64,000 nucleotides of DNA, from NCBI GenBank assembly GCA_963717365.1, contig OY970327.1, forward strand, positions 587,599 to 651,598. The letters run 5' to 3'. Each line of letters begins with the position of its first letter. The first letter of the stretch is position 1. Shown here piece after piece: positions 1-64,000 of this stretch. The DNA comes from Candidatus Saccharimonadia bacterium. GTDB lineage: Bacteria; Patescibacteriota; Saccharimonadia; Saccharimonadales; 2-12-FULL-41-12. The notes under the pieces were generated by a model that was not told the origin of the DNA, did no database searches, and saw only the letters and a list, made by a program, of their open reading frames with translations. The position numbers and the translations under genes were made by a program.

Positions 1-1031
1 GTAGGATAAAACTTTCCATCATCGGGTTCATATATTGCTCCGGCAACCCCAGTCTCGGCGATGCTCGCTATAATCTCGGTAAGGGCTTCATCTAACCACC
101 GCTTGCCTGCTATTTTTTCTTTTCCTGGATACATTGTACCAATATAGCCATGGGAAAACTCATGTAACTTAACTTTTATTTGTTCAGGACCAGGCAGGTG
201 AATGGCTTGTGATTCCAGAAATGCATAACCATAACTCAAGTCTGTAGCCAACCCAAAGAGATCTTCATAGACAATTTCTTCTTGCTTGGCTTCTTGCAAT
301 CTCGTTATGATCGCTGTTGGCAATAGACCCGCTTCAGCTGCTCTTATATAACTATCTCTGGACGACCGGAAAGCTTCTTCTAGGTGATCGACTCCGTCAT
401 ATCCCCCGTTCATACGATCAATATAATCGGTATGCCATTGTATTACATTCCTAACTTGTTCGTCTGATGCTCCCCCTTCTGCAGGTGTGCGCGACAACCA
501 CGAGGCCCAAGATAAATTATTTATCGGATTAAGGGATTTTAGAAACGGTGAAAATTCACTATTTGCATCAAGCAAGGCGTCTAGGTACTTTTGCTGATCT
601 GTGGAAAATAATGACAATTCCTTCCTTATTACCCCCACTGTCCTACTCGCTTTATAGTCGTAAATATCTGCCAGACCTTCATTTTCACGAGCAGCTATCT
701 CGGCCCTGTTTTGTAATCTTTCAGGACCCATTTGATGAATTTCTGAAAATTCAAGTTCGTTCAGTCTTAGTCTCTTCGTCTTCTCTTGCTCTGTTTCAGT
801 TTTATTCGACCATTTTTCTCGATTAAGATGAACGCTGGTCTGCCGTATTTCGGTATGTTGCAACAGTGCTGAGCGCTGCGTTGCTGGATTTAGTAGATGT
901 TCTGTCTCTGCTCTCAGATTAAGCGCCTTCATTTCCTCATCAACTAGTAAAGATCCAAAAACCAAATGAGCTTTTTCGGTTTGAATAGCAAGTTCTGGCT
1001 GATGACTGTGAAGTATTAGTTGTTCTGGCAT
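1..1031 (-). CDS. Hypothetical protein with HExxH (HEFSH) zinc-metallopeptidase-like motif; C-terminus lies beyond the window edge
   Basis: Manual minus-strand translation from ATG 1031 gives an open frame to position 1 (MPEQLILHSHQPELAIQTEK...KLHEFSHGYIGTMYPGKEK...). HEFSH is encoded at 150..164. It is absent from the ORF track because there is no stop inside the window. A strong sigma70-type promoter lies just upstream. Confidence 0.5.
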   Translation of the reverse strand, partial: MPEQLILHSHQPELAIQTEKAHLVFGSLLVDEEMKALNLRAETEHLLNPATQRSALLQHTEIRQTSVHLNREKWSNKTETEQEKTKRLRLNELEFSEIHQMGPERLQNRAEIAARENEGLADIYDYKASRTVGVIRKELSLFSTDQQKYLDALLDANSEFSPFLKSLNPINNLSWASWLSRTPAEGGASDEQVRNVIQWHTDYIDRMNGGYDGVDHLEEAFRSSRDSYIRAAEAGLLPTAIITRLQEAKQEEIVYEDLFGLATDLSYGYAFLESQAIHLPGPEQIKVKLHEFSHGYIGTMYPGKEKIAGKRWLDEALTEIIASIAETGVAGAIYEPDDGKFYP

Positions 1032-1059
1032 ATTTTTATTTTGGCTTTAACTACTATAG

Positions 1060-1088
1060 ATATTAGCACAAAATACTTAAAATGTCAA
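1060..1088 (-). promoter_or_regulatory. Sigma70-type promoter for the HExxH gene
   Basis: Minus strand reads TTGACA (1088->1083), a 17-nt spacer, then TAATAT (1065->1060), about 28 nt upstream of ATG 1031. Confidence 0.5.
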
Positions 1089-1121
1089 TAATCTGTTACA
1101 CCTCTAGTGACTATTGATACG

Positions 1122-1149
1122 AAAAATACCCGAATTTACTTCGGGTATT
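1122..1149 (-). terminator. Intrinsic terminator downstream of the CHAP-hydrolase gene
   Basis: 10-bp stem AATACCCGAA/TTCGGGTATT (1125-1134 / 1140-1149) with a 5-nt loop, followed on the minus strand by a U-run. A second perfect 11-bp hairpin lies at 1190-1215. Confidence 0.6.
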
Positions 1150-1229
1150 TTGAGACTTTTGCAGGGATAAGCAGCGAGCAAAGCGAGCGATGAGAAGGGA
1201 CCAGTCCCTTCTCATAACGGCATAAGCCG

Positions 1230-2354
1230 TTAGAAGTGTATGAACACCAGCCCAGCCGGACTCAGACCAGAGCGAGTCGAGTAACGCCCGTCTAGGCCGG
1301 CGTTGTATTGGCTGATATTAATAGTGCCGTTGCCATTAACCGATTCAACATACATAACATGGCCATAGTAACCGGAGTTACTGACGGCTACGTCTCCAGG
1401 ACGAGGACTACCGTCAACTGGGATACCAGCGTTCCGGGCATTTTCATCCCATTGATTGGCGTTACCAATACCTCCCCAATACGGCATGTGGCGTCCGGAC
1501 GCAGCAACTTTGAAGGCTGTATAGCTAACACATTCGCGGTTGTACATTCCCCAAGTATCAATGACTGAATCTTGAGGTATTTCACACCATCTGGCAGGAT
1601 AACCGCCACCACAGGCAGGACCGGTACCAGCCGGGCCACCGCTAAAGCGACTATTAGCAATAATTTGTAATCGTTTCAGCTCCGCAACTTTACCGTTATT
1701 AGCTTGGATTTGGCCCTCTATTTCATTTTGCTGGCCTTGATTAAGTGATAATAAACGACTATTTTCTGCTCGCTGGGCCGCTAACTGTCCTTGTAGACTT
1801 TTTTGCTCAGCCAGTAATTTCTCAACTGTTTCTTTTTGAGCGTTAAGGTCTAGTTTTAGCTTAGTGATTTTATCCAAGGTAGACTTAATTTTGGCGTTAA
1901 CACTTTCGCGGTACTGTTGTTTATCAAAGAAATCGCTTAAGTCCTTGCTAGTGGCCAACATTTCGACAGTAGTAATTTCCCCTTCGAGATACATAGCGCG
2001 AATAGTTTGTCCCAGCAAATCGCGCTGACGGGCCAATTCCGCTTCGGCAGCGGCAATTTGGGCTTTTAATTCAGTCATCTTGGCTTCGTTCTCTGTAATT
2101 CGATTTTGCAAAGCTGTGATCTCTGCCTGTAATTTAGAGATAGTTTCTGCCAAACTGGCCGCCTCAGCGCCTAGTTGACCCTGGACTTCTTTTTTCTGGC
2201 CGCTCTCGGCATTGAGTGCATTAATTTGCTCTTGAAACTGGTCGGCATATACAAATGGAGCGGATATGGCAGTAACTAAGAATAAGCCGCCAATAGCGAT
2301 AACAGCTAAAGAGCGACGAGTATTAGATTGAATTTTATTTTTTATTGAAACCAT
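1230..2354 (-). CDS. Secreted coiled-coil plus C-terminal CHAP-domain peptidoglycan hydrolase (PcsB-like)
   Basis: ORF 1230..2429. The likely start is the internal Met at 2354 (MVSIKNK..., followed by signal anchor LAVIAIGGLFLVTAISAPFVYA). About 200 aa is a Q/E/A/L-rich coiled-coil-like segment. CHAP-type Cys (NRECVSYTAFK) and His (GHVMYVESV) are present. The gene lies directly downstream of ftsE-ftsX. Confidence 0.7.
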   Translation of the reverse strand: MVSIKNKIQSNTRRSLAVIAIGGLFLVTAISAPFVYADQFQEQINALNAESGQKKEVQGQLGAEAASLAETISKLQAEITALQNRITENEAKMTELKAQIAAAEAELARQRDLLGQTIRAMYLEGEITTVEMLATSKDLSDFFDKQQYRESVNAKIKSTLDKITKLKLDLNAQKETVEKLLAEQKSLQGQLAAQRAENSRLLSLNQGQQNEIEGQIQANNGKVAELKRLQIIANSRFSGGPAGTGPACGGGYPARWCEIPQDSVIDTWGMYNRECVSYTAFKVAASGRHMPYWGGIGNANQWDENARNAGIPVDGSPRPGDVAVSNSGYYGHVMYVESVNGNGTINISQYNAGLDGRYSTRSGLSPAGLVFIHF

Positions 2355-2628
2355 TTTATTTTTTGAGTTGTTTTTATTTTGTATTAATTTATACCTTTTA
2401 ATTCTAGCAAACGTAAGCACAATACGCAACCCTTCCTACCCCGGTCTAATAGATTAGTTCATGTTATTTGAAATGTCTGTTGTTCGGTTCACGTTTGTGT
2501 ATAAGCGTTTGTTTGGGATATTTACCTATATCAGATCTCGCTTATGTAAGAATTCTAACACATGCCTATATTAAAATACAGTTTTGACACCAGCAATTAC
2601 AAGTGTTATTTGTATCATTTATGCGTGT

Positions 2629-3594
2629 CTAGCGGCGGCGCGAAGGTTTTACTTTAAGGTAGCGCGCAGTTGCAATCAGGGCCGAGATGGTACCGATAGC
2701 TATACCGGCCAGCAATTGCATTCCTAAAAAGAGCAAGAAGTTATCGCTAAAGTATTGATTGGCAAACTTAATATCGAGTAAGCCTAGGCTACTGGCGTCA
2801 AAAGCTTGCTCCTGGACCACGAACAACGCATTACACACACTCAACGAGATAACTGCCGAGACAATGCCGTATAACATAGTTTCAACAATAAATGGCCCTT
2901 TGATATACCAGTTACTGGCGCCCAGAAGTCGCATAATAGTAAGTTCGTCGCGTCGGTTAAAAATAGCCATTTGAATCGTATTAAAGATGATCAACATGGA
3001 AATGATGGCAAAAACGATAATACTAATAATCACAGCTTGGGTGAAGAAAGTTGTGGCGTTGGTAATTTTATCGATAGCTTCTTTACGGTCGCCGGAGTAT
3101 GAAGTTTCGTTAGATTGCAGCGCTTTAACGTCTGGGGTTTCTAGCACGTTACGAATTTCATCAATGCGGACAGGATCTTTTGGTTTAATCTGTATAGTGG
3201 CAGGCAGCGGATTGTCAGTTTGAGAAATGGCCAGTAACAGTTCTAGGTTATCTTGGTTGTCACGTTGGTAATTTTCGAGCGCCTGGTCTTTTGAAACATA
3301 CGTCACCTCTTTAACATTGTCTAGTTCTTTTATCTGCTTAACTAGATTACTGCTCTGTTCTTCGCTGACGTCGTCTTTTAAGTAGACTGATATATCGATC
3401 CGATCGGTGATCTGGGTTATAGTGTTACTAAAAGTAGCATTAGCAATTACCGAAAATAATACGATGGTAAGTGTTACTACCATCACTGCCGTGGCTGCTA
3501 CGCTGAGGGAAATATTACGTATAAAGTTAATGGCACCGGTTTTAATAATTCGCTCAAGCGTAATCAACTTACGTTTTAAAGGCTCTCTCTGCAT
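2629..3594 (-). CDS. ftsX: Cell-division ABC transporter permease FtsX
   Basis: 321 aa with an N-terminal TM, a large extracytoplasmic loop and three C-terminal TMs typical of FtsX. It starts 20 nt after the ftsE stop. Confidence 0.85.
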   Translation of the reverse strand: MQREPLKRKLITLERIIKTGAINFIRNISLSVAATAVMVVTLTIVLFSVIANATFSNTITQITDRIDISVYLKDDVSEEQSSNLVKQIKELDNVKEVTYVSKDQALENYQRDNQDNLELLLAISQTDNPLPATIQIKPKDPVRIDEIRNVLETPDVKALQSNETSYSGDRKEAIDKITNATTFFTQAVIISIIVFAIISMLIIFNTIQMAIFNRRDELTIMRLLGASNWYIKGPFIVETMLYGIVSAVISLSVCNALFVVQEQAFDASSLGLLDIKFANQYFSDNFLLFLGMQLLAGIAIGTISALIATARYLKVKPSRRR

Positions 3595-3613
3595 TCTTAT
3601 TGGTCCTTCATCC

Positions 3614-4297
3614 CTACTGCTCGTACCCTGAGTTAGCTTTATCGCTAATAATCTGGCCGTCTTTAATAGTTACCACACGCCGTTTCAATTTATTAACAAT
3701 TTCTTGGTTGTGCGTGGTAAGCAGGACGGTGGTGCCGTACTTATTGATTTTTTCGAGTACTTTAATTACATCCCAGGCATGCTTGGGATCTAAGTTGCCC
3801 GTGGGCTCATCGGCGATCAAGATTTTGGGTTGACGGATAACGGCACGGGCAATCGCAACACGCTGGCGCTCGCCACCAGATAATTCGCGTGGATAGCTTT
3901 TTTCTTTTCCTTTTAGGCCAACAATATTGAGCACCTTTGGTACAGTGTGCCTAATTTCCCGGTTACTCATACCTATAATTTCCAGGGCGAAGGCAACGTT
4001 CTCAAAAACGGTTTTATTCGGTAATAATTTAAAGTCCTGGAAAACTACGCCAATCCTACGGCGCAAGCGCGGCACGTCTTTGTCTTTAAGCCGTTCATAG
4101 TCAATACCGCCAATGATAATTTTGCCGCTGGTGGGCTTCTCTTCTCTGGTAAGCAACTTGAGTAAGGTTGATTTACCAGCACCACTCGGTCCTACCACTA
4201 TGACGAATTCTTTCGGTTCAATATGCAGGCTAATACGCTGCAGCGCCGCGTCTGAACGGCGCGCGTACGACTTTGATACCCTATCAAGCAAGATCAT
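3614..4297 (-). CDS. ftsE: Cell-division ATP-binding protein FtsE
   Basis: Walker A GPSGAGKST, ABC signature LSGGERQR and Walker B ILIADEPT. Adjacent to ftsX. Confidence 0.9.
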   Translation of the reverse strand: MILLDRVSKSYARRSDAALQRISLHIEPKEFVIVVGPSGAGKSTLLKLLTREEKPTSGKIIIGGIDYERLKDKDVPRLRRRIGVVFQDFKLLPNKTVFENVAFALEIIGMSNREIRHTVPKVLNIVGLKGKEKSYPRELSGGERQRVAIARAVIRQPKILIADEPTGNLDPKHAWDVIKVLEKINKYGTTVLLTTHNQEIVNKLKRRVVTIKDGQIISDKANSGYEQ

Positions 4298-4387
4298 TAT
4301 AGCTATTATAGCAAAGACAGGCTGGCTACCCTAAGTCTCACTATGCGGCTGTATCGCATTAAGCAAACTTATTGCAAAAGAAGACTG

Positions 4388-5467
4388 TTAAGCTGGTGTA
4401 CTGTCGAGATAAGCGTCAATAAATTCGTCTAGTTCACCATCTAGTACCGCTTGAGCTTGAGAAGTTTCATGTCTGGTACGCAGATCTTTTACCATGGTGT
4501 AAGGGTGAAGAACATAACTACGAATCTGATTACCCCAAGCAGCTTGCTCATTAGGGCCTTTTAATTCTGATATGCGATCAGCGTGCTGCTCGAGCTGAAG
4601 CTGGGCTAACTTTGAGCGAAGGATAGTAAGGGCTGTTTCGCGGTTCTGTAGCTGTGAACGCTCATTTTGGATACTGACCACAATCCCGGTTGGCAAGTGC
4701 GTTACACGGACCGCTGAATCAGTGGTATTAACGCTTTGGCCGCCGTGACCGCCAGCCCGGAAAACATCTATTTTAAGTTCTTTTTCATCAATTGGTACTG
4801 TTTCAGGCTCATTAATCTCTGGTAATACTTCTATCTTCGCAAAGCTGGTCTGCCTGAGATTATTGGCGTTAAAAGGACTTAGGCGAACTAGCCGGTGAAC
4901 ACCATGCTCTCCTTTTAGTTTGCCAAATAAATAATTACCCGACATTTGTAAACTGACACTTTTAATGCCTGCTTCTTCACCGGCTGACTCATCCAGCGTA
5001 GTGACGTTGACACCATTTGTTTCAGCCCATCGCATATACATGCGTAGCAGCATCTGGGCCCAATCCTGAGCATCAGTTCCTCCTGCTCCAGCATGGATAT
5101 TCAAAACTACGTTATGATCATCATATAGCCCATTAAAACGCATTTGTTTTTTGAGATCATCGTACGTTTTATGGAGTTGTTGGGCTTGGCTATCAATTTC
5201 TGCCTGCATAGCAGGATCATCCATGGCCGCCAGTTCAAGTAAGTCGCATACGTTTTTTTGGAGCTTCAGCCACGGCTCAGTTTGTTCAGCCAGGCTGTTG
5301 ATACGCTGCATGATCTTGGAAGCCGTTTGGTTATTGGCCCAAAAACTGACTGTTTGCGACTGTTCTTGCAGCTCTTGCAGTTCTTTGGCACGTTCATTAA
5401 TAGACAGTCGCTCGATAGCTTGATCAATTTCTTTTTTTAAAACCGTACTTTTTTGGGGAATACTCAT
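4388..5467 (-). CDS. prfB: Peptide chain release factor 2
   Basis: 359 aa with the SPF tripeptide (RLSPFNANN) and GGQ ([10 protein letters not shown]). It is a single uninterrupted frame with no internal UGA or +1 frameshift site. Confidence 0.9.
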   Translation of the reverse strand: MSIPQKSTVLKKEIDQAIERLSINERAKELQELQEQSQTVSFWANNQTASKIMQRINSLAEQTEPWLKLQKNVCDLLELAAMDDPAMQAEIDSQAQQLHKTYDDLKKQMRFNGLYDDHNVVLNIHAGAGGTDAQDWAQMLLRMYMRWAETNGVNVTTLDESAGEEAGIKSVSLQMSGNYLFGKLKGEHGVHRLVRLSPFNANNLRQTSFAKIEVLPEINEPETVPIDEKELKIDVFRAGGHGGQSVNTTDSAVRVTHLPTGIVVSIQNERSQLQNRETALTILRSKLAQLQLEQHADRISELKGPNEQAAWGNQIRSYVLHPYTMVKDLRTRHETSQAQAVLDGELDEFIDAYLDSTPA

Positions 5468-5607
5468 GATCTTTACACTACTTTAGGGGATTAATCTTAC
5501 GGACGCATATCCTTTGGAAGTACTATATCAGTACTTCATTAAGTTTTAATGATGGAGAGGTATAGTGCTCAAAGTAAGTCTGCCTTGCTTCAAGATCTAT
5601 ATATTAG

Positions 5608-6894
5608 TCAGTCCCAGAGGTGATTGAGTTGGGTGGTCAAACGTTCAAGTTCTAAAGGATCCGGATTGCCAAGTACGCCAAGACCCCAGACGCCTTCTTC
5701 GAATAAGTCTTTAGCGCCATCCACAATCTGGCGTTTGGTGATAGCATTAATGCGAGCTGGAATAGCATAATAATCTTCTATGAAATCATCAAAAAAGTAA
5801 CGGCCGGCATAGCTCCCGCCGATACCAGCGACTGTTTGGGCGCCGCGTTGGTAGCGACCCAGCCGATATTGCTTGGCAGCGTCGATTTCTTCGCGGGTTA
5901 GGTTGCCATTAAAAATACCTCGTAGCTCGGTGACCATAATGTTGAACAATGCTTCTGCATTGTCGGGCCGGACCTGGGCGCCAAACCACCAGTTAGTACT
6001 ATGTAGCTCGGAATTGATACCGGAGCTCATACTGTATACCAAGCCTCGTTCGCGGGCCGAGCCAAGAATACGCGAATATAACGTTTCGGTCAGCATACTA
6101 TTGAGTAAGCTCATGGCTGCCAATTCGTGGTCTTCCATACGGCGCTTTAAGAATGTATCAAAATAAAAATAATAATTATCAACAGTGGTATTTTTGATAC
6201 TAAGCGGTTTTGCCAGATCGGTTGGTACCTCTTTCGGCAAAGCTCGACGGCCTCTTCCCTTAGCAAGCGTGGTATTACCAAACAGCTCCTTTATATGCTT
6301 CAGGCGACTGGGAGTAACATTGCCGGCAATAACAAAACGCATATTAGAAGTAACATGGGTAGACCGGTAATGTTCACGGATGTCATCAAGAGTAACGTTT
6401 TTCATAAGTTTGAGACGTTCTTGATCGGTAACCGCATAAAAACCAAAGGCTTCGCGCAGGGCCAGGCTTAGGTGACGAAAATGATTGTTGGACCGAGCTG
6501 TCAGTTCTTCACGGACATTGCCAAATTCGGCTTTAAACTCATCTTCCAAAAATAGTGGCTGGGTAATGGCTATCATGAGCCAGTCGGCGATGCGCTGCCA
6601 CTCAAAGTCTGCGCATTCTGACTCGTAAATAATGTCATAAGTACCGGTACTGGCGTTGCAATAAGCGCCATTTTTTTCAAACTCGGCTTGAAAGGCGCGG
6701 GCTTTGGGGATGTGCTTGTTAGCACCGAGCAGCATATGTTCCATAATGTGCGGGGTTTCCCACTTATCACGCTCTACCAAATATTCGCCGGCGCGGAAAT
6801 TGATTTGAAATGACATAACGGTTGCTTCGGGTACGTTGACTACCAGTCCACGGGCACCGTTATCCAGTACTAATTCAGAGGTAGTATGTTTCAT
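5608..6894 (-). CDS. M16 (pitrilysin/insulinase) family zinc peptidase
   Basis: 428 aa with the inverted zinc motif HxxEH (HIMEH) near the N-terminus. Two-domain M16-like length. Confidence 0.75.
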   Translation of the reverse strand: MKHTTSELVLDNGARGLVVNVPEATVMSFQINFRAGEYLVERDKWETPHIMEHMLLGANKHIPKARAFQAEFEKNGAYCNASTGTYDIIYESECADFEWQRIADWLMIAITQPLFLEDEFKAEFGNVREELTARSNNHFRHLSLALREAFGFYAVTDQERLKLMKNVTLDDIREHYRSTHVTSNMRFVIAGNVTPSRLKHIKELFGNTTLAKGRGRRALPKEVPTDLAKPLSIKNTTVDNYYFYFDTFLKRRMEDHELAAMSLLNSMLTETLYSRILGSARERGLVYSMSSGINSELHSTNWWFGAQVRPDNAEALFNIMVTELRGIFNGNLTREEIDAAKQYRLGRYQRGAQTVAGIGGSYAGRYFFDDFIEDYYAIPARINAITKRQIVDGAKDLFEEGVWGLGVLGNPDPLELERLTTQLNHLWD

Positions 6895-6913
6895 AGACTA
6901 GCGCGAACCGTTT

Positions 6914-9544
6914 TTATTTCCGCTTCTTTTTGCCGGGTTTAGCCTTTTTCTTGTTTTGACGCTGGGCTTTACGGGCTTTTTTACGTTTTTCAGTGGCTTT
7001 TTTAGCTTCCGCTTTTTCCACTACTTCTGTCTTAACTTTAAAGTCTTCTTCGTTAAAATCAGCCGAATCAATAATTTTATCGGCATTATCAACCGATGAC
7101 CTGGCGGCACGGGTTAATTCAGTTTCAATTGCCTGGTTAAGCTGTGACTCGTCAATTGGGCGGGCGTGGAACAATGACTTCACAACATCATGACGAAGAG
7201 CGCGCTGCATTTGTTCAAAAATGCGCTGCGACTGGCGGCGGTATTCAACCAATGGATCGCGCTGGCCAACACCTACCCAACGGATACCTTCACGCAAGTG
7301 GTCCATAGTTTCCAGGTGCTGCATCCAGTAGTTATCCAAGGTTTGTAGGTAGATATCACGCTCAATTTTACGCAGAATCTCAGAGCCAAACCGCTTTTCC
7401 TGTTCGGTGTAGAGTTTTTCAGCAGCTTTAGTAAGTTCTTTTTCAAAACTATGGGCTGGCGAATCAAATAATCTATCTAGTGTTTTTTCGTCAAAGGGAA
7501 AGACATGCGTAAGCATATGTTCATATCTGTCAGACGTAGCATGCGGCGAATTAGCCAGATCTTTGGCTTCAGAACGAATAAATTCTCCGACTCGTTTGCT
7601 AATATCGGCCTGACGCAGAATCTCGTTGCGCATACTGTAGGTAGCTTTACGATGGCGGTTCATGACATCGTCATATTTAACTACATCTTTACGGGCATCA
7701 TAGTTAAAGCCTTCGACTTTCTTTTGGGAACCTTCCAGGCTTTTGCTAATAAAGCGGTTTTCGATTGGAGTCTCATCGTCAACTTTAAGTCGGTCCATTA
7801 CTTTGATGATGCGTTCACCACCGAATATACGCATCAGGTCGTCTTCACAGCTTACAAAGAACTGAGTAGTACCCGGGTCGCCCTGACGGCCGGACCGTCC
7901 CCTCAGTTGATTGTCGATACGGCGTGACTCGTGGCGCTCGCTGCCTAGCACAAACAGACCGCCGGCCTTTTTAGCATCTTTGTCTAGCACAATATCGGTA
8001 CCGCGGCCGGCAATGTTTGTGGCTAGCGTAATGGCGCCTTTTTGGCCAGCTTTAGCAATAATAGCTGCTTCTTTTTCGTTGTTTTTAGCATTCAAGATTT
8101 GATGTTTTATGCCGGCTTTTTTAAGAAGTGCGCTTAGTCGTTCATTTTTTCCGATTGAAGCACTACCAATCAGTATCGGCTGGCCTTTTTTATTTAGTTT
8201 CTTAACTTCTTTAATAATAGAGTTGAATTTGCCGGCTTCGGTTTTGTATATACGGTCTGGGCGGTCATGGCGCGCTAGCTTGCGATTTGGTGGAATCTCG
8301 ATGACATCAAGCTTATAAACCTGGTGGAACTCCTCGGCTTCAGTTGTTGCCGTTCCGGTCATACCCGACAATTTGTTATATAAACGAAAATAATTCTGGA
8401 AACTAATGGTAGCTAAGGTCATCGACTCATCCTGGATTTCAACGGCTTCCTGCGCTTCTATTGCCTGGTGCAATCCTTCGTTGTAGCGGCGGCCTTTAAG
8501 CAAACGTCCGGTGAATTCATCAACAATGACTACTTCCCCGTCTTTAGTAACAACGTAATCTTTGTCGCGCTTAAATAAAGCTCGTGCCTTCAAGGCTTGC
8601 TCCAGATGATAGAGCGTTCGAATGTTATCTGAAGCATACAGATTAGTAATTCCCAAAATTTTCTCAATCTGATCAATACCCTCATCGGTCAAAGTAGCGG
8701 CTTTGCGTTTTTCATCGACTTCGTAATGCTCATCTTTTTTAAGTTGACGGACAACCTTAGCAAACTGCAGGTAGGCGGTACCGCTGGCTGTTGATGGAGC
8801 AGAAATAATTAGCGGGGTGCGAGCTTCATCTACTAAAATCGAATCAACCTCGTCAACAATAGCAAAGTTAAGTTCGCGCTGACGCAGCTGCTCAACTTCG
8901 CGAACCATATTGTCACGCAGATAATCAAAGCCGTATTCATTATTAGTGCCATAGGTAATATCGGCGTTATAGGCTTCTTGCCGGGTGCTGGGGCGAAGCC
9001 GCTTCATACGCGGATCTTCGTGGTCATCATTTTTATAATTAGGGTCATATAAGAATGACTTTTCTGCGATTACCACACCAGTGCTCAGCCCAAGGAAGTA
9101 ATAGATTTCACCCATCCAACTGGCATCACGTTGGGCGAGATAATCGTTTACCGTGACCACGTGGACACCTTTTTCTTCTAAGGCATTTAAGTAGACCGGT
9201 AGTGTTGCTACCTGGGTTTTACCCTCACCTGTTTTCATTTCGGCTATAGAGCCGTCGTGAAGCGCCATGCCACCAATTAACTGGACATCATAGTGGCGTT
9301 GTTTTAAGGTACGAGCTGCAGTTTCTCGTACAATTGCAAAAGCATCTGGCAACAACTTATTAAGCGACTCTTTTTTGAGTCGTTTTTTTAGTTCCTCGGT
9401 TTGCTTCTTTAATTGCGCATCAGACATTTTCTTATATTTGTCTTCTAGCTTATTAATAGCACCGACACGCCTGGTTAATTTCTTAAGCATGCGTGCCTGA
9501 GGATCCCCAAGGACACGTTTTACTATCTTTTTATTCACCTTCAT
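6914..9544 (-). CDS. secA: Preprotein translocase ATPase SecA
   Basis: 876 aa with Walker A MKTGEGKT and the DEVDS box, alignable by eye to SecA throughout. The C-terminal tail is Lys-rich and has no Zn-finger cysteines. Confidence 0.95.
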   Translation of the reverse strand: MKVNKKIVKRVLGDPQARMLKKLTRRVGAINKLEDKYKKMSDAQLKKQTEELKKRLKKESLNKLLPDAFAIVRETAARTLKQRHYDVQLIGGMALHDGSIAEMKTGEGKTQVATLPVYLNALEEKGVHVVTVNDYLAQRDASWMGEIYYFLGLSTGVVIAEKSFLYDPNYKNDDHEDPRMKRLRPSTRQEAYNADITYGTNNEYGFDYLRDNMVREVEQLRQRELNFAIVDEVDSILVDEARTPLIISAPSTASGTAYLQFAKVVRQLKKDEHYEVDEKRKAATLTDEGIDQIEKILGITNLYASDNIRTLYHLEQALKARALFKRDKDYVVTKDGEVVIVDEFTGRLLKGRRYNEGLHQAIEAQEAVEIQDESMTLATISFQNYFRLYNKLSGMTGTATTEAEEFHQVYKLDVIEIPPNRKLARHDRPDRIYKTEAGKFNSIIKEVKKLNKKGQPILIGSASIGKNERLSALLKKAGIKHQILNAKNNEKEAAIIAKAGQKGAITLATNIAGRGTDIVLDKDAKKAGGLFVLGSERHESRRIDNQLRGRSGRQGDPGTTQFFVSCEDDLMRIFGGERIIKVMDRLKVDDETPIENRFISKSLEGSQKKVEGFNYDARKDVVKYDDVMNRHRKATYSMRNEILRQADISKRVGEFIRSEAKDLANSPHATSDRYEHMLTHVFPFDEKTLDRLFDSPAHSFEKELTKAAEKLYTEQEKRFGSEILRKIERDIYLQTLDNYWMQHLETMDHLREGIRWVGVGQRDPLVEYRRQSQRIFEQMQRALRHDVVKSLFHARPIDESQLNQAIETELTRAARSSVDNADKIIDSADFNEEDFKVKTEVVEKAEAKKATEKRKKARKAQRQNKKKAKPGKKKRK

Positions 9545-9583
9545 ATAGAATCTGGATTTCCCTTACTCATCAAACTAGTACCC

Positions 9584-9612
9584 ATTGTACGCTATAGCGA
9601 CATATTTTGTAA
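9584..9612 (-). promoter_or_regulatory. Candidate secA promoter with a palindrome in the spacer
   Basis: Minus strand reads TTACAA (9612->9607), a 17-nt spacer, then TACAAT (9589->9584). The spacer contains the 10-bp palindrome CGCTATAGCG (9590-9599). Confidence 0.35.
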
Positions 9613-9663
9613 GGAGTCGGCACGAGTAAAATTTACGATGAAAATATACTATAAGTCTCAGTC

Positions 9664-10065
9664 CTACAATTCGGACGCGCCGGCGGCAACTTCGCGCTCA
9701 GCAGCGCGTTGCCGGCCACGAATACGTGACATAACGTGCCGCTGCAAGCGCGATGGACTATGCATGTTTTTATAATGCTTTAACTGGTTTTTAAAATTTG
9801 CTTCAACTTCATCAATTGCGGCCAACATGCTAGTAGATTTTCGGTGCGCAGTCAGGCTAGCCTTAGGGAGTTTCATAATTACTTCACATTCATAGGTACG
9901 CTTATCTTTTGATTTAGCTTCTTTAAGCTTAACGTCGACTCTAGCCGACTCACGCGAACCACGTGGCATATACCGGTACAAGCCACCGATTTTCTTTTCT
10001 ACATATAAATGCATATCGTCGGTTAGTTTGGTATGGATAGCCGTGAGGTGTAAATTGTTAATCAT
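9664..10065 (-). CDS. hpf: Ribosome hibernation promoting factor / RaiA family (S30AE)
   Basis: The N-terminus MINNLHLTAIHTKLTDDMHLYVEKKIGGL is typical of the HPF/YfiA fold. AAGGAG SD and a TATAAT box lie upstream. Confidence 0.75.
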   Translation of the reverse strand: MINNLHLTAIHTKLTDDMHLYVEKKIGGLYRYMPRGSRESARVDVKLKEAKSKDKRTYECEVIMKLPKASLTAHRKSTSMLAAIDEVEANFKNQLKHYKNMHSPSRLQRHVMSRIRGRQRAAEREVAAGASEL

Positions 10066-10210
10066 AACAGAACTCCTTAATGTTTAAGTTCTACCTTTTA
10101 TTATACTCCTTTTTTAGGCCATGTTCGCAATTCATTAAAATTAATCAAGACAAGATACAGCATTTTATTTAGCTACGTTGGCAGGTACACTTTTGTGGTA
10201 AAAAGCTATA

Positions 10211-11512
10211 TTATATTATGCTTCGACCGCCGAGGTATGGCCGTAAGACTTCAGGTATGATCACATCACCATCGGCGGTCTGGAAATTTTCGATAATACC
10301 AATTAATGGGCGCTGCGAAAACGCAGTGGCATCGTTGGTGTGAGCCAGCTCCACAGTGCCGTCTGTCCGCCGTACGCGGGTTTGCATAGAGCGGGTTTGA
10401 AAATCAGAAATAAAATCTGCGGTATGCGTTTCACGATAGGCATTTTGACCAGGCAGCCAAACATCGATATCAACACCTTTGGCGTTAGGCCGGCCAATGT
10501 CAGCTGTACATTTTTCTAGTACTCTGTAAGGTAAGCCAATCTGTTGCATTAAATACTCTTGAATGGCGATCATGAGCATGTGCTCATCAAGCGAAGTGTC
10601 GGCGGTAGTAAAGCTTTCCATTTCGAGCTTATTAAACTGGTGTAACCGAAAAAATCCCTCGGTGTCTTTGCCGTATGTACCAGCCTCACGGCGAAATGCG
10701 GTTGTATAGCCAATATAGCGCAGCGGTAAGTCTTTTTCATCGAGGATTTCTTTGTAATACATCGGTGCCAAGGTGTGTTCGGCACTGGCGTTAAGCCACA
10801 AGTCTTCATCTTCAATTTTATAGGTTGTCTCTTCTCTATTAAGACGGCCGGTGGCTTCAAAAATTTCCCTTTTGGCGGCCGCTGGCGGCAATACCGGCTT
10901 AAACGGCTTAGTTGAAACATTTAAGCTGCTGTTAGCAATAATTTGCTTTAGGGTGTCTTCATTACAAACCGTATCCATACCAAACTGCCATAGGGCAAAC
11001 TCCAACCGAACCAAATCACCCATTAAATAAACAAAACGGGCGCCTGCAACTTTAGCACCACGGTCTTTGTCGAGCCAACCTTTTGCTTCGGCAATCTGGG
11101 CATGATTTTTAATCTCAAAATTAAATACTGGTTTTTCACCGATGGTTTTAATAATGACATTCTGCTCTTCAGTCTCGCCTATCGGCACCATATCAAGTGG
11201 CATGTTGGGTACTGATTTTAGTAGTTCCAGCCACTTTTCTTCGGTTTCAGCCAGATAAGTTTCCCGTTCAGCCAGCTCTACTTTTATCTGTTTACCTTCT
11301 TCAATTGCCGCCTGATCCGGCTTGCCACCAGAAACTTTCATTGTCTCAGCTATTTCATTGCGCCGCTGGCGCAGGCTTTCAACCGTTTGCAGCAAGTCTT
11401 TGCGCTCGTTATCAAGCTGCAACAAGAGTTGCACATCAATGTCATAACCTTTTTGCTTTGCCTTTTCGCGGACACGTTCTGGGTTATCTCTGACTAACTG
11501 GATATCTATCAT
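10211..11512 (-). CDS. serS: Seryl-tRNA synthetase
   Basis: 433 aa with an N-terminal coiled-coil arm (MIDIQLVRDNPERV...) and a class II core (FRREAG, GRPNAKG). TATACT lies 7 nt upstream of the ATG. Confidence 0.95.
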   Translation of the reverse strand: MIDIQLVRDNPERVREKAKQKGYDIDVQLLLQLDNERKDLLQTVESLRQRRNEIAETMKVSGGKPDQAAIEEGKQIKVELAERETYLAETEEKWLELLKSVPNMPLDMVPIGETEEQNVIIKTIGEKPVFNFEIKNHAQIAEAKGWLDKDRGAKVAGARFVYLMGDLVRLEFALWQFGMDTVCNEDTLKQIIANSSLNVSTKPFKPVLPPAAAKREIFEATGRLNREETTYKIEDEDLWLNASAEHTLAPMYYKEILDEKDLPLRYIGYTTAFRREAGTYGKDTEGFFRLHQFNKLEMESFTTADTSLDEHMLMIAIQEYLMQQIGLPYRVLEKCTADIGRPNAKGVDIDVWLPGQNAYRETHTADFISDFQTRSMQTRVRRTDGTVELAHTNDATAFSQRPLIGIIENFQTADGDVIIPEVLRPYLGGRSII

Positions 11513-11533
11513 GATTAACAGTATATAAGACTT

Positions 11534-12316
11534 TTACTTCTTTTGGATATGTTTGAGAGTTAACTCCATGCGCGACCGAGCGTAAGCACAGAACTCGCAC
11601 TCACCGCCCATAATACTAACGCCCATCGGCGGCATAGTATCGTTGTCCATGCAGGCTTTCATTTTTACAATCGTTTTTTCTACCCAGGAGTCATTGCCGG
11701 TATATGGAATAACTTTGGTGCGGAACTCAATCCGATCGTTAAAACCGTCAAGATCAAGCCGGCCGTTGGTATAAACAAAATAGCCGGTATCGCTGACTTC
11801 AAAACCGTTCTGGCGCAATAACCACTGGTAAACCTCCATTTGGCGCTTATAGGTTATCTGCCATTCGGCGTCAAGATTAACTTCGGTGGCCTTGGCAGTT
11901 GCTTTATAGTCTACGACGATTAATTGACCATTGCTTGTAACCCAAACATCGTCAATCGCACCGAAAATATGCAGGTTGGTTGGTTCATGCAAAGCAACAA
12001 CGCCAGTAAAATTATGTCGCCAGTCATCAAGTTTTTCATGAGCGTATGGAATTGCATCAATGTTGTGTGCAGTCATCAATGGATGTGGTTCAGACTTTGT
12101 CCGATACACATCGAACTCCTTCTTAAAAAGTTCATCGATTGCTTTATTAATTTGAAACGGGGGGCCGTTAGGACGGGTAATTTTTAGACGTATATCAAGC
12201 CAAAAGCAGCGCTGGCACTGCGTAAACAGCTCAATTTTACTGCGACTGAGTTTGAAAGCCGTCTTTTGTCCCGGTTTGTATGGTTGGGATCGCTGCCGCC
12301 AATAACTATTTGCCAT
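11534..12316 (-). CDS. PD-(D/E)XK nuclease, Cas4/RecB-like, with Cys clusters
   Basis: 260 aa with IVVDYK (D-x-K) and cysteines at the N-terminus (CQRC) and C-terminus (C...CEFC), compatible with an Fe-S Cas4-like fold. No CRISPR or cas genes are nearby. Confidence 0.6.
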   Translation of the reverse strand: MANSYWRQRSQPYKPGQKTAFKLSRSKIELFTQCQRCFWLDIRLKITRPNGPPFQINKAIDELFKKEFDVYRTKSEPHPLMTAHNIDAIPYAHEKLDDWRHNFTGVVALHEPTNLHIFGAIDDVWVTSNGQLIVVDYKATAKATEVNLDAEWQITYKRQMEVYQWLLRQNGFEVSDTGYFVYTNGRLDLDGFNDRIEFRTKVIPYTGNDSWVEKTIVKMKACMDNDTMPPMGVSIMGGECEFCAYARSRMELTLKHIQKK

Positions 12317-12356
12317 TACCTAATTGTAGCAGTACAAACAGTACATGGCCGGGACT

Positions 12357-13052
12357 TTAGCCTTCTAGCTGACGTCTTCTGTTTATTCTTTGTTCCTTCG
12401 GCAACTCATCGACTTTCTCTATGAGGTTAATTTGCATGGAAGTTAGGGTGTTAATTATTTCTAATAATTTATCAGGATTTAGGTCTTCGCAAGCATACTG
12501 AAGGCTGACTAAATCTTCGGGTAGAGGACGTTCCAATATTTTGTGTAAGTGGCTTACTTCATAAAGTATGTCGCGCAATTTCTGACGCCGTAATGGGCTA
12601 TCTAAACTTGCTACTAACTCTTTATATTGAGGGGTTAATTCATCGCTGGCCTGTCTGCCTTTTTCGGCTACCCGGGCATTAGTTATATTTACAGACCGGG
12701 GATTTCTCTGTACATGGATTTCAAGCAGGCCTTCCTCGGCACATAATTCAATTGCTGTTTTTGTAATCAGATTTTCTAAATTGAGTGTTCGGGCAAAATC
12801 GGCAATAATGCCTTTTTTACGCTCTCTGGGATATAACCAGTCTTGGATATCATTACTTTTTGTTCTAACCAAATTTAATACTGCAAAACTGGCTACACTC
12901 ATGTGTACCGTATTATTATCACTCAATATATGTTCATTTATTTCAGTCACGTCCACATTTTCTGGTGCCAACGGACGCATTGGTTCAACAATAGTTAATC
13001 TATGGTAAGGGCGGGTGTATTCACTTTCCGAACGTAACGACTCTGGACTCAT
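12357..13052 (-). CDS. Hypothetical protein (possible winged-helix segment)
   Basis: 231-aa ORF. TATAGT lies 8 nt upstream of ATG 13052. No family recognised. Confidence 0.4.
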   Translation of the reverse strand: MSPESLRSESEYTRPYHRLTIVEPMRPLAPENVDVTEINEHILSDNNTVHMSVASFAVLNLVRTKSNDIQDWLYPRERKKGIIADFARTLNLENLITKTAIELCAEEGLLEIHVQRNPRSVNITNARVAEKGRQASDELTPQYKELVASLDSPLRRQKLRDILYEVSHLHKILERPLPEDLVSLQYACEDLNPDKLLEIINTLTSMQINLIEKVDELPKEQRINRRRQLEG

Positions 13053-13061
13053 TAATAAATA

Positions 13062-13754
13062 CTATAACATAATAATCGTACTTGCGGTGACTGCTGCTGT
13101 TTCAGCGCGTAAAGTAAAGTTGCTAACATGCAAGTGAGCTAGTTTTTGATCTTGAAAAAATTGCTTCTCAGCTTCACTCCAACCGCCTTCAGGACCGATA
13201 AAAATACCAGTCCGAGCGTCTTTAGAAATTTTTGGCGGTGACTTTGTTCCTTGCTCGCAAATAAAGAGTTGCGCCTTGTCATGATACTCAGTAAGAGCAG
13301 TTTGAACATGCATAGGCTCGCGGATTGATGGAATATTTGAACGGCCGCATTGTTCACTAGCTTCAATCACTATTTTACGCGCCCGCTCAGTATTAAAGTT
13401 GTCGCGAACCGACCGCTCAGCTAAAAGTGGCACGAAATTTGAAACACCCAGTTCGGTACATTTCTGTAAAATTAAATCGTTATTGTCTTTTTTAAGCAAA
13501 CTGAAAAAAAGGTAGACGTGTCGAGATGGTAACTGTCGATCCAATTCTGTCACCATTTGGAGATGTGCTTCAGTTTTATCAATTTTAACTAGATGATACA
13601 ATCGGTCAGTTTGTTTTCCGTCAAATAATATAACCTTTTGGCCCTCACGAAAACGGAGTACTCTGTTCCATTGCCAGAGTAACGACTCATCATGCAGCCA
13701 AAAGTCCTTTTTTAGTTGAAATTTATCTGCTATATAGAATCGGTGAATACGCAT
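13062..13754 (-). CDS. rsmE: 16S rRNA (uracil1498-N3)-methyltransferase RsmE
   Basis: N-terminus MRIHRFYI... and IFIGPEGGWSEAE motif. 230 aa. Confidence 0.8.
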   Translation of the reverse strand: MRIHRFYIADKFQLKKDFWLHDESLLWQWNRVLRFREGQKVILFDGKQTDRLYHLVKIDKTEAHLQMVTELDRQLPSRHVYLFFSLLKKDNNDLILQKCTELGVSNFVPLLAERSVRDNFNTERARKIVIEASEQCGRSNIPSIREPMHVQTALTEYHDKAQLFICEQGTKSPPKISKDARTGIFIGPEGGWSEAEKQFFQDQKLAHLHVSNFTLRAETAAVTASTIIML

Positions 13755-13795
13755 ATGATTAGATTATAGAGACTAAGTACATTATTAAGTAGTAA

Positions 13796-14986
13796 TCACT
13801 TATCAGGCGTCGAATTATTGATAACCACGCTTGGTTGGGCGGGCTTTGCCGGAGATGATACGTCAGTCGGTCCTACCATGGCGCCAGGAGCTAGGGTTGT
13901 GGTTGGAAAATTTCGTAATCGCTCTAAACGCTCTTCAAGAATTTTTGATTCTGTCGGGGGTGAAGCCGCTCCTGTAGTAGATATTGCTGGAGTAGAAAAT
14001 ATCGGGATATGATTTTTGGAGCGAGATGCTGCAAGTTGTGTCCACAACATTTTTGCACCCAAAAGCAACCCAGCAACTGCTACGAGACCGCCGGTTGCAA
14101 TTGCTACCTTGGAAATAGTACTTATGCCGGAAGAATCTTGAGATTTGTTGACACTTCCCTCCCCATTTGTGCTCACTGGCAATTCGTTAGTTGCATTTGC
14201 TGCTGGAACAGCAGGGGGCGAAGTAACCGGAGTCGTTCCCGGATCGATCGGAGAACCAGAAGAAACCTGACTGGTTGATTGCGACTGCTGATTCCGTCCT
14301 GTACCTGCTCCACCGTTTGATGGTGCTGTAGCGGCTGGAGCACCAGGACTCGTAGACGTAGCAGGCGCTCCAGGGTTAGAGCCTATAGGCGGTGCACTAG
14401 GACTTGATGCAGGTGCATTAATCGTATAAGTTACTCCGTTACTTTGGAGGGGTAAGTTACTGCCATCATCTTCGCTTGTAACATATGAACTTGCCATAAA
14501 ATTCAACTGGGCAGAACCGGTGTTAATTGCCTTAAAGCTAATGCGTGCGAACAGTTCGTCACCTCCAGGCACGGCCGGTGTTGCAGTCCGCTCTAGGTGC
14601 AATACGCCGCCGGTATTTGTTTCTTGTACTACAGTACTATAGGGAGAACTTGGTAAACTAACACTTTGGAATTCTATTTTGTCGGACACATAGTCCAGAT
14701 ATATTGACGCGCCTTTGACAGGAACGCCGGCAGCAGTATTAATTCGGATATCGACTTCAAACATTTCACCGGTATCAACCGATTGATTAATGCCAGGTGA
14801 AGTATAGAGCGTAGCCGTACCGATAGCTGCCGAGGAATGCATAATGATATAACTCATAGCCGCCGAGAAGAGCCCGGCGGCTATTATTACCGCAGGGACA
14901 ATGAAAGAAGTTGAAAGTACGTGTTGATACGTCGGTGTTTTTCTCCGTATTTTTTTTACTGGTTTTTGGGTTTTATGAACGGACAT
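13796..14986 (-). CDS. Membrane-anchored surface protein with a cohesin/Ig-like beta domain and a Pro/Ser/Thr-rich linker
   Basis: N-terminal TM, a ~150-aa beta-rich domain (EMFEVDIRINTAAGVPVKGASIYLDY...), about 90 aa of P/S/A/T low complexity, and a second TM (VAIATGGLVAVAGLLLGA). The domain call is by eye only. Confidence 0.45.
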   Translation of the reverse strand: MSVHKTQKPVKKIRRKTPTYQHVLSTSFIVPAVIIAAGLFSAAMSYIIMHSSAAIGTATLYTSPGINQSVDTGEMFEVDIRINTAAGVPVKGASIYLDYVSDKIEFQSVSLPSSPYSTVVQETNTGGVLHLERTATPAVPGGDELFARISFKAINTGSAQLNFMASSYVTSEDDGSNLPLQSNGVTYTINAPASSPSAPPIGSNPGAPATSTSPGAPAATAPSNGGAGTGRNQQSQSTSQVSSGSPIDPGTTPVTSPPAVPAANATNELPVSTNGEGSVNKSQDSSGISTISKVAIATGGLVAVAGLLLGAKMLWTQLAASRSKNHIPIFSTPAISTTGAASPPTESKILEERLERLRNFPTTTLAPGAMVGPTDVSSPAKPAQPSVVINNSTPDK

Positions 14987-15049
14987 ACGGAACTGTTTAT
15001 ATTTAGCTTACGCTTTCTCTTGCAAGTATAACAACAGAAGGTAATCTGC

Positions 15050-15637
15050 TCAACTAAATAAGTGTCTGCGAAGAGTTAAGAACTTCAAAAATATTCCACC
15101 CAGATAGATATACAAGCCGAGCCCAATACACGCCACAAAAACTTTATATGTTTCCAGCCATGAATTAAATCCGCTCACAAATACCGTGCTTGCAATAGGC
15201 AGCGCTCCGACAAATAAACAAATTATCCACGCTACCAGGCCCATCAGCGCTACTGATCGCAAAATAAAATGGATTAAGATATAGCTTTTGTTTTGTTTAT
15301 ATACCTTGGCGTTCGCCAAATTTCTATGCGGCACATCACTTATATATAAATGCAATACACCCCGCAGAACGTCTACTATTATTATGCCGATAAAGGCTAC
15401 GACGAGCCAAAATATAAAAGTAGCGGCATCGGCAGTAATAACAGATAGCACATTTAATAAAAAGTCCCTAAATGACGGCAGCGTTTCAGTGCTAATATAT
15501 TCGGATCCGTTACTACCAAGCAATATTGACGTTACTTGCTTATAATTCAGCAGTATCAGTCCGGCAGCAGATAACACAAATAATAAGGTAAGTTCCAGCT
15601 TTCCGGGGATAAATGCTAATCTATCGGGTTGGTTCAT
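15050..15637 (-). CDS. Hypothetical polytopic membrane protein
   Basis: 195 aa with 4-5 hydrophobic helices. Confidence 0.4.
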   Translation of the reverse strand: MNQPDRLAFIPGKLELTLLFVLSAAGLILLNYKQVTSILLGSNGSEYISTETLPSFRDFLLNVLSVITADAATFIFWLVVAFIGIIIVDVLRGVLHLYISDVPHRNLANAKVYKQNKSYILIHFILRSVALMGLVAWIICLFVGALPIASTVFVSGFNSWLETYKVFVACIGLGLYIYLGGIFLKFLTLRRHLFS

Positions 15638-15716
15638 TACCTTATTATAAGCATAACTGTTGATTTTTTAGTCAACTCATAAAAGACAAAACATTCTAAC
15701 TTGCTACTAGAACTGG

Positions 15717-17009
15717 CTATTGATCGCTAAGTAAGGATTGGTTTTTAGGACTGAGAATAGCCAACGCTTCAATGTGTGGTGTGCGCGGAAAGAAATTATA
15801 GCCGTGAATTGATTCTATTGTGAAACTGCCCTGGAGTAACTCAAGGTCGCGCGCTAATGTGCCCGGATTACAACTAAGATAGATAATTTTGGGTGGTTTC
15901 ACGCTTATAATTCGATCGGTCAAATCACGGTGCAAACCAGCCCGCGGCGGGTCAACCACCAATGTATGTGACTCATCAACATACTCTAAGGCTCGTTCGC
16001 TGCTGGCATGAACTACCGTCGCTGTTCGTGGTGTACCGGTGTTTTTTTTAGCCCAGACAACGTTTGCCGCTTCACTTTCAACCAGCAAGTCAGTATGCGG
16101 CAACGATAATCCGATTGAGCCTACCCCACTATACAGGTCAATCACGGGGGTGTCGCCAGCTACCACTCTTATTTGGTCCAGCACAGTCTTAAATATACCT
16201 AAGTTGCCTTGGAAGAACGAAAAAACATCATAGCGTATATTTGTTTCTATCAGTGTTTCTCCAAGGGATATATCGCCAAATTTATAAAGATCTTGTGTTC
16301 TGACACTCGCTGGACTTTGCGGATTTGAATAGCATACAACCGTTCCTTGGCACAGACTATCGAGCTCTTTGAGCACCGGAAATTTCTGATCCCGGGTGAA
16401 TATTCCAACAACCGTATTGCCTGCGGCGTCACAACGAATAACTGCACTTTTAATATCGCCAGCTCTGATTTTTTTCTTATTTAATAAGTCAGCTAATTTG
16501 TTAGCCACGGCATCTATTTCTGGTCGGGCTATACTGCTACCGGTCACAATCTGCTTGCCATGTGTACCACGATTAAATAAAGCAAGGTGTAAGCCTTCAT
16601 CATCGCCGTAGAACGAGTACTCCATTTTATTTCGATAGTGCCATTGTTCATCTGGTGCTTCGAATGGCAATTTTCCGTCGTATACTACGCCAGCACGCTG
16701 TAAGGTTTCGAGTAAAATTTCTTGCTTGTAACGATTTTCAGCCACGTAGCTCATCATCTGCCATGGACTTGTACTCAAATAGAGTTCATCACGCGGCACT
16801 TCCCGCTCAGCCGATGGCTTTAGAATTTCATCGGCAACACCCTCCACTAGCGAACTTTTAGCTTTGCGTGTGGTAAAGCGAACCGTTTCACTAGGCAGAA
16901 CATTCCACACCAGCGCTTTCTTCCCATTGGGCAAACTACCTAAACCTTGTCCTCCATGAACCAGCTTATCGATTAGAATTTCATGAATTTGGGGCTTAAA
17001 TTTAGACAT
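15717..17009 (-). CDS. 23S rRNA (uracil-C5)-methyltransferase, RlmD/RumA family
   Basis: N-terminal TRAM-like segment and SAM-MTase motifs DLYSGVGSIGL, VVDPPRAG and YLSCNPGTLARD. Confidence 0.75.
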   Translation of the reverse strand: MSKFKPQIHEILIDKLVHGGQGLGSLPNGKKALVWNVLPSETVRFTTRKAKSSLVEGVADEILKPSAEREVPRDELYLSTSPWQMMSYVAENRYKQEILLETLQRAGVVYDGKLPFEAPDEQWHYRNKMEYSFYGDDEGLHLALFNRGTHGKQIVTGSSIARPEIDAVANKLADLLNKKKIRAGDIKSAVIRCDAAGNTVVGIFTRDQKFPVLKELDSLCQGTVVCYSNPQSPASVRTQDLYKFGDISLGETLIETNIRYDVFSFFQGNLGIFKTVLDQIRVVAGDTPVIDLYSGVGSIGLSLPHTDLLVESEAANVVWAKKNTGTPRTATVVHASSERALEYVDESHTLVVDPPRAGLHRDLTDRIISVKPPKIIYLSCNPGTLARDLELLQGSFTIESIHGYNFFPRTPHIEALAILSPKNQSLLSDQ

Positions 17010-17036
17010 GAAACCTAAAGTTCACTCAAGTCGAAC

Positions 17037-17981
17037 TTACTTAAGCGCAATTACGACGATCAAAACAACTGCAAACTTAGTAAACAGATCAATCCGTAGG
17101 TATCGTTCTTCAGCACGGAGATAATCGCCCGCTCTACCCACTCGCAGTTGGCGATATTGAGTAATCGCAAAGCCGATAAAACCAAGCAGCAGTACACCAG
17201 CCACCGCATACACATGCCAACCAAATCGCTCCATGCCGTATAAGCTAGTACCGATGAAGCTACCGATCAGCGGTAGCCATGCCATCGCACCGGTAATTAA
17301 GCTCAGTGTATATGCAAACCATTTTGGACGGGCAGTACCGATGTTTTCACGTTCGGCTATAAAACTCAGCATTGTGGTAATAAAAATTAAGAATGCTGAT
17401 AGTTTTAATGTTGCAAGATCATCTATTCCACCGATTAGGTTAGCAAAGTTCAGTAGTAAGGCAGCGGAGATACCAAAAGCTAACCATCGTAGACCGGAGG
17501 TACGATTAGCAAGCGTAGCTTCATAGCGACTACGTAGTTTTGTTGCTAGTAAAATCAGAATAAGTGAGCTTGCGAGTAATGATGCCGCAAGTACATATTT
17601 TGGATCGAGATTAAAGAGCACTTCACTGGCTGGTCCAAGCACGACAGTGCTATCACTGGCAAATTGATCACGAGTCTGTAGACCAAGCCGTACAGCCACT
17701 TCTGTGGTTGTGACGAAGCCAATTACCAGCGCAGCAAAAATTAGATTGACCATGGCCGAGCTAACAAGCAGACTTCGGATACGGTCTAACGGAGTTAGCG
17801 GGCTGCGTGTTGTTGCCTTTACGGTACTTACGCTTGTTTGTGTGATTAGTGGTTTTTTGACAGCTGTTTTTCGCGGAGCGGCGACAGCTTTTTGGTTAGT
17901 TATTTTCTTGGTAGTTTTTACTGCCTTTGCAGGCTTTTTGGTAGTTGTACGTGTCGATTTCGACTGAGTTGTTGTTGCCAT
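17037..17981 (-). CDS. Heliorhodopsin-like seven-transmembrane protein with a basic N-terminal extension
   Basis: 314 aa with seven predicted TM helices after a ~60-aa K/T/A-rich tail. By-eye similarity to heliorhodopsin 48C12, recalled from memory: RYEATLANRTSGLRWLAFGIS versus RYSASLMKNQNIFRWVEYSLS, GGIDDLATL versus CGIADIVALL, and YLRAEERYLRIDLFTKFAVV versus YLRGERAYIVLSLVAKSALA. The TM7 Lys is codon 302 (17078..17076). Confidence 0.55.
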   Translation of the reverse strand: MATTTQSKSTRTTTKKPAKAVKTTKKITNQKAVAAPRKTAVKKPLITQTSVSTVKATTRSPLTPLDRIRSLLVSSAMVNLIFAALVIGFVTTTEVAVRLGLQTRDQFASDSTVVLGPASEVLFNLDPKYVLAASLLASSLILILLATKLRSRYEATLANRTSGLRWLAFGISAALLLNFANLIGGIDDLATLKLSAFLIFITTMLSFIAERENIGTARPKWFAYTLSLITGAMAWLPLIGSFIGTSLYGMERFGWHVYAVAGVLLLGFIGFAITQYRQLRVGRAGDYLRAEERYLRIDLFTKFAVVLIVVIALK

Positions 17982-17988
17982 AGCTCAC

Positions 17989-17997
17989 ACTATACCA
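17989..17997 (-). promoter_or_regulatory. Extended -10 promoter giving a leaderless transcript of the heliorhodopsin-like gene
   Basis: TGGTATAGT (17997->17989), then 7 nt, then ATG 17981. No SD. Confidence 0.45.
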
Positions 17998-18236
17998 TAC
18001 CTGTGATTCCTCGGTAACTTGGACGCCCTCGATAGATCAAAACCTACCCACCTTCTACCTATGCAAAATGACAAGGTATCCTGGAAGTTGGTTAGCTGCA
18101 ACAATAACTTTTTCAAGGAAAAATAAAGACTATTTCTGTTTCTTTAGATAGTCGATTAGCTGCCCAAAGTAGTGAGCCCCTTGCGGGACAAGTTTGGCTG
18201 GGTCTATAGACCTGCCATGGCTTTAAATCTGGCATG

Positions 18237-19757
18237 TTACAAATCCAAGCCGGGATAAATTTTACGGGTAGTCTCGTCAACTTCGGCCCGCAGCTGTGGG
18301 AATGGCACACCTTCGCGGGCAGTGACGCCTTCTAGCATCCAGAAAATACGTTCGCTGTGGCCGTAGCCACAGGCTGGCGGCATGCCATATTCCAACATTT
18401 CTACAAAGTCAATATCCAGCATCATGGCTTCGGCATCACCGGCGTCGCGCAGCTGTTGCTGTTCAGTAAAGCGACTTAATTGGTCAAGCGGATCATTGAG
18501 CTCGCTGTAGGCTTTGCAGGCTTCGGTGCCGCCGATTAACAGGTTAAATTGCTCACTCAAACGTGAGTCGGCGGCTTGCGTCTTAGCAAGCGGCTGCAAA
18601 AAGGTCGGTACATCAACTAGGAACGCCGGTCCGGCGATTTCTACTCGAATTTTCTTCCATAGTTTATCGATACAGCGATTAATATTGTCAGCCTTTTCTA
18701 CATCGATGCCGTTGGTTTTGACGGCCGCCTGTACGTCTTCCAGGCTGGTGTTAAACACGTCAATGCTATAGCGGTCTTTAATAATGCCGATAAAGCTAAC
18801 CTCGGGCCAGTCTTGATCATCCGGTCCAAGATCAACCTGTTGTCCATTCATAAGAGTAAACTGCCGGGTTCCCCAAGTTTTGTCAGCAATATGGCGGATG
18901 AATCGCTGTGTTAGCTGCATGCCGTCGCGCCAGTCGGCGTACGCCCAGTACCATTCTAAAGCAATGTGTTCGGGCAGATGTTCATCGGAATAATTTTCGT
19001 TGCGGAAACGCGGGCCAATGTCGAACACTTTTTCGTAACCGCCGCCCAGCAAGCGCTTGAGCGGCAGTTCGTGGCTGATACGCAAATAGAAATCCTGATC
19101 TAAAGCATCCATGTGCGTCACAAACGGATTAGCATCGGCGCCGCCGGCAATACCTTCTAAAACAGGGATATTTATCTCTATAAAGCCTTCGTTAATTAGA
19201 AATTCGCGGGCGGCTTGCCAAAAGTTGCTGCGGCGAATGTAGCGCTGGTACACGTTTTTGTTCACATTTGTGTCCACATAGCGGCGGCGCAGACGTTCTT
19301 CTTTGTTAGTAAAGCCATCTTGTTCGGTTGGCAGCGGCCGGAGCGATTTGGTAAGCAATTTAAGCGTTTGCACTTCGATTGAAATTTCGCCGGTCTGAGT
19401 TTTGATGACCGGACCGCTCGCTTCAATAAAATCGCCACTATCCAGAAGTTGTAGGTGTTCTATGCCAATTAGATTTTCGGCGCCATTTGTTTCTGTCGTA
19501 ACACCATTTTTAAGAAATAGCTGAACACTGCCGGACGCATCTTTTAGTACAATGAAAGCAATTTTGCCAAACTTACGAATACTGGTGATACGGCCGGTTT
19601 GCGTAGCGGTTTGCCCTTGCAGCGAATCAAAGTCAGTTGTAATCTGAGCAGCGGTGTGGGTACGACCAGCTTTAGCCGGATATGGGTTAACGCCAAGTTT
19701 TTTTAAATCTTCGAGTTTGCGCAGCCGTTCATCGCGGAGTTCGTGTATTGTTGCCAT
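18237..19757 (-). CDS. lysS: Lysyl-tRNA synthetase, class II
   Basis: 506 aa with an OB anticodon-binding N-domain and a class II core (FRNE, GGTE..AYSELNDP). TATACT lies 8 nt upstream of the ATG. Confidence 0.95.
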   Translation of the reverse strand: MATIHELRDERLRKLEDLKKLGVNPYPAKAGRTHTAAQITTDFDSLQGQTATQTGRITSIRKFGKIAFIVLKDASGSVQLFLKNGVTTETNGAENLIGIEHLQLLDSGDFIEASGPVIKTQTGEISIEVQTLKLLTKSLRPLPTEQDGFTNKEERLRRRYVDTNVNKNVYQRYIRRSNFWQAAREFLINEGFIEINIPVLEGIAGGADANPFVTHMDALDQDFYLRISHELPLKRLLGGGYEKVFDIGPRFRNENYSDEHLPEHIALEWYWAYADWRDGMQLTQRFIRHIADKTWGTRQFTLMNGQQVDLGPDDQDWPEVSFIGIIKDRYSIDVFNTSLEDVQAAVKTNGIDVEKADNINRCIDKLWKKIRVEIAGPAFLVDVPTFLQPLAKTQAADSRLSEQFNLLIGGTEACKAYSELNDPLDQLSRFTEQQQLRDAGDAEAMMLDIDFVEMLEYGMPPACGYGHSERIFWMLEGVTAREGVPFPQLRAEVDETTRKIYPGLDL

Positions 19758-19840
19758 TACTAAAAAGTATAAGCCAGACGATGACTCCTTACAAACGCTA
19801 AGAATCTATTTCATACCTTTTCTAGGTAGTGAGATGGATT

Positions 19841-21058
19841 CTATATGATTGTCCTAACTCGAATATGGTGGGCTGACTTTTGGATGGCCTTAATAAGTTC
19901 TTTCGGCGCACTTGATACTTCTAGATCATATATCCCATACCCAAGACTATCTCTTGTGCGTAATACCTCGCTGGTAATATTTATTTTATTTAAGGCAAGC
20001 AGACGGGCAAGTTCAGCTTCGGCGCCCGGCTGATTTTGGTGCACGTATGTAACTCTAGTAAATTTGTTTTTATGCCCCAGGTCCGCCTGTGGAAGATTCA
20101 CTGCTCCAACCGCGGAACCATTGGCAATATAGCTCAGTAATTTTCGCGTAACAGACGCAGCCGCGTCTTTTTGGGCCTCTTGGGTTGAACCGCCAATGTG
20201 CGGTGTCAGTAATACTCGATCATTACCTCTAAATATTGATGCGAATGTATCGCCTTGTCTGGCTGGCTCGTCTTGATGAACGTCCAGTGCAGCCCCGGCA
20301 ATTTGGCCTGTTTGCAAAGCCTGATTCAGGGCTTTGCAATCCACCGCCTGCGCCCGAGCGGTATTAATGATATAGGCACCGGATTTCATTTTACTGATTT
20401 CGGTGGCACCAATTATTGGTTTGTTTTGCCCTCCGGGCACATGGACCGTTACAACATCGGCCTGAGCTAGCAAATCATCGATCGTCCGTGCCTTGGCATT
20501 TCCAAGCCGTGGACGATCTTGAATATCGGTATACAGTATCTCCATTCCTAATGACTCGGCCATTACTCCCACCTGCTGCCCGATATTACCGTACCCAATT
20601 ATACCCATTATTTTATCCTTTATTTCATAGCTTTGAATTTCGGTTTTGGTCCAGATTCCGGCATGTAACTTTAGGTTGTGACGTTGGGTTTGCCGCAAAA
20701 GCGCAAATGTTGAGCCAATCACCAGCTCGGCAACAGAACGGCCATTGTCATATGGAGAGTTAAACACGGCAATTCCCTCCTGGTTTGATGTTTGACGGTC
20801 AACCTGATCGGTACCAACGCAGTAACAGCCAATTGCCTGAATGGTTGACAGCCTGCTTAGTAATTCGCCTGGCAGTCTTGGCCCTGAACGAATACCTAAC
20901 ACGTCTGCACCTTGTGCTAAGGCTACCAAGTCATCATCTGAAGTATCTTTTGGAAAAGTTTCCACTGCATATCCGGCTTGGTAAAATTGTTCGGTGGCAG
21001 CTTGGTTGATAGAATCGAGCAAGACTGCTCGCTGCTTTGGTTGTATAGTATTGTTCAT
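19841..21058 (-). CDS. serA: D-3-phosphoglycerate dehydrogenase with C-terminal ACT domain
   Basis: 405 aa, collinear by eye with E. coli SerA (GIIGYGNIGQQVG NAD site, LLTPHIGGSTQEAQ, C-terminal regulatory domain). Confidence 0.85.
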   Translation of the reverse strand: MNNTIQPKQRAVLLDSINQAATEQFYQAGYAVETFPKDTSDDDLVALAQGADVLGIRSGPRLPGELLSRLSTIQAIGCYCVGTDQVDRQTSNQEGIAVFNSPYDNGRSVAELVIGSTFALLRQTQRHNLKLHAGIWTKTEIQSYEIKDKIMGIIGYGNIGQQVGVMAESLGMEILYTDIQDRPRLGNAKARTIDDLLAQADVVTVHVPGGQNKPIIGATEISKMKSGAYIINTARAQAVDCKALNQALQTGQIAGAALDVHQDEPARQGDTFASIFRGNDRVLLTPHIGGSTQEAQKDAAASVTRKLLSYIANGSAVGAVNLPQADLGHKNKFTRVTYVHQNQPGAEAELARLLALNKINITSEVLRTRDSLGYGIYDLEVSSAPKELIKAIQKSAHHIRVRTII

Positions 21059-21121
21059 ATTTTTTCCTGTCTTATTCTAGTAATCTAGTTTCTTGTTGTT
21101 TAGTAAAAATTTAATGCACAT

Positions 21122-21150
21122 AAAAAAATCCGCCGGACTCTCCGGCGGAT
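21122..21150 (-). terminator. Intrinsic terminator acting as the candidate attenuator in the serA leader
   Basis: 10-bp stem AUCCGCCGGA/UCCGGCGGAU (21150->21141 / 21137->21128) with loop GAG and a U6 run (21127->21122). It lies 63 nt upstream of serA ATG 21058 and downstream of the Ser-rich uORF. Confidence 0.65.
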
Positions 21151-21177
21151 TACAATTTATTTTGTATGGTTAAGAAT

Positions 21178-21255
21178 TTATGACATACAGATACCGCCAA
21201 CCGAGTCCGAGGTTCGGCTTGATGACGACATTCCGCTGTTGTAGGTCATTTGCAT
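21178..21255 (-). CDS. Candidate serine-rich leader peptide (MQ)MTYNSGMSSSSRTSDSVGGICMS
   Basis: Small ORF with an ATG at 21255 or 21249 and a TAA stop at 21180..21178. 8 of 23 codons are Ser, including the run UCG UCA UCA AGC (21228..21217). Extended -10 TGATAGAAT (21273->21265) lies upstream. It is below the ORF-track size cut-off. Confidence 0.5.
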   Translation of the reverse strand: MQMTYNSGMSSSSRTSDSVGGICMS

Positions 21256-21281
21256 AATAGTACTATTCTATCAGGTTTACT

Positions 21282-22097
21282 TTATTTTACGTAGTAGACA
21301 ACCGTAACCGAGTAGTTCAACTTGTCTTCGCCGGGCTGGACAGCAAGACTGGGCGCAGCCGAATCCTTGGCTGAATCAAACGAAAGCTCAGCGTTACGAG
21401 CAGACATTGGCCTGATGCCGCCACCGCTGGCGCCATCTTCAATGGTTTTAACTTCTCCTACTTTAAAGCCAAGATTTTTAGCTGATTGGTCGGCCTTAGC
21501 TCGAGCATCTTTGGTGGCTTCATCGCGGGCTTTGCCTTCCAGCTCCTTACGCTTAGCGTCGCTAAAGTTGGCTTGCGGTGAAACCTGATCAAGCGGTCCG
21601 GTAGTTAACAAGTAATCCTGAATTTTTTGACTCAAGTCTTTGTCATTCGCCGTTACCGTCAGCCGTAAGGTGTAATTATTAAGCCGAGACTGTTGCTCGT
21701 AGTAGTAGTTATAGTTATGGCCATCAGAATCACTCTTTATTTTGCTATCAGGCACTCCCAATTCTTTAAGTTTGCCAACTACTTCATCGCTCTTCTTAGT
21801 TAATTCCGCTAAGGCTGTTTCTTTATTTGCGTTTTTAAACTGATATGAGGGACTAAACACGTATTCGTCCGGCTCGGCAGTAACCTTTGATTCCCCACTC
21901 ACGGTAATAGTGCGTGACTGGTCAGTCGGTTTATCATCCCAAGGTTTCCAGATAAACAACATGACTGCGATAATTATTAGTAATGCGATAATTATGAACC
22001 GCGCATCTAGACTAACATTTATTTTATTACTTCTTACCGGCTTATCTGACCGGGATGATTCAGGTACTTGATCATTTGAATCCATGACATACTCCAA
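21282..22097 (-). CDS. SIMPL/DUF541-family secreted protein
   Basis: N-terminal TM anchor and a SIMPL-like start ITVSGESKVTAEPDEY. 271 aa. Confidence 0.6.
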   Translation of the reverse strand: MEYVMDSNDQVPESSRSDKPVRSNKINVSLDARFIIIALLIIIAVMLFIWKPWDDKPTDQSRTITVSGESKVTAEPDEYVFSPSYQFKNANKETALAELTKKSDEVVGKLKELGVPDSKIKSDSDGHNYNYYYEQQSRLNNYTLRLTVTANDKDLSQKIQDYLLTTGPLDQVSPQANFSDAKRKELEGKARDEATKDARAKADQSAKNLGFKVGEVKTIEDGASGGGIRPMSARNAELSFDSAKDSAAPSLAVQPGEDKLNYSVTVVYYVK

Positions 22098-22149
22098 TTA
22101 TTTACATATGCCACCATTATTAACCGTTAGCGTATTAAAAACAATTATT

Positions 22150-22611
22150 TTAGTTGATGCTGGCGACTTTATAGGTCGCAGTTTCGGCCGGAGTGACAAT
22201 TTCGACGGCGTCGCCGAGTTTTTTGCCCATCAAGGCTTTGCCGATGGGAGATTCATCGGAAATTTTGCCATTTAACGGATCGGCTTCAACCGTGCCAACA
22301 ACTTGGAACTGCTTGGTTTTGCCGGCGGAGCCCTTAAGGGCAACACTGGAGCCAAGCTGGACGGCACCATCGCCCTTTGGTTTGGCGATTACTTCAACGT
22401 TGGCAAGAATGTATTCAATTTCGGAGATTCGGGCTTCCATGGTCTGCTGTTCGTCTTTGGCAGCATGGTATTCGGCATTTTCACTTAGGTCTCCCTGCTC
22501 GCGGGCAGTCTTAATAGAGTCAGCAACTTCGGCGCGCCGGCTAATAAGTTCATCGAGCTCTGTTTTGAACTCGTTGATACCGTCTTGTGTTAAGTGAAAT
22601 TGTTTTTTCAT
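22150..22611 (-). CDS. greA: Transcription elongation factor GreA
   Basis: 153 aa with an N-terminal coiled coil (ENAEYHAAKDEQ) and a C-terminal FKBP-like domain. Confidence 0.9.
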   Translation of the reverse strand: MKKQFHLTQDGINEFKTELDELISRRAEVADSIKTAREQGDLSENAEYHAAKDEQQTMEARISEIEYILANVEVIAKPKGDGAVQLGSSVALKGSAGKTKQFQVVGTVEADPLNGKISDESPIGKALMGKKLGDAVEIVTPAETATYKVASIN

Positions 22612-22682
22612 AGTTCCCCTGTTTTTGCTCCTCTTTTAAGAGAGTTCGCTTCGATTATATCAGATGATTTTGATATCGAGTG

Positions 22683-23942
22683 TTAATTCGTTAATTGCTG
22701 AATAATATCATTCGTATTGATCAGCTGAGTTTCATCCGACATACGAGCCTTTAGCTCAACGGCGGATTGTTCGAGAGTCTTTTTACTAACCACCACGCGG
22801 TGCGGTGTTCCTAGTAAATCAGCGTCGGCAAATTTTTCGCCGGCGCGCAGGTCTCGGTCGTCATAGATTACACTAATTTTGGCTTTTGCAAAAGACTCAA
22901 ATAGATCTTCTGTGGCCTTAACTACTGCTGGATCGTCACCGAGCCCGATTAAATGCACCCGAGCCGGTGCAACCGCCTCTGGCCAAACCAGACCTTTTTC
23001 ATCAGAAAATTTCTCGGCGATAACGCCAATTAGCCGCGTAATGCCAATACCATACGAGCCGAGGTGGACGTACTGTTTCTCTCCATTTTCGCTGGTAAAG
23101 GCAAAATCGGTTTGCTCGCTTTTACCAGTTCCAAAGTTAAAAATATTGCCAACCTCAGCACTCTTAACTTGCTCCAGTTCATCCCGGGCAATGCCGAGAC
23201 TGGCTAAATTTTCATCGGTCATGACTTCTTCATTCACCGCAATATTCTTGCCGCGATGCAGATAAATGACATCTTCGCCGGCTTCGCAGACCGTTTGGAA
23301 TTCATGGCTAAAATCAGTAAAGGCACCACCACTGGCAAAGGTAACATAAGTATCGTCACCCAGACCAAGTCGCTGGTAGACCTTCTTGTAACTTTCGATT
23401 GTCCGATCATAAAACTCATCATGCTGGGCGGCATTAATACTGCAGGAATACATGTCTTTCATGACAAATTCGCGTCCGCGCATAACACCGCTTTTAGCGC
23501 GCAGTTCGTTTCTAAGCTTGGTTTGGAACTGATAGACAGTGGCTGGTAAGTCTTTATAGCTGGTAATGTGCTGTTTCATCATTTCGATGATTGCCTCTTC
23601 GTGCGACCAAGCCAATCCCAGCTCTGTATTGTCTTTTAGTTTAGTCTTAAACCAAATATCAACCGTTTCATCATCCCAACGGCCAGTAATTTCCCATGTT
23701 TCGGGACGCTGCAGGCTGCTCATTATTAATTCCTGGCCGCCGAGGGCATTCATTTCTTCTCTAACAATCTGTTTGATGTTTTCAAGCACCCGCAGGCCAA
23801 GCGGTGTGTAGGCGTAAACGCCAGCCATGACCTTGTAAACAAAGCCAGCCTGAATCAGCAGCTGAGCATTACGGGCTGTTTCGTCAGCTGGGGCGGTTTT
23901 GCTGGTTTTGGTAAAAAGTTGCGATAGTCGGTAGGTATTCAT
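22683..23942 (-). CDS. proS: Prolyl-tRNA synthetase, short bacterial type without the INS editing domain
   Basis: 419 aa with a bacterial-type N-terminus and class II motifs (FRNELR, GRGREF-like, GSYGIG) and a C-terminal anticodon-binding domain. There is no ~180-aa insertion between motifs 2 and 3. Confidence 0.9.
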   Translation of the reverse strand: MNTYRLSQLFTKTSKTAPADETARNAQLLIQAGFVYKVMAGVYAYTPLGLRVLENIKQIVREEMNALGGQELIMSSLQRPETWEITGRWDDETVDIWFKTKLKDNTELGLAWSHEEAIIEMMKQHITSYKDLPATVYQFQTKLRNELRAKSGVMRGREFVMKDMYSCSINAAQHDEFYDRTIESYKKVYQRLGLGDDTYVTFASGGAFTDFSHEFQTVCEAGEDVIYLHRGKNIAVNEEVMTDENLASLGIARDELEQVKSAEVGNIFNFGTGKSEQTDFAFTSENGEKQYVHLGSYGIGITRLIGVIAEKFSDEKGLVWPEAVAPARVHLIGLGDDPAVVKATEDLFESFAKAKISVIYDDRDLRAGEKFADADLLGTPHRVVVSKKTLEQSAVELKARMSDETQLINTNDIIQQLTN

Positions 23943-23947
23943 AGCGG

Positions 23948-24700
23948 TTATTGTAACACCTCCGTACCTGTTTGAGCGTTTAGAATATGCGTGTAGTCAG
24001 CTCCGGCGTGGCCGATAAACGCGCGTACACCTGCGGTCGTGGCGTCGGCGGCGGCAATAAGTTTACTTTGTATACTGCCAGTACCTTCGCTGCTGGCTTC
24101 CTCAAAGTGCTGCGAAACGGATTCCATGTCAGCGGTTTTCAGCTGGCGCTGGACCACACCGTCGATCAGAAAGCCATCAACGCTGGTTAGCAGCAACAAC
24201 GTTTCTGCCCGGATACGTTTGGCGATATGGGCGGCTAAGCCATCGTTATCGCCGCCGTAGGAGAGTTTTTTAAGTTCAGCCTGACTCAAAATGTCGTTTT
24301 CGTTAATTACCGGCACAATACCAGCCGCCAAGCTTTCACTAATTGCTGCTATCAGGCTTGGACCTTCTTCCTTGCTATCAATTTCGCGGTGAGTCACTAG
24401 TATCTGGCTCGCTAGAATGTCATATTTAGCAAAGCTCTGCTCCCAAGCAACAGCTGCCTCGGCGCTTCCTAGCGAAGCCAACGCCCGATTACTGATACTT
24501 TCCGGTAACTTACCGGCAGTCTGACAACGCCGTTTGCCTACTGCTACCGACCCTGAAGCAACTACCACTACGTCATGTGTCTCTTTTAGCTGTACGATTT
24601 TTTTTGCGTACGTATCAATTTTTGCGAGATCAAGTCCGTCTTTATTTACCACGCACTTTGATCCGTATTTTATGACAATTATTTTCTTTATTTGATTCAT
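23948..24700 (-). CDS. proB: Glutamate 5-kinase (amino-acid kinase fold, no PUA domain)
   Basis: 250 aa. VVVASGSVAVGK, GIVPVINENDILS, GGDNDGLAAHIA, LLLLTSVDG and GTGSIQSKL match ProB motifs by eye. Its stop is 5 nt from the proS start. Confidence 0.7.
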   Translation of the reverse strand: MNQIKKIIVIKYGSKCVVNKDGLDLAKIDTYAKKIVQLKETHDVVVVASGSVAVGKRRCQTAGKLPESISNRALASLGSAEAAVAWEQSFAKYDILASQILVTHREIDSKEEGPSLIAAISESLAAGIVPVINENDILSQAELKKLSYGGDNDGLAAHIAKRIRAETLLLLTSVDGFLIDGVVQRQLKTADMESVSQHFEEASSEGTGSIQSKLIAAADATTAGVRAFIGHAGADYTHILNAQTGTEVLQ

Positions 24701-24723
24701 TATTCTTCATTCCTTTAGCATTT

Positions 24724-24753
24724 AAAAAGCCCTCTTGTGTTATTTCAGAGGGC
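24724..24753 (-). terminator. Intrinsic terminator acting as the candidate attenuator in the proB-proS leader
   Basis: 7-bp stem GCCCUCU/AGAGGGC (24753->24747 / 24735->24729) with an 11-nt loop and a U5 run (24728->24724). It lies 23 nt upstream of proB ATG 24700, with an AAGGA SD in between. Confidence 0.6.
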
Positions 24754-24779
24754 AGTAACTATAATTTTAACAAGTTAAA

Positions 24780-24836
24780 CTACTCCCCTAGCGGGGGTGG
24801 CGGTAAAACTTGGAAATTATACTTGTAGGCTATCAT
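24780..24836 (-). CDS. Candidate proline leader peptide MIAYKYNFQVLPPPPLGE
   Basis: 18-codon ORF from ATG 24836 to UAG 24782..24780, with four consecutive Pro codons CCG CCA CCC CCG (24803..24792). Perfect extended -10 TGATATAAT (24853->24845) lies 8 nt upstream of the ATG, and there is no SD. It is below the ORF-track size cut-off. Confidence 0.5.
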   Translation of the reverse strand: MIAYKYNFQVLPPPPLGE

Positions 24837-24917
24837 TGTGGGTAATTATATCATGCATTACTTAGCTACACCTTACAAAAGCACCGAATGAGTAAGTTAA
24901 AAGAGACTACAGACAAG

Positions 24918-25745
24918 TTAGGCCAAGTGAAAGACAAAAAGTGATAAGAAGGCCAGGCCATTTTTAAGACCATGAACAACCATCCCCGACCATAGGCTGC
25001 CTGTTTTTTCACGGAGTCCAATTAGGAATATAGAAAGCACAAACGTATCGATAGCGGCAACGTAGAGCGGCAAAGCCCCGCTAAATAACTGGAGGTGAGC
25101 GATACCAAACACAAGACTTGCGATTAAAGCGGCTATTATTTTTCCCAGTTTTCGTCGCAAACCACTGTACAAAAAACCTCGAATCATTATTTCTTCTACG
25201 ATAGGCGGCACTATCACTAAGGTAATAAAAACCATTGCTAGAGAAAGTTGTCCGCTTACCGACTCAAATGGAAGTTGTTGCGGCTGATCAAGGTCAACAC
25301 TTGGAATTGTGCGGTCTACCCCCTGCATTACAAATGCCAAGACAATAAAATAGATTATCGTGCATAGTATGGCAAAGCCGACGTCGCTTAGTTTAGGGCC
25401 GCGTCCCAGACCAATATCGGGAAGTGAGATATTGCGACGTCGCATAAACCAAAAGATAACGGCCAGTCCCGCTAGTTGAGAGAAAATAATTAAAATAAAT
25501 GTAGCCGGAACGGAAGCTTCTAACGCCTTTGTAAAATCAGTTGCGTCCCTACCACTTAGCTGGAGATATATACCGATCCCTAACGCTAACACGATCTGTG
25601 GAGCAAGAAATGCTAGTACTGTAACTACTATGGCTGGAATGGGGCCGAAAAAGCCGGCCGATTTATCGGCAGGCACCTCTGACTTTTCTTGGCTGTCTAA
25701 CGAGTCGTGTAGACGAGTACTAGAAGAATCTTTTAACATCGACAA
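24918..25745 (-). CDS. CPBP-family intramembrane glutamic endopeptidase (CAAX protease-like)
   Basis: Polytopic membrane protein with EEIMIRG (EExxxR), FGIAH (FxxxH) and HGLKN motifs. Confidence 0.7.
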   Translation of the reverse strand: MSMLKDSSSTRLHDSLDSQEKSEVPADKSAGFFGPIPAIVVTVLAFLAPQIVLALGIGIYLQLSGRDATDFTKALEASVPATFILIIFSQLAGLAVIFWFMRRRNISLPDIGLGRGPKLSDVGFAILCTIIYFIVLAFVMQGVDRTIPSVDLDQPQQLPFESVSGQLSLAMVFITLVIVPPIVEEIMIRGFLYSGLRRKLGKIIAALIASLVFGIAHLQLFSGALPLYVAAIDTFVLSIFLIGLREKTGSLWSGMVVHGLKNGLAFLSLFVFHLA

Positions 25746-26823
25746 TAGTGATTAGCACAAATAAACCCATCAATGCCACAAAACCAGTGCCATGAATAGC
25801 TTCTTCGCGGCTTTTTGTAAGCGGTTTCTTTAGCGCCCGGAATAAAAGCAGTACAAAAAGCCGGCCGCCATCAAGTGCCGGAATAGGCAGTACGTTCATA
25901 ATAGCCAGCGACAGTGACAAAATAGCAATTATAAATAGCACAAAATTGATGCCGATCTTACTGCCCTCTTTAAGAATGACAGCGATGCCTACCGGCCCAG
26001 ATACCTGTTGGCTGGCAGTTTTGGTATCTCCTTTAAATAAACTATTGATTGCAGTGCCTAAGCCTTTAAAAGTCAATTGTGTTAGCTGGCCGGTTAGTCC
26101 AACCGCTACTACTGGTGCCGACCAAGTGCTTTTTTGTAATTGTATTCCTTCGCGGCCGGGCACGATGCCCACCAGGCCATTACCAGTATTTTCCTGGTTC
26201 ACTGGCACCATTACCTCACGCTGCTGGCCATCACGAATAATTGTAAACGGAATTGTTTTACCCCTATTATCACGAGCGATTGAGCCAATCTGGGCAGTGT
26301 CACTGAGCCGTGTGCCATTAATGGCTACAATTTTGTCACCATTTTGGATGCCGGCACGAGCAGCCGGCTGAGTACCGTCTACTTCGGCAGCCAAAATGGT
26401 GACCTCGCGGGTGACCTTAGTATCGCTAGCAACTGTGAACTGGTTAGCAATAATCTTTGGCATACCCATCAGCGCCAGAAGTGTAAACAAAGCCACGGCC
26501 ACAACAAGGTTCATGACTACGCCAGCGAGCATTATCTTTACTTTGGTACTAAGTGAAGCAGAACCAAAGGTACCAGGCTTAGTGGCGGCATCATTTTCGC
26601 CTTTAAGACGCACAAAACCACCAAGCGGCAATGCATTTATCGAAAATAAGAAGGTACTTTTTTTAGTTTTAACCTTGCGGCCCCAAACTTTTGGCGGAAA
26701 GCCGATGCCAAATTCATCTACCTCTACTCCGCCGCGGCGGGCAGCAATAAAATGGCCCCACTCATGTACTACTACCAGGCCAATAAACAAAATTGCGCCC
26801 AAAATCAAAAGAAAGACTGACAT
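25720..26823 (-). CDS. rseP: Site-2 (RIP) zinc metalloprotease RseP, M50 family
   Basis: HEWGHF (HExxH) in TM1, a central PDZ-like segment, and NVLPIPALDGG near the C-terminus. Confidence 0.8.
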   Translation of the reverse strand: MSVFLLILGAILFIGLVVVHEWGHFIAARRGGVEVDEFGIGFPPKVWGRKVKTKKSTFLFSINALPLGGFVRLKGENDAATKPGTFGSASLSTKVKIMLAGVVMNLVVAVALFTLLALMGMPKIIANQFTVASDTKVTREVTILAAEVDGTQPAARAGIQNGDKIVAINGTRLSDTAQIGSIARDNRGKTIPFTIIRDGQQREVMVPVNQENTGNGLVGIVPGREGIQLQKSTWSAPVVAVGLTGQLTQLTFKGLGTAINSLFKGDTKTASQQVSGPVGIAVILKEGSKIGINFVLFIIAILSLSLAIMNVLPIPALDGGRLFVLLLFRALKKPLTKSREEAIHGTGFVALMGLFVLITIVDVKRFF

Positions 26824-26875
26824 TGCTTCTATTTTACCACGCTGGAACGTTGTATATGTTTTTTACCGTCATGCC

Positions 26876-27439
26876 CTAGACGGTCATGATTTCGGTTTCT
26901 TTGGCCTTAGCCAGACTTTCAACGGCTGACTTATGTTTAGCCAGAGCTTCATCAACTTGATGTTGTAGTCGCTTGTGTTCATCTTCGCTAATATCTTTGT
27001 CTTTTTTAGCTTGGTCAATCTCCTGGAACGTGTCGCGCCGCACGCCGCGCATCGTAATCATGCAGTCTTCAACCTTTTCGCCCAACTGCTTAGCAATCTG
27101 CTGCCGGCGTTCAGTAGTAAGCGGCGGAATTGGTACACGCACTACCCGCCCGTCATCACTCGGGTTCATCCCCAGGCTCTGATTATCGCGAATTGACGTA
27201 ACAATAGATTGGATATTAGCTGGGTCAAATGGTGTAATTTGCAATAGTTGAGCTTCCGGCGTACTGATGCTTGCCAGCTGAATCAGGGGCATTGGCTGAC
27301 CGTAGGCTTCTACGTTTACACCTTCCAGCATGCTCGGATGAGCCCTGCCGGTTCGCAGTTTCTTTAATTCAGTCTCGAAATGCGCAACGGCAGCCTGAAA
27401 CTTAATATTGGCTTGCTTAACAAGTTCTTGTGGACTCAC
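26876..27439 (-). CDS. frr: Ribosome recycling factor
   Basis: 187 aa with typical RRF sequence (LRTGRAHPSMLEGV, VPIPPLTTERR). Confidence 0.9.
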   Translation of the reverse strand: MSPQELVKQANIKFQAAVAHFETELKKLRTGRAHPSMLEGVNVEAYGQPMPLIQLASISTPEAQLLQITPFDPANIQSIVTSIRDNQSLGMNPSDDGRVVRVPIPPLTTERRQQIAKQLGEKVEDCMITMRGVRRDTFQEIDQAKKDKDISEDEHKRLQHQVDEALAKHKSAVESLAKAKETEIMTV

Positions 27440-27531
27440 TTTTCACCGCTTCCTTGCTATATTAATGACTCTATTCTACTACTATTTATAGCGTATTCCA
27501 AAGTACAGAAGAATAATGTAACCAGGTATAT

Positions 27532-27840
27532 TTAGATGTTTTGAAGTTTACCCGTAACGGTTTCTTTGACTCTACTTTTTACTAAAATTACTTTGCCAAT
27601 TGTCTTGACCGCAAGCATGAAGCCGATTTCTGGCAAGGTACGGTCGGCAACATTGGTTGTTCGTTCGTTACTCGAGTTTTCTCTTAGATTAGGCATCACT
27701 GTAGCTGAATCTATTAGGATGGAAGCTTCGGCGTACTCTGGTACTACCCGGAGGTGTCTCGTCGGATTTGGTGGGGCGACTTCGCCCTGTCCGTCTGGAT
27801 GTAATTCGGCGGGATTGGCTACTAATCTAAGATGCTTCAT
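27532..27840 (-). CDS. Hypothetical protein occupying the position usually held by pyrH
   Basis: The ORF track gives 27532..27846 with a TTG start. A more likely start is ATG 27840, preceded by TGATAAAAT (27857->27849) plus 8 nt. No family recognised. Confidence 0.35.
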   Translation of the reverse strand: MKHLRLVANPAELHPDGQGEVAPPNPTRHLRVVPEYAEASILIDSATVMPNLRENSSNERTTNVADRTLPEIGFMLAVKTIGKVILVKSRVKETVTGKLQNI

Positions 27841-27870
27841 AAACAACTATTTTATCATATAAGTCTAAAT

Positions 27871-28473
27871 TTATTCGACTTCGCCTATGGCAATACGGCT
27901 AAAGCGACGGACAACAATATTTTCTCCAAGTTTGGCAATTCCCTCTTCTTTAATGAATTGTCCCACTGTCTGGTCCGGATTTTTTACAAACGGCTGATCA
28001 AGCAAACAACGCTCAGCAAAATACTTTTTCAGCATACCTGCAACGATTTGATCCAGCATATTCTCTGGCTTGCCTTCTGACTTAGCTTTTTCACTAAACT
28101 CCTGAGCCATTTTAGCTTTTTCGTCTTCTGGAATTTGCTCCGCGCTAACGTACAGCGGACTGCTGGCTGCGATATGCATAGCAATGTCTTTGACAAGAGC
28201 TCCAAAAACCTCGTTGCGGGCTACAAAGTCGGTCTCGCAGTTCACTTCCAACACTACGCCAATCCGGTTATCGTGGTTATAAGTACTCACAACCCCGGCG
28301 CGGGCTTCACGCTCGCCGCGTTTTTCGGCTTTCGTAAGACCTTTTTTGCGCATTGCCTGAAGTGCCTTGTCAAAGTCGCCTTCGGCTTCAACTAATGCCT
28401 GTTTGGCGTCAGTAATACCAACGCCGGTGAGACCGCGCAGTCGTTTAATTTCTTCGATTGAGATGTCTGCCAT
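27871..28473 (-). CDS. tsf: Elongation factor Ts
   Basis: N-terminal UBA-like IKRLRGLTGVGITDAKQALVEAEGD. 200 aa short form. Confidence 0.9.
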   Translation of the reverse strand: MADISIEEIKRLRGLTGVGITDAKQALVEAEGDFDKALQAMRKKGLTKAEKRGEREARAGVVSTYNHDNRIGVVLEVNCETDFVARNEVFGALVKDIAMHIAASSPLYVSAEQIPEDEKAKMAQEFSEKAKSEGKPENMLDQIVAGMLKKYFAERCLLDQPFVKNPDQTVGQFIKEEGIAKLGENIVVRRFSRIAIGEVE

Positions 28474-28475
28474 AG

Positions 28476-29285
28476 TTACTTTCCTTCTTTAGTAGTTTCT
28501 GCAGGAGTGGGAGATGGTGCTTCATCTGGCTTACCGGCAACCGCCGGAGCGGATGAACCAGCTTCGTCTTTATCTGGAATCGGAATTTTCTTCTGCAACT
28601 CGGTTTTGCCAGAATTGATAGCCGAGACAAAGTAACTCATGATCAGATCGATGGTTTTAATTGCATCATCATTAGCTGGGATTACGTAGTCGATCAGGCT
28701 TGGATCGGCATTTGTATCAACGATAGCGATGACCGGAATACCGAGTTTGCGGGCTTCGCGGATAGCGTTCATCTCGTTAATAACGTCCACTACAAACACC
28801 GCGCCTGGTTTGTTCGACATATGCTTGATACCTCCGTACTGGTGATTCATGGCGTCTATTTCTTCTTGGTAGCGCTGGACTTCGAGCTTGTTGTACTTAG
28901 CATCTAACGCGCCTGAAGCCATGCGGGTCTCGAGGTCTTTTAGGTGCTTAATACGGCCGTTCATTGTAGTCGTGTTGGTTAGCATACCGCCAACCCAACG
29001 CTCTACGACAAATGGCATACCAGTATCATCGGCAGCCTTGCGCACGATGTCTTTTGCTTGGCGCTTAGTACCAACCAGCAAAATCTGCTTGCCGGCACTA
29101 GCGGTTTTATTAGCAAACGCCAAAGCTTCTTCCAGACCATCGACTGTTTTGGTTAGGTCGATAATATGACTGCCAGTCCGTTTGCTATGGATATACGTCG
29201 CCATTTTTGGGTGCCAACGACTTGTTTTGTGCCCAAAGTGGGCGCCCGCTTCTAATAATTGTTTAATGTCTACGTCAATAGCCAT
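28476..29285 (-). CDS. rpsB: 30S ribosomal protein S2
   Basis: Typical start MAIDVDIKQLLEAGAHFGH at 29285 (the ORF track extends to 29348). C-terminal P/A/E-rich extension. Confidence 0.9.
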   Translation of the reverse strand: MAIDVDIKQLLEAGAHFGHKTSRWHPKMATYIHSKRTGSHIIDLTKTVDGLEEALAFANKTASAGKQILLVGTKRQAKDIVRKAADDTGMPFVVERWVGGMLTNTTTMNGRIKHLKDLETRMASGALDAKYNKLEVQRYQEEIDAMNHQYGGIKHMSNKPGAVFVVDVINEMNAIREARKLGIPVIAIVDTNADPSLIDYVIPANDDAIKTIDLIMSYFVSAINSGKTELQKKIPIPDKDEAGSSAPAVAGKPDEAPSPTPAETTKEGK

Positions 29286-29470
29286 ATGGTTGGTATCCTT
29301 TCTCTTCACCGGGGAGACCTTTGCGTTTCCGGAGACGGAAGTTCGCATTGGAGGAACTAATTCCCTGGCTGCTTAATTAGTTAGTACGCTTATTTTAACA
29401 TGATCAACAGTTCTGAGCAATGCACTGGCAGGCTCAACAGAATATTTGCGCAAACAAAATGAGTAGCTCT

Positions 29471-30415
29471 CTACTCTATTTCTTGTTCTTTGCCTGCCTT
29501 GCGACCAGCTTTTCTCAAATCAAGTTCATACTTGCGTAATTCTGCACGTGACATACTAGTAAATTTTTCTACCAGAGGATGGGCTCCTAATTGGCCCTCG
29601 GCTACTTCGGCCCGCGGCATGCCTTGGGCAGCCGTGAAAGTACCGGCTGAACGTATAGCTGGATCGCCGTTAATTAGTAATTGCCTGCCTGCTAGTCTCT
29701 GCTCTACTGTAGACTCAGGTTTAACTTCCGCTACTATCTCGTCAACTTCATTAGCCAAGTCTGGTTCTTCTAAGTGGACTTGAAGATATTCTTCACGGTA
29801 CTTATACGCTAATCGAGCAGTGGCTTCGGGAATAATTAATCCACTAGCGTGACGCACATTAAATCTTCCGACCGAGAAAACAGCAAAAGCACCCAGCGTA
29901 CGCAGCCCGCTCTGCATAGTTTGGTCTAGTGCTTCATCGAGCATTTCATCAGTACCCTGTTCACCATATCGTCTTGTCAACACTTTCGTTAAGCGGTCTC
30001 CGTATTTATGCAAGTTATGAACCGTCCCTTTATAGTTATCGATGAAAGCCCGGTAACTTCTATAGGGATTATCTAGCTTCGGATTTAAGAAAAAGTAATC
30101 TTTTATCTGGACTGCTTCGTGATCATAGTAATCCTCTAGAGTAGCTGCTTCATCAGCTTTATAATCAGGGTCTGCATCGATATAACTTACTCCAATTACC
30201 GCAATTCTCTCTGGATCTAGCACCATTATTGCTTCAGCGGTACTCACCGCGAATGCTCCCACCTCACGTACAAAAGGCTCGCTGAGAGCCTCGGCTGCCT
30301 TAATATTTTTCTCAGCCACACTTTCAAACATCGGTAATATTTCTCGAGTCACTGTAGTGTTCTTTCTTCGTAAATAAATTTTTAAAATTTTACCGTAATA
30401 CTTTAATTTTGTCAA
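29471..30415 (-). CDS. Hypothetical protein
   Basis: 314-aa ORF that may start at an internal Met (MFESVAEKNIK...). No family recognised. Confidence 0.4.
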   Translation of the reverse strand: MTKLKYYGKILKIYLRRKNTTVTREILPMFESVAEKNIKAAEALSEPFVREVGAFAVSTAEAIMVLDPERIAVIGVSYIDADPDYKADEAATLEDYYDHEAVQIKDYFFLNPKLDNPYRSYRAFIDNYKGTVHNLHKYGDRLTKVLTRRYGEQGTDEMLDEALDQTMQSGLRTLGAFAVFSVGRFNVRHASGLIIPEATARLAYKYREEYLQVHLEEPDLANEVDEIVAEVKPESTVEQRLAGRQLLINGDPAIRSAGTFTAAQGMPRAEVAEGQLGAHPLVEKFTSMSRAELRKYELDLRKAGRKAGKEQEIE

Positions 30416-30479
30416 AAATGGTCGCCAGAAATACCGCCCAGGTTGTTCTATACAACGTTTTACGCTATAATAACCCCTA

Positions 30480-30821
30480 ATGAAAAAAGATATCCACCCA
30501 AAGAACTACCGTCCTGTCGTGTTTCAGGACTTGTCTAACGGCACCTCATTTCTTATGATGTCCACTGCTCCCACAGACGAAAAGATCAAGCACGACGACG
30601 GCAAAGAGTATCCGCTGGTTAAGGTACACATTAGCAGCGCCTCACACCCCTTCTTCACCGGCCAGGAGAAACTAGTCGACATCGAAGGCCGTGTTGACAA
30701 GTTCAAAGCCCGCACCGAAGCTGCCGCCAAAAAGCGCGAAGAAGCCTCGGCTCGCACTAAAAAAGCCCGCAAAGAACAAGACGCGCCGACCAAACTGGCC
30801 GACGCTAAAACTACTAAGTAA
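30480..30821 (+). CDS. rpmE: 50S ribosomal protein L31, type B (no Zn-binding Cys), with a Lys/Ala-rich C-terminal extension
   Basis: [10 protein letters not shown]...[29 protein letters not shown] (30466-30471) lies 8 nt upstream of the ATG. Confidence 0.85.
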
Positions 30822-30836
30822 TTTACCGTGTGGTTG

Positions 30837-31229
30837 TTACCGGTTTTTAGGCTGGTTCATCGTTTCTGCTATGCCTATGCCGGTGATTTGGCGCGCGCCG
30901 CGTTGTTCATCTAGTTCTGGTGAAACCGCATGGCTTGGGTATGAGTTTGATTGACGACTAAATTCTTGTTCGTATAAAGGAGTGCAAGTAAGATCGATGG
31001 GATGCTCCGGATTGGCAGCAAATTGTGACGGGGCACCGACTATTTCTTCGGCAGGCACGTGTTCAATTCTGCCAATAATACCAACTGGCGCGTTGAGTAA
31101 CCGTGTTTTTCCCTTGCCGGCGGCGCTTGCGTGCCGCAGCCCCTTCATCGTTATCTCTCCGTCCGCGCCAATTATTACGTCATTCCGGAATCCATCGAAT
31201 TCGGGTCCGTCTATTTTTTTATTTTTCAT
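30837..31229 (-). CDS. Hypothetical protein
   Basis: 130-aa ORF convergent with rpmE. No family recognised. Confidence 0.35.
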   Translation of the reverse strand: MKNKKIDGPEFDGFRNDVIIGADGEITMKGLRHASAAGKGKTRLLNAPVGIIGRIEHVPAEEIVGAPSQFAANPEHPIDLTCTPLYEQEFSRQSNSYPSHAVSPELDEQRGARQITGIGIAETMNQPKNR

Positions 31230-31339
31230 TTTTATATCCTGTTTTTATATTTATAGCTTTCACTTAATATTAACAGACTTGTACTACTTTGTCAATTGTT
31301 AGCATGATGATAACAGAGGTGATATACTAATTCTAGTAT

Positions 31340-32392
31340 ATGGAACAAAAAGAACAATCCCTTCGCCGTGAACTCGAGGAACTGCAGAAAAAGCTGGAGG
31401 ATCCATCCGTTTACGCCGACCCTGCTTACCCCAAGTTAGCACGGCGCCAGAAACATTTGGAAGATACGCTGGCGCTAATGAAAGAAGCCCGGCGACTGGA
31501 CAATGAACTTAAATTAGCTCAGGAAATGATTGAAGCCGGTGGCGAACTGGCAGAGTTGGCTGTTCTGGAGTTGGACGATTTACAGGCTAAAAAACAAAAG
31601 ACCGATGACGAGCTGGAAGAAATTATGACGCCCAAAGATCCGAACGACGAACGAAATGTCATAGTGGAAATCCGAGCGGCCGCTGGCGGCGATGAAGCTA
31701 GCTTGTTTGCCGGCGAGCTATACCGCATGTACGCCCGCTGGGCTGAGACCAATGATTTTAAGGTAGAGCATGTCAGCGACAGCGCCAGCGAAGCTGGTGG
31801 CTTTAAAGAGGTCGTCTTCTTAGTTAAGGGCGACTTTGCGTATAAGAATTTGAAATTTGAAGCTGGAGTTCACCGTGTGCAACGAATTCCAACCACCGAA
31901 TCACAAGGCCGCGTCCATACCAGCACTGTTACTGTAGCCGTTATGCCAGAAGCGGAGGAAACCGACGTTGAAATTCGGGCTCAGGACCTGCGGATCGATG
32001 TCTACCGCGCCGGCGGCCACGGCGGCCAGAGCGTGAACACGACGGACTCCGCCGTGCGCATCACCCACTTGCCCACTGGCTTGGTGGTTTCCAACCAAGA
32101 CGAAAAATCCCAGATAAAGAACAAAGAAAAGGCTATGAGTGTACTGCGCTCGCGTATATTGCAGGCCAAGATCGACAGCGAACAAAAAGAATTATCCGAC
32201 GCCCGTAAAAAGTTAATTGGCTCAGGTGACCGTTCCGAAAAAATTCGTACTTATAACTTCCCACAAGATCGCATCACCGACCATCGTATCGGTTACAGTC
32301 GCAGTAACATTCCCGCCGCGCTAGCCGGCGATATCAGTGACCTTATAGAAAACTTGCAAGCCGCCGAGCGCCAAGCGCTCAGCGAGGGTTAA
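31340..32392 (+). CDS. prfA: Peptide chain release factor 1
   Basis: 350 aa with a PxT-type tripeptide ([14 protein letters not shown]) and GGQ ([10 protein letters not shown]). Confidence 0.92.
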
Positions 32393-32396
32393 TGCC

Positions 32397-32936
32397 ATGT
32401 CCGCGTATTTAATCACCGGCCCGAACGGATCAGGCAAAAGTACGGTTGGCAGAGTGCTAGCTAGTCGTGGCTATAAAGTTATCGAAATGGACCATGAACC
32501 GGGCCTAAGCGGCTGGGTTGATGCCAAATCCCGCGAAAAAGTCGTAGACTTCCCACCTCATCCGCTTAGCCAAGAGTGGCTAACAGCGCATGCCTGGGTC
32601 TGGTTTAGAGACAGGTTTGAAGAAATAGTGGCGGCAAAGCCGGAACACCCAATCTTTTTTTGCGGTGGTGCCTACAACCAGCATGACTTTTACCACTTGT
32701 TTACTCAACGTTTCACACTCTATCTTGATGATGAGACGACTACGCAACGACTTCAGCTCCGCGAGCCAGAACGCTGGCAGGATGGTTCGGCAGAGTTAAA
32801 AAGTACACTGGCCTGGAATGCCAAATCTAAACAAATCAGCATTGAACAAGGTTCAGTTGTAATTGATGGAGTACAAGATGCCGAAGAAATTGCCGATCAA
32901 ATCTTGAGCCATGTAATCAAGGATATGGTTGAATAA
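32397..32936 (+). CDS. P-loop NTPase / small-molecule or nucleotide kinase-like protein
   Basis: Walker A GPNGSGKST at the N-terminus. 179 aa, inserted between prfA and prmC. Confidence 0.5.
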   Translation: MSAYLITGPNGSGKSTVGRVLASRGYKVIEMDHEPGLSGWVDAKSREKVVDFPPHPLSQEWLTAHAWVWFRDRFEEIVAAKPEHPIFFCGGAYNQHDFYHLFTQRFTLYLDDETTTQRLQLREPERWQDGSAELKSTLAWNAKSKQISIEQGSVVIDGVQDAEEIADQILSHVIKDMVE

Positions 32937-33795
32937 TATGACGATTGCGCAGTGGATGGTTGATTCTATGGTTAAACTGCATGATGCTGATGTGCCCAGC
33001 GGGCGTACCGACGTGCTGGTCCTGCTGAGCGATTTGTTTGGCACCGACAAGTCGTGGGTGCATACGCATCCGGAACAGGAACTTGACGAACTGCAGCTGC
33101 GTGAGCTTGGGTACAAACTTACTAAGCGCATTAATCATACTCCTTTGGCCTATATTCGTGGTTTTAAGGAGTTTTATGGACGACAATTTACAGTTAATTC
33201 CAAGGTGCTGGTGCCACGACCAGAATCTGAGAGTTTTATAACACTTATTAAAACAATTGATATGGAAATGCCGCGGATTGCAGACATTGGAACCGGATCA
33301 GGCTGCTTAGGTATTACGGCGGCCTTGGAGATGCCTGAATCTACCGTCCATTTATATGACATTAACTTGGGCGCCCTGGGTGTTGCCAAATATAATGCGT
33401 TGCAGCACGGACTGGAATTACCGTGCTTTGAATCTGACCTGTTAAACAATTTAGCCGGCGGACCCTACGACATTTTATTGGCTAACCTGCCCTATGTGCC
33501 AAAAAATCTTGTCACCAGCCCAGAGATCACCCGTGAGCCGGCATTGGCGTTATTTTCGGGCCTTGATGGACTAGACCACTACCGACAGTTCTGGAAGCAG
33601 GTACGTGCCTTACCAAACAATCTACCGTTAGATCCAAAGTCTGAATCGGCACGTAAACCAAAGTATATTCTGGTTGAATCTCTGGAAAATCAGCACGGTT
33701 CGTTGGAAACACTCGCTAAAAATGCTGGTTACAAATTAGTGGAAACTGATGTTCTAGTGCAGCTCTTCACAATCAATAAAGGCCATAGACCCTAG
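32929..33795 (+). CDS. prmC: Release-factor glutamine N5-methyltransferase PrmC/HemK
   Basis: SAM motif DIGTGSGCLG and an NPPY-like NLPYVP. Follows prfA. Confidence 0.8.
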   Translation: MNNMTIAQWMVDSMVKLHDADVPSGRTDVLVLLSDLFGTDKSWVHTHPEQELDELQLRELGYKLTKRINHTPLAYIRGFKEFYGRQFTVNSKVLVPRPESESFITLIKTIDMEMPRIADIGTGSGCLGITAALEMPESTVHLYDINLGALGVAKYNALQHGLELPCFESDLLNNLAGGPYDILLANLPYVPKNLVTSPEITREPALALFSGLDGLDHYRQFWKQVRALPNNLPLDPKSESARKPKYILVESLENQHGSLETLAKNAGYKLVETDVLVQLFTINKGHRP

Positions 33796-33808
33796 GTCTA
33801 GCGGTTTA

Positions 33809-35080
33809 TTAGTTTTGAGGCGCAGCTTCAAGTATTACGTCGAGTGGCTGCTCTTTTTTGTCACGGATGATAGTAAGCGTAACTTTATCTCCTACGGGGT
33901 GACGGCCGAGCAGTGATATTAGGCTATTTGTTTCGTTAATGGCATCATTTCCAACTTTTGTAATGATATCACCTTCTTGCAAGCCAGCTTTAGAAGCAGG
34001 ACTATTTGGGATAATCGATGGAGGTTGTCCGGGTTCAGTAGGTGCAATGTAGGCACCGCGTTTTGTTTCTAAATTATACTGAAAAGCCGCGTCGTCATTG
34101 AGTGTCACATAACGAACGCCAAGATACGGCCGAAGTAGCTTTCCGTCTTTGAGAACACTCGTAATAAGGCCTTTGACGTCATTAACCGGGATAGCAAATC
34201 CAACGTTCTGGGCGTCGCCGCCAGCGATAGCAGTGTTAATGCCAATCACTTCGCCGTCCAAATTAACAAGCGGGCCGCCGGAATTTCCTTCGTTAATTGC
34301 GGTATCTGTTTGGAATAAGTTTTGAAGTGATTCACTGCTGCCTATGCCACTGCTATCTCCAGCTTCGACGCTGCGGCCATAACCAGAAATAATCCCGGCC
34401 GTAACGGTATTTTGAAACTGGCCGAGCGCATTGCCAATAGCAATGGCATTTTGACCAACTTCCACCTTAGAAGAGTCACCGATTTTGGCCGCTTTAAGTT
34501 CTTTCCCTTTTTTGTCAGTTATCTTAAGGAAGGCGACATCGAGCGTGTCGTTGTCGTTGGTGCGGCCAATAACCTCTACATTTTCAAGTTCGGTTCCATC
34601 GGACAAAGTAACGTTAACTGACGTGGCACCGGCAGGAATTACGTGCCGGTTAGTGATAATCGTACCGTTGGTATCAATAATAATACCTGTGCCAGCGCTT
34701 CGCTGCTCAATTGCCCGGTTACCGAAGGAGGTTGCACGAACGGCTTGGCTGGTAACATTAATTGATACTACGCTTGGGCCAACCTCTTTGACTAGTTGGA
34801 TAATCCGGGCACTTTCATCAGTTACTGTTTGCCGTTCTGAACCTCCTGAAAGGCCACCGGTGTCGTTGGCTCGGTCACCAAAATACCCACCTAGAAAACC
34901 AAAAGTAGTACTAAAAATTAGCAATAACGTTATAGCCATGACTCGCTGCTTGCCGCTGCTGTCAGCTACTGCGTGCTGTTGTTGCGGCTCATTTCCGGCA
35001 GGCCATAACGGTGGCAAAGAAGCAGTTTCTGGATCCTTTGTATCGTTTGCTGTCTGATTATTTGCTGGATCTGTGTTCAT
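33809..35080 (-). CDS. htrA: HtrA/DegP-family serine protease with PDZ domain
   Basis: N-terminal TM, trypsin-like catalytic motifs (TNRHV, GNSGGPL) and a C-terminal PDZ. Confidence 0.85.
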   Translation of the reverse strand: MNTDPANNQTANDTKDPETASLPPLWPAGNEPQQQHAVADSSGKQRVMAITLLLIFSTTFGFLGGYFGDRANDTGGLSGGSERQTVTDESARIIQLVKEVGPSVVSINVTSQAVRATSFGNRAIEQRSAGTGIIIDTNGTIITNRHVIPAGATSVNVTLSDGTELENVEVIGRTNDNDTLDVAFLKITDKKGKELKAAKIGDSSKVEVGQNAIAIGNALGQFQNTVTAGIISGYGRSVEAGDSSGIGSSESLQNLFQTDTAINEGNSGGPLVNLDGEVIGINTAIAGGDAQNVGFAIPVNDVKGLITSVLKDGKLLRPYLGVRYVTLNDDAAFQYNLETKRGAYIAPTEPGQPPSIIPNSPASKAGLQEGDIITKVGNDAINETNSLISLLGRHPVGDKVTLTIIRDKKEQPLDVILEAAPQN

Positions 35081-35115
35081 ATACCACTAATTATACAGAT
35101 AGATGCAGATAAGCT

Positions 35116-35877
35116 CTAGATTCCACTAACTCCCCAGTTAGACAAAGCAATCAATACCCCAACGACTGAAACCATCACAAATACTAATTGGCGTTGTACA
35201 AGTTTTGAAAGTTTATCGGTTTCTGACAGATAATAAAGTCCGGCCAGTCCGTATGCCAAGATTGATAAAAAAATTGCCGGCTGGGCAGCTGGTCCATAAA
35301 ATAGCAACCAATGACTTAATACCCAAACAAGGCAAGCGCCAAAGAGAGTCCATGACCAACAATATGCTTCATAGTGTCTCTCTTCAAAACTGGCAAAAAA
35401 GTGACGGGCACAGAAATATAAAATGGCGGCAACAGCAATAATATAAGCGCTGATCGGTGCTTTTTCAAAGGCGATAAAAAGTGCGATTAAGCCGCTTAGT
35501 TGAGCAATTAAAGCCTGCAAGGATATCTTCATCGGGCTGGTGCCTGGTTTTATATACAAGACCCAGAATTCAAATATTACTAACCATAATAACTGCCAGA
35601 CAAGTTCATTTGTGCTAGCCATAAACGCTAGAATAGATACGCTAAAGATAATATCAACGGCGTTGGTTCTTAAATGAGCCAACCAGTGGCGTGGCCGGAC
35701 CGCAAAAATACGCCATTTACTTAGAAGAATAACTGCTAGAGCGACGCTGAATAATTCGAGTCGAACAAATGCAAGCACCAGCAATGGCAAAAAGGCTACG
35801 AAGCCAAGATGAAAGAAATGCGCGAAACCGTGCTTTGGACGCATTCTACCAGGCAAGGCGGGCAGCAGCTTAGACAT
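35116..35877 (-). CDS. Hypothetical polytopic membrane protein
   Basis: 253 aa with about 8 hydrophobic helices. Confidence 0.4.
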   Translation of the reverse strand: MSKLLPALPGRMRPKHGFAHFFHLGFVAFLPLLVLAFVRLELFSVALAVILLSKWRIFAVRPRHWLAHLRTNAVDIIFSVSILAFMASTNELVWQLLWLVIFEFWVLYIKPGTSPMKISLQALIAQLSGLIALFIAFEKAPISAYIIAVAAILYFCARHFFASFEERHYEAYCWSWTLFGACLVWVLSHWLLFYGPAAQPAIFLSILAYGLAGLYYLSETDKLSKLVQRQLVFVMVSVVGVLIALSNWGVSGI

Positions 35878-35889
35878 TAGGACACACCT

Positions 35890-37569
35890 TTATTGAGTTT
35901 TGGCTTGGTCATTACCCAGTATTATAACAAAATCAGCTGTACCGGGCACAATTGTGGCATCTGGCAACGTGCTAACAGTGCCAATGCTGAAGCGTTTTTC
36001 AAGATAATTTTTTGTGTATTTTTTAGCACCGGAACGCATATCAACAATTATCGTCTTAGGGTATGCGCGGGTCGGCGCATTATCTACAGCCGTAATATTG
36101 TAGCCGAAGGATTTAAGTTCATCGGCTTTTTTAGTAGCCAGCCCGGCTGTGTTAGTACCGTTTAAGACGGCAATGCTGGCATTTTCGTTGCGTATAAAGC
36201 TATCTTTGAGTTGGTTGCGCAAATATCCTTTAATTTCGTTGAAATTGCCTGCTCCAGCCCGCGGCACAACAACTGACTGACCGCCAATATTGTCTGTTAT
36301 TACATAGTTATTAGGTGGGTCTGCTAGGCCAATTGAGGTGATTTTTGATTGGTCAATTTCTTTGCCTAGCTGATAAATCCGTGATAAATCTTGAATATTG
36401 AAATTAGTTTCTACTCGATCGCCAAGAGTATCCAGTAGGCCAGATATTTTTTGCGGATTTGAAAAGGTGCCGGCTGATAATACTTTTTCTTTTAAGGCGA
36501 TGATGAGGAGACGTTGTCGTTCTGAGCGGTCAAAATCGCCACGTGCACTGGTATACCGCGAGCGAGCGTAAGCCAATGCTTTAAAGCCGTCCATGTGTTG
36601 TTGTCCGGGCTGCACATTAAGCTTGTAGGGCTTACCATCGATGCGCATGCTTTCTGTTACCGCCGTTGGTACTTTAATATCTACTCCTCCTACTGTATCG
36701 ACAGCTTGACGGAAACCATTAAAATCAATGATTCCCCGGTAGTGGATTGGGGTTCCTAAATTTTTTTCAATGGTTTGTTCCAGCAGGGCAAAGCCTGCGT
36801 CTTCAGCTTGCTTTTTTACTTCATCGGTTTGTTTTTGGCGGGAGGTTTTGGCCAATGCAGCGTTTTTGCCGGTAGAATACACTGCATTAATTTTCATTGA
36901 GCCGCTGCCGCTTACCGGCACATAGAGATCGCGCGGAATACTTACCAAAGAAGCCTCCTTGGCAATCGGGTCAATGCTAGCTACGATGAGCGTATCTGTT
37001 AAATCAGGCGCTTCGTTACCTTCACCACCGCGGCCAAGCATCAAAATATTTACGCGGCCATCACCTTCTCCCTTCAACTTTGAAGGGTCGACGTTGGCTT
37101 CGAGAGCCGCCGCGCCGCCGCCCCCGTTTAGTACTTTATTGATATTAATGTAGCCTTTGGCCGCTAAAAATCCAATTATTAGCAGTAATATTGTGAGAAT
37201 ACTGGCAAAACCAAGAATAATTTTGCGTTTGCGGGACATTTTGACCCTACGGCCCTGGGAGTCACGACGGCCTATACCAAGAAAACCGCGCCGCTTCCCT
37301 TTTTCAGTTTGTTTTGTAATTATCAGTGGCTCATCGGCAAATGATGGGCGTGACCCAAGCTGCGATGATTGGCGGCGGGCGGGCGTGCCAGAGCGGCCGG
37401 TACTGACAGGTCTGTGAGCGGCCGGGCTAAGACTTCCCTTTCCGGAAAAATCACCAAGCTGTCTGCCGCCAGACCGCTTAGGCTGACTGAAGCCGTCTAT
37501 TGAATTCCGAGACGAATGTTTGTTGCTTCCTAATTGTTTATTTCGAAATTCGTTCATAAAAAAATACAC
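35890..37569 (-). CDS. LytR-CpsA-Psr (LCP) family cell-envelope phosphotransferase with a LytR_C-like C-terminal domain
   Basis: Basic cytoplasmic tail, one TM, and an LCP core (NILMLGRGGEGNEAPDLTDTLIVASIDP, RSRYTSARGDFDRSERQ). Confidence 0.75.
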   Translation of the reverse strand: MYFFMNEFRNKQLGSNKHSSRNSIDGFSQPKRSGGRQLGDFSGKGSLSPAAHRPVSTGRSGTPARRQSSQLGSRPSFADEPLIITKQTEKGKRRGFLGIGRRDSQGRRVKMSRKRKIILGFASILTILLLIIGFLAAKGYININKVLNGGGGAAALEANVDPSKLKGEGDGRVNILMLGRGGEGNEAPDLTDTLIVASIDPIAKEASLVSIPRDLYVPVSGSGSMKINAVYSTGKNAALAKTSRQKQTDEVKKQAEDAGFALLEQTIEKNLGTPIHYRGIIDFNGFRQAVDTVGGVDIKVPTAVTESMRIDGKPYKLNVQPGQQHMDGFKALAYARSRYTSARGDFDRSERQRLLIIALKEKVLSAGTFSNPQKISGLLDTLGDRVETNFNIQDLSRIYQLGKEIDQSKITSIGLADPPNNYVITDNIGGQSVVVPRAGAGNFNEIKGYLRNQLKDSFIRNENASIAVLNGTNTAGLATKKADELKSFGYNITAVDNAPTRAYPKTIIVDMRSGAKKYTKNYLEKRFSIGTVSTLPDATIVPGTADFVIILGNDQAKTQ

Positions 37570-37648
37570 TCACGTGCTTTCTACTGGTAAGTATAACTGG
37601 TTTTGAACACATTCGTAAACTCTTAAAGGCTGGTTTGGTTCCCTTAAT

Positions 37649-38311
37649 GTGATAAGCTCTTCTATGTATATGGACGAAGAAACCAAAGACACAACGGCTA
37701 CCTCTAACTCTGGTAAAGCAACGAAAAAGCGCGAGAATGGCAAATGGAAAGATACTGTTTCAACGCTGCTTATTATTTTAATGGCGCCAATTATTGCTCT
37801 CTTCCTTACTAACTTTGTTTTTCAGTCATATCAAGTTGATGGTCCAAGTATGGAGACGACGCTGCAGGACCGCGACCGCTTAATTGTCACTAAATCAGGG
37901 AAAACTTGGTCTCAAATCACCGGTAATACATATATACCCGAACGGAATGCAATTATTATTTTTAATTTTAGCGATGAGGTCACCGGAAATAAAGTTAAAC
38001 AAAAACAATTGGTTAAGCGCGTGATTGGCTTACCGGGCGACCGAGTTGTTGTGAAAGACGGTGTAGTTACTATCTTTAATAATGAGCATCCCGATGGCTT
38101 CCTTGTCGACCAAGAAGGCCCACAAAAAGTGACAATTACTTCAACCAGCGGCTTAATAAACGAAGTTGTACCCGATGATGAAGTTTATGTGATGGGTGAT
38201 AACCGAGATAATTCACGTGACTCACGAACATTTGGGCCTGTCCCATCGGCTGCTATTGTTGGTCACTTAGCAATGCGAATTTATCCGTTTGATACTGCTA
38301 GACAATTTTAA
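37649..38311 (+). CDS. lepB: Signal peptidase I
   Basis: Catalytic Ser box VDGPSMETTL, Lys box KRVIGLPGDRV, and GDNRDNSRDSR. The start is uncertain (GTG 37649 or a downstream ATG). Confidence 0.8.
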   Translation: MISSSMYMDEETKDTTATSNSGKATKKRENGKWKDTVSTLLIILMAPIIALFLTNFVFQSYQVDGPSMETTLQDRDRLIVTKSGKTWSQITGNTYIPERNAIIIFNFSDEVTGNKVKQKQLVKRVIGLPGDRVVVKDGVVTIFNNEHPDGFLVDQEGPQKVTITSTSGLINEVVPDDEVYVMGDNRDNSRDSRTFGPVPSAAIVGHLAMRIYPFDTARQF

Positions 38312-38338
38312 TAATGAAGATTTTCGTAATGAAATTAC

Positions 38339-39205
38339 TTATTGAGATTCTTTTAGGAAATCAATAAATTCTTCCAGCTGTTTGCGCGAACCAAAGTCCA
38401 TAGCAATTTTTCCACCCTTGCCTTTATGAGCCACCGTCACTTTAAAACCCCATTTTGTACTCAGTTGTTTACTAGTTTCTAGATTTATTACCACTCGTTC
38501 CTGTTGTATTTTCTGTTTTTCACCGGGATTATGCTGTTTGGCATCAGTTACAAATTGTTCGGCCTGACGAACTGACCAACTAAATTGTTCAATATTCTTA
38601 ACCAGTTCTTTTTGTTGTGCTGCGTCTTTAAGTGCAAGTACAGAGCGAGCATGGCCTTCAGTTATTTTTCCAGCGACCAATGCGTCACGAGCAAAATCTG
38701 GTAATTGCAATAATCGGACTGTGTTGACGATTGTGGTGTGCGCTTTGCCTAAACGCTCGGCGGTTTCTTTAAGAGAAATATTGAATTGTTCATTCAGACG
38801 CGCAATTGAAACAGCTTGTTCCAACGGAGACAAATCAACTCGTTGCATATTTTCAATTAAGCCAATTTCCAATCGTTCTAGTTCTTCAGTACTTCGCACC
38901 AGTGCGGGAATATGCGAGAGCCCCGCTTCTTTAGCAGCGTGATAGCGGCGCTCGCCAGCCACGATTATATAATCACCGTCAATTTGCGTAATTACTATTG
39001 GCTGCAGTATTCCATATCGCTTAATAGAAATTGCCAGTTCGCTAATCATCACCGGATCAATCGCACTGCGCGGCTGTTTTGGATCAGGCTTAATATCTTG
39101 TATAAGTATCTTTTGTACTCGGTCTTGTTTATCTAGTAAGACCGATTGATCAAAATCTTCAGGTAATAAACTGCCGAAACTCTTGCCAAGTCCTATTTTT
39201 GCCAT
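38339..39205 (-). CDS. parB: Chromosome partitioning protein ParB
   Basis: ParB box GERRYHAAKEAGL and an HTH. Adjacent to parA. Confidence 0.85.
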   Translation of the reverse strand: MAKIGLGKSFGSLLPEDFDQSVLLDKQDRVQKILIQDIKPDPKQPRSAIDPVMISELAISIKRYGILQPIVITQIDGDYIIVAGERRYHAAKEAGLSHIPALVRSTEELERLEIGLIENMQRVDLSPLEQAVSIARLNEQFNISLKETAERLGKAHTTIVNTVRLLQLPDFARDALVAGKITEGHARSVLALKDAAQQKELVKNIEQFSWSVRQAEQFVTDAKQHNPGEKQKIQQERVVINLETSKQLSTKWGFKVTVAHKGKGGKIAMDFGSRKQLEEFIDFLKESQ

Positions 39206-39207
39206 AA

Positions 39208-39981
39208 CTATATATTCCCTTTCACACGAATGTCTATTTCTTTAGCCAAGGCTTTATATGCCCGAGCCCCTTTGCTCCAACGATCATATTCAGCAATTGG
39301 CTTGCCATGACTTGGTGCTTCAGCCAATCGAACATTGCGTGGAATTATCGACTCTAACAACTTTTCGCCAAAATGCTTTTGAACCTCGCTGTATACCTGT
39401 TCTGATAATGAAGTCCGTTTATCATACATAGTCATGACTACTCCTAACAGTTCTAAGTCTGGATTATATTGAGCCTGGACTTGCTGCATTACTTGAAGTA
39501 ATTGGCTCAATCCTTCCAAAGCATAATATTCTGCCTGGACGGGGATTAGTAACTGGTCGGCTGCGGTTAAAGCATTAATAGTAAGTAGACCAAGTGCCGG
39601 CGGGCAATCAATTAAAATATAATCGTATTCGGCAGGCTGTAAACTTTTCTTAAGCTGTGCTTCTCTGTTAGGAATATTAGCTAAGTCTAATTCTACACTT
39701 GCCAATCGGGCGTTTGTTGGAACGATCGCTATATTATCAAAATTGGTCGGTAACAGTACTTCGGTTATGTTTATCCCAGAAATAAGCATGTCGCACAATG
39801 TTGCATTCAATTTTGTTTTATCAAGGCCTAATCCACTCGTTGCATTTCCTTGCGGATCAGCATCTACTATTAAAACGCTTCGTTTTTGCCTGGCGAGGTA
39901 TGCTGCCAAATTAATAGTAGTAGTGGTTTTTCCAACGCCGCCCTTTTGATTTAATACCGCTATTATATGTGTTTGTTTCAT
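39208..39981 (-). CDS. parA: Chromosome partitioning ATPase ParA/Soj
   Basis: Deviant Walker A NQKGGVGKTT. 257 aa. Confidence 0.9.
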   Translation of the reverse strand: MKQTHIIAVLNQKGGVGKTTTTINLAAYLARQKRSVLIVDADPQGNATSGLGLDKTKLNATLCDMLISGINITEVLLPTNFDNIAIVPTNARLASVELDLANIPNREAQLKKSLQPAEYDYILIDCPPALGLLTINALTAADQLLIPVQAEYYALEGLSQLLQVMQQVQAQYNPDLELLGVVMTMYDKRTSLSEQVYSEVQKHFGEKLLESIIPRNVRLAEAPSHGKPIAEYDRWSKGARAYKALAKEIDIRVKGNI

Positions 39982-40520
39982 GTCGCTTGCACCTTGCTCG
40001 TTATGCTTAGCATATCATAAAAGTTATAGAACCGTAAACGTTGGGTACTTTTTTACCCCTGTTGTAGATACTATCAATTACAGATAGCCGGATAATACTA
40101 GCGTACATATATATTTCACTACCGACCTATGCAGCAAGACCCCTGAGAGAGTTATTAAGCCCTAGCTCGTCTTCTTCTAGTCTTGTTTTATGTATTTTTA
40201 AGTGTATTAGTAGTCACGTATCACTGGAGAATATGTTAATAGGGGTCAGCTTTTCCAATCAGGAACACGAGAAATTTATCGGATTAAAAAGTCACTATAA
40301 ACGTATGCCTAATAAATACGACATGAGTTCATAAATAACCGCTTTTGCGGAACGTAAATTGCTAAGAATTTACATAGTGTGATTCACGAAATTTTACTAA
40401 GCGGATACTATTTTGGTAAGCTAAGTTTGATTTAATCTGCCGAACAACTTGGCTATTGTAGCTAAAAGTCAGGAATTCGTTAGTGTAAGTTTGCAATAGT
40501 TAACGTGGACTAAAATTAAA

Positions 40521-40568
40521 ACAGGCAGATTGCCATTTAATGGGCAGTCTGCCTGTATTTTTGTTTTA
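40521..40568 (+). terminator. Orphan plus-strand intrinsic terminator
   Basis: 14-bp stem 40521-40534 / 40543-40556 whose only non-Watson-Crick position (t40530 with g40547) is a G-U pair on the plus strand but A-C on the minus strand. It is followed by ATTTTTGTTTT. No plus-strand ORF of 60 aa or more lies upstream. Confidence 0.55.
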
Positions 40569-40729
40569 GGTTTTTGTTTTAGTTTTGCTATGTAATTTTT
40601 GTTTAAATTAATAGCTGGTTTTAAGTATGCACTGTATCTTCCGGGGATGCAAGAGTTTTTTATGCTTATTTTACGTCCTGAGTATAAAAATTGTTCAATT
40701 ACTGTATTTACCTCTGTAATTAAAATATA

Positions 40730-40757
40730 AAAATAGCTGCCGGGTGGCAGCTATTTT
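40730..40757 (-). terminator. Intrinsic terminator of rplU (bidirectional shape)
   Basis: 9-12 bp stem ATAGCTGCC/GGCAGCTAT with a GGGT loop and A/T runs on both sides. It lies 45 nt after the rplU stop. Confidence 0.65.
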
Positions 40758-40801
40758 AAGATAAATTGGATAACTAAAATTATCTGATGTATGTTGCCAG
40801 C

Positions 40802-41110
40802 TTATTTAATCGCGTCAATTTTGAGTGTGGTGAGACGCTGACGATGACCACGAACGGTACGTACGCGCTTCTTGGCTTTGTAGCGAATAGACGTAACTTT
40901 GTCCTGCTGGACATCTGCTTCTACTATGCTGGCTGAGACTTTGACTCCACTGACGGCAGGAGCACCAACAGACGCTTTATCGCCATCAATTATCAACAGC
41001 GCGTCAAAGCTAAGCTTATCCTTGGAATCCTTAATCAACTCAACGTCAACTGTTTCACCAACAGCTACAAGATACTGCTTGCCACCAGTTGCAATAACTG
41101 CTTTTTTCAT
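40802..41110 (-). CDS. rplU: 50S ribosomal protein L21
   Basis: 102 aa. MKKAVIATGGKQYLVAVGETV is typical of L21. Confidence 0.9.
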   Translation of the reverse strand: MKKAVIATGGKQYLVAVGETVDVELIKDSKDKLSFDALLIIDGDKASVGAPAVSGVKVSASIVEADVQQDKVTSIRYKAKKRVRTVRGHRQRLTTLKIDAIK

Positions 41111-41171
41111 TCAATTAACCTCTTACGTGTGTAAAATTTATTTTATTGGACAATATCAATAGACTTGTCCA

Positions 41172-41200
41172 ATACTAACAGATTGAGCGGTCTCTGTCAA
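41172..41200 (-). promoter_or_regulatory. Sigma70-type promoter for rplU
   Basis: TTGACA (41200->41195), a 17-nt spacer, then TAGTAT (41177->41172). An AAGAGG SD precedes ATG 41110. Confidence 0.5.
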
Positions 41201-41230
41201 AGCGGTTACTCGGAGCACTCGTCTGACGTC

Positions 41231-44152
41231 CTACGCTTTTTCAAGCGACAATTTTAGGTCATGACCTTCGACCGAGATAACAGCCGTGTAGCTGTATTCG
41301 CCTTTGTAGGCTACTGATTTCGCAAGCGTTTCACCTGCAATAACAGATTCGAACATAGTTATTGATTCAAGTAATTTTCCGTTTGCTTGGAGCGACAGAT
41401 TTATCCGGTCATCAATCTGCAACCCAGCTTGCTTGCGGGCATTTTGGATATGGCGAATCACTTCGCGCATCAGACCCTCCCGACGAAGTTCGGGACTGAT
41501 CTCTAGATTCACTACAACCAGCGGTGTTTCAGCACGGCTATGCGTAAAAACTTCTTTAACATTGAGCTCTTCAACGATAATTTCCTGCAGTTCAGGGTTT
41601 AGTATCTTGTTTTCATCAAGAATACTGACCGACTGGAGGGGCTGGCGAACTTTTATTTGGGCTTTGGCGCGCTGCGACAGACCCTCATTGATGATTTCGC
41701 GCACAAAGGCCATATCTCGTACTAGAAGGTCGTTTATGTGGCCAGAAGCGGGCCAATCCAGTAAATGTACGCTCTCGCCGCCCGTGAGCTTCTGATACAG
41801 TTCTTCGGCCAAGAATGGCGTAAATGGTGCCATTATTATGCTGAGCTGCGTTAGGACGTAGTGTAGCGTGCGATAGGCCGTCTGTTTATCAGTATCGTCA
41901 CCGCTTTTCCAAAATCGGCGGCGGCTGCGGCGGACGTACCAATTAGAAGCGTCCTCTATAAATGGTAGGATCGGCTTAACGGCATTTGGCACGTCGTACT
42001 TGGTCATATGCCCATCAATTTCGGCGGCAAGCTGGTGGACTCGGCTTACGATCCATTTATCCAAGGAGTTATTAAGGCTATTAGTTGGATCATCAAGACT
42101 GCCGCCCCACTCCCATTTATCTACTTCGGCGTACAAGGTAAAAAAGTCGTACATATTCCACACCATACTCAGCTTGCGGCTAATGTCGCCGATCTCTTTA
42201 TCTTTAACTGCAAAGTCCTCGCCGTTTAACAAGGGTGACTGCAATAGCAGAAAGCGCAGCGCATCAGCGCTGTATTGATCAATTAACAGATTGGGATCAG
42301 TGTAATTACCGAGACTTTTACTGAGTTTGCGACCATCGTTTCCCTGGATAGTACCGGTTACGATGACGTTATTAAAGCTATTCTTTCCAAACAGTCCTAC
42401 GTTTACGGCATGTAGGTAGTAGAACCAGGCACGTACCTGGCCAACGTATTCCACAATGAAGTCGCCGGGATAATTCTGCTCGAATTTCTCCACATTTTCG
42501 AAGGGATAATGGAACTGTGCGAACGGCATGGAGCCGGACTCAAACCAACAGTCTAACACCTTGTCTATGCGTTTATACTCAATACCATCAATGGTAAACT
42601 TCACATTATCAACCCAGGGGCGATGGTAATCTTCCAGCGTAACACCTGACAGTTCCTTAAGTTCAGCGTAACTGCCAACAACTTTGACCTGCTCGTTGCC
42701 CTCTTTGTCTATACCTTTCCAGACTGGCATGGCGGTAGCCCAAAAGCGGTCGCGGCTGAGATTCCAGTCAGGCGCGGATTGAACAATATTATTGAACCGA
42801 CCGTGCTTAATATGCTCAGGGAACCATTCAATATTGCTGTTTTCCTCCAACATTTCGGCCCGCTGGCCATCAATATCCATAAACCAGCTGGGGTGCGCCC
42901 GGTACATAAGCTTAGTGCCACATCGGTGGCAATGGGGGTAGCTGTGCGTAATATAATCAATTTTCCAAATAACACCGCGCTCGTGCAAGATTTTGGCGAT
43001 TGGCTTGTTGGCGTCCCAGACATACTGCCCTTTCCATTCGCCAGATGTATAGTAGCCGCTGTCGTCAATATTACTAACAAAAGGAAAACTATTTTCACGC
43101 GACAAGGCATAGTCTTCCTCGCCGTAAGCCGGTGCCAAATGTACCAGGCCGGAACCGTCTTCTAGATTCACATAGTCGGCATGCCATACTCGATGAGCAT
43201 TTTGGGAGGTTTCACTACTTCCCTCCAAACGACGGTCTTCAAACAACGGTTCATATGATTTTCCGACTAGTTCCTTGCCCTTGAATTTGCGCAGTACCGT
43301 ATGGTCGAGCGGCTGATGCTTTTCATCGGTTAACACTTTGGAAATCAGTTCGCTGGCTAAAATAAACCGTTCTTTGGTGTCAGTTAGCTGAACTTCACTG
43401 TATTCAAAATCCTGGTTTACCGCGACAGCAGTATTGGCTGGCAGCGTCCACGGCGTTGTGGTCCAAGCTAGCAAGCTGGCGCCTTTGAATGATCCCTTTT
43501 TGTCCTCAAGCTTAAATTTTACATAAACCGAGGGATCGGTCACGTCCTGATAGCTGTTATCCATAGCCACTTCGGCCTTGCTGATAGGTGTGGCATCCCG
43601 TACGCAGTAAAGCAATACCTTCTCGCCCTCGTAGATTTTACCCTTCTCGTGAAGCTGCTTAAAAGCCCACCAAACAGATTCCATGTACTCTTTATCCATG
43701 GTTTTATAGGCGCCCTTAAAGTCTACCCAGCGGCCGATCCGATCAATCGTGTCTTCCCACATATCACCGGTCGCTACCATGTTTTCTCGGCAGGTTTTGA
43801 CGTACTCTTCCAGACTAATCTTAGTACCAATGTCTCGCCGGTCCTTGATGCCCAGTTTTTTCTCGGTGAACACTTCGGCTGGTAAGCCATGGCAGTCCCA
43901 GCCCCACACCCGCTCGACGCGCTTCCCTTTCATCGTCCAGTAACGGGGTACTGCATCTTTAACGATACTACTGAGCAAGTTGCCATGATGCGGCTGCCCG
44001 GTGATAAATGGGGGTCCGTCATAAAAAACATATGAGTTACTGTCGGGCCGGTTCTGGACCGATTTCTCAAACGTCTTGTTCTTTTTCCAATATTGGACCA
44101 GGTCTTTTTCGTAATCGATGGCTTGGCGCCGGGTACCTTGCTTAAATTTCAT
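41231..44152 (-). CDS. ileS: Isoleucyl-tRNA synthetase
   Basis: 973 aa with a HIGH-like PHHGNL, KMSKS-like KLSKS and a CP1 editing domain. Confidence 0.95.
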   Translation of the reverse strand: MKFKQGTRRQAIDYEKDLVQYWKKNKTFEKSVQNRPDSNSYVFYDGPPFITGQPHHGNLLSSIVKDAVPRYWTMKGKRVERVWGWDCHGLPAEVFTEKKLGIKDRRDIGTKISLEEYVKTCRENMVATGDMWEDTIDRIGRWVDFKGAYKTMDKEYMESVWWAFKQLHEKGKIYEGEKVLLYCVRDATPISKAEVAMDNSYQDVTDPSVYVKFKLEDKKGSFKGASLLAWTTTPWTLPANTAVAVNQDFEYSEVQLTDTKERFILASELISKVLTDEKHQPLDHTVLRKFKGKELVGKSYEPLFEDRRLEGSSETSQNAHRVWHADYVNLEDGSGLVHLAPAYGEEDYALSRENSFPFVSNIDDSGYYTSGEWKGQYVWDANKPIAKILHERGVIWKIDYITHSYPHCHRCGTKLMYRAHPSWFMDIDGQRAEMLEENSNIEWFPEHIKHGRFNNIVQSAPDWNLSRDRFWATAMPVWKGIDKEGNEQVKVVGSYAELKELSGVTLEDYHRPWVDNVKFTIDGIEYKRIDKVLDCWFESGSMPFAQFHYPFENVEKFEQNYPGDFIVEYVGQVRAWFYYLHAVNVGLFGKNSFNNVIVTGTIQGNDGRKLSKSLGNYTDPNLLIDQYSADALRFLLLQSPLLNGEDFAVKDKEIGDISRKLSMVWNMYDFFTLYAEVDKWEWGGSLDDPTNSLNNSLDKWIVSRVHQLAAEIDGHMTKYDVPNAVKPILPFIEDASNWYVRRSRRRFWKSGDDTDKQTAYRTLHYVLTQLSIIMAPFTPFLAEELYQKLTGGESVHLLDWPASGHINDLLVRDMAFVREIINEGLSQRAKAQIKVRQPLQSVSILDENKILNPELQEIIVEELNVKEVFTHSRAETPLVVVNLEISPELRREGLMREVIRHIQNARKQAGLQIDDRINLSLQANGKLLESITMFESVIAGETLAKSVAYKGEYSYTAVISVEGHDLKLSLEKA

Positions 44153-44282
44153 CGGATGCCTTTCTTTTACTTCTTGCTGATATTGTTTTGGTTGTACTTT
44201 ATAGCGCTATACCTTGATTTCATTAAATTATAATGAAGTCGAGATATAGCACTCAAAACCATATAGCCGCCTTCAAAGTACT

Positions 44283-44490
44283 AAAAAAGCACCTTGTCCG
44301 GCTGTCAGAATCCCACTATAAGGGACGGTACCATCTGACTTCCAAACAAGATGCTTGTTTAAACATCGCGTTTAGCGCTTAATTTACAGCTGTAACGGGC
44401 CAATCCGTCAGGTTCTACTGAGTGAAGTGACAAAGCGCTTCTCTGTTCTGCCTGCTACCTTCGCGGGTGATAACCGCTCATCTGATCTGA
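44283..44490 (-). promoter_or_regulatory. T-box riboswitch leader of ileS (Ile specifier AUC), ultrashort Stem I type
   Basis: Read on the minus strand. GAUGA GA-motif, then hairpin GCGG-UUAUCAC-CCGC-GA with AUC-A in the 7-nt loop (AUC = 44471->44469). F-box CCGUUA at 44399->44392. Stem III AAACAAG-CAU-CUUGUUU at 44360->44344. T-box core AGAUGGUACCGUCCC at 44336->44322, forming helix GUCAGA/UCUGAC with bulge UGGUACCG (44339->44304). Confidence 0.6.
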
Positions 44491-44556
44491 TAGCTCAAAC
44501 TAAGAACCAGTCGATCAAAACGTATGTACTTGGCAGTATATCAGATTTCTGGTCGC

Positions 44557-44820
44557 CTAAATATGGGTGTAGTATGAAATTTCTTGCATCAGAGGAAAAT
44601 CAGTGCCTTGCCAAAATTTAACTAGCTGCCCATCCGTACCCAATACGAGAATGGCTGGGTGTTGGATGATGTCATAGAGACTAGCGGTTGATGAGCCATC
44701 CCTAGTATCTATATTTACTAGATCGATTCGCGCTTGGTGTTGTCGTTCTAGTTCCCGGGCAAAATCTTCTACCATACGAGAGAATTCTGAGTTCGGACGG
44801 TAAAGCATAACTACCTTCAT
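44557..44820 (-). CDS. Thioredoxin-fold small protein lacking the CxxC motif
   Basis: 87 aa with a beta-alpha-beta pattern (KVVMLY...IDLVNID...HPAILVLG...LVKFWQG). NSEFS sits where CxxC is expected. TGCTATACT (44836->44828) lies 7 nt upstream of ATG 44820. Confidence 0.45.
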   Translation of the reverse strand: MKVVMLYRPNSEFSRMVEDFARELERQHQARIDLVNIDTRDGSSTASLYDIIQHPAILVLGTDGQLVKFWQGTDFPLMQEISYYTHI

Positions 44821-44935
44821 ACGGTTTAGTATAGCAGTTTTAATTTTCAGGTAATAACTTGCGTTAGTCTATGCTTGTTATCCGATTTACTCGTTGAAGA
44901 TACCGACTTCCATTGTTTATATGATTGAAGTTAGA

Positions 44936-44978
44936 GAAAAATATAGAGCGGTCTACCATCTTGTAGATGATGAGACCG
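44936..44978 (-). terminator. Probable intrinsic terminator of nrdJ
   Basis: Interrupted hairpin CGGTCT...CATC / GATG...AGACCG (44949-44978), followed on the minus strand by CUCUAUAUUUUUC. Confidence 0.4.
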
Positions 44979-45001
44979 TTCTGTTTTTCGCACTTACTGT
45001 T

Positions 45002-47824
45002 TTACGAACATCCAGTGGTGCTGCCGCAAGAAGTACAGACGTAACAGCTGCCAGAGCGCTGCGTCTGATTACCGCAGTTATAGCACATCGGTGCAGTATC
45101 GTCCTGCTTAGCAGACAGACTACTCCGCTTTTGGGCTGTCGCGGCCATAGCAGTGTCTACACCTGGCGCTTCGGCTGTATCCGACTCAACTGAAACTGAT
45201 GCAGGCAATGCTACAACGGTTGCTTCAACAATTGTCGAACCTTCTACAATGCTTGTTTCCTCGGTGAGTAAGCTGGTCTGAACCTCGGGTATGTCATCAA
45301 AGGAAGCCAAGCCGAGCTCCAAACGGTCATCGAATGACAAGTAGTTAATTGCCAGGCGACGGAAGATGTAGTCGATCAATGATGACGCCGTACGAACTTC
45401 CGGGTCGTCCGTGATGCCGGCGGGCGCAAAACTGGTACTCATGAATGTTCTTACGTATGTCTTGAGCGGAACACCGTACTGCAGTCCGTGACTGACAGAT
45501 ATGGCGAAGGCATCCATGATGCCCCGCAGGGTTGAACCGTGCTTGGCAAAGTGGATAAATAACTCTCCAGCACTACCATCTTCATACTCGCCAACAGTGG
45601 CATAGCCTTTAGAATCAGCTACCCGGAACGAGAAGGTCTTTGAAGAACGGATTTTTGGCAGTTCACGGCGGACCGCGCCCCTGACAATAATCTTGTCATT
45701 GATATCTTCGACAGTAACTGCTTCTTTATCTTCAGAGCTGGCTTTTTTGGCCATTGCCAGCGGCTGGCCAACTTTACAGTTGTCGCGGTACACTGCTACA
45801 GCTTTTAGGCCGAGCTTCCAGGCATCAAGATGAATCTGCTCAATGTCTTCTAAGGTAGCTTCTTCCGGCATATTGACGGTCTTACTAATAGCTCCCGAGA
45901 TAAATGGTTGCACGGCAGACATCATTTTGACGTGGCCAAGGTAATGGATTGAGTTGTCGCCCATTGAGCAGGCGAAGACGTTTTTGTGGTTTGCCTTGAG
46001 GTGTGGCGCACCGATGATGGTTTTTTCAGTGTCGATGTAGGCCACGATGTCTTTAACCTGGGCGGCCGTATAGCCAAGCGCCTTTAGAGCACGGGGCACA
46101 GTCTGGTTCACGATATGCATAGTACCACCGCCAACCAATTTTTTAACTTTTACCAAACCAAGGTCAGGCTCGATACCAGTAGTGTCGCAGTCCATCATCA
46201 AGCCAATGGTGCCGGTTGGCGCTAGTACGCTAGCCTGAGAGTTGCGGACGCCGTACAATTCGGATAATTCAACGGCATTGTCCCATGCGGTTGCCGCTGC
46301 GCTCAAAAGCTCTTCAGAAACAAGGCTGGCATCAACATCGTTAATAGCAGCGCGGTGCTGCTTAAGGATCTTGATTACATTTTCCTGGTCTTTATGGAAA
46401 CCAGCAAACGGACCGACCTTGCGGGCAATCTTAGCGCTGGTAGCATAGGCGTGCCCGGTCATTAGCGCCGTGATGGCAGCTGCTTGGGCTCGACCTTCTG
46501 CTGAGTCGTATGGCAGACCTTGAGCCATTAGCAAAGCACCGAGGTTGGCGTACCCAATACCTAATTCGCGGTAAGCTCGGGCATTCTTAGTGATGCTTTC
46601 GGTTGGATACTCACTATAGCCGACTAGAATTTCCTGGGCAGTAAAGATCAATTCTACGGTGTGCTTAAAGGCTTCAATATCAAAGCTAAAGTCATCACGA
46701 AGATATTTCAACAGGTTGATTGAGGCCAGGTTACAAGCGGAATTGTCCAGGTGCATGTATTCCGAGCATGGATTGGAACCATTGATGCGTCCGGCGTTTG
46801 GTGTGGTATGCCAGTGGTTAATAGTGGTATCAAACTGCATACCCGGATCAGCGCATTCCCAGGCTGCCTGGGCGAATTGGCGCATCAGATCCCGGGCTTT
46901 AATAGTTTTAACTGATTTGCCGGTCCGAACAGCCTTCAGATCCCAGTCATCATCATTTTCAACAGCTTGCATGAACTCGTCGCTGACGCGGACTGAGTTA
47001 TTAGCATTCTGATACTGCACGGAGAAAGAATCTTTGCCGTCCATGCTCATATCAAAGCCGGCAGCCTGCAAAGCGCGAGCTTTGCGCTCTTCAATGGCTT
47101 TAGACCAAATGAATTCTTCAACATCGGGATGATCGGCATTTAAAATCACCATTTTAGCGGCCCGACGGGTTTTACCACCACTCTTAATGGCACCAGCCGA
47201 TGCATCGGCGCCACGCATGAAGCTGAGCGGGCCAGAAGCAGTACCGGCTGACTTGCCAAGCGGTTCCACTGACGAGCGGATGCCGCTTAGGTTGATACCA
47301 GAGCCTGAGCCGCCCTTAAAGATCATGCCTTCTTCTTTGTACCAGTTAAGGATGGCTGGCATAGTATCTTCGATACCAAGGATAAAGCAAGCGCTAGCCT
47401 GTTGGGCGCGGTCTGGCGCGCCAATATTAAACCACACCGGTGAGTTAAAAGCTGCCCGTTGAGTTGCTAGAATATACTTTAATTCTTCGCGGAAGGTTTC
47501 GGCGTCTTCGCCGGACTCAAAATAATTTTCTTGTATGCCTTGGCGAGTAACAGTGTCAACGACACGGTTGATGAGATCTTTGAGTGAGGATTCGCGATCT
47601 TTAGTGCCGGGCGTACCGGTAAAGTATTTCTGCGCTACGATATTAATCGAATTAAGCGACCATTCTTCTGGGAATTCGACGCCGAATTGCTCGAATACAT
47701 TCTTCCCGGTCATCGGATTAGCGATGATAGAGTCGCGCTTAACCCAGGTTAACTGGTCGTACGCCTTCGTTTTTGAGTCGGTGAAAAGACGACCCAATGT
47801 TAAATTGGTTGTTTGTTGACCCAT
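45002..47824 (-). CDS. nrdJ: Class II (adenosylcobalamin-dependent) ribonucleotide reductase NrdJ
   Basis: 940 aa with a long actinobacterial-like NrdJ layout, active-site NPCSE, and a Cys-rich C-terminal tail CYNCGNQTQRSGSCYVCTSCGSTTGCS. A GAGGG SD is present. Confidence 0.9.
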   Translation of the reverse strand: MGQQTTNLTLGRLFTDSKTKAYDQLTWVKRDSIIANPMTGKNVFEQFGVEFPEEWSLNSINIVAQKYFTGTPGTKDRESSLKDLINRVVDTVTRQGIQENYFESGEDAETFREELKYILATQRAAFNSPVWFNIGAPDRAQQASACFILGIEDTMPAILNWYKEEGMIFKGGSGSGINLSGIRSSVEPLGKSAGTASGPLSFMRGADASAGAIKSGGKTRRAAKMVILNADHPDVEEFIWSKAIEERKARALQAAGFDMSMDGKDSFSVQYQNANNSVRVSDEFMQAVENDDDWDLKAVRTGKSVKTIKARDLMRQFAQAAWECADPGMQFDTTINHWHTTPNAGRINGSNPCSEYMHLDNSACNLASINLLKYLRDDFSFDIEAFKHTVELIFTAQEILVGYSEYPTESITKNARAYRELGIGYANLGALLMAQGLPYDSAEGRAQAAAITALMTGHAYATSAKIARKVGPFAGFHKDQENVIKILKQHRAAINDVDASLVSEELLSAAATAWDNAVELSELYGVRNSQASVLAPTGTIGLMMDCDTTGIEPDLGLVKVKKLVGGGTMHIVNQTVPRALKALGYTAAQVKDIVAYIDTEKTIIGAPHLKANHKNVFACSMGDNSIHYLGHVKMMSAVQPFISGAISKTVNMPEEATLEDIEQIHLDAWKLGLKAVAVYRDNCKVGQPLAMAKKASSEDKEAVTVEDINDKIIVRGAVRRELPKIRSSKTFSFRVADSKGYATVGEYEDGSAGELFIHFAKHGSTLRGIMDAFAISVSHGLQYGVPLKTYVRTFMSTSFAPAGITDDPEVRTASSLIDYIFRRLAINYLSFDDRLELGLASFDDIPEVQTSLLTEETSIVEGSTIVEATVVALPASVSVESDTAEAPGVDTAMAATAQKRSSLSAKQDDTAPMCYNCGNQTQRSGSCYVCTSCGSTTGCS

Positions 47825-47871
47825 AGTAATACCCTCACTTATGGTTATTTAAATATTTTTTAATGTTTGTC

Positions 47872-48031
47872 AGAACCCATTGCCTGTCTTTTCTCTATAG
47901 CGAAAGTCGCATGGGTGAGTGCCAGGTATTTGTTTTATTCGTCAGCGTACCGAAGGTACTCTTCCTCTTAAAACAAATACCTGGTGCCGCCAAGGCGGCT
48001 TGTAGCAGAGAAAAGACAGGCAATGGGTTCT
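47872..48031 (-). ncRNA. Unclassified 160-nt multi-branched structured element (nested perfect inverted repeats) in the nrdR-nrdJ spacer
   Basis: 25-bp perfect inverted repeat 47872-47896 / 48007-48031 enclosing a 16-bp perfect repeat 47922-47937 / 47969-47984 and small hairpins at 47900-47910, 47947-47959 and 47987-48000. Further hairpins lie at 48041-48069 and 48085-48119. Confidence 0.4.
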
Positions 48032-48161
48032 TAGAGTGTTCGCATCATCCGTCTCTAAGAGATGATACGGCGCTCTCCTCGACCTTTAATGCGCGAGCTC
48101 AGGCTTTAAGCGCATTAAACGGCGGGGAAAGCTGTCGAAGTCTGTTCGATCCCAGCGGATT

Positions 48162-48653
48162 CTAGACTTCGACTGGCTCTTTAGGAATACTTGTTTCTGT
48201 TTTACGGCGACGAATATCGGATAGTTCTTGCTCGAAACTGGCAATATCCTTAAATCGTCGGTATACACTGGCGAATCGTACGTATGCTACCTCGTTTAAC
48301 ACGGCCAGCTTCTCGATAACGAGTTCGCCAATCGCGGCAGTCGATACCTCGGTGTCGCCACATTCATACAGCTGCTGTTCCACTTCTGAAACAAGTTGTT
48401 CCAGCTGCACGCTACTAACCGATGTTTTCTCGCAGGCTCGGTATAATCCGGCCAGCAACTTGTCGCGATTAAACAGCTCTCGGACATTATTGTTCTTTAC
48501 CACAATTAACTGTGGACGCTCAATTCTTTCATAGGTAGTGAATCGATAGTTACAGGACGCGCACATGCGGCGTCTGCGAATCGATTCACCGCCGCCAGCT
48601 TCGCGTGACTCAATAACTTTGGTATCGGCCGCATGACAATGATTACAGTTCAT
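48162..48653 (-). CDS. nrdR: Transcriptional repressor NrdR
   Basis: Zn ribbon (CNHCHA...CASCNYRF) plus an ATP-cone. 163 aa. Confidence 0.9.
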   Translation of the reverse strand: MNCNHCHAADTKVIESREAGGGESIRRRRMCASCNYRFTTYERIERPQLIVVKNNNVRELFNRDKLLAGLYRACEKTSVSSVQLEQLVSEVEQQLYECGDTEVSTAAIGELVIEKLAVLNEVAYVRFASVYRRFKDIASFEQELSDIRRRKTETSIPKEPVEV

Positions 48654-48739
48654 GTATGCCTCTCCCTTTATGAATCCCTCTGTAACGAATGGATTCTTTA
48701 GTTAATGTGCCACGCTGTTAGTTTTCTATATAGCAGTTT

Positions 48740-48788
48740 TTCCTATATATAGCGTTTGTACTAGTAATAGTAACGCTAGCTATAGCGT
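48740..48788 (-). promoter_or_regulatory. Tandem NrdR-box-like palindromes overlapping the candidate nrdR promoter
   Basis: Minus strand reads ACGCTATAGCTAGCGT (48788->48773) and ACGCTATATATAGGAA (48755->48740), with centres 33 bp apart. Box 1 fills the 17-nt spacer between TTGCAT and TACTAT. A third partial CTATATAG lies at 48726-48733. Confidence 0.4.
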
Positions 48789-48849
48789 AATGCAAGCATT
48801 TTACGTAGTGTTAATTACATGATTTTAACAGAGGTGTCTGTAAGAATTT

Positions 48850-50226
48850 TTACTTTTCTTTATCTTGATCTTTGTCGTCGGCTTCTTCATCTTTAGCTCG
48901 TTTTTTAAAGCCTAAGCGCCGTAAAAATGAGGGTTCATCAATTTCTTCGTCTTCTTCGTCAAACAACGTGCCACTCGACTTAGGGTCTGCTTTGGTAGTT
49001 GATTTGTCGGCTTTGGTATCATCTTTGCCGGTGTGCTCGGCTTCTATGTGAGACCAGATGTTTGGCACGCTAGTGTCTCTAGTAAAGTCTTCCCGCTGAG
49101 TATCTTCGTCTGATGATTCTTCAAGATCCATATTTATATCTGCGGGTACATCTTGGTTGCTTTTGACTGAATCGCGGGCAGAAACAGGTTCTGGCGTGTA
49201 ACTTTTGGTGGTCGGAGCGGCAGTGTGCTGAGCAGTTGGCGTGGTGAGTGGTTCAGCAGTCTTATTAAAGTAGGCTTCTTCGAAGCCGGTGGCTACAACC
49301 GTAACAATGATCTCGCCTTCCAGCTGCGGATTGATAGTAGCACCGAAAATAATGTTAGCTTTTTGATCAGCCGAAGCGGTAATCGTTTCGGCCACGGTGT
49401 TAATCTCGTGCATAGACATGTCGTTGCCACCAATAACGTTGAATAGGATACCGCGGGCGCCATCTATTGAAACTTCTAGTAGTGGTGATTCGACGGCTTC
49501 CTGGGCAGCTTCAACGGCGCGGTTGTCACCGCTAGCTCGACCAATTCCCATTAGTGCAGAACCGGCGTTACTCATGACCGCTTTAACATCAGCAAAGTCG
49601 AGGTTGATAAGGCCATGAACAGTAATAAGGTCTGAGATACCTTGAACTCCTTGACGTAATACGTCGTCGGCTACCTTAAAAGCCTGGAGAATTGGCGTTG
49701 ACCGGTCGATAGTCTGCAGCAAACGATCGTTCGGTATAATAATGAGTGTATCAACAGACGCGCGCAGATTGGAGATAGCAGCCTCGGCGTTAATTCGGCG
49801 CTTCTCGCCCTCAAATGCAAATGGCTTTGTAGCAAACCCTACCACCAAGATATCAAGGTCTCGAGCTATTTTAGCTACGATGTGGCCGGCGCCAGAGCCC
49901 GTGCCGCCACCGGCGCCAATGGTGATAAAAATCATGTCAGCGCCTTCTATGGCAGCCTTGATTTCATCATATGACTCTTCTGCTGCTCGTTGCCCGGCCG
50001 AGGGATCAGCACCTGCTCCTAGGCCGCGGGTTGTTTCGTGGCCAATATGAATTTTAGTTTCGGCTTTAGAATGGTGCAATGCTTGGGCGTCTGTATTAAT
50101 AGCAATGAACTCAACACCATCAACGCCGGCGTCAATCATACGGTTCACAGCTGCCCCGCCGGCGCCGCCCACACCAATTACCTTAATACGTGCAAATGTT
50201 TCTATAGCCGGTGAAACCTGAGGCAT
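48850..50226 (-). CDS. ftsZ: Cell division protein FtsZ
   Basis: GGGTGSGA tubulin signature. 458 aa with a long acidic/Lys-rich C-terminal linker. Confidence 0.95.
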
Positions 50227-50397
50227 GGTGCGAATTCTCCTTATCTGATATCTACTCTATAACATGCAGTATAACCTAGGCGTTGCTCAGGTTCAATGCG
50301 GCATCGATTATTGAACAAATTAATCGGCTTCGCGCGGTCGTTTTACTATCTTCGATTGTGATACTTTTCAAAAGTGTATCAATTTTTTATAACATGC

Positions 50398-51636
50398 TCA
50401 GCGGAGTTTTTTAAATAGCCCACCCAGCGTATCCATGATACTGCCAGCTGCGGAGACAACTCCAGATGACTGCATATCCATTTGTTCAGCGAATAGCATA
50501 TCAAGTTGCATTAGACCGACAGCAGTGACGTACTCTGGTTTCTTAATATCATCGATGATACCCTGCAGACTATTAAAATTACCCAGCCGTGATGACAACT
50601 GTAATTTCTCACGAGCGAACGCGGCAATACCTGGAATATTGGCCGTTCCGCCTACCAAAACTGTACCTCCAGGTAACTTACGTGACTTATGAATTCGCTT
50701 TAGTTCTTTTTCGATGTAATCAAAAATTTCGTCGACACGGGCCTCAACTACCATATGGATATCGTCGGCATCAAAAGCATGGTTCATTTTTTCATGGACG
50801 ACACTTAAACGCCCGGTTTTACCACTACCCTCTAGGGCAGCATGTTGCAACTTAACCATCTCGGCAATCTCGAGGTCGGTCTTGAGACCAATTGCAAGAT
50901 CATTAGTTATATGATTACCCCCCATTGGTATAACAGCGACATGTTGCACTTCGCCGTCTTCAATTACTGCCATGTTAGTGGTACTGGCACCAATATCCAA
51001 AACCAATGTTCCGGCTTCTTTTTGCTGTCGATTAAGGATCGCCTCGGCGGCTGCAAGACCAGAGACAGTGTGGTGTGATGGTACAATATGTGCCTTTTCT
51101 AGAGCTGCGTCTAGACTACGTACGTTAGGCGTGGCAACGGTCACGATGTGGGTGTCAACTTCAAGTCGGACGCCGCGCATGCCAATTGGATCCTTAATAG
51201 TATCGTGGCCATCCACTCGGTAATTCTTTGGAAAGACCTGAATAATTTCACGGTTGGCCGGGATTTGCACAATGGTGGCAGCGTCTTCGACGCGCAGTTT
51301 GTCTTCTAGTGAAATTTCACGGTTGGCGGCACTAATGGCAATGACCCCTTTGGAATCCAGCCCGCTGATATGAATGCCGTTAACATTAACCGTGGCATTG
51401 CGAATCGGAACGCCCGCTAAGCGTTCAGCTTCGCTGACGGCTTGGTTGATGGCGCCAGCCACGTCGTCCAGATGGACAACTAGGCCTTTACGCATGCCAA
51501 GGTTTTGAGATGAGCCGTGGCCGATAACCGACATTCGGGCTTCTTCGCTGGCAAGATCAAGAGTACCAACAACGCAGCGAACCGCGCTGGTACCGACATC
51601 AAGCCCTACGAAGTAATTGGGCTGTGTATCACGCAT
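50398..51636 (-). CDS. ftsA: Cell division protein FtsA
   Basis: Actin-fold motifs (VGLDVGTS, DIGASTT). The ORF track starts at 51684, but Met 51636 (MRDTQPNYFVGLDVGTS) is more typical. Confidence 0.85.
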   Translation of the reverse strand: MRDTQPNYFVGLDVGTSAVRCVVGTLDLASEEARMSVIGHGSSQNLGMRKGLVVHLDDVAGAINQAVSEAERLAGVPIRNATVNVNGIHISGLDSKGVIAISAANREISLEDKLRVEDAATIVQIPANREIIQVFPKNYRVDGHDTIKDPIGMRGVRLEVDTHIVTVATPNVRSLDAALEKAHIVPSHHTVSGLAAAEAILNRQQKEAGTLVLDIGASTTNMAVIEDGEVQHVAVIPMGGNHITNDLAIGLKTDLEIAEMVKLQHAALEGSGKTGRLSVVHEKMNHAFDADDIHMVVEARVDEIFDYIEKELKRIHKSRKLPGGTVLVGGTANIPGIAAFAREKLQLSSRLGNFNSLQGIIDDIKKPEYVTAVGLMQLDMLFAEQMDMQSSGVVSAAGSIMDTLGGLFKKLR

Positions 51637-51694
51637 GAGCCAAGTATACCGCTTATGGCCCTCAGCGACAATAATTCCCTTCACTGTCTTGGAT

Positions 51695-52465
51695 CTAAAG
51701 CTGTGTCAGGATTTCGCAGCCGGTTTCAGTAATAAGTACGGTATGTTCAAAATGTGCGGCCAGCGAGCCGTCGGCAGTCCGTACCGTCCAGCCGTCGGCG
51801 TCAAGGATGACTGCTTCTCTGCCTAGTGTGGCCATCGGCTCAATGGCTATCGTCATACCCTTCACCAGCTTGTCACCGGTATGTTTGCGACCGTAGTTCG
51901 GAATATTCGGATCTTCATGAACGGCGTGCCCGACCCCGTGACCAACTAGTTCGCGGACAATTCCGTAATCATGTTTGCTCAGCACTCGTTCTACGGCGTA
52001 GCCAATATCGCCGGTATGGCAACCGTCTTTAATTACCGTTAAGCCTTCTAGCATTGAATCTTCTGTATAGCGCAACAAGTCTCGGACGCGCCGATCAGGC
52101 TTAAAGTCAGGTTGGTCCGCTCCACAGATGACCGAAATAGCGCTGTCAGTGATCATACCCTTATAGCTGACGCCAAAATCTAGGCTTACGATATCGCCGT
52201 TAATCAGGATAGTATTGGAACGCGGAATGCCGTGGACAACCTCGTCATTAACGGAGATACAGATTGCTTCGGGAAACCCCTGGTATCCCAAAAAAACTGC
52301 CGTGCCACCTCTAGTTGCCACCTCTTTTGCAGCAATATCCGACAGCTTCTTAGTAGAAATCCCAGCAATCACTTTTGGCCGAAGCATCTCAAGTACCTCC
52401 GCCAAAATACGGCCGCTCGTCCGCATGGCGGTAATTTCAGTATCAGTTTTTACGCGGGTAAACAT
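51695..52465 (-). CDS. map: Methionine aminopeptidase, type I
   Basis: 256 aa with metal ligands in conserved contexts (DIVSLDFG, GHGVGHAVHE, EPM, FEHT). Confidence 0.9.
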   Translation of the reverse strand: MFTRVKTDTEITAMRTSGRILAEVLEMLRPKVIAGISTKKLSDIAAKEVATRGGTAVFLGYQGFPEAICISVNDEVVHGIPRSNTILINGDIVSLDFGVSYKGMITDSAISVICGADQPDFKPDRRVRDLLRYTEDSMLEGLTVIKDGCHTGDIGYAVERVLSKHDYGIVRELVGHGVGHAVHEDPNIPNYGRKHTGDKLVKGMTIAIEPMATLGREAVILDADGWTVRTADGSLAAHFEHTVLITETGCEILTQL

Positions 52466-52470
52466 CGTGG

Positions 52471-53034
52471 TTATTCTCCGGCAGGAGCAGTTTTAGCAGC
52501 GCGGTCCACATCAATTGCGGCTATTTCTTTATGGACAGCTTCAATCGGCTGCTCACCATTGACTTCGATGACTTCGATGCCATGGTTGCGATAATAATCC
52601 AAAATCGGTACCGTCCGATGTTGATACTCTTCAAAACGAGCTTCGATAGCCGCATCATGGTCATCCGCCCGAGCCCGTTCGCGCATACGTTCCTTTACAG
52701 CCTCACGAGAAGCTTGCAGATGCAGTACATACTGAATTTCAAACCGATTAGCCGCCGCTTGCGCCAACAACCATTTTGATTGGGTAACAGAGCGGGGATA
52801 GCCATCGAGAATGGTTCGATTAGGGTCATCCAGATTATCCAGCGCTTGATCAAGCAGCTTGGTGACTTCGTCGTCGCTAATTAATTCGCCGGTGTGCATG
52901 CGAGCATGTTGCTCCTCTGAACCATAGTTGCGCAACAACTCGCCGGTGGACAATACATGATAATCACGAGCCGTACCGAGCAGTTTGCCCTGTGTACCCT
53001 TGCCAGACCCGGCAATACCCATCAGTAAAATCAT
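52471..53034 (-). CDS. adk: Adenylate kinase (short lid, no Zn)
   Basis: P-loop GIAGSGKGTQ. 187 aa. Confidence 0.9.
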   Translation of the reverse strand: MILLMGIAGSGKGTQGKLLGTARDYHVLSTGELLRNYGSEEQHARMHTGELISDDEVTKLLDQALDNLDDPNRTILDGYPRSVTQSKWLLAQAAANRFEIQYVLHLQASREAVKERMRERARADDHDAAIEARFEEYQHRTVPILDYYRNHGIEVIEVNGEQPIEAVHKEIAAIDVDRAAKTAPAGE

Positions 53035-53487
53035 TTAGCTTAACCGAGCCTTTACTAGTCGAGCTACAGTTGCGCCGTCAGCCGCACCACCCGATTTTTC
53101 TTTAACGGCTGCAATTAATTTGCCCATCGCCTGGTTGTCTAGTTCACTCTCATACTCTGCTATTGCTTGGTCAATTAGCTCGTTCACTGCCGAAACGTCC
53201 AATTGCTTAGGCAAATATTTTTGAATAATTATTTCTTCGTTTCGTTCGCTGGCAGCCTGCTCGGCGTTACCGCCTTGCTCATACATCTGTGCGGCTTCGG
53301 TACGCTTTTTAAGTTCTTTTTGCAGCAGCGCTACAACTTCTTGGTCAGGCAATCCCGTTTCACGTTTCCCAGATGCTACTTCGGCATACAAAATAACGCT
53401 CTTAAGCATCTTAAGCGCTTCGGCCAACTGTTTATCTCCGCCAAGCATGGCGGACTTAATATCTTGATCAATGGTTTGTTTGATCAT
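53035..53487 (-). CDS. GatB/YqeY domain protein
   Basis: 150 aa. MIKQTIDQDIKSAMLGGDK..LKMLKSVILYAEV resembles YqeY. Confidence 0.7.
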   Translation of the reverse strand: MIKQTIDQDIKSAMLGGDKQLAEALKMLKSVILYAEVASGKRETGLPDQEVVALLQKELKKRTEAAQMYEQGGNAEQAASERNEEIIIQKYLPKQLDVSAVNELIDQAIAEYESELDNQAMGKLIAAVKEKSGGAADGATVARLVKARLS

Positions 53488-53497
53488 AATTATAGTT

Positions 53498-53707
53498 TTA
53501 CGAAAGCTTGAGTTTTTTGACTTTTAGAACTTTTCGCTCACGGCGAACAATCGCCTTCAAACGTCGGTCGCGCTTGCTAACAGGTTTTTCAAAATACTGC
53601 AGCTGCTTAGCAGTGGCAATAACGCCGGATTGCTGTACCTTGCGCGTAAAACGTCGCAACATATTCTCGGTCGATTCTTTCGAATCTTTCTTAGTAACTT
53701 GTATCAT
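53498..53707 (-). CDS. rpsU: 30S ribosomal protein S21
   Basis: 69 aa, basic, LRRFTRKVQQSGV....KRDRRLKA. Confidence 0.85.
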   Translation of the reverse strand: MIQVTKKDSKESTENMLRRFTRKVQQSGVIATAKQLQYFEKPVSKRDRRLKAIVRRERKVLKVKKLKLS

Positions 53708-53748
53708 TAATTCCTATTCTACAGTAGTGACGCTGTTTTTTCAAGCGT

Positions 53749-54033
53749 TTATTGTTGCCGTTTTTGGGTGGCACGTTGTGATTTAAGTACGATGCTTTGT
53801 AATTCTTTAAAGATAACGAACTGTTTGTTAGTGTAATAGATCTTGGTATTGGCTTGTTTTTCTGACATCAGGAAGCCGATTTTTTCTAGGCGTTTTAATT
53901 CACGCTGGATATTTCCGGCGTCTTCTTTGATCAGTTTAGCGAGCCCGCGGACATGTGTTTTAAAGTCGGGATATTTGGCATATACCACGATAATTTTGCG
54001 CCGGACTCGGGAGGTAATAAATACGTCTAACAT
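53749..54033 (-). CDS. Small winged-helix transcriptional regulator
   Basis: MLDVFITSRVRRKIIVVY...LAKLIKEDAGNIQRELKRLEKIGFL is wHTH-like. The ORF track extends to 54087. Divergent from priA. Confidence 0.5.
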   Translation of the reverse strand: MLDVFITSRVRRKIIVVYAKYPDFKTHVRGLAKLIKEDAGNIQRELKRLEKIGFLMSEKQANTKIYYTNKQFVIFKELQSIVLKSQRATQKRQQ

Positions 54034-54239
54034 AAGCTTTTCGATGTTACGATAACAACGCTTAGTATAGACACATAGCCGAATCATTTCAACACCTAAT
54101 CTTTAATAAGTTTGAAGTAGCTTCTTGTATCAAATCATAAACGTAGTTTAAATTGATTTTTTTACAACTCTGCTTTACATCTGTTGTAGCAACGATTTAT
54201 GGTTATCTGTAAGCCAGCTCGGTTTATACTGTATATATT

Positions 54240-56180
54240 ATGTATTTTTACGAGGTCGCACCCGCCAGCCGGCAGTATCATGGCACCGGACCGCTAACAT
54301 ATAGCAGCGTAACTCGGTTAGAAGCGGGCTGTATTATTGTTGTAAAAATTCGTTCCAGCATCGTTATGGCATTTGTGGTCCGCGAAGTTGAAAAACCTGA
54401 ATTCAAGACCAATCCAATCGAAGCTACTACTAACGCAATACTACCGAATCAACACATCGGCTTATTTAGCTGGTTGCTTGAATACTATCCTGCGCCATTC
54501 GGCATTATTTCCCAACAATTTTTACCGTTGGCTGGGCCAAAACAATACGTTTTTACTGAACCGAAAACAAAAGTAAGCCGTTCGGCTCTAGTTGAAAATC
54601 CACCGCTGACAGCTGAACAAAAAAATGTACTTACCAGTATAACCGCTGCTACCGGTCCTGTTCTGCTACATGGCGAAACCGGCACTGGTAAGACCCGCGT
54701 TTATATAGAACTTGCCCGTCAAGCAATCGCTAACGGCAAATCAGTTCTCATTCTTGTTCCAGAAATTGCCCTGTCACCACAAATTGTGGCTAGCTTTGAA
54801 AGTCATATGGCCGTCCCTGTGCGTGTTACCCACTCCAATTTAACGCCTGCCCGTCGACGAGAGGTGTGGCAGGCAATTCAGGATAGCGATAGTCCGCAAA
54901 TAGTCATCGGGCCCCGCTCTGCATTATTTATGCCACTGAGCGATGTTGGACTGGTGGTTATTGACGAGTTCCATGAGCCTGCCTACAAGCAAGATCAGGC
55001 CCCCTACTACCAGGCTACTCGAGCTGCCAGTCAGTTAGCACGTTTGCACGGCGCCAAGTTTGTTATGGGTTCAGCAACCCCCCCAATCAGTGAATATTAT
55101 ATTGCGGAGCAGCGGAATATACAGATTATACGCATGCAGGAAAAAGCCGTCGCTATTACTAGCGGTAATGTTGAGACGCAAATAGTAAACATCCGCGACA
55201 GCACCGAGCGCACCCGCTATCCACTACTAAGCACAACACTGCTAGCAGCCATTACCAAAACACTGGCCCGCCAGGAGCAAAGCCTGCTCTTTTTGAACAA
55301 GCGCGGCAGCGCCCGGCTAATTTTATGCCAGAAATGCGGCTGGCACGCCGTCTGCCCACGCTGTGACTTGCCTTACACCTACCACGGCGATAAACACCGG
55401 CTGCAGTGTCACACTTGTGGCCACCACATCCCCGCGCCCAGCGTCTGCCCCGAATGCAGCTCCCACGAAATCATCTTTAAAAGCCCCGGTACTAAAGCTA
55501 TCGTTGAAGCGGTCACTCATGCCTTCCCCAATGCCCGGATTGCCCGCTTTGACATGGACAACCGGACGGCCGACCGCTTTGCCGCTCGCCAAGGCGAAAT
55601 TCAGCGTGGTGAAATTGATATCCTCATCGGTACCCAATTGTTGGCCAAAGGCCATGACTTGCCACGATTGTCACTAGTAGGAATTTTGCTCGCTGAAAAC
55701 GAGCTACAATTCCCCGACTATACCTCTAGTGAGCGCTCTTACCAGCTGATGCACCAACTAATTGGACGAGTGGGTCGTGGCCACCGCAGCGGCGAAGTGG
55801 TAGTACAAACCTATGATCCTGAAAATACTGCGGTACAAACTGCCGTCGGCAATTATTCTTGGCAGCAGTTTTATGACGCTCAAATGCTTGAACGTAAGCA
55901 ATTCGAACTCCCCCCTTTCTTTTACCTGATGAAAATCGAGGTTACACGGGCCCGCCAAGCAACAGTAGCAAGCTCATGTGATCAAATTATGAAATTCCTG
56001 CGCGAGTCCGGCGAACCTATCAAAATTTCTGGCCCTACGCCTAGTTTTATTGAGAAGCGCAACAACACCTACACCTGGCAAATCATTGTCAAAGCTAAAC
56101 AGCGTCCTGCCCTCACCCGCCTGGCACAAACTATTCCTGTCAAATGCATCATCAATTTAGACCCAAGCAATTTACTGTAA
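54240..56180 (+). CDS. priA: Primosomal protein N-prime (PriA helicase)
   Basis: Walker A GETGTGKT, DEFHE, a Cys-rich Zn insertion (CQKCGW..CPRC..CHTCGH..CPEC). TATACT lies 9 nt upstream of the ATG. Confidence 0.85.
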   Translation: MYFYEVAPASRQYHGTGPLTYSSVTRLEAGCIIVVKIRSSIVMAFVVREVEKPEFKTNPIEATTNAILPNQHIGLFSWLLEYYPAPFGIISQQFLPLAGPKQYVFTEPKTKVSRSALVENPPLTAEQKNVLTSITAATGPVLLHGETGTGKTRVYIELARQAIANGKSVLILVPEIALSPQIVASFESHMAVPVRVTHSNLTPARRREVWQAIQDSDSPQIVIGPRSALFMPLSDVGLVVIDEFHEPAYKQDQAPYYQATRAASQLARLHGAKFVMGSATPPISEYYIAEQRNIQIIRMQEKAVAITSGNVETQIVNIRDSTERTRYPLLSTTLLAAITKTLARQEQSLLFLNKRGSARLILCQKCGWHAVCPRCDLPYTYHGDKHRLQCHTCGHHIPAPSVCPECSSHEIIFKSPGTKAIVEAVTHAFPNARIARFDMDNRTADRFAARQGEIQRGEIDILIGTQLLAKGHDLPRLSLVGILLAENELQFPDYTSSERSYQLMHQLIGRVGRGHRSGEVVVQTYDPENTAVQTAVGNYSWQQFYDAQMLERKQFELPPFFYLMKIEVTRARQATVASSCDQIMKFLRESGEPIKISGPTPSFIEKRNNTYTWQIIVKAKQRPALTRLAQTIPVKCIINLDPSNLL

Positions 56181-56210
56181 TCAGTTGTCGTGCTGTATAC
56201 TTAATCAGAT

Positions 56211-56783
56211 ATGAAATTTCGACCGATCATCACATTACCAGAGAAAAACCTTAGAAAACGCTCAACCAAGGTGGGTTTTATTGATGACCAGACCGTTTCG
56301 CTGATCAAAGAGATGGAAGCAGCAACTCTAGACTGGGAAGATGGACGGCCCCACGAGGTGGGCGTAGCTTTAGCAGCAGTTCAAATTAATGACCTCAAGC
56401 GAGTGGTTATTATTCGTAATAACTTTGATAACAAAGAAGATCGTGGTTTTCAGGTATTTATTAATCCAGAAATCACTAAATATGAGGGTGTTGTTGAGGA
56501 AGATTTCGAGGGCTGTCTCAGTGTCAAAGACGTCTATGGCAAAGTCCCCCGCCACAGCAAGGTCCGCATCAAAGCGCTCGACCACGAAGGTAAGCCAATT
56601 CGACTCAAGGCCGAAGGGTTTTTAGCCCGGGTATTCCAGCACGAAATCGATCATACCAACGGCATTGTCTTTGTAGACCATATCAAAGACCGCAAGGAAG
56701 CCTTTTATAAGTTAACCGACGAGGGAAAGCTGGAGAGTTTAGATTATGAAGAAGCAATCGCCCAAAATAATATTCTTTGGTAA
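56211..56783 (+). CDS. def: Peptide deformylase
   Basis: Motifs GVALAAVQI, EGCLS and HEIDH. Confidence 0.9.
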   Translation: MKFRPIITLPEKNLRKRSTKVGFIDDQTVSLIKEMEAATLDWEDGRPHEVGVALAAVQINDLKRVVIIRNNFDNKEDRGFQVFINPEITKYEGVVEEDFEGCLSVKDVYGKVPRHSKVRIKALDHEGKPIRLKAEGFLARVFQHEIDHTNGIVFVDHIKDRKEAFYKLTDEGKLESLDYEEAIAQNNILW

Positions 56784-57711
56784 CGAACGTCTTGCTACCG
56801 GAGTTACCACGACTTGTCCGACGCTTCAGGCCTTACTGAAGGCCGGTTACGACGTAGTCGCTGTAGTACTCCATAACCAATCTGCAACCTCGCGCAGCCA
56901 ACGCGCGGTAGAAATTGCAGAGTTGGCTAAACTTCACCATATCCCAATTCTCATGCCTCATAAACTATCCTCTATCGTCGGTGATTTAGCTGCTCTCAAG
57001 GCAGAAGTTGGAGTTCTGGTCGCTTTCGGTAAAATTATTCCCCAAGCGGTTATTGATATCTTCCCAAAAGGTATTCTCAATATTCACCCTTCCCAGTTGC
57101 CAAAACACCGTGGGCCAACACCTCTAGAAAGTGTTATCCTGAGCGGCGAAAATCAGACAGCCGTTTCTCTCATGAAGCTGACAGCCGAAATGGACGCTGG
57201 CCCTGTATATGCCCAACAGTTACTTTCTGTACCCGGTACTATCACTAAACAATCGCTGGCAGACAGTGTATCGCAAATTGGTTCAAAATTAGTTATTCAG
57301 CACCTATTACGTATTCTTGATGGCAGTTTGCAACCCCAGCCACAAAACCACCAGCAAGCTACCTATGACTCACTCATTAGCAAAACCGATGGCGAGCTGG
57401 ACTGGACTCGTCCTGCGACAATGTTGGAGCGACAAATAAGGGCCTATTGTACTTGGCCTAAAAGCCGTACTACCATTGGAGCACACCAGTTAATCATCAC
57501 TTCAGCTGATGTTATTAATACATCGGACATTAGTTTGTTTATACCTGATATCAAGGCAGGCCAACCTGGCGAATACCATGCTACCAAGAAAGAGTTGGTC
57601 GTTTACTGCGGGGAAGATGCGCTTAGGGTTCGCACTGTTCAACCTGTTAATAAAAAAGAAATGCCTATTCAGGCATTTCTTTCCGGCTACCAGCTTCAGC
57701 TGCCGTTGTAG
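56746..57711 (+). CDS. fmt: Methionyl-tRNA formyltransferase
   Basis: 321 aa with HPSQLPKHRGPTP. Overlaps the def end by 38 nt. Confidence 0.9.
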   Translation: MKKQSPKIIFFGNERLATGVTTTCPTLQALLKAGYDVVAVVLHNQSATSRSQRAVEIAELAKLHHIPILMPHKLSSIVGDLAALKAEVGVLVAFGKIIPQAVIDIFPKGILNIHPSQLPKHRGPTPLESVILSGENQTAVSLMKLTAEMDAGPVYAQQLLSVPGTITKQSLADSVSQIGSKLVIQHLLRILDGSLQPQPQNHQQATYDSLISKTDGELDWTRPATMLERQIRAYCTWPKSRTTIGAHQLIITSADVINTSDISLFIPDIKAGQPGEYHATKKELVVYCGEDALRVRTVQPVNKKEMPIQAFLSGYQLQLPL

Positions 57712-57727
57712 CAAATACTACTATAAA

Positions 57728-58054
57728 TTACTGTCCGGACTGGCCAGCTGACTCGGCAACAATGTGCGGAGCGGCGGCTGATACTTCAGCCTTAAGCTTT
57801 TCTAGCTCATCGGCAACTACTTGGCGGTAGTTTGGGAAATTAGTTTCTAGCCATTTGAGGGCGCCTTCTTCGTCGTTGGCATTCATTAGGCCTTCAAACT
57901 CATCAAGCTGCGCTTCGGTCATGTTGCTGGCAAGCGTCATTCCGACTCGCATTTCCAGCGTTTCGTAAATGTGGGCCTTCATTTTATCTTTTTCTTCTTG
58001 GGGCAAACTGCCTAAGCCGAGACTTTCTAAAAATTTGTCATCTATCTGAAACAT
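57728..58054 (-). CDS. Hypothetical small acidic helical protein
   Basis: 108-aa ORF. No family recognised with confidence. Confidence 0.4.
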   Translation of the reverse strand: MFQIDDKFLESLGLGSLPQEEKDKMKAHIYETLEMRVGMTLASNMTEAQLDEFEGLMNANDEEGALKWLETNFPNYRQVVADELEKLKAEVSAAAPHIVAESAGQSGQ

Positions 58055-58100
58055 AGTATCTTCCTGTTTATCTTTTTATATTGTACCAAACAAACCTAGT

Positions 58101-59828
58101 TTAAGGAGTCTGTAGTTTATTCATTCTTTTAAGTTCAGCGCGGATCTCCGCATCGGTCATATTTACTACGCCTGCGGTATTCCCGGTTCCAACTGGCTTA
58201 ATCGGCTGATTTTGATCGACAAGTTGAGTCTTGTCACCGGTGTTCTGAGACATGCCGCCAGCGATTGCGACTACTGCCACAAGAGCCGTGACTGTACCAA
58301 GGGTCCGGGCATATCGTTTTTGTCTTTTTCTATGCTTAGGATCTACCGGGTCAGCAGCGTCGTCTTTCTTCTTGTCTTTTCGGAACATAGCGGCCATTCG
58401 TTGCTTAGCATATTCACGTGCACTTTTTCTCTTGCGAGCTTTGGCTTCGGGAGTATCCTTCGGTGTTACCGGATCATGCGGCAAAGTTGGCTCTTCATCA
58501 TCAAGATCATCAATATCTGGATCCGATGGAGCGGTTGTTGGTTTTGGAGGAACAACAGTTGTTGGTTTTGTCGGTGGATCAGGAACTAAGCTAGGTTTTG
58601 CCATAGGAGCCTTACCTGGAGCTACGTCAAGATCAATTATGATGACTGATTTGTCGTCCTCTTTTTTACTTATCTTAATAAATCGGTCGGCAACATCCTG
58701 AGTAGTATCTGCATCACCCTTCATTGCTTCGTACATTTCTTCAGGAGTTAGGGAATCAGCAACTCCATCACCGGTGATGCCATCGGTACAGATCATTAAT
58801 CGGTCGCTTTCCTTAACAAGGAAATGCGAGAAGACATCGCCAACGGCAGGATTATCAGCCCCAAGTGCATTGTGTATTTTATTAGCGAAGCCCTGGTCTC
58901 TCGTTATTTGTGTTGATCGTGGGGAACCCTGGATATCGTGGTATATACGACTGTCGCCGGCGTGGCCATAAATAGCATAGGTTTCTCCATCAACCACAAT
59001 TAGTTTAAGGACAGACGCGGTGGTCAAACCGTCTTCTCCGTATTCTGATACGGCGGTGCGGGCAGCGACAAAAGCATTTTCCATAGCTGTGATAGCTTCA
59101 CTGATTGATGTGAATTCACGGTCGCCATATTCAGTTTCAAAGTGCATATCAATAGCTTCTTTAGCTGCCTGTGAAGCGGCTTTTGGATTGCCGCCGCCGT
59201 CACCACAACCGTCAAAGACACCAAATAATCGTAAATTTTTATTGACTAAGATAGAATCTTGACCATATTTTGCTTTTTCAGCTGACGCGACATCAATATC
59301 AAGACCATCGTTGATTTCTGGTGACCTAATAATGTTATGAATCGGTTTTGGTGCTGGTGCCGCGGGTGCAGGAGTAGGTTTTGGCTTTGGTGCCGCTGTT
59401 GGTGGAGGAACCGGAGTCATTTTGATTGGTTTTACAGTTGCTGGGACTGGTGCTGGTTTAGGTGCCTGGATTGGATTGGGAGCGGGTGCTGGTTTAGGTT
59501 GTGGAGTTGGTGCTGGTGCTGCTGGAACAACAGGTGTTACGGTTGTATCTATATCATCAGATGTATATTCTTGGCTAATCCAGAATTTCCTACCGTTTAT
59601 AGTGTGCTCTTTTTCGATTAATCCGTGCTTTTTTTCATGCTCTATTGGTTCTTGGGCGAATGGAGGAGGATTAATGTAATCGTTATAGCGTTTAAGTTCT
59701 TCTTTATAATAAGGAGTATAGCCAGCCGAAGCAGCTTCGTTAAGTCGTGCTACCTGTTCTTCAAATGGTTGCATAGAGGTAGCGGGAGCGCTTAACTCTG
59801 GGCTAGGATGGTTAGTTTTTTCTGTCAT
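58101..59828 (-). CDS. PP2C (PPM) family Ser/Thr phosphatase with Pro-rich linkers and a C-terminal TM anchor
   Basis: PP2C motifs FGVFDGCGDGGG and DRLMICTDGITGD. Two P/A/K/T-rich tracts and a TM helix (TLGTVTALVAVVAIAGG) near the C-terminus. Confidence 0.7.
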   Translation of the reverse strand: MTEKTNHPSPELSAPATSMQPFEEQVARLNEAASAGYTPYYKEELKRYNDYINPPPFAQEPIEHEKKHGLIEKEHTINGRKFWISQEYTSDDIDTTVTPVVPAAPAPTPQPKPAPAPNPIQAPKPAPVPATVKPIKMTPVPPPTAAPKPKPTPAPAAPAPKPIHNIIRSPEINDGLDIDVASAEKAKYGQDSILVNKNLRLFGVFDGCGDGGGNPKAASQAAKEAIDMHFETEYGDREFTSISEAITAMENAFVAARTAVSEYGEDGLTTASVLKLIVVDGETYAIYGHAGDSRIYHDIQGSPRSTQITRDQGFANKIHNALGADNPAVGDVFSHFLVKESDRLMICTDGITGDGVADSLTPEEMYEAMKGDADTTQDVADRFIKISKKEDDKSVIIIDLDVAPGKAPMAKPSLVPDPPTKPTTVVPPKPTTAPSDPDIDDLDDEEPTLPHDPVTPKDTPEAKARKRKSAREYAKQRMAAMFRKDKKKDDAADPVDPKHRKRQKRYARTLGTVTALVAVVAIAGGMSQNTGDKTQLVDQNQPIKPVGTGNTAGVVNMTDAEIRAELKRMNKLQTP

Positions 59829-59964
59829 AGAGATTGTTCCTTACTTGATACTTAAAATATGATCAATTTGTAATTGAAAGTATTGTTTAAATTGTAGCAC
59901 AATAATGCGTAAATGTCAATATGTTTGTGTGGGGTAATTTTTTTGAAGGTGTTAAGTAGATAAG

Positions 59965-61482
59965 CTATAGAGCTATTATGGTGATACTTCCCAGTATAAC
60001 TACGGCAACACCTGCTAAGATACCGGTTCGGATAGATTGCTTATAGAGATCTGTGCCGGGCATAGATGACGAATGGCCAATTGTAGAGGGCGGCGCGATG
60101 GGCTGCTCAGCTGTAGCTATAGGTGACCGCTGCCTGATAGCTCGGGAACGTATTTTACTTGAGACCACAGACTGGGCAACCGGCCCATGCCCGGTGGCTG
60201 GAGCGTCTTTGACTTCATAGCGTCGGTCAAAATCTGACTCTTTAATGAATTCAGTGGCTTCCTGGCGACTGGGTTGGTTGCGCATAAGAAATTCGGCGGA
60301 AAGTCCTGGCTGCTCGGGTTGTTTTTGGGTGTCACCTTTTGATGATGACCGAGACAATTGTTCTGATTGAATAGTACCTTCTGCCGACTTAGGAGGAGAC
60401 AGCTTGCCAGTAGCAGCAAGTACTTCCGCAACCTTAACAGGGGCGTTTGGACGCGCCTGGGGTACTTCTGGGAGAGAACGGGCGACTTCAGTTAATCCTG
60501 GTGCAGTTGATGATTGACGTTTTACCGTCGCAACAGAGTCTTCCAGACGGCCGGTGCGCTGCGATTCTTGACGTAAACGAGTTTGGGTAGCTTCTAGTTC
60601 CCTGTTAGTTTTTTTTGCTTCACGACGGATTTTCCGATCACGGCGTTTACTGAGGTAATTAGCCGCTAAAAAGGCCACGAAAGGGCCGGCCAAGCTATTA
60701 CGACGATCAATAATAACAGATGGAGCCTGATTTAAATTGGACGTTGCGGCACTTCCAACCGCGCCGGCGGCCCCTGCTCCGACTATACTAGCTGCAGCAA
60801 CTGCTGGCGCTGCGTTGGCGGCGGCTTGGGCGGCAGTAAACATGACTGGTAGGGCAGCGATATTTAGGGGCGGCGGTGTTGGTGGTGGCGTCTTTGCGGT
60901 TGTTGAATTTAAGGTATCGGTAAAAGTTTCGTCAGTAATATTAGCTTCGGACTGCGGGGACTCTGAGAGTTTGTCATCAGAGATTTCCGGCAATAGTTCC
61001 TTATCATGCAAAAATATTTCTACCTCTGTCTCTGACACTGCTCGCTCAGTTGGCATGTTTGTCTCTTTGGTTGCCGCTGTTGCGGTGGCTAATTCTGGGC
61101 TTGCCGCCGAAATAGCGGTGGCAGATGCCGCTACGCTAGATGCAGTTTGGAGACGCAGACTACGGCGTCGTTTCAGCATGGCACGGATACTGCGGGCAAC
61201 ACCACGACGACGGGGCTTGGCGGTGATGGAGTCAGAATCTTCCTCGTCTTCATCATCTTCGTCACCTTTATACTCATTGGTGGGAGAAGCAGCCTCGAGT
61301 TCGGCCCGCAACATTTCGGCAGCAGATTGCCCAGGTTCTTTTTGCTTATTTAAGGAAAAGTTAATAATTGAGTCGTTTACTGTAAGAGGCTTGATAGGTT
61401 TCCGAGCTGGGAAGGAGGAGTCGGAATCCGTATCATCGTCATCATGTTCGTTGGAGAAAAGACGATCGTAAGGATTTTTCAT
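59965..61482 (-). CDS. Hypothetical low-complexity membrane protein
   Basis: 505 aa with an acidic N-terminus, an Ala/Pro-rich hydrophobic middle and a C-terminal TM. Confidence 0.4.
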   Translation of the reverse strand: MKNPYDRLFSNEHDDDDTDSDSSFPARKPIKPLTVNDSIINFSLNKQKEPGQSAAEMLRAELEAASPTNEYKGDEDDEDEEDSDSITAKPRRRGVARSIRAMLKRRRSLRLQTASSVAASATAISAASPELATATAATKETNMPTERAVSETEVEIFLHDKELLPEISDDKLSESPQSEANITDETFTDTLNSTTAKTPPPTPPPLNIAALPVMFTAAQAAANAAPAVAAASIVGAGAAGAVGSAATSNLNQAPSVIIDRRNSLAGPFVAFLAANYLSKRRDRKIRREAKKTNRELEATQTRLRQESQRTGRLEDSVATVKRQSSTAPGLTEVARSLPEVPQARPNAPVKVAEVLAATGKLSPPKSAEGTIQSEQLSRSSSKGDTQKQPEQPGLSAEFLMRNQPSRQEATEFIKESDFDRRYEVKDAPATGHGPVAQSVVSSKIRSRAIRQRSPIATAEQPIAPPSTIGHSSSMPGTDLYKQSIRTGILAGVAVVILGSITIIAL

Positions 61483-61487
61483 AATAA

Positions 61488-63254
61488 TTACAAGGTACGG
61501 GCAACCGTTTTCTGGGTATAAAATTCAATGCGGTCATTTTCTTGAAGATCAACTCTGGACTGGGACTTAAAGCTAACACCACACATTTCGCCTTCTATAA
61601 TTTCTTTGGCTTCTTGAGGGCCGCGCTTTAGGCCGGTAATTTCAACTTCGGCAATTGGCTCATCATCACGGGTAACGGTGGCCAAGGCTGGAGCAGTTAG
61701 TTTGCCTTTGGTGACTTCCCCGCCGCAAATAACTTCGGTCTTGGTAATTTTAAAGATACCTTTTACTTGCAGGCGGCCAAGGTCTGTTCTGATAATTTCC
61801 GGCGGCAAAAGTTTGGTTAATTCGTCTTTAACATCATCAATTAACTCATATATGATGCTAAATATACGAATTGATACGCGATCGCGGTTAGCGAGCTGTT
61901 TAATACTTGCCGGTGCCTGTACGCTGAAGCCATAAATAATGGCGTTGCTGGTGGCTGCCAGATGGGCGTCTTTTTCGGTAATTACCCCGACACCGGAGCC
62001 GACGATTCGAATGGCAACTTCATCGGTATCAAGTGATTTAAGGCTGTCTATAACAGAGGTTAGTGAGCCTTGGACATCGGCTTTGATGATAATGTTAAGT
62101 TCATTTACTTTATTGGTGCGGTTAATGATGCGGATCAGTTCGCTGCCGCTCATATCTGAGCTGGCACTGGCTTGGGCGCGGGTGACGGCATGGGCAGCCG
62201 CTTGGGCGCGGGCTTCTTTTTCATTTTTGACAACGTTAAATTCATCTCCGAATTCTGGTAAAGCCTTGAAGCCAGTTATCATAGCAGGGGTGGAAGGACC
62301 AGCGTTAACGAGCGTTTTTGTGGTGGTGGATTCTAGGTTGCGTACTTTGGCGTAGGTGGCGCCAGCTACTACGAAATCTCCCTTTGATAGCGTACCTGCT
62401 TCAACTAAAGCTACTGCCACAGGACCGCGGCCCTGTTCCATATGGGCTTCGATGATCAGGCCGCTGGCGGGACCTTTTGTAATGGCACGCAGGTCTTCAA
62501 CATCGGCAACCAGCAGTACCATGTCGAGTAATTTGTCGATGTTTTGCTTGGTTTTAGCGGATACTTCAACGGCAATTATTTCGCCGCCCCACTCTTCTAT
62601 GAGTAAGTCCTGTTCGGACAGCTGCTGTTTGACGCGGTCGGCGTTGGCGCCTTCTTTGTCTATTTTATTGATGGCAACGATGATTTTAACGTCGGCTTTG
62701 CGAGCAAAACGGATTGCTTCTAACGTTTGCGGCTTAATTCCGTCGTCGGCAGCCACCACAATAATAACTACATCTGTCAGATGGGCGCCGTGTTCGCGGA
62801 TAGCCGCAAAGGCTTCGTGGCCGGGCGTATCAAGGAATGTCACGGTGCGGCCGTTATGATCTACCTGGTAGGCAGAAATGTGCTGGGTTATGCCCCCGGC
62901 TTCGGAGGTAGCAACTTTAGAAGTACAGATAGCATCGAGCAGTGATGTCTTGCCGTGGTCAACGTGACCCATAACGGCTACCACTGGCGGTCGGGTTTCG
63001 CCGCCTTCGGTAGTTTTGCGATCTTGCTTGCGACGGCCAAGGTTTGTTTCTACTTTTTTACGGGCTAATTCAACGTCTAGATCGGGCAGCTCACCGATGA
63101 TAATTTGGGCTGTATCAAAATCTACCCGTTCATTGACGGTAGCTAGTACGCCGTTTTTCATCAGTTCGCTGATTAGGCTAGTTACTGGTATTTGCAACTC
63201 TTCAGCTAGAGCGCCTACGGTAATGCCATCTTCGATTTCAATTGTCCGGGCCAT
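61488..63254 (-). CDS. infB: Translation initiation factor IF-2 (short N-terminus)
   Basis: G-domain [13 protein letters not shown] and NKID. 588 aa. Confidence 0.92.
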
Positions 63255-63320
63255 GATATGCGCTCCTTTCTTGCTTCTAAGTTACGTTACTTACATTTCG
63301 GTGAGATACGTTAGTTATAG

Positions 63321-64000
63321 TTATTTAGCCTTCGGTTTTGATTCTTTAAGGCTCAGCGCAATTTTACGTGATTCGGTATCTATGTCGATCACTTTGAACT
63401 GCTTTTTCTCATTCAGTTTAAAGATTTCTTCGGGGTTAACCGCATCGTCATTGCTCATTTCTGAAACATGAACTAGGGCTTCTACGGCTGAGCTGAGTTG
63501 TACAAAAGCACCAAACGGCGTGATCCGGGTGACTTTACCTTCGACATTTTCGCCTTTTTTGAAGGCTTTAACTTCTTCTAGCCATGGATCTTGTTGCATT
63601 TGCTTCAGGCTGAGACTCAGGCGGTCTTTATCGATGGCGATAATCTTGGCCTCAACGTCCTGGCCGGTCTTAATGTAATCGCGCGGATTTTCGACACGTT
63701 CCCAAGAAATTTCCGAGATATGGATAAGGCCTTCGATGCCTTGTACGTTCACGAACGCACCGAAGTCGATAACTCCGGTAACTACGCCGCTTACAGTGTC
63801 ACCGACGGTGAGTTTTGAGAACAACTCTTGCATATCGTCTTTGACAGCTTCTTTTTCGGAGAAGATCAGTTTATTGTCTTTACGACTGACGTCGAGAATT
63901 CGGACGCGAATTGACTGGTTAGTCAGGGCATTTAGTTTTTGTAAAATTTCATCTTTATCAGCGCCAGAAACACGAGGATAATGACCGGCTGCCAACTGTG
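63321..64000 (-). CDS. rpsA: S1 RNA-binding-domain protein (ribosomal protein S1-like), N-terminus beyond the window edge
   Basis: At least two S1 repeats (GDTVSGVVTGVIDFGAFVNV..., GENVEGKVTRITPFGAFVQL...). The frame stays open to position 64000. Confidence 0.7.
   Translation of the reverse strand, partial: QLAAGHYPRVSGADKDEILQKLNALTNQSIRVRILDVSRKDNKLIFSEKEAVKDDMQELFSKLTVGDTVSGVVTGVIDFGAFVNVQGIEGLIHISEISWERVENPRDYIKTGQDVEAKIIAIDKDRLSLSLKQMQQDPWLEEVKAFKKGENVEGKVTRITPFGAFVQLSSAVEALVHVSEMSNDDAVNPEEIFKLNEKKQFKVIDIDTESRKIALSLKESKPKAK

Follow-up and report, generated by a model that had tools for sequence, protein, structure and literature searches.

The NrdR operator consists of tandem 16-bp palindromes of consensus acaCwAtATaTwGtgt, about 32 bp apart, and in the nrdRJ operon of Streptomyces such tandem 16-bp boxes lie at the operon promoter with their centres spaced by about three helical turns. 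We found no structured intercistronic leader described for Streptomyces nrdRJ in the literature. In the cggR-gapA operon of Bacillus subtilis, RNase Y cuts the transcript close to where the repressor cistron ends and a 5′ stem-loop stabilises the enzyme mRNA, uncoupling the amounts of the two proteins. The Correia elements (NEMIS) of Neisseria, which frequently lie in transcribed sequence between the genes of an operon, measure about 100–160 bp and carry inverted repeats of about 26 bp at both ends; they number in the hundreds, and each insertion duplicates a TA target. RNase III cleaves the folded element, altering mRNA stability. The ERIC/IRU, REP/BIME, BOX and RUP elements are palindromes, perfect or imperfect, of 30–130 nt in operon transcripts, present or absent depending on the strain, that affect mRNA decay. 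The intervening sequences (IVS) of 23S and 16S rRNA are sporadic segments of about 100–200 nt, closed by a long stem and placed where the host RNA tolerates them; they are structurally silent and removed by RNase III.

The stretch of Candidatus Saccharimonadia DNA analysed here, referred to as the window, is 64,000 nt long and carries nrdR and nrdJ on the minus strand. The nrdR gene (48162–48653) encodes a protein of 163 amino acids with a Zn-ribbon and an ATP-cone (Pfam PF22811 and PF03477), and nrdJ (45002–47824) a class II, B12-dependent ribonucleotide reductase of 940 amino acids (PF02867, PF08471 and PF12637) whose closest homologues are Saccharimonadales proteins; both identities had been proposed from the letters alone and agree with the Pfam domains. 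The genes ftsZ, ftsA and ileS were also identified at the locus. As in Streptomyces, nrdR lies immediately upstream of nrdJ and tandem NrdR boxes stand at the operon promoter: two boxes occupy 48740–48788 on the minus strand, ACGCTATAGCTAGCGT at 48773–48788 and ACGCTATATATAGGAA at 48740–48755, with a start-to-start distance of 33 nt. For comparison we sampled 80 of the 594 confirmed Saccharimonadia nrdJ loci. The order nrdR-nrdJ is kept in 76 of the 80, with spacers of 25–456 nt (median 165 nt), and paired NrdR boxes 32–33 nt apart precede nrdR in 63 of 73 related loci, so the box-like sites of the original prediction are real and its operon reading held up. Scanning the window spacer for NrdR boxes returned none, and the spacers of the related loci yielded just eight weak matches (11–13 of 16 positions). 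Because the boxes lie upstream of nrdR and not in the spacer, any leader of nrdJ would be placed inside an nrdR-nrdJ co-transcript, which we infer from this arrangement to start at an NrdR-box-controlled promoter upstream of nrdR. Unlike what is described for Streptomyces nrdRJ, the Saccharimonadia locus typically has a spacer of 130–250 nt that contains a conserved RNA motif.

In the window this spacer is 337 nt long (47825–48161), and all of the nested inverted repeats first noticed in it are present. Two perfect arms of 25 nt (47872–47896 and 48007–48031, 100% complementary) enclose a pair of 30-nt segments with 80% complementarity that contains a perfect 16-nt core (47922–47937 and 47969–47984). 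Both the minimum free energy and the centroid folds of the minus strand reproduce the four-way junction that had been proposed, with the 25-bp outer stem surrounding hairpins at 47987–48000, 47922–47984 (including an inner hairpin at 47947–47959) and 47900–47910. In the predicted fold the two 9-nt purine loops face each other as a symmetric 9×9 internal loop, in contrast to the asymmetric layout of a k-turn, in which tandem sheared G-A pairs follow a 3-nt bulge and are flanked by a C-stem and an NC-stem. Folding of the spacer gives z-scores of −12.0 (minus strand) and −12.3 (plus strand), and none of 100 shuffles matched the 25-mer repeat; repeats and fold are therefore far above chance. In 859 kb of Saccharimonadia DNA no perfect inverted repeat, simple repeats aside, is longer than the one formed by the 25-bp arms. 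An open reading frame on the plus strand (47863–48165, 100 amino acids) was rejected as spurious because it has no Pfam match and is missing from relatives, and ARAGORN found neither a tRNA nor a tmRNA. Comparison with the related loci shows that the spacer is a composite of a conserved leader RNA (48026–48139) and a separate private insertion of 161 nt (47871–48031). The original prediction had offered a structured RNA or a MITE-like insert as alternatives; a conserved RNA and an insertion are both there, in different parts of the spacer.

The conserved leader lies on the minus strand (48026–48139; covariance model R1, 25.7 bits, E = 0.024) and consists of a 5′ flank, two hairpins termed P1 and P2, and a tail, so that it is framed by UUUGAC on the 5′ side and GAACUCUAAACAAA on the 3′ side. 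The single-stranded 5′ flank is UUCGACA in the window (48133–48139), with the family consensus UUUGACR. It is followed by P1 (48072–48132), defined by fold and covariation, with a 7-bp base GCUUUCC/GGAGAGC, a 1×1 loop and a further 2 bp; the base has the covarying consensus GYUCYCC/GGRGAGC in the family, and the distal extension varies freely. In the window, the distal part holds a perfect 10-bp stem (48085–48094 and 48110–48119), formed by TTTAATGCGC and GCGCATTAAA inside a pair of 23-nt segments (48072–48094 and 48110–48132). Hairpin P2 (48041–48069) has a stem of 9–10 bp, whose 9-bp core (48041–48049 and 48061–48069) contains a single non-Watson-Crick position, a G-U, and a loop CUUAGAGAC at 48051–48059; the stem is variable across the family and the loop has the consensus YGAGAGMC. 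The single-stranded tail is ACUCUAA in the window (48031–48037), where the consensus is GAACUCUAAACAAA, and over 8 nt the tail, extended by insertion bases, complements the P2 loop (48029–48036 with 48053–48060). Downstream of the insertion, an A-rich unstructured linker, ACAAACAUUAAAAAAUAUUUAAAUAACCAUA (47840–47870), is kept in the closest relatives and leads to an extended Shine-Dalgarno (SD) box, AGUGAGGGUAUUACU (47825–47839), that adjoins the nrdJ AUG. Linker and SD box are 87.5% identical to those of the relative L082; the extended SD box is found in nearly all related leaders, and exact AGTGAGGGTA occurs once in the 64-kb window. The two hairpins corresponding to P1 and P2 had been noted as accessories upstream of the junction; they are present, and they turn out to belong to the leader motif that is conserved across Saccharimonadia.

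Model R1 matches 48 of 83 Saccharimonadia nrdR-nrdJ spacers and has no sense-strand match outside these spacers in 859 kb. In the alignment of related spacers, which had been named as a check, P1 covaries: paired cells amount to 87.9–91.8%, compared with 74–80% in shuffled and 37–56% in slid controls, the covariation score was reached in 0 of 500 shuffles, and double-sided changes occur at 8 of 10–11 pairs. Since MAFFT and RNAalifold were unable to align P2 owing to its variable arm and loop lengths, this hairpin was instead assessed by comparing cognate with non-cognate duplexes. Cognate halves pair with −13.4 kcal/mol versus −6.4 kcal/mol for non-cognate halves, in 19 of 42 cases no other half pairs better than the cognate one, and hairpin z-scores also support P2. 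Several species retain just a P2-like hairpin, or none of the leader. With respect to strand, the comparative data support the sense (minus) strand as the RNA strand, as had been supposed: at pair 2 of P1 there are 21–22 U-G pairs, which favour the sense strand because each would be an A-C on the other strand, and in 38 of 48 leaders the sense sequence gives the more stable fold (p = 1.5e-5). The original argument, based on the single G-U in P2, concerned a real position that says little by itself, as the conserved part in the window folds slightly better in antisense (−47.2 versus −42.9 kcal/mol in sense).

Several further elements were considered for the leader and set aside. A closing helix around P1 and P2 (UUUG/CAAA or UUYG/CGAA) found no consistent complementarity or compensation upon inspection of flanks and tails. 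A putative pseudoknot between the P2 loop and the tail extends to 7–8 bp in the window and in a small number of relatives but only to about 4 bp in most species (at least 4 bp in 24 of 46 leaders), and it lacks covariation. Five pattern matches in viral contigs (L085–L089) can be attributed to chance, because nrdR and nrdJ are not nearby and R1 scores do not exceed 23 bits. A simple switch by sequestration of the SD box finds no consistent SD partner in partition-function folds, where the mean SD pairing probability is 0.51 and no single partner regularly hides or frees the box.

The insertion (47871–48031, minus strand, boundary ambiguous by 1 nt) is a predicted three-hairpin junction closed by the perfect 25-bp stem. 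It is missing from every relative, including those at 81–86% NrdJ identity, in which the alignment shows a clean gap of 161 nt between conserved flanks; in L001, L013, L081, L082 and L083 the flanks are uninterrupted and the site is empty, reading ACTCTA/ACAAAC where the window reads ACTCTA-AGAACC...GGTTCTG-ACAAAC. The four-way junction of the original prediction is accordingly not conserved but private to this genome. The insertion contains 41 consecutive Watson-Crick pairs and not one G-U, which is commoner among young or DNA-level palindromes than among RNA helices under selection. Its outer stem, predicted as an unbroken run of 25 Watson-Crick pairs, is longer than the uninterrupted duplex of at least about 20 bp expected of an RNase III site, so that the element would make a good substrate and may be cleaved.

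The site of the insertion is one at which additional structure is common. In 31 of 64 leaders, the linker is 61–148 nt long and carries additional, unrelated hairpins; at the extreme stands the window, with a linker of 206 nt (−90.6 kcal/mol, z = −12.5). A common origin of these hairpins was rejected on the basis of all-against-all BLASTN of the spacers, in which similarity is confined to leader, linker and SD box and the inserts share none. As a separate observation, the closest relative, L081, carries elsewhere an unrelated element of 160 nt with a 19-bp perfect inverted repeat, located within a lineage-specific block of 780 nt.

Several explanations compete for the leader and for the insertion. 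The leader, comprising P1, P2 and tail, could be a riboswitch aptamer for a dNTP or NTP, adenosylcobalamin or a related metabolite that changes nrdJ translation, a reading to which we assign a minor share of the probability. The ligand would bind at the junction of single strands, GAGAG loop and tail, shifting the balance between P1, a pairing of RGAG with CUCU, and the loop-tail pairing. The distribution of conservation fits this reading, with about 40 conserved nucleotides in helix bases, loop and single-stranded flanks and variable distal stems, as is typical of aptamers; the motif is strictly tied to one gene, and mutually exclusive pairings are available: in 19 of 19 sequences the RGAG in the 3′ arm of P1 is able to pair with the tail CUCU, and the tail is also a potential partner of the GAGAG loop. 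The GAGC of this 3′ arm is invariant even opposite mismatches (at pair 4, 9–10 cases of G-G or another non-pair). No known riboswitch class matches the leader, in keeping with the original prediction: a search of Rfam 15 gave no match with E ≤ 10 within 47000–49000 and no gathering-level match anywhere in the window, and six related loci gave nothing relevant at E ≤ 1. What weighs against an aptamer is that no clear expression platform is recognisable, with neither a U-tract terminator after the motif nor consistent SD sequestration, and that the pseudoknot has no covariation support. Moreover, several species manage with the P2-like hairpin alone or with nothing, and the window tolerates a structured insertion of 161 nt that separates the SD box from the candidate aptamer. 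A role of the repeats as DNA, either as an nrdJ promoter or operator, with TTGAC as the −35 element and the palindromes as repressor sites, or as a cruciform, appears very improbable. It would account for the resemblance of TTGACR, immediately 5′ of P1, to the −35 consensus and for both strands of the window spacer folding equally well. The promoter-like string TTCTGACA-N16-TAAATA pointed out originally is indeed present at the edge of the insertion, but the promoter scan of the spacer on the nrdJ strand called nothing, and an acceptable −10 element lies 16–18 nt from TTGACR in just 1 of 43 leaders. Linkers of often 27–36 nt are too short for a promoter, P1 arm spacings ranging from about 13 to 142 nt are incompatible with a dimeric operator, and the absence of NrdR boxes from the spacer, the U-G pairs and the better folding of the sense strand likewise oppose action at the DNA level.

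For the insertion, the main competitor is a MITE of the Correia or ERIC type that landed in the nrdJ leader, its effect on nrdJ being incidental, which we consider rather unlikely. The insertion is like Correia elements in its size and in its terminal inverted repeats, here perfect over 25 bp; its presence/absence polymorphism with respect to close relatives, with clean flanks, speaks for mobility, the perfect pairing suggests a recent arrival, and the unrelated element of L081 may be seen in the same light. The differences are that only one copy was found, that alignment to relatives reveals no target-site duplication at the junction, and that the interior is made of three independent hairpins instead of a generic spacer. 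No second copy exists in the 64-kb window, the portion of the 1.19-Mb source genome that the search covered, or in 859 kb of relatives (83 loci); none was found in IMG/VR, nor by BLASTN in phage and plasmid collections; among JGI metagenome contigs the lone match (L084) is a chance 20-mer in a high-GC open reading frame. The membership in a Correia-like family that had been suggested is not supported by these results, and ERIC, REP, BOX and RUP elements are by definition multi-copy with shared sequence, whereas the insertion has no related copy in the searched collections. It also resembles the rRNA IVS in being lineage-specific, in its length within the range of about 100–200 nt and in having a long stem that closes it and a site that tolerates it, with the difference that IVS sit in rRNA helices and the insertion in an mRNA leader, where excision would part the leader from nrdJ. 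A fold-back chimera or a similar assembly artefact, which can create perfect inverted repeats in long reads and would explain an element seen in one genome only, is barely credible: the interior is not palindromic, its left and right inner segments differ, and the independent Logan assembly of run ERR12037361 contains an identical NrdJ and the same 337-nt spacer (nrdR end at 633, nrdJ start at 971).

We describe the spacer as the sum of a candidate cis-regulatory leader motif, which is new, and a self-contained hairpin insertion specific to this lineage; the mechanisms of both we infer. Our preferred explanation, held with moderate confidence, is that of an nrdR-nrdJ mRNA with a conserved leader that tunes NrdJ output and a private insertion that is structurally silent. 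The leader would set NrdJ output post-transcriptionally, independently of the co-transcribed repressor gene. An endonuclease may cut beside P1, where the conserved UUUG/AC is followed after 3 nt by a highly stable stem, and P1 and P2 would then shield the 5′ end of the nrdJ message, while the open A-rich linker and the strong extended SD box would provide for efficient translation. The analogue for such putative processing at UUUG/AC, right after the nrdR stop, and for stabilisation is cggR-gapA, in which a repressor gene also comes first and the enzyme gene second; it is an analogy only, and nothing in cggR-gapA corresponds to the GAGAG loop and the CUCUAAACAAA tail. This conserved P2 loop and tail sequence fits a specific ligand or protein better than a pure stabiliser, and a factor or ligand may recognise them. 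The closing stem of the insertion would rejoin the flanks ACUCUA and ACAAAC, rendering the insertion presumably silent for the leader, and the unrelated hairpins carried by about half of the related species indicate that the linker tolerates such additions.

The leader resembles orphan riboswitch candidates, such as lysM-TM7 from the 224-motif survey, in having come to light through comparative analysis, in being confined to one gene class and one phylum and in having covarying helices with conserved loops and junctions, although lysM-TM7 differs in gene, sequence and fold. The nrdJ leader was not found in Rfam 15 or in the published motif surveys checked, and we found no nrdJ or Saccharibacteria leader motif described in the literature. 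A more far-reaching version, for which we see a rather slim chance, holds that P1, P2 and tail constitute a new riboswitch class, or another RNA that senses a ligand or a protein, and govern class II ribonucleotide reductase throughout the Saccharibacteria, and that the 161-nt element is an IVS-like segment excisable by RNase III.

Ribonucleotide reductase is the sole route to deoxynucleotides, and the Saccharibacteria (TM7) belong to the candidate phyla radiation and live as reduced epibionts; to our knowledge, hardly any work has been devoted to their gene regulation. The insertion shows that self-closing hairpins can build up at a tolerant leader site, and it provides a natural experiment on the need for the leader to remain physically joined to the nrdJ ribosome-binding site; the leader itself, at about 80–110 nt, is a compact target for probing and reporter work. 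Returning to the tuning leader that we prefer, its retention in dozens of species-level lineages, always between nrdR and nrdJ, suggests a second, post-transcriptional layer of ribonucleotide reductase control specific to Saccharimonadia. If the leader were a sensing RNA, nucleotide-scavenging epibionts would possess an RNA-level sensor of deoxynucleotides or cofactor on top of NrdR.

All the repeats of the original prediction were found in the 337-nt nrdR-nrdJ spacer (47825-48161), including the perfect 25-nt inverted repeat (47872-47896/48007-48031) and a perfect 16-nt core (47922-47937/47969-47984), which confirms the observation itself. Folded as minus-strand RNA, the spacer yielded -140.6 kcal/mol (z = -12.0), and in the predicted structure the 25-bp stem closes a junction holding three hairpins; the plus strand folds as well as the minus (z = -12.3), and the window taken alone is insufficient to decide the strand. 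The 25-mer of the outer stem did not recur in shuffled sequences, and the repeat is the longest perfect, non-simple one across 859 kb of DNA from related Saccharimonadia loci (L001-L083), scanned with low-complexity arms (<6 distinct dinucleotides) filtered out; a 100-nt tract in one locus (L017, 7634-7733) dominated the unfiltered scan. The interpretation of the repeats stood in part: the spacer does hold a structured RNA, a conserved nrdJ leader, but the nested repeats are not part of it and, judged by comparison with relatives, belong to an insertion private to this genome. A 100-aa ATG ORF on the plus strand (47863-48165), which covers the whole spacer opposite nrdJ, was rejected as a by-product of the palindromes; it has no Pfam match and is mostly absent in relatives.

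The nrdJ product is a class II ribonucleotide reductase (RNR) of 940 aa; nrdR adjoins the gene, ftsZ and ftsA lie further upstream and ileS downstream. The nearest NrdJ homologues all belong to Candidatus Saccharimonadales/Saccharibacteria, and a genome scan returned at least 80 related loci with NrdJ identities of 71-81%. In 76 of 80 loci, nrdR lies directly upstream of nrdJ on the same strand, and the spacer measures 25-456 nt (median 165). Tandem NrdR boxes spaced by 32-33 nt precede nrdR in 63 of 73 loci (those of the window lie at 48773-48788 and 48740-48755), and the nrdR-nrdJ spacers contain only eight matches, all weak, in line with the earlier placement of these boxes upstream of nrdR and not of nrdJ. 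Because the boxes are found only at the nrdR promoter, NrdR control of nrdJ needs read-through, and the spacer is predicted to lie in the operon mRNA. The Streptomyces nrdRJ genes form an NrdR-controlled operon, an arrangement matched here by the boxes at the operon promoter. About 20-130 nt downstream of nrdJ, many species carry perfect inverted repeats of 13-19 bp, some nested (e.g. L074 6855-6927, L048 6865-6931 and L059 7038-7077), presumably strong intrinsic terminators closing the operon. Shortly after nrdJ comes an ORF of 87 aa (44557-44820, minus strand), whose position is conserved in relatives, where it measures 83-87 aa; its sole Pfam match is a weak thioredoxin-fold hit (E 0.011), and its product may be an NrdH-like redoxin that works with the reductase.

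Side-by-side reading of the relatives' spacers gave the leader pattern, in 5'-to-3' order UUUGACR, hairpin P1, hairpin P2, a GAACUCUAAACAAA single strand (the tail), an A-rich stretch and AAGUGAGGGUAYU, which abuts the nrdJ AUG. The base of P1 reads GYUCYCC...GGRGAGC(U) in relatives; the P2 stem is species-specific in sequence and its loop is mostly YGAGAGMC. In the window, UUUGACR lies at 48133-48139, P1 at 48072-48132, P2 at 48041-48069, the tail at 48031-48037, and the linker with the Shine-Dalgarno (SD) sequence at 47825-47870, directly before nrdJ. Two hairpins that had been viewed only as accessories are real, yet the relatives' spacers identify them as the leader's own: the 9-bp hairpin, with its one non-Watson-Crick position, is P2, and the hairpin at 48085-48119, with its perfect 10-bp core, is the distal portion of P1. 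The loop of the latter is enlarged, compared with the close relatives L083 and L081, by a GCGC...GCGC palindrome with a small inner hairpin; together with the insertion, this implies that the window lineage gained self-pairing sequence at two separate leader sites.

Short nrdR-nrdJ spacers of 25-105 nt were seen in L035, L036, L063, L030, L032, L080, L067 and L021. Species without P1 and/or the tail often retain, 10-30 nt 5' of the SD, either a small hairpin or only a purine loop of the GAGAG type, as in UAAUAA-CGAGAGAC-AUUAUUA of L036; among the parts of the leader, the GAGAG loop may be the one most persistently kept. Within the window, the SD box in its exact form AGTGAGGGTA occurs only at nrdJ. 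Many ORF starts there have TATACT/TATAAT-like boxes at about -7 to -14 instead of an SD (e.g. 54239 and 56210 on the plus strand, and reverse-complement offsets 28920, 48363, 59703 and 50246), which suggests that mRNAs with no leader or a very short one are widespread; nrdJ departs from this pattern in having a long leader and a strong SD box.

A covariance model (R1) built from 12 leaders with only P1 annotated produced 48 sense-strand matches when both strands of the 859 kb were searched, each within an nrdR-nrdJ spacer, and scored the window leader at 25.7 bits (48026-48139). When 46 leaders were aligned with the arms as anchors, 87.9% of P1 cells were paired, compared with 74.4% after shuffling and 37-53% with the partner slid; 8 of 11 pairs changed on both sides (pair 5, UA 22 and CG 21; pair 7, CG 29, UA 12, GC 3 and AU 1), and none of 500 shuffles reached the covariation score. 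The alignment derived from the covariance model gave the same picture (91.8% paired). P2, which MAFFT was unable to align and which was therefore tested by permuting its halves, is present in 43 of 46 leaders (median z -2.5); cognate halves paired at a mean of -13.4 kcal/mol versus -6.4 kcal/mol with halves from other species, the cognate ranking first among 42 partners in 19 cases and within the top three in 28. The proposal of a minus-strand RNA holds for the leader, which we assign to the nrdJ sense strand because 21-22 sequences have U-G at P1 pair 2, where the opposite strand would read A-C, and because 38 of the 48 leaders are more stable in the sense fold (Wilcoxon p = 1.5e-5).

A check against the Rfam 15 families agreed with the earlier lack of a match to any familiar riboswitch class, returning no match to the leader even at E <= 10, and the literature searched, including surveys of 224 motifs and of 50 genomes, held no description of the motif. 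Reading TTGACR as a -35 box was rejected, an acceptable -10 box lying at 16-18 nt in only 1 of 43 leaders; the promoter scan called none on the nrdJ strand of the spacer. The tail lies 27-54 nt from the AUG in 33 species, and the shortest of these distances, 27-36 nt, leave no room for a separate promoter. The conserved leader is a candidate for a new cis-regulatory RNA motif, linked to nrdJ across the Saccharimonadia.

The 25-bp-stem junction sits between tail and linker and has no counterpart in any relative. It is absent from the three closest relatives retrieved (NrdJ identity 84-86%): the spacers of L082 and L083 measure 157 and 161 nt, and the L081 sequence begins 264 nt upstream of nrdJ, within the nrdR end. 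A six-way alignment showed a clean 161-column gap between the conserved flanks ACTCTA and ACAAACATTAAAAAA, which defines the insertion as 47871-48031, its boundary ambiguous by one A. An independent Logan assembly that encodes the identical NrdJ also shows a spacer of 337 nt, which speaks against an assembly artefact. The terminal inverted repeats and the empty site in relatives bear out part of the suggestion of a MITE-like insert, of the kind of the Neisseria Correia elements, but the alignment revealed no target-site duplication, and no relative of the element was found in the window, the 83 related loci, IMG/VR, phage and plasmid collections or Rfam; the sole match in JGI metagenome contigs was rejected as a chance match. 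Membership in that class is therefore not established, and we consider it unlikely. The interior is non-palindromic, with three separate hairpins. None of the element's 41 stem pairs is G-U, which suggests that it is young or is constrained as DNA. Two weak terminator-like sites within the insertion, at 47980-47994 (minus; a 5-bp stem, then UAUUUGUUUU) and 47947-47959 (plus), are no more numerous than in shuffles and could be relevant co-transcriptionally. In L081, the closest relative, a block of ~780 nt (3134-3916) that is missing from L082, L083 and the window lies between nrdJ and a small downstream ORF. The block contains an ORF of 98 aa on the reverse strand with only a weak RelB-like match, a 40-nt near-palindrome (3626-3705) and a 160-nt element closed by a 19-bp perfect inverted repeat (3758-3776/3899-3917; fold z -8.8), which equals the window insert in size and architecture but shares no sequence similarity with it.

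Among 64 leaders, 33 linkers are short and unstructured and 31 are 61-148 nt long with extra hairpins unrelated in sequence; the window linker is the extreme (206 nt, -90.6 kcal/mol, z = -12.5). The simplest reading is that only self-folding insertions are tolerated in the linker, as the closing stem restores the proximity of tail and ribosome-binding region; the element would then leave the structure of the leader undisturbed, much as intervening sequences do in rRNA.

The motif begins a few to ~40 nt after the nrdR stop codon, UUUG|AC precedes P1 at a fixed distance of 3 nt, P1 combines high stability with a distal part that varies freely, and the region from tail to SD in minimal leaders is A-rich and unstructured. 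These features agree with a module for processing and stabilisation of the type known from cggR-gapA, the Bacillus subtilis repressor-enzyme operon, and we infer such a role for the leader. Cleavage immediately 5' of P1 would divide the transcript into an unstable repressor message and an enzyme message, which the 5'-proximal hairpins would protect and which would be translated efficiently through its open, A-rich ribosome-binding region. Processing leaves unexplained the conservation of the P2-loop GAGAG, of the invariant GAGC in the P1 3' arm and of the tail, which suggests a specific partner and, with the alternative pairings available, keeps a riboswitch or protein-binding operator as a live rival, albeit a doubtful one. 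The RGAG of the P1 3' arm can pair with the tail CUCU in 19 of 19 sequences; the loop GAGAG, competing for the same tail, forms 8 bp with it in the window, but at least 4 bp in only 24 of 46 leaders and with no covariation, and partition-function folds of the leaders showed no consistent SD-sequestering partner.

A 25-bp perfect duplex is a textbook substrate of RNase III; if the duplex of the insertion is cut, the mRNA from which this organism translates nrdJ would no longer be joined to P1 and P2. The truly interesting object of the spacer is the conserved leader, and its significance would be greater still if it proves to sense a metabolite.
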